Assembly: GCA_051941275.1 (NCBI GenBank)
Contig: JAVEBF010000006.1
Location: 46,593-66,592 of the forward strand
DNA length: 20,000 nt
DNA from: Dirinaria sp. TL-2023a
Taxonomy: Eukaryota
Direction of reading: 5' to 3'
The notes under the pieces: generated by a model
Databases searched by the model: none
What the model saw: the letters and a program-made list of their open reading frames with translations, nothing else
What the model was told of the DNA's origin: nothing
Shown: positions 1 to 20,000 of the stretch, piece after piece
Numbering within the stretch: position 1 is the stretch's first letter
How the letters are laid out: each line of letters begins with the position of its first letter
Translations under genes and position numbers: made by a program

Positions 1-430
1 ACCTGGTAGTAAACGTTGGTTTCCGTGGCCGCATTGTTGGTGGTACCAAATCCCCAGACACGTGCAGTTTTGAAGCCACTCTAATCACAGTTAATTCATG
101 CTCAACGAACAGTTTCAGAAACTTGATACTGACCGCAGCGATTTGGGACATGGCTTGGTCGACATCAGCGTTGCTGGTTAGATGACCAAGATACCAAGCA
201 TTTGTCCCTACATAAGTGTCAACAACGGTTTGCTTTCCAAGAGCGCGTTTAAACGAACCAGAAAAGTACTCCACTTTCCCTGCAATGTTGAAGAGCCTGC
301 CACTAGTGGAAGGGTACGTGGTACCCCGGGCTTCAATGGAGACGGCAGCTTTGTCATGAGTAGGGGCAGGTGCACTCCTGACGAGGCTGAGGCCGGCGCA
401 CAACAGCGAAAGGACTACTTGGAGATACAT
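1..430 (-). CDS. Secreted glycoside hydrolase family 5 endo-beta-1,4-mannanase (GH5_7-like), 5' part; gene continues beyond the left edge
   Basis: Not in the ORF track; reconstructed by hand. Exons 430-259, 207-134, 80-<1, with GT..AG introns 258-208 (51 nt) and 133-81 (53 nt). Translation: MYLQVVLSLLCAGLSLVRSAPAPTHDKAAVSIEARGTTYPSTSGRLFNIAGKVEYFSGTNAWYLGHLTSNADVDQAMSQIAASGFKTARVWGFGTTNNAATETNVYYQ. It has a signal peptide and the fungal GH5 mannanase N-terminal motifs F-x-I-x-G..YFxGTNxxx..NADVD..G-x-K-x-x-RVWGF..VYYQ. Confidence 0.88.
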   Translation of the reverse strand, partial: MYLQVVLSLLCAGLSLVRSAPAPTHDKAAVSIEARGTTYPSTSGRLFNIAGKVEYFSGSFKRALGKQTVVDTYVGTNAWYLGHLTSNADVDQAMSQIAAVSIKFLKLFVEHELTVIRVASKLHVSGDLVPPTMRPRKPTFTTR

Positions 431-2542
431 ATTGGTGAGAGCTCAGAACGTAGTGAAAAGGTCCTGTTGCAAGTTGAGAGCGAGACATGGCTTCTTATAC
501 CTGTCCAGTGTGAATAATGCTCTCTCTAAGGCTTGCGAGATGGACAATTTGCATGTTCCTGGTCCGAAATGGCCATCACCTAGATCCTTGCTATCGCAGT
601 GATCATACCTTAGGCTCAAGACCTACAGCGGTGCCTTAGCTTTCGATAGTGTTAAAGAAGTAGCCACGGAAACTAATTTAGTGTCTTGTGCAAGGGGCTC
701 AACATTGTGGAATTGCGGGGGACCTGATTCTCGCCACTTTGCTCATTGGTGAAAATGGCCTGTTCCAGTGACATGGATACGTTATGTATGCATGAGGTAC
801 TGTGGTCCAGATACGGTAGGTGGCACCTTAGTTCCCGCCTAAAAGCAATTGGTTGGAGTTAGATATACTAAAGCGTCCCTAGCATCTCTCGTGTTCAGTG
901 ACTCCGGCTCATCAAATGCTTGTTGCTAAGACACCCGGCTTTGCTGGAGAACCAAATACCACTAGCAAGCGTTCGAGAACATTCTTAGCAGCACGCAGAT
1001 CTCACGTCCATACATCTACCAAGCGTGTGTCTAGATAGATTACCGAACGTAGTCCGCCTTCCTCATATACAGGGTTTCCAGCGTGCTGTTCCTCACATAA
1101 TAGCGTAGCACTTGCGGTACATTTTGACATATGACAGCAGGCACTAATGAAGCAAGCTTTTGCACCATTGATGCTTGAGGTTGGGAACTGTATTGAGGGA
1201 TAGGAAAATGGGAGTCGGGGTCAGGCTTTTCAATTGGGTCTGGACTCCACAAGGCCTAAGTTGCAGCTTTTGGGTCGTACACTTTCAAAAGAATCGACTA
1301 ATTTTTGCCGCATGATATGTAGCAATTTGACTGCAGTATATGTGCTTCTCGACCAAGCCTCTTGTCCAAGGACACGGGATCGTTGCATTGTCGTCACCTA
1401 TAGGGCTTTGTTTTTCAGAACAGCCAGAATAAGCGGTGAGGGCAGTGTTGCAACATACTATCTTGGCACAAAGAAATACTATTGACGATACGAAAGTAGC
1501 GGTTACTCATTACTCAGGTATCGTATGATCAGGCCACACCTCCAGCTGAATCAATAAATTGAACCAGATATTGAATTTCAAATTTTTCTCATCTGCTCGC
1601 TTCTGAATGAACTTTTTTTTGACAGAGTCAAAGCGTTGACATATGCACATTTTAGGCTTTCCTCACGTAATGGGCTTGTATTAGCTCTTTCGCATGCGAG
1701 TCTGGTCATCAGCGAAGGCATATCTGCGGCTGAAGTCGATCGATTGCTGTTTGATCCAATGGTTGCTTGCTGGGCCTGTCTACCGAGCTGCTTTCGGGAC
1801 ACCTTCGTCTACCGTGGCTTGAGCTTCAACCAAGTCAGCAAAATCCGCATTTCCTTTCCACTTTCGTTCTAGGAAGAAAGATGGTCCACCATCCCAATGC
1901 TGTTTTCAGTCTTGTACGCTGCAGCGTAAAAGATAGCGACAAGAAGGCAGTCCACAGTTCACACGAGCTGATTGATATTGCCGCTGATGTAATCCGGAGC
2001 TTTTGGAAGCCTGGACTTCGAGAGCTGCCTCCCCTGAGCTAAAAATGACTTTCAAACTGATCTTGCTACTCTCCTTCAGACAGTTCAGATGGGAAAAACG
2101 TGGAATAGAAGGAGGAACGACGTCTGTCACTTCGGTATGTCAACAGAAGACTTCTGAATTTTTCTAGCCTCAAGAAACATGATGAAGACGTTGCAGAATG
2201 ACTAGAGTAAGCGTAAAGAATAATAACGAGAAGGATCAAAGATATACCTATGTAGGGTCAAATGGAAGAATGAGGCGGAAATGCAGCCAAGTCGAGTCAG
2301 CCGGTGAAAAGAGCAACCGACAACCGAAGTTTTGCCGGAGATTTCGCTGGTGGCTTCTTTTTAACCAAGTAGACAGTCACGATGATATACTATCAGCGAG
2401 AGGTTTTTCCCCTTTACCAAACTAGTAATCCTCTACCAGAGATCTGAAATTACGTCCAGACTGCGGACGTCTGCGACACTGAGTATGATGAAATGTGATC
2501 AACGCTACTACTCCACTACAACTGTTACGCCCACTGTCTAGC

Positions 2543-4274
2543 ATGGCGTCTGGCTATCATCGGCTTTCAATCAATGATGAGTCTTTCCCTGAAAGTCCCT
2601 TCATACCGAATAGCTCGATCAAAAGCCTCAGCCCCAAGAGTACAAGGAGTGGCAAGTCCAGCCATGGCGACTCTTCCCATGCGGCCTCGGTCCGTCGAAA
2701 ACACAGACTCATCTCTATCGCTGCCGGCACCGTCATGTGTCTTTTCGGGTACGAGCAAGGCGTCTTCGGCGGGATCATCGTAGGCCACGAATTCCAACAG
2801 TACTTTCATGACCCATCTCCGTCCATGATCGGCCTGGTGACCAGCGTGTATGATCTCGGTTGCTTTGCAGGAGCGATACTTGCCTTGTTTGTTGGAGAAT
2901 GGCTCGGTCGAAAACGCATGCTGATCGTCTTTACAATCATCATGACATCGGGCATCCTGGTGCAGACGGCTGCACACTCCGTGACTCATCTCATCTGGGG
3001 TCGGATCATTGCTGGGATTGGGAATGGAGGGAATACCAGTACCGCTCCTGTGTGGCACGTCGAGACGAGCGTGCAAAATGCAAAGGGCAAGGCGGTGGTC
3101 AAGGAGATGGTCGTCAATGTGGTGGGGTTTATTCTTGCTAATATCTTTACGCTGCTATTCAGCGGATTGAATACCGAGGCGCAATGGAGGTTCCCGTTAG
3201 GTATCCAGCTTATTTTCATCGTAATTATCCTAACAATGGTCCCTTTGCTTCCAGAGAGCCCAAGATGGCTACTCTCGAGAGGAAGAGATGCCGAAGCAAA
3301 AGACATCCTTGCGTCTTTGAACGAGCAAGACAGCGAAGAGGAATTTCTCGCTATACGGCAGTCCGTCAGGATTGAGCAGGCTACAGAGGCTTCATGGGCT
3401 CAGATTTTCAAGGGTGGTCAAGCCAGCCGAAGATTGCTGCTGGGAATGTTACTTCAAGTATGGTGCGTTTGGACTCCACCGTTTTCGAGACAATTGTCTA
3501 TTGAACTGGATCCACTCACCATATCTTAGCCAACAACTGACCGGTATTAATGTTCTTTGTTACTTTCTTCCACTCGTCCTTCATAAGTCAGTCGGTCTGT
3601 CCGAATTCGCCTCTCGTGTTCTGGCCACGGCGACTGCCCTCTTTTACCTGTCAGCAGCCGCCGTCTCCCTTCGGGTTATTGAAGCTTTTCGCCGCCGCAC
3701 CCTGCTTATGTCCATGGCCGCGATGCAGGCTCTTGCTTTTCTCGGTGTCGCCATCAGCACGGAGGTGGGTCACGACCTTACTTCGGGCATCATCGCTACC
3801 GTGTGTATTTCGGGGTATTTTATTGCCTTCGGCTTCGCCTGGATCGCCATTCCGTGGCTATACCCAGCAGAGATCAACTCGCTGAGTATGCGAACGAAGG
3901 GCGCTGCATTGGCAACAGCATGCGACTGGCTTTTCAATTATGCGGTCGTGCAGACAACGCCGATAGGGATGCATCACTTGCATTGGGGGATTTACCTGAT
4001 CTATGCAACACTGAATGCAGCATTTGTGCCAGTCGTGTATTATCTGGTGGTGGAAACCTCGGGACGCAGTCTGGAGCAGATTGATAGATGGTTTGAGCTT
4101 AATCCAGGGTGGTTGGTGCATAAGGCGGACCATTCCCCTGTATTTGAGAAAATGACTGTACGCGGTCAGAGCTCAGAATCAGAATCTGCCGTCGAAGAGA
4201 GTGAAGGAATGGTGCAGGAGTTTGAGAGGGAGAACGAGAGGAGCGGTGCCACGAGGCATCGAATGAGCTTCTAA
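2543..4274 (+). CDS. MFS sugar porter (Sugar_tr), STL1-like sugar/polyol:H+ symporter, ~554 aa
   Basis: Exons 2543-3462 and 3530-4274 join ORFs 2495..3529 and 3372..4274 via a 67-nt GTGCGT..CTCAC..TAG intron (3463-3529), giving LLQVCQQLTGIN. Sugar-porter motifs: GYEQG, GEWLGRKR, GRIIAGIGNG, WRFPLGIQ, LPESPRWL, QQLTGIN, PWLYPAEINSLSMRTKG, VETSGRSLEQID. Confidence 0.93.
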
Positions 4275-4986
4275 TCGACATGGAATCCAGAATCGCACAC
4301 CTACGTAAAGCTGAGGAATCTGTCCTCAAAGCTTTCTTGGAAATCAGCTGAAAGTGGCTACACCAATCAGAACCTGGCACAGACATCATGCTTTAAAATT
4401 CTCTTACACTCGATGTCAGACATGTCAGTTGACGCGAGGAAAATTGCACTCAATTGTACTGAAGGTAGACGATAAACCATCAGGAAATGGATTTGGTACG
4501 CTGGACCCTCAAGATTCGCACACTCCAGTTTATGAATCCATGTCCTGTACTTGGGAATATCTCCGTATCTCACGCCATGCACCATTTTCGTTCATAGGAG
4601 AGTGATTTTCATATTCAACTTTCCAGAGCCTTCCATAAAGTTCAGTGTGCGAACACAATCGGATAAGACGTAATCGACCGTCTTCATCGAACTCGTCAAG
4701 CCGATCTACCTTACCTGAAGGTAAAGCAAATAGGACACCGGTGGAAGAGGGTCCAGTGATGTCTCACATTACGTTCGGCGACTGACTTGGATCAAGGGTT
4801 CGCTCGCCTGTGGGTGCTACGCTGAACGATACTGGCCAGATCATGTAAATCAATGGAAAATTCGCAGCGATAACAGCCAAGGAAACTTGAACTCACGGTG
4901 TCGTAGAGGCAAAGCATTTGTCCGCTCCTAATCGATAGTCATACTGGCTGCGTTTGAATGCCTCGAGCTTTGCACTTCTATAGCTT

Positions 4987-5591
4987 CTACGAATTCGCGA
5001 TAGAAGCGAGAACTTGTTCACTGGCGGTAACAGCACCCAAACCAACCACGATCGAGTCAAAGTACACATCAAAACGATACCCCTGCAGTCCTTGGATCCT
5101 TGCAAACTCGACCATAGCGCCGAGTGCGAAGGCGAAATCTTCCCACGTCATGCCTCGTTTCGGCCACAAATACACAGTCGCTTCTCGCTTCCATTGTTGA
5201 GAACTCGATATTTCTTTGTCGCCTTGCGAAAGAGCTTCGGTTGCTACCCACCTGAAGGTGCTGATTAGACCGGGCAGCGGTATGGGCGCTCTATATCTTG
5301 AGAAGCGAACAGATATTGGGGTCTGGTGCACATGAATGATAAACGGATCTTGAGGATGCTTGTATATGCTTGTGCTGGCGCTAATTTCGATGTCAATTTC
5401 TTGGCCTCAAATCGTTCGATCAGCTCTCAAAATTACCTAAAAGAGTCGTTCCGAACTCTTGAAAAATTGTTTTCTGGTTGCCATATTGCGCCGCTGGATG
5501 CTGTGGATCCCGGGATCGAAGCTGTCGAAGCTACGCAAAGTAATCCAAAAACTACGAATATCGTGAATCTATGTAGCGTGGCAAATATCAT
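4987..5591 (-). CDS. Small secreted hypothetical protein, ~182 aa
   Basis: Exons 5591-5437 and 5380-4987, with a 56-nt GTAATT..TTGAC..TAG intron that keeps the frame. The N-terminus MIFATLHRFTIFVVFGLLCVASTAS is signal-peptide-like, followed by N-glycosylation sequons NFS and NDS. Exon 2 extends ORF 4987..5331 (HPQDPFIIHVHQTPISVRFSRY...GMTWEDF...YRFDVYFDSIVVGLGAV). Confidence 0.75.
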
Positions 5592-8142
5592 CTTGAAAAA
5601 TTCTTTATGTTAGATTATTTGAGAGGGTGGCAAATCTGAATATGCAATTTGTAAATGTCCCAAGCCGTCGGGTCCTCTACATGAGGCATTGGCCTGAGCG
5701 CTGCATTTCGTCATGCCGCTTAATCGGTTGTCGCGAATTCTAAGCATCGCTCACGGCCACTGAAAGAGCTGCTTGACAAATTGTTACTGGAAAGCCTGTA
5801 ATAAGGTCAAAGCAAACATCGAAGCTAGCTTGTGAGAGGCGTCGGTTATGAGGCAGAGTTTGCCTAAAAATAGAAAAGTGGCGCCTCTTCTACCATCTTG
5901 AAAGTTGCGATAGACGGGTCTCCGCTGGCGAGAGAGTGACTTGTGGGTGTTCACTTGTCGTCCCAGCGCATCCGTGTCAGGAACTCGAAAGGAAAAGTAA
6001 ACCTTTCGAAGCAGGATATGAAAGTTTTGAGTACTATTAGTCCAGCGCGAGGAATTTACTGGACATTCCAGAGCTTCAGTAGTACTCAATGCCATTTTGC
6101 ATCATTCCTTTTTATTTTCTCCAGACTCATCGAAGCCAATGAGAGACCTCTCAACGAACTGCCGGAAATCGAAAAACACACTACAAAGAAAGGGCTCTTG
6201 GCATCTAGTTACTGGCGATGATATAATAAGAGAAGTTCACAAGATAGGAGAAGGCAGATGCCAGAGGCAATGGTGTCCTTATACCAGCGTATGCGTCGCT
6301 TCCTCAAAACGAAACGAACCCGGGTTTAGATCTTCGTTCACAGGTTTACTAGCCTCGATAATCGATGTCTTTTGAGAATAGCCACTCCTCGTGGAGCCAG
6401 TCAACTGAGAGTGTGCTTTCTTCAATTTATTCTAGTCTGGGTTGTTGCGCAAGATGGACTGGCTTACTAAAATGCTTACTAGCTCTGCAGTTCGTGGATC
6501 GGCGCGTGCATCTGATGTTGAAGGACTGACTTGGCAACGAGTGTAGGCATTAGCGTGGGAGGAAGATCAAATTGATGGGGTTTTCAAGGTCTTATGTATC
6601 AGAGTCAGCGTGACATTTCGGAAGTAAGGCGGTGGTAACTTACACGGCTAGCTTTCCTAATGTTGAAGATACTACAGTAGGTAATGCGTCAACGCTATAG
6701 TAATCACAAATGCCGCTTTCGCTTCGCAAGGTGTGAGACCTATAGGTGAGAAATATGCAAGCGTTGAACCACATGAACAATATTCATGCGCTAACAGTGG
6801 CTTAGTGTTGATTCTGACTGAGCTAAACATGCAAAGAAATACAGCACACTGCAAAGACATGGCATAGTCGTTGGTGATAACATAGCATGATATGTGAGAA
6901 AAATGGTGACCGGATAAATGATCAAGAAATGACGGTTCTGTCAAAGAAAAGCTCGAAATTTCTAACGTCTTCTGAGGTACTTCTGCAAGCCGCTTCTATG
7001 AAGCTTCTAGCTGCTCTTGAGGTACCCCAGATTATTGAAATGCTATTGGGCAATCCCATGATGCTGTCGCTTTTGATGCAGCCGCTTCAGTCGTCACTTG
7101 GCAGAGCATTTCGCATCCTTTCTCGAACACATCAAGACTAGGAGAATTTACAATGAACAGATCTCTTACTTTCCTATTTGCATCAAACCATAAGTCATGT
7201 GTCGCCTTTTCTCGATTAGCGGGGAGAAAGACATCCTGGATGTGCACGTCTCCGACGCGCCGGTTCCGGACACATGGTCAGGGGATACTAGCAGGAGTCG
7301 ATGCGCGCATACCAGCAAAAAGGGAATCTCATTAGCTAGGGAAGTTTGCGATGTAAGTCTTCGATTAAGCGGAGCCGGATCAGTTGTATCTTGTGGCGTT
7401 GAGTTCCATGTCGCTCCATGGCCATGAAAGCCGTCGGGTGAACGTAGACTTTCCCGGTTTCCGGTGTCGCTTATCGCGTTTGCATCGGTATGACCGTCTT
7501 GCGAAGGTGGAATGATCGGTATTTTATGTTATCTGCATTAGTACATCCACCTCTCCAGTTATAGTAAGTTTACTTCGGTGCCTCCATGTACTGGTACTTG
7601 ATCGTGCTTTTGCCCATCTCATACTTCCTAGTGCTGGCACCACATTTTCGCGTCTGCCACATAAGTTCTTCAATTTTCTCCAACTCCGTCGTCTCAAATG
7701 TCTAGTCAAAGCTGGCATGGCATGGCTCTGTAGAATCGAGTCCAGATGTTCAAGGGTGCGAGCCGAAGCCGTGAACCACGCGACTTTTGCATGTATTTGT
7801 GGGGCGATCTATGATGCTCTTGACAAATTTGACATCTTATGTGAAGCGCACAATACAGCTTGCAAGCACCTCACGGCATCCAACCGATCCTCGTTCCATC
7901 CCCACATCGCTACTCTCCTGCCGAGGCTTCGCGCGGGTTGATATATTCAGAATGCGATAAGCGGCTCACACAGGTGATGCTTCTCGACCAACGTCCTCAA
8001 CGATCAGTAGCTCTCACCCATCAAGTAAATCATTGCCGAGATCGCGTCTTGATAAGCCCCTCAGCTATGTAAGAAAGCAGTCTTGTACCTCATCTTGGCC
8101 GATTCTTTTCCTCTCGCGGTCGCCGTAGTTCCTTTGCCAGTG

Positions 8143-9067
8143 ATGGATGTATTGTGCCCTTCTCTTGCTTCTCATTTGGTCTGGCTGACCCTGATCACTC
8201 TTCTATGTCTCGGTGTAAATGTTCGCATCACTACACCAGTGGTCTCGGCTTCTCCTCTTGAAACCGTGGCGACCAATATCTCTGCAGTCCAGACACCAGT
8301 GTGCGATAAAACGCTTGGAGGACTGCCAGCTACGCGACCCGATCCGGACGACTGCGAAACAGCCATAGCACGCATTACTCGCGATCCACGTGGACGACCA
8401 GTCAATCGTAATTTCTTTATTAGAGACAGCGATAGGTCGTCAACGATGCCCAACGTTCATATGCCATTCTCTAAGACTTTTGGTGAGTTGCTAGAACAGG
8501 AGACCAGAGTGGATTGCAAACTGGCACCGAAGGCCTGACGATGCAGGTCAGGCACATGCACGGTACAAGCCGTCATCGCAGCCGAATTTTGGGATATACC
8601 GCACGAAACCGCTTCTTGGATCGATATGTGGGGTCCGGCACGCGACATTCTCCATCGCTGTGTGCAATCTTCGGAGACTGGGGGCCTAGTAACACGAATG
8701 GGTAGCATTTACGGCTATTAAGTTTGTCAGAGAAGGCTGATCATGAATACTAGGTCAGAACCAGAAGATTGATGTGATTGTTTATGATGAGCGGTCCATA
8801 TACGGTCTGAATAGGGTGATCAAAGAATCCAAGGACCCTGTGGCCCAGAGTATTGCCATCTCTGAGCTTCTGGATTTGCTGCAGCTGCAGAATCACCCCA
8901 TCCCAGATATATCAGTGCTGATTCATCCTGGCGCCGATAGCACAAATGGGACGAGAGTTGATACTCAAGCAATTACAGCGCGGCAAGTGGCGGATCGAAG
9001 ACAGAAGAGGCCGTCAACGAGGAACGTCCTTGCTGATTTGGGAAAAACGAAGACTCAATACCTGTAG
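8143..9067 (+). CDS. Secreted cysteine-containing effector-like protein (KP4/Ecp2-like Cys spacing), ~267 aa
   Basis: Exons 8143-8482, 8552-8701, 8754-9067; introns 8483-8551 (GTGAGT..CTGAC..CAG) and 8702-8753 (GTAGCA..CTGAT..TAG). A hydrophobic N-terminus (HLVWLTLITLLCLGV) precedes PVCDK..PDPDDCETAIARI..MPFSKTFGTCTVQ..ASWIDMWGPARDILHRCVQSSETGG..IDVIVY. The family assignment comes from remembered motif patterns, not a search. Confidence 0.78.
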
Positions 9068-10169
9068 AACGCGACAAACAGGGTGCAGGATGTCACACCC
9101 ACACTAGATTACCAATGCGGAATTTTTTGACTTCGAGACTCAAACCATATCTAAGTCGTGTTGAATTACCTCTGGATGGAAAAGAAGATTTGATCATAGC
9201 ACCTTTGACCTTACCTGACCTATGGCCAAAATATTCAGCTGTCACGAGGCCCCGTCATCATCCGGCTATTCTCTTGTTAGCCTTGCGATGCCTCCTCTTT
9301 TCTTCAAGCTATTCTTGTAGCTTGCGCTGCTATTACCGTCTACAGAATTGCCATGGTTCTCGGCAGTCGCGGGGTCACCACTTAGTGCACTTTCTTTGCT
9401 ATGATTTGGTGTTTTTGCTTGTAGGATGATGTTTAGGCTTGCTTTGTGCCAGAAGTTTGGCAGACTTCTAATCAAGCACTTTTCACACATCAGCTTCTTT
9501 TTCCTGTTCATGAACTTGTGGTTCAAGTGAGGACGACGCTTGAAGCATCCTTCCAAATTTTATCCTTCCTTGCCGCTGCTTTAAGATTGTATGGACCAAT
9601 CCCACGATCTCATTCTTCCTCCAGCTTGGACTTCTCGAGATCCGACGAAGAAGGCCTTAGTAGAGCTCTGCTCTTAGCTGCGCAAGGTCCGTCCCCTCGC
9701 AGTCCTTTTCCGTATGATGTTCCTGATTTGATTGAACGCTGTCCAGAAAAGGTCGTGTGGGGAATAAATTTCATGGGAAAATCCAAATCTCCATCCATTG
9801 GATTCGAAGGAAGCGAGAAGACCTTGAAGATACTTTGCCTGCGACCGAAACAAAATCAATCAGGGTGGTGGAGATAAGCCGGAGATTAGATGCAGGAACC
9901 GATCTGGCACTCACGACGGCGTTCCTCGGCCCGGAATTTTAATTACAACCAGATTCCGATGTCTTGGCGCTGAGCGATAGATTTCGCCATTCATCTTCCA
10001 TTCATCGTTTTTCTCGTCTCTCGTGTAAGGTAAAAGCGATATCTCATGTCGAATGATGACCTTACTTTAACATTGCTATTTCTCTCTTACTCGTGCCGCA
10101 CACATGCGCGCCGCGTCTTGATGAAATGATCTAAGCAATCTTCAAAGTCCACAGCCTTTGTTCTCAAAG

Positions 10170-11840
10170 ATGGCTCTTCCAAACGGGAGTCGGACCTCGA
10201 ACAACATCAATAATAGCGGTGCTGACGGCGAAACTAGCCCTCTGCTGCGTGGCGAGACCCAATCTGCGTCCGTGCACGACAGTGAAGCAACCTACATACC
10301 ATCTCCTGATCATGGCAAGGCCGCCTGGCTGTTCTTAGCAGGTTGTTTCGTGATCGAGGGACTCGTATGGGGTAAGCGCTCCATATGCAGTCTTCCATTC
10401 TACCTTAAACTTGAGCCTCACTGCATGTTTCGAATACCTTGGCCAACTCAGCTTTGCTGTAGGGCTTCCATTCTCCTATGGCGTCTTCGAAAAATATTAT
10501 CCCGAACACCAGCCATGCTCCAAACACCCAGAGGGAGTAGCAGCCGTCGGAACAACCACCACGGTAGGTTTAAAATCTCAATAGAAGGAAGAATGCTAAT
10601 CGATTTCTAGGGAGTTCTGTACTTTCTATCTCCAGCTGCTGTTCTGGCTTTACAACGCTGGCCTTCCCATCGCGTTCTGATGACGGCATTAGGCCTAGGA
10701 ATGGTTGTCTTGTCTCTCGTCGCGGCATCCTTTGCCACCAGTGTCACCGACCTACTATTCACGCAAGGCGCCATGTACGGCATCGGAGGTGCCTTTCTCT
10801 ACAACCCTTTCGTCTTCTACCTCGATGAGTGGTTCATAGAGCGGAAAGGATTGGCATTCGGTATACTATGGGCTGGTACGGGAATCAGCGGCACCTTGGT
10901 GCCCCTCATCATGGAATGGGGCTTGGAGAATTATGGGTTCAGGATAATGCTGCGCTTCTGGGCAGTTGTCATGGTTCGCTAGCAACCTACTGCGCAGACA
11001 CGGCAAAGCGACGCCTTGGCTGACTCGGTACCAGTTCGCAGGTATAGCACCCTTGATGTACGTGACAAGGCCCCGGTTGCCTACGCCAAAAGAAGGAACA
11101 ACTCGACCCTTGTACCTTGGCTTCTTCCGAAACCCTACCTTTTGGATATTCCAGGCCGGCAACGTCTTGGAAGGCTTCGGGTACTTCATGCCTTCTATCT
11201 ACCTGCCGTGTAAGCAGTTTTCCCAGGCGTATTCAGACCGGCGCTGGACTAATTGAACTGATCAGCTTACGGTTCATCCCTGGGCTTCCCGCCGCTCCCC
11301 TGCACACTGGCAGTATCGATCCTCAACTGCGCTTCCGTGATCGGGACGATCCTCATCGGCTCCTTGACAGACTTCCTACACATTACGACCGTAATACTCA
11401 TCTCAGCGCTTGGCTCTGCACTGTCGGCTTTCGTGCTTTGGGGTTTGGCCACTTCGAAACCCGTACTGTACCTGTTCGCTCTTGTCTACGGCGTTTTTGC
11501 CGGTGGATACGCTGCGACCTGGGCTGGATGTCTGGGCGAGGTGCAGAGAGATTCGCGAGACGCAGAGGCAGGCGTGGTGCTTGGAATGATGGCGGCGACG
11601 AGAGGGATCGGGGCCGTGGTCAGCGGCCCCTTGAGCGAAGTGCTGTTCAAGTTTAGGCTGGGAGATGCATCATTGGCAGGTGCGTACGGCACCGAGTATG
11701 GAGTGGTCATTCTCTTCACAGGGATCACGGCGGTCCTTGGAGGTCTGGGCGCGATCGAACGGGTGCGGATCTGGGGCATGGACGATGGAGAAGTGGAGAG
11801 CATTCGACAAATTCGATGGACGCACGAGGACATGCGATAG
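10170..11840 (+). CDS. MFS transporter, monocarboxylate porter (MCH/MCT-like) family, ~471 aa
   Basis: Five exons: 10170-10371, 10463-10563, 10611-10973, 11035-11209, 11266-11840. All four introns are GT..AG and frame-consistent. Family motifs: PDHGKAAWLFL, GLPFSYGVFEKYY, TQGAMYGIGG, DEWFIERKGLAFGILWAGTGISG, GFGYFMPSIYLPSY, GVFAGGYAATW, RGIGAVVSGPLS. Confidence 0.92.
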
Positions 11841-12000
11841 ACCAGTTATCCTATTCCATAATTTCTATCATAGGCAGCGACGTTGAATCCAGTCGCGCAT
11901 GCAAATGTAAATGGCAATTCACTTTTGGTAACAGAAATCCAACTCATGAACCATTCCCCGGCAAGCTGCAAGGGGAAAGGGCCTCAACATTGATGTGTGT

Positions 12001-13442
12001 TCAATTCGGTAGGTCCTTGGTGGTCGAGAGCAGATGTATTCCTGGAACGGAGTCAGTCAAAACAGTGACGGCATCGATGCGTTGGGCCCGGCTTACCATA
12101 GGTTCCGTCCTCATTACTCCAACAGTCTGTTTCACTCAGACCCGCATCCGCCCAGAGCTGCTCTTGCTGTTTAGTGTTGTACTTGAAGCTATGGACGATC
12201 GGTATAGCCTTCCAACTTTTGAGCAGCCGATTCCCAAAAACAACATCGTCCATCGGAACGAGATACTGATCATGAACCCCCAACGCTGGGTTCCACTCTC
12301 CACGGACTACCCAGTGTTCAGGGTCGAAGGCCTCGTAGCCCAGGAGATGATTGGCATGGCCCAGCGCATTGAGGACGAAGCGTGAGTTGCGTCCCGCAGG
12401 GTCACAGTACGCCCGGCGAACCCGTTCGGGGGACATGCAGGCGTCGACGCCGACGAGGATGGACGATACTCCTCCATGCTGGGGGTCGGTGGACGAAGCT
12501 TTACAAGTCAAGGAATTCGCGAAGCCTGCTAGGAATTGGGCGGCTTCGGGGCGAGTGAAGCTGCCGATGGTCGAGCCCATGGATAGGATGCATTTGGGCC
12601 GGTGGACGTTCTCGGGGCGTTGCAGCCATTGGCGACCGTCGTCGTAGGTGCCTAGCAAACCGCGACAGCGCACATGCTTGAATGCGCCGGAGGGGATCTG
12701 CTTCAGGCTGCGCTCCAGCTCGGACTCGGATAAGTCCAGCGCATAGTAGTCGACCTCTGTACCGAGGCTGTCCAGCGCTTTGAGGAGGATTGTGATTTTT
12801 CGGAGGTTTCTGTCATTAGGAATAGTAGTGCTCAGTGTCAGTTAGGTAAGGTAGGTGTGTGCCAGTGTGGGGGGGATCTTGCACTAGCCTAGCCTCGCCT
12901 GGAACCTGCCCCGAACAACCGCCCCCCGGTCACCCGTTGCTAGCTCAGCCGGGGCGGCTACTTGGACTAGGATAGGTATGGAATGTAGGTACGAGTACAT
13001 GGTATGTAGGTGATATTATGATACTACATCAAGGAAACAGCTTCCATCCTGGAAATTCTTACCCGCTTCCCAACTCCACCATCATCGTATTCGGCGCAAT
13101 CTTCTTCGCCATCTCCTTGCCATACTTTTCCAGCACATGGATCTCCGACTGGGTCAGGTAGTACTCGTCGCTGTAGGTGATCGCTTCAAACAGCTTCAAG
13201 CCGTTGGCGTCCCACAGCAGGAGGGAAGGGAAGGTTGGTGGAGAGTCGCCGGAGGGACCTCCTGCCAGACTTGTGCGGAGGGTTTCCAGCAACGAAAGCT
13301 GTTGCTTGTCGGCCCGGATGTCGATGATAGCGCGAGAAAAGTCGTGATCATAGTCATTCTTATCATCATCAGGGCCGCGGCCATCTTGCTTCGCGTTTCC
13401 TTTGAACATCGTGGGGATCTCCGGATCTAGTAGAGGAGACAT
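12001..13442 (-). CDS. Stand-alone SAM-dependent N-methyltransferase of the EgtD/Egt1/EasF (Methyltransf_33) family, ~377 aa
   Basis: Exons 13442-13063, 12809-12097, 12041-12001; introns 13062-12810 (253 nt) and 12096-12042 (55 nt). Motifs closely follow the Egt1 methyltransferase domain: IIDIR, PSLLLWDANGLKLFEAITYSDEYYLT, MVELGSGNLRKITILL, VDYYALDLSESELERSL, GLLGTYDDG, GSTIGSF, LVGVDAC, SFKY, YGIHLL. The stop (TGA at 12003-12001) follows directly, so there is no sulfoxide-synthase domain. Confidence 0.93.
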
Positions 13443-13957
13443 CCTTATGATGTGATGGCTTGAATTGAGTTCGGTATTTTCAAGTACTTGTACTCAATTG
13501 CTGCAGGATTTTTATGTTGTATTTTTTTTTTCAGTGTTTATATACCTTACATTAGTGATGAAGCGCCTCAACGTGTGCGATGGTGATGTCATGCTTAACA
13601 TCACACCACGTCCAACTACTTTACCTTACCTACCTTACTTATTGTTCTACACACATTAGTTTCTTCATTGTTGAACCCTAATTCAACTCCTGCAGCTGCC
13701 ATTGTAGTACTGCGACTTATCATAAAGCGACCATACCCTGATCGCTCGTCTGTTTCTTGTCGCGAAATCAGTCAGTTGGTCGTTCATTTTTCTTTTCCTC
13801 TTTCTTCGCAATCTGATTTGCTTTTCATCTCATTCTCGATGTCAGAGAAAGGTTCGATATGCATATAATCGCCTAGGAGCTGGAAGGAAAAGATATTAAG
13901 CCGGCCAACTCACGCAAACAATAGCACGTACCATTGGAACCCCGTTCAGGTCTTACC
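13443..13957. promoter_or_regulatory. Probable bidirectional promoter between the methyltransferase and the FAD monooxygenase
   Basis: 515-bp head-to-head intergenic spacer. It is AT-rich, with a T-run near 13523-13531, a TATA-like TTTATATA near 13537-13544 and pyrimidine-rich tracts around 13785-13835. No specific transcription factor site was identified. Confidence 0.55.
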
Positions 13958-15987
13958 ATGGCGCCCGCCCGAAACCCAGCAGTCTCACACGTGGACCTGA
14001 TCATCATTGGAGCTGGTCCCGCGGGTTTGATGGCTGCCGCTTGGGCCAGTTCCTATGGCATCTCGACCCGCATCCTTGACAAGAATGCCTCGAGGGTCAA
14101 GACTGGACATGCTGATGGCTTACAATCTCGGACACTGGAGATCTTTGATAGCTTCGGCTTCGCAGATCGCCCGCTGAAAGAAGGCTTCCACGTCCTAGAG
14201 ATCTGCTCTTGGGTTAGGCGTCTGCATGCCTCCCAGTGACTGTTGAGTGGGACTAGCTGACCCACCTGTAGAACCCAGATAAGAATGGAAGGCTCCAGAG
14301 AACACAGCGAGCCGTGGCCCAACGACCAGGTGTGAGCAGGTTCCAGCAAGTCGCGTTCAACCAGGGCGGTATTGAAGAGATCATCACCGAATTCCTCGGA
14401 CGCAACGGTGATCTTAAAGTTGAGAGGAATGTAGAACCCACTAGCTTACACTTGGACCGTGCTGTCATTGATAACCCAGACGCATGGCCTATTACTTTGA
14501 CCATTCATCATGGCATCCCCGATCAAGCCGGAGCAGTTTCTACGCATCGGCTCGTTGATGGCCGCCCTGCACAAAGACATCTCAAAACCCACAGTCAGAC
14601 CTCACCAGGTCTTTCTCCTACAGAAGGTGAAAATGAAATCATCAAAGCAAAATATCTCATTGGCTGCGATGGTGCCCACAGCTGGACGCGGAATGAGATA
14701 GGGCTCTCACTGGTCGGCGAATCCACAGACCAGGTATGGGGTGTCATAGACATCATCCCGCTTACAGACTTTCGTGGGTCTTGTACCGCTGCTGACTGGA
14801 TCCAATGCTGACATCTGCCAGCGGATGTTCGACTGTCTTGTGCAATCCACTCTGCTTCATGCGGTACCATTATGACCGTGCCCCGTGAACGCCGACTAGT
14901 TCGTTTCTACATCCAGCTCATGGAAGTCAGTGAAGGGCGCACGTTTGATCGTTCAAGTGTCAGCTTGAAATCGATATTCGAGACTGCTCAGAAAATCATA
15001 GCACCATATAAGCTAGAGTACAGTTACTGCGACTGGTGGTCCATTTACCAGATTGGTCAACGCGTTGCTCCCAAGTTCGATGTTGGCCGCAGAATCTTTC
15101 TCGCCGGGGACGCTGTCCATAATCACTCTCCAAAAGCCGGTCAGGGCATGAATGTCTCGATGCAGGATACCTACAACCTCTGCTGGAAGGTTTCCTCCGT
15201 CCTCAAAGGCTATGCCAAAGCCGACATACTCGAAACGTATCACTCCGAGCGTCACCAAGTAGCGGAACAGCTGATCGAGATTGATCATGAAATATCTCGC
15301 TTTTACTCTGTGAATTCTGCCGGCCGAAGCGACTATCAGGCGTTTCGAAACAGATTTGCCAACTTCTTGAGCGGAGTCGCTGTAGCTTATGGAGAGAGCA
15401 TACTCGTAAAACCATCAGATCACGAGGTAGTAGATACTAAGAGCTCATCTCCGGTAGCAGTCAAAGTTCAGCTTGGAGCCCGGCTGCCTTCCTACCAAGT
15501 GCTAAATCAGTCCAATGCGAAGCCGACGCAGATTGCGGATATGCTTCGTAGCGATGGTAGATGGCGCATCCTCGTTCTTGCAGGCGACTTGCACGACCAA
15601 GTGCACCGTTCTCGAGTCAACGAGCTGGGAGATGCCTTCCGTCAACTTTTGATACGCTATACCGGTCTTGAGACGCGAATAGACGCAGTCATTGAACTTT
15701 TGACCATTCACTCGGCTCCTCGAGTGGATGTCGAATTATTGGACTTGCACGAGATATATCATCCGTGGGACGAATCTGCAGGTTGGGACTACGAAAAGGT
15801 GTACACGGATGATCTGTCTCACCATGAAGGGTTCGAGAACGCTTACGAGAAATATGGGATCCACCGGACACACGGCGGCGTAATCGTGTGCAGGCCCGAT
15901 CAGCACGTCGGCTGCATAACCTGTTTGGATGAGGCTCCCGGGGTCCTGGAGGATTATTTTGATAGGATCTTGATAAAGCAGAGATAA
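13958..15987 (+). CDS. FAD-dependent aromatic hydroxylase, phenol 2-monooxygenase family (FAD_binding_3 plus C-terminal thioredoxin-like dimerisation domain), ~640 aa
   Basis: Exons 13958-14212, 14272-14773, 14822-15987; introns 14213-14271 and 14774-14821. Motifs: IIGAGPAGL, GHADGLQSRTLEIF, YLIGCDGAHSWTR, WGVIDIIPLTDFPDVR, PRERRLVRFYIQL, YQIGQRVA, RIFLAGDAVHNHSPKAGQGMNVSMQD, SDGRWRILVLAGD, RPDQHVG. Confidence 0.95.
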
Positions 15988-16985
15988 AGCCCCTGGGACT
16001 TCGACCGAGGCGTGGATATCTGTTGCCCATTCGTCAGGCACACTGATTCGCCTTTTGCTTTCCATGCATGTGAGGCAGGGGCTTCCGCTGCGATAGGAAG
16101 CTTGACACTGCTCCAGAGCGCGGGCCTTTGTGCATTGGATATGCAACTGTGCTTCTTCATCGCGCTAGCTCTATACTATATGTGACGTTTTGGCAAGAAG
16201 GCGCCAATGATTTGCTCGAAGATTGAATTATCTCACAGACAAAATCTGGACTTTTGCAGGGTAACCTCTAGGCATGCAATTGCTTATACAACTGGTGCTT
16301 ATGCGCGCTTGACAGCGCGAGCCGATGTCTGCAATTCCCGTCCAATTTCGCCTTTCTCACTTGCATACCTCACTATAACGAATACCAACAACACCGTTAC
16401 ATCAAGCCCACAGAGGAGCGCTCAAGCAGTTGCCCAGCCGGGAGTGCGGAGCAAGCTTTCTGACTGCGCCGTGGGCCGGCTGTTCATTGCTTATCTGTTT
16501 TAGCAAACAGCCGACGCTTATGTTTCGGAGGTTATTGATAATGAGACGGTTATGATTCGCCAACGCTCTACATCCTCTAGGGCGGAAGAGGAAGGTACCC
16601 GAGCGGAGGGTGGTATTCCCAACTTTCCCCCTCCCCAGATCTTCACGAAAATGCACTATCGCCACAGGAGTGACAGGACCTGCTTCGAAGAGGGCATCCC
16701 TTGCATGCACCATCAATTAGCAATGTCGCTCACCATGGTACTTTCACCTGATTTGCACAGACTTGGCGACTGCTCCGATTGCCGAGGCCAGCTTATTCGG
16801 CATGAAGCTCTGTTTGCACGCAAGCCACCGAAGGAGGGAACGGCAGCAGGTCCTCATGACCTTCATGATACAAATATCGAGCATGTCCTGCATTCACTAG
16901 TCCTTGTTCGACTGTACCTCGCCCTACTGGCAGAATTGCGTTCGGTGTACGAGTACTGCCCTCACAGACTGGACTTTTCCACATC

Positions 16986-19034
16986 ATGGCCAAGCCTGCC
17001 GTACTCGCCATCGGCGGAGGTGACCCTCGCTTGAGTGTCGACGAGGGCAAAAATGGCATCTCATCGATGGCCTACACATTACCACAAATGCGCAAGCTTC
17101 ACGATGCGAGCGTGACGTTCGAGGAGTACAATTACTACGCCAGGAAGACGCGGGCAGAGGAAGACTCGGACGCTGCGGAGGAGAGATCAGCTGGTGGCAC
17201 GACGGGCATTCTCGGCGTCATCTTCCCGTCCAAGTCTGACAAGGGCGTCGAGCGTGTGGGCGAGAAGCGGGGCTCCGTGATTGCTGCAACGGTCAATCTG
17301 TCGAACCCCGACAAACGAGCCCAGATCAGCGACGAAGAATGGACCAACGCCAATAGGGCTCTGCGGACAGCGACTTGGGGCGCCATCTTCTATCTGATTA
17401 CAACAGACATTTTAGGGCCTTTTGGCCTTCCCTATGCCTTCGCATCTATGGGATGGGGGTGAGAGGATCCCATGGCAATCTGATGTTACATAGGGCAATG
17501 TTTCGCTGACATATCTTACATAGGCCTGGTGTAGCCCTCTTCACTGTCTTCGCAGCCCTGGCAGGTTATTCGGGATATCTTTTGTGGATGTGCTTCATGG
17601 GATTGGACTCGTATGAATTTCCCGTCAAGAGCTTTGGCGACGTAGGCTTCCGCCTTTATGGCTGGCCCATCCGGATCCTTTTCAACCTCCTACAAGCCAT
17701 CCAATTGGTGCTCAACGTCGGCTTGATCGTCATCTCGAACGGCGAGGCGCTGTCGCAGGCTGCCAAATTCAAGCTCTGCTTTGCCGTCTGCTGTCTGGTT
17801 TGGACGATTGCGGGGTTCTTGTTCGGACAGGTCCGCACCCTCCAGAAGTTCGGATGGCTGGCAAATGCCGCTGTGTGGCTCAACATCATCGTTATCGGCA
17901 TTACAATGGGAGCTTCGGCAACGACAGCGCCCAATTACCAGGCGGCCGATCTGGCCGCTGGCGCAGGCTTGAACAATGGTACTTCGGTCACTCCAGACCC
18001 TACCACTGGCGTCTTTCCCCCCGTCATGCATACCGCCGGTCTTCCCGACACGGGCAGCTTTATCGGCAGCTTGAATGGAGCTATGCAGGCGGTGTTCTCC
18101 TACGGAGGATCTATGATTTTCCCAGAACTCATGTCCGAGATGAAGCGACCACGGGATTTCCTTAAGGTTCGAATCTCCCTCTCCCCCTCTCATCTCAATA
18201 TATTTGTCAGCTCAGCTAACGTTCTGATCAAAAACAGGGGATGTGGTTCGCGCAACTCTTCATCTATTTCATCTACATGTTCTACGGTCTCTTCATGTAC
18301 GGTTACCAGGGCCAATACGTCGTCAACCCCAGCTACCTCGGCATATCGAAATACAATCTTCAAACGGCAGGGAATGTGTTCGCGATGGTAAGCGCGCTCA
18401 TTGCCGCCGCCCTGTACGGCAACATTGGCGTCAAAGGTACGGTTTAGCTCTCTCTCTCTCTCTCTCGCTTCAACCCGTCCCCCATCCCCTCTCTCTCCCT
18501 GGCCGACCAAAAACCGCCCAACTTACCAAAACCAACCAAACAGTGATCTACAACAACATCTTCGTCGAGCTCTTCCGCGCCCCGCCCCTGACCACCAAAC
18601 CGGGGAAAATGGCCTGGGTAGCCATGATCCCGATCTACTGGTCCATCGCCTTCGTGATCGCGGCGGGCATCCCCGATTTCACGGGCCTCACCTCCCTCGT
18701 CGCCTCCATCTGCATCCTGCAATTCACATACACCTTCCCGCCCCTCCTGGCCGTCGCGTACATGGTGAAGCGCAACGCGATGCGCGCGGACGAAGGGTTC
18801 GATCCCGCCACGGGCGAGACGCGGAGGGTGGATGGTGGCGTGAAGAGGTTTGTCAGGGGTTTCATGGGCGAGCGGTGGTATATGAATGTTTTTAATGTGC
18901 TGTATATGCTGGGTGCGATGGCCATGGCTGGGTTGGGCGCGTACGCGGCCATTGAGAATCTGATTGAGGCGTTTGATAACGGCGCCGCGAATAGTTTTGT
19001 TTGTCAGAGTCCATTGGAGGGGGCTACTGGCTAG
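16986..19034 (+). CDS. Amino acid transporter (Aa_trans/AAAP family, neutral amino acid permease-like), ~601 aa
   Basis: Exons 16986-17458, 17524-18166, 18238-18436, 18544-19034; introns 17459-17523, 18167-18237, 18437-18543, all GT..AG and frame-consistent. Motifs: RTATWGAIFYLITTDILGPFGLPYAFASMGWGPG, KSFGDVGFRLYG, GQVRTLQKFGWLAN, MQAVFSYGGSMIFPELMSEMKRPRDFLKG, YWSIAFVIAAGIP, QFTYTFPP, plus many transmembrane segments. Confidence 0.93.
18448..18466 (+). repeat. (CT)9 microsatellite in intron 3 of the amino acid transporter
   Basis: ctctctctctctctctctc read directly from the sequence. Confidence 0.9.
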
Positions 19035-19037
19035 TTT

Positions 19038-19050
19038 TGTGTGTGTGTGT
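19038..19050 (+). repeat. (TG)6 microsatellite just after the amino acid transporter stop codon
   Basis: tgtgtgtgtgtgt read directly from the sequence. Confidence 0.8.
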
Positions 19051-19288
19051 CTATCTATACTTGAGCAATCAGATGGGAAAGGGGGAAGAGGAGAGCAGGC
19101 TGCTTATCTTTACTTTCTTGTAGGGATTTAAGGGAATGTTGATAGCGACGTAAGGTATTCTGGTGATGAAGATGATATTTTGAAATCTTAGCGACGTTGG
19201 TTCGATGATATACTAGTAGTAAATCCTAAATCAAATCAGATGAAAGATATATGATACTCCAGTTCCCCTTGACCCTGTTCTTTTAAGC

Positions 19289-19300
19289 AAAAAAAAAAAA
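19289..19300 (+). repeat. A12 homopolymer in the AT-rich downstream region
   Basis: Twelve consecutive A residues. Confidence 0.85.
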
Positions 19301-20000
19301 GCATGGCGTTACACACACCAATCCATCCTACCTGCCTAAACATAGAGACTCAAGCTCCTCAAGTCTCCTCGCCCGAATTTCTTCAAGTCCTCATTAATAC
19401 AGCGCAGCGCAACCAACAAAAAGCTCCCATTTCCCTCTCTTTTAATTCATCCTTTCGCAAGACTCTGATTCCCATCCACTCTGTCCAGAGGGAGGAACTG
19501 ATCCCTCTACTGTACTTAGAAAAAAAAGCCGCGGAACTACCACTTATCATTTTTGCTAGATGGATGTTCGTATGTTTCTCTCTTTTTTCCGATGCCGCTC
19601 TAGTTACATGTATACATACCTAGAAAAGAAAAAAAATTTAAAGGAAAGGAATGGTTTTCTGATATCGATACATAGATACAGCTTAAATGTTAACAGGTTC
19701 TCATTGCTCTTCTTCCTCGTCCCGGCACTCTTGTTGAAACCCGGTGCGTTTTATATCCAGATCTATCTAGAATCTCATTCAAAAATTTACATTTTTCTTT
19801 AAATGCCCACACAAACCCACGAAGAAAGAACGAGGGGGGGTTAAGGAGCAGCAAGAAGATACACCAATTCTTATCTTCGTACTAAGAGCTCAGTAGGCTC
19901 AACAACGGGAGAAAGAAAGGTGACGGCTTCATCTCCGTTCTTCTGCCTTGCAAATATTTCGAGAGCCAATAAGTAAATAAAAGAGGATTCAGCTCTGTAC

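Follow-up and report, generated by a model that had tools for sequence, protein, structure and literature searches.

Do four neighbouring genes in a 20,000-nucleotide stretch of lichen DNA (hereafter the window, meaning that whole stretch) form one biosynthetic cluster, and what could such a cluster make when no core synthase is in sight? A first-pass annotation had proposed a four-gene, backbone-less cluster for a methylated and hydroxylated aromatic amino acid. Our comparison of related loci shows that the real unit is smaller: it is the head-to-head pair of an EgtD-family methyltransferase (MT) and a phenol-hydroxylase-type monooxygenase (MO). Judging from the sequences, we propose, with a probability of about one half, that these two genes constitute a backbone-less pathway that turns tyrosine into tyrosine betaine and this into DOPA betaine, which would resemble sticticin.

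The four genes at 10170..19034 are intact, spliced and transcribed (Table 1). Gene models built on GT..AG introns and open frames agree with the first-pass annotation, including the head-to-head orientation of the two enzymes and the spacers of 160 bp between the MFS transporter and MT (tail-to-tail), 515 bp between MT and MO and 998 bp between MO and the permease. The MT model equals P0001 letter for letter. Nine of the ten ORF pieces scanned gave Pfam matches, namely MFS_1, Methyltransf_33, FAD_binding_3 with Phe_hydrox_dim, and Aa_trans. The longest stop-to-stop ORF of the window measures 391 aa, and no PKS, NRPS or DMATS family was matched by Pfam among the 19 window ORFs scanned (some short ORFs lay outside the scan), in line with the earlier claim that the window holds none of these backbone genes.

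Table 1. Genes of the MT–MO locus and the region between the two enzymes (window coordinates).
Feature	Position	Strand	Description
MCT-like MFS transporter	10170-11840	+	5 exons, ~471 aa; MFS_1
EgtD-family methyltransferase (MT)	13442-12001	-	exons 13442-13063, 12809-12097, 12041-12001; 377 aa; PF10017
MT/MO intergenic region	13443..13957	.	515 bp, divergent, common to both genes
Phenol 2-monooxygenase-family FAD monooxygenase (MO)	13958-15987	+	exons 13958-14212, 14272-14773, 14822-15987; 640 aa
Aa_trans (AAAP) amino-acid permease	16986-19034	+	4 exons, 601 aa; PF01490

Evidence for transcription comes from spliced RNA contigs of four runs of one lichen metatranscriptome sample, taken from a close relative (records 88–99% alike). 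These contigs span all four genes, and nine joints are listed: four in the MFS gene, one in MT (12041-12095), the two MO introns as GT..AG joints and two GT..AG joints in the permease. A tenth intron, the third of the permease (18435-18541), was deduced from adjacent RNA contig pieces, and MT intron 1 (12810-13062) is absent among the joints listed. The region between MT and MO is presumed to be a bidirectional promoter; its comparison with the loci L002 and L003 revealed no convincing conserved motif.

MT matches PF10017 on its two large exons with 167.1 and 64.5 bits (cut-off 23; E 6.5e-49 and 1.1e-17) and shares 44–48% identity with the methyltransferase domains of Egt1. The pocket residues of EgtD have been described: Tyr56, Tyr206 and Ser284 bind the α-carboxylate of the amino acid, and Asn166, Thr213 and Glu282 read the histidine side chain or amino group (PMC8593015). 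MT has the SAM motif region in common with EgtD and the N-terminal domain of Egt1, and retains the carboxylate binders as Y94, Y261 and S334 (P0001 numbering). Of 320 rows, 206 have this YYS triad, and another 69, cut at the N-terminus, show -YS. Five pocket residues, in contrast, are changed relative to EgtD (Tyr39 to W, Asn166 to S, Thr213 to N, Met252 to Q and Glu282 to V), so that S210, N268 and V332 of MT stand in the places of the histidine readers.

The resulting signature, WSNQV, stands against YNTAE in Egt1; fungal Egt1 rows retain Y, N, T and E of EgtD. We surveyed 80 metagenomic loci with an MT relative, 29 with the window-type and 51 with the Egt1-type pocket. WSNQV is dominant and very uniform across classes, with 42 full and 23 N-terminally cut instances among 120 short matches, and occurs in 17 of the 80 loci; full YNTAE was found in 110 of 120 long Egt1-type proteins and in 36 of the 80 loci. 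The MT tree separates 20 Egt1-type rows from the other 41 with a support of 100, and MO-linked rows are scattered over the whole non-Egt1 clade. Whereas Egt1 is fused to a sulfoxide synthase, MT stands alone and ends at 12001, with a flavin hydroxylase as its partner, and none of the 29 window-type loci gave a downstream match to a sulfoxide synthase (PF03781, the C-terminal part of Egt1). Its sequence marks MT as a paralogue of the Egt1 domain that trimethylates histidine, and it looks like a free amino-acid N-methyltransferase other than the histidine enzyme.

EgtD homologues that trimethylate tyrosine or tryptophan are reportedly frequent in fungi, following work by Vit et al. in 2015. Other literature likewise states that fungal EgtD homologues are frequent. 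The tyrosine betaine and hypaphorine synthases of that study, EasF and TrpM are fungal EgtD homologues that stand alone and methylate aromatic amino acids, and the window's MT probably belongs to their family.

MO carries PF01494 and PF07976 (197.9 bits). Its full-length relative P0241, 95% identical to MO, aligns end to end with the phenol 2-monooxygenase of Trichosporon cutaneum (PDB 1PN0/1FOH; E 1.6e-138) over both domains. The equivalents of Asp54, Arg281 and Tyr289, whose catalytic roles in phenol hydroxylase are said to derive from mutant studies by Xu, Ballou and Massey, are retained in all 11 MT-linked MOs. Of 97 other MO rows, every one has Arg and Tyr, and 78 have Asp (18 gaps, one Ile). 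Family domains and catalytic residues are thus those expected of the phenol-hydroxylase type to which MO had been assigned at first pass.

Evidence for a functional unit comes from the recurrence of the two genes side by side. We regarded a locus as informative if at least 2.5 kb of DNA was available upstream of MT, and as paired if a divergent phenol-hydroxylase gene lay within 2.5 kb. A divergent MO adjoins MT in 14 of 15 informative window-type loci, compared with 0 of 25 informative Egt1-type loci. In addition to these 14, the first exon of MO is visible in L008, where 1977 bp lie upstream. Merging near-identical loci leaves a linked set of 10 metagenomic lineages, the window and a Talaromyces atroroseus gene model (~12 in total), among which MT identity is mostly 45–57% and at most 83%. 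The flanks of the pair are wholly different in each lineage and include genes for Med1, RPN7, a cap methyltransferase, SUMO E1, tRNase Z, a PPR protein and HAUS6.

Further observations bear on the pairing of the two genes. The closest MT and the closest MO matches sit on contigs of equal size (14551, 11359 and 99658), and the MT and MO trees contain identical sister pairs (L005/L016, L009/L055, L011/L013, L033/L042 and window/L001). The T. atroroseus protein P0122 (976 aa) is a single gene model with PF10017, PF01494 and PF07976; this ‘fusion’ looks like two tandem genes joined by the gene predictor, with a Met at the junction. The Aspergillus lentulus MT P0081 carries the source name ‘phenol 2-monooxygenase’. 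Conserved linkage, which the first-pass annotation had named as a check on its proposal, is thus well supported for the two enzymes, and co-localisation beyond general synteny holds for the MT–MO pair but fails for the four-gene block.

How might the pair work? MT would hold the carboxylate of a free α-amino acid in front of a rebuilt side-chain pocket and, most likely, use SAM to permethylate L-tyrosine at its α-amino group, forming tyrosine betaine. MO would hydroxylate the phenol ring ortho to its OH group with NAD(P)H and O2, yielding DOPA betaine. The predicted logic is that of ergothioneine synthesis, in which the betaine is formed first and the ring is functionalised next, with the hydroxylase replacing the sulfoxide synthase. 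A free amino acid other than histidine as the substrate of MT fits the retained carboxylate binders and the replaced histidine readers; tyrosine in particular is what we infer, chiefly from the need of the partner enzyme for a phenol. Tyrosine is the sole proteinogenic phenol; the pocket residues alone do not tell which substrate is bound.

The alternative that survives best, although we consider it clearly less than likely, is a single pathway with other chemistry. MO could act first, converting tyrosine to DOPA for MT; the substrate could be another phenolic amino acid (m-tyrosine, hydroxytryptophan or 4-hydroxyphenylglycine); methylation could stop at the mono- or dimethyl stage; or the catechol could be an intermediate to a further product. 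The linkage speaks for such schemes as much as for the tyrosine–DOPA betaine route, as it fixes neither step order nor substrate. The pocket is also evolvable: a sub-clade nested within the MT clade has other residues (SWRS, SHRL, GWRS and others), and L033/L042 have W instead of Q at the Met252 column. However, the uniform WSNQV signature across classes fits one common substrate, for which tyrosine is the only proteinogenic candidate with a phenol.

The DOPA betaine predicted by the preferred route would correspond to sticticin, a lichen compound, in free-acid form. The structure of sticticin as the methyl ester of this betaine is supported by its description as a 1,3,4-substituted aromatic that yields methyl caffeate in base; it is reported from Sticta and Lobaria (PMC6332210), genera other than that of the window's lichen. 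The window is without a carboxyl O-methyltransferase.

Whether the transporters belong to the unit is a separate matter. Among solved structures, the MFS protein finds its best matches in the SLC16 monocarboxylate transporters 10, 8, 1 and 2, which are distant and matched through one 123-aa exon (E 3e-9 to 1e-5); they make up 12 of the 14 matches listed, the other two being a bacterial L-lactate MFS transporter and SecE. MCT10 and MCT8 transport aromatic amino acids and iodothyronines. For the permease, all named Atlas clusters are Aa_trans. A full four-gene cluster, in which Aa_trans would be a dedicated importer and the MCT-like MFS a dedicated exporter serving both enzymes, would build on these affinities, on the transcription of all four genes and on their identical order in L001–L003. 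An MFS homologue also occupies the same tail-to-tail position beside MT in L001–L003 (73–80% identical) and in L039/L044 (63–65%), a lineage with MT and no MO within 10 kb upstream, and L009, L011, L013 and L016 have other MFS or Aa_trans genes within a few kb.

We nevertheless judge the four-gene cluster unlikely. Its order holds in just one close relative (L001–L003), the only place where a permease adjoining MO is conserved, and there two features that lie beyond the four genes, an unrelated sugar transporter (75–79% amino-acid identity) and a small ORF, are kept as well; the conservation of four genes therefore reflects shared ancestry and is no evidence for a cluster. In the other eight lineages with flanks, no homologue of the window's MFS or permease was found at E 1e-5, the neighbours are housekeeping genes, and the nearby transporters of the four loci just mentioned are of different families or subfamilies. 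The four-gene unit of the first-pass annotation is consequently not upheld. Of its two transporters, the MCT-like MFS may belong to the unit, since it recurs beside MT in a second lineage, and may move the betaine or a precursor of it; the permease, which has no informative recurrence, is probably a mere neighbour of doubtful membership.

An improbable reading is that MT forms a betaine and MO serves as an ordinary phenol hydroxylase in catabolism, the two having nothing but a bidirectional promoter region in common. MO is 46–51% identical to generic fungal phenol hydroxylases and has the same catalytic residues. It scores 264 bits against the T. cutaneum enzyme and 259 bits (37% identity) against the MO part of the Talaromyces model, and being about equally near to both it offers no case for a rebuilt substrate site. 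The L039/L044 lineage, moreover, shows that MT can occur without MO. Against mere adjacency, the pair persists in its ~12 lineages while all other neighbours change, and is absent from the 25 Egt1 controls. Generic phenol hydroxylases also form a clade of 97 rows (support 100, branch length 0.42) that includes none of the 11 MT-linked MOs, in a FastTree phylogeny with long branches, whose MT-linked side, including the window's MO, contains 23 further rows without a linkage label. Ten columns distinguish linked from generic MOs, for example S versus R at position 258 and R versus F at position 428 of P0241, and the pairings of the linked MOs match those of their MTs.

Two further readings are very improbable. 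MT might methylate the N-terminus of a ribosomal peptide in the manner of UstM or PhomM, or another non-amino-acid amine, with MO decorating the peptide's tyrosine, as N-terminal tyrosine methylation does occur in dikaritins (PMC11285071), but all three binders of a free α-carboxylate are retained, and DUF3328 (UstYa) had no Pfam match among 213 ORFs of at least 120 aa from 10 loci and the 19 window ORFs, a scan to which a repeat precursor is invisible. A second hercynine (histidine betaine) synthase would suit the identity to Egt1 and the name ‘histidine-specific methyltransferase’ given to relatives by their sources, but conflicts with the replacement of all three histidine readers, the fully supported separation of the clades and the presence of both MT types in genomes such as those of Kuettlingeria erythrocarpa and Baudoinia panamericana.

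Neither enzyme family is new in itself; what stands out is their conserved pairing. We know of no hydroxylase partner reported for the fungal tyrosine betaine and hypaphorine synthases. The portions of the literature we consulted mention no such partner, nor do they contain an earlier description of a conserved pairing between an EgtD-family methyltransferase and a phenol hydroxylase. If the tyrosine–DOPA betaine route is correct, it would assign genes to a class of betaines of aromatic amino acids, among them the lichen alkaloid sticticin, for which no earlier gene link is known to us, and would define a second product line descended from the ergothioneine methyltransferase. It would also provide a simple rule for genome mining, the WSNQV pocket signature together with a divergent phenol hydroxylase, for pathways that cluster finders miss because they have no core synthase. 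The pair is present in easily handled fungi, with named relatives from Aureobasidium, Aspergillus and Talaromyces, which makes the hypothesis directly testable.

At somewhat less than even odds, we tentatively suggest that the pair marks a widespread and overlooked fungal pathway. DOPA betaine would then be the catechol counterpart of ergothioneine. Its quaternary nitrogen would prevent cyclisation towards melanin, and it could serve as a stable, redox-active, metal-binding zwitterion that protects lichens, black yeasts, rock fungi and aspergilli. Together with an esterifying methyltransferase, the pair may represent the long-missing route to sticticin.

Pfam profiles placed MFS_1, Methyltransf_33, FAD_binding_3 with Phe_hydrox_dim, and Aa_trans on four successive genes of the interval, which lies in intron-containing fungal DNA (largest ORF of the window, 391 aa). 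Gene models were built on GT..AG introns and open frames, and the model of the EgtD-family methyltransferase (MT) is identical to P0001, a protein publicly annotated as hypothetical in a lichen-fungus MAG (Dirinaria sp. TL-2023a). The spacers of 160, 515 and 998 bp and the head-to-head arrangement of MT and the phenol 2-monooxygenase homologue (MO), as described in the first-pass annotation, agree exactly with these models. None of the 19 window ORFs scanned with Pfam belongs to a synthase family, and tRNA and tandem-repeat scans of the whole window detected nothing.

Features of the window, with strand and gene structure
Feature	Position	Strand	Description
Open frame	2-442	-	147 aa; exits left window end; signal-peptide-like start
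Sugar_tr transporter gene	2492-4274	+	at least 1 intron; homologue in L001-L003 inverted relative to the four-gene block
Small ORF	8056-8538	+	without Pfam match
MCT-like transporter (MFS)	10170-11840	+	5 exons, about 471 aa
MT	13442-12001	-	3 exons, 377 aa
MO	13958-15987	+	3 exons, 640 aa
MO part holding columns 258, 413, 428 and 431 (P0241 numbering)	about 14822-15987
Amino acid permease (Aa_trans)	16986-19034	+	4 exons, 601 aa
CT-rich low-complexity stretch	18438-18475		within third intron of permease

RNA contigs from four runs of one lichen metatranscriptome sample are 88-99% alike to the window, which indicates that the sample comes from a close relative and not from the same strain. They span all four genes. 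Of the nine joints listed, eight have GT..AG ends; one further intron, the tenth, was deduced from adjoining contig pieces, and the first MT intron was absent among the joints listed for this single sample of a relative. The contig depth of ~44 for the permease and about 4-9 for MFS, MT and MO cannot rank expression. One contig (run X1, record 2, 1520 letters; window 11266-12788) runs from the last MFS exon through the spacer into MT, whose last intron is spliced out. The 3′ ends of these convergent genes thus abut or overlap; a contig bridging both genes does not prove a single transcript. The CT-rich stretch in the permease was skipped as a repeat during RNA mapping, and Tandem Repeats Finder gave no report for it. 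At the left end of the window, the 147-aa frame has no Pfam match at E 1e-5 and, judged by its sequence, is probably the beginning of a secreted-protein gene.

The pairing of MT with MO extends well beyond this genome. Using a query alignment of 21 stand-alone MT relatives, we retrieved 80 metagenome loci together with flanks of up to 10 kb, which were then searched with the window exons; their taxonomy was inferred solely from the named proteins with which the contigs cluster. Pocket residues split the loci into 51 with a YNTAE-like pocket, as in the fungal ergothioneine enzyme Egt1 (Egt1-type), and 29 with a WSNQV-like pocket (window-type). The Egt1 C-terminal domain follows immediately downstream in 40 of the 51 Egt1-type loci and in none of the 29 window-type loci. 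Where at least 2.5 kb of upstream DNA is available, a divergent phenol-hydroxylase gene with its first exon on the side of the MT start is present in 14 of 15 window-type loci and in 0 of 25 Egt1-type loci. In a sixteenth window-type locus (L008, 1977 bp upstream) the first MO exon is visible at the contig end, and in the other 13 the upstream DNA is too short to judge linkage.

Once near-copy loci were merged (L001-3, L005/6, L009/10 and L011/12), the linked set comprised 10 metagenomic lineages in addition to the window and one Talaromyces model. Any two lineages mostly share 45-57% identity in MT, with closer pairs at 63-83%. The flanks outside the pair hold unrelated housekeeping genes that change by lineage (Mediator Med1, RPN7, mRNA cap methyltransferase, F-actin capping protein, SUMO-activating enzyme, queuosine salvage, tRNase Z, PPR, HAUS6). 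Independent hints point to the same pairing: a single 976-aa gene model of Talaromyces atroroseus bears both enzymes, the Aspergillus lentulus MT carries the source name ‘phenol 2-monooxygenase’, and three of the closest MT matches come from contigs equal in size to those of three of the closest MO matches. A Met at the Talaromyces junction suggests two tandem genes joined by the predictor rather than a genuine fusion. Among the best 120 matches of each enzyme, no species is common to the named matches of both. MO-linked rows are dispersed over the entire non-Egt1 MT clade, so the association is old.

The window MT shares 44-48% identity with the methyltransferase domains of Egt1 and 47-80% with stand-alone relatives. 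Pocket residues were mapped via HMMER alignments to the EgtD proteins of M. tuberculosis and M. smegmatis. In EgtD, Tyr56, Tyr206 and Ser284 bind the substrate carboxylate, Asn166 binds the alpha-amino group, and Thr213 holds in place the water molecule by which the imidazole is read (PMC8593015). All three carboxylate binders are retained in MT, together with the substitutions Asn166 to Ser, Thr213 to Asn268, Glu282 to Val332, Met252 to Gln308 and Tyr39 to Trp77; fungal Egt1 rows retain Tyr, Asn, Thr and Glu at the pocket columns. Signatures were counted over 320 sequences. YNTAE occurs in 110 of 120 long proteins, in 6 full and 21 N-terminally cut rows of 120 short matches, and in full in 36 of the 80 loci; the corresponding values for WSNQV are 4 (including the Talaromyces two-enzyme model), 42 full and 23 cut, and 17. 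In a maximum-likelihood tree, 20 Egt1-type rows separate from the other 41 with a support of 100, and both MT types occur together in some genomes, among them those of Kuettlingeria erythrocarpa and Baudoinia panamericana. With the carboxylate binders kept and the histidine readers replaced, MT resembles an N-alpha-methyltransferase acting on free amino acids but no longer reading histidine. Vit et al. (2015) reportedly made EgtD a tryptophan enzyme by changes at Glu282 and Met252, and are said to have described tyrosine- and tryptophan-trimethylating EgtD homologues as common in fungi. GigC was set aside as a family comparison, since it concerns lysine methylation and is uninformative on the family. 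A well-supported sub-clade of short fragments nested inside the non-Egt1 clade (P0014, P0021, P0038, P0043, P0045, P0048, P0064 and P0066) has SWRS, SHRL, CWRS, GWRS, GHRL or SYRC at the N166/T213/M252/E282 columns, which suggests a further substrate switch.

In the proposed chemistry, MT would convert a free aromatic amino acid to its betaine, and MO, which requires a phenol, would functionalise the ring of that betaine. Tyrosine is the sole proteinogenic amino acid that fits both needs, so the simplest predicted route leads from tyrosine via tyrosine betaine to DOPA betaine. An opposite order, with hydroxylation of tyrosine to DOPA ahead of methylation to DOPA betaine, is possible, and a coupled pair with another substrate, order or end product altogether is the alternative we take most seriously, though we do not favour it. 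The tyrosine route would parallel the design of ergothioneine synthesis, in which the same sort of methyltransferase acts ahead of an enzyme that functionalises the ring. Sticticin, whose free acid is DOPA betaine, is the main aromatic compound in Sticta and Lobaria extracts and yields methyl caffeate in base (PMC6332210). The window encodes no esterifying enzyme and its lichen, unlike Sticta and Lobaria, is not among the reported producers; ‘sticticin-like’ therefore marks the limit of the evidence.

The first-pass annotation had proposed a backbone-less cluster of all four genes. The same order does recur, though only in L001-L003 (identities to the window: MT 66%, MO 63-64%, MFS 73-80%, permease 61-82%), where neighbours are conserved too: the sugar transporter outside the block (75-79% amino-acid identity) and the small ORF are also kept. 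The shared order thus reflects general microsynteny among relatives and is uninformative on function. Alignment of the 515-bp MT/MO intergenic region with L002/L003 revealed no convincing common motif. The small ORF, within the 5.8-kb stretch between sugar transporter and MFS, has a homologue at the corresponding place in L001-L003 (54-56% over 63 aa) and may be a small real gene. At L039:10001-12847 and L044:1128-3671, a window-type MT only 48% identical to that of the window is arranged tail-to-tail with an MCT-like MFS that shares 63-65% identity with the window MFS, and no phenol hydroxylase occurs up to 10 kb upstream of MT. The L039 enzyme has G, not W, at the Tyr39 column. Since L039 belongs to the same metagenome record series as L002, where the block is complete, it may represent a second locus that is paralogous. 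Among solved structures, MFS matches monocarboxylate transporters 10 and 8 best, followed by 1 and 2; MCT10 is the T-type carrier of aromatic amino acids. This likeness and the recurrence in L039/L044 suggest that MFS may belong to the MT-MO unit. A protein atlas confirmed the Aa_trans and MFS assignments and nothing more, and a PDB search with a permease exon gave chance-level matches only (E 0.3 and above). The permease is most likely a mere neighbour, and a full four-gene cluster appears unlikely.

Plain adjacency of MT to a catabolic phenol hydroxylase is less probable still, and the evidence from MO divides over it. P0241, a full-length relative 95% identical to the window MO, aligns end to end with the Trichosporon cutaneum phenol hydroxylase (E 1.6e-138), and all 11 MT-linked MOs have the equivalents of Asp54, Arg281 and Tyr289, the catalytic residues of phenol hydroxylase. 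The window MO is no nearer to its Talaromyces counterpart (37% identity, 259 bits) than to the yeast phenol hydroxylase (264 bits) and is 46-51% identical to generic enzymes, which counts against a specialised MO. In a provisional FastTree phylogeny of 131 rows, which has long branches, 97 generic phenol hydroxylases group in a single clade (support 100) that contains 0 of the 11 linked MOs; the other side also holds 23 rows of unassigned linkage. Sister pairs of linked MOs match those of their MTs, which fits joint inheritance. By sequence comparison, ten alignment columns distinguish linked from generic MOs, including (P0241 numbering) 258, Ser in 12 of 12 filled linked rows versus Arg in 100% of generic rows; 428, Arg in 15 of 15 versus Phe in 84%; 431, Phe versus Gly; and 413, Phe versus Leu. 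The invariant Arg428 could bind a substrate carboxylate. Methylation of a peptide N-terminus by MT is very improbable given the retained carboxylate triad and the lack of a DUF3328 gene near the pair (Pfam scan of loci and window ORFs), as is a second hercynine synthase given the lost histidine-reading residues.

Both enzyme families are already known, and aromatic betaine synthases are known in fungi. In the literature accessible to us we found no report of a conserved MT-phenol hydroxylase pairing, its breadth or a predictive pocket signature, which subscription papers or supplements might hold.
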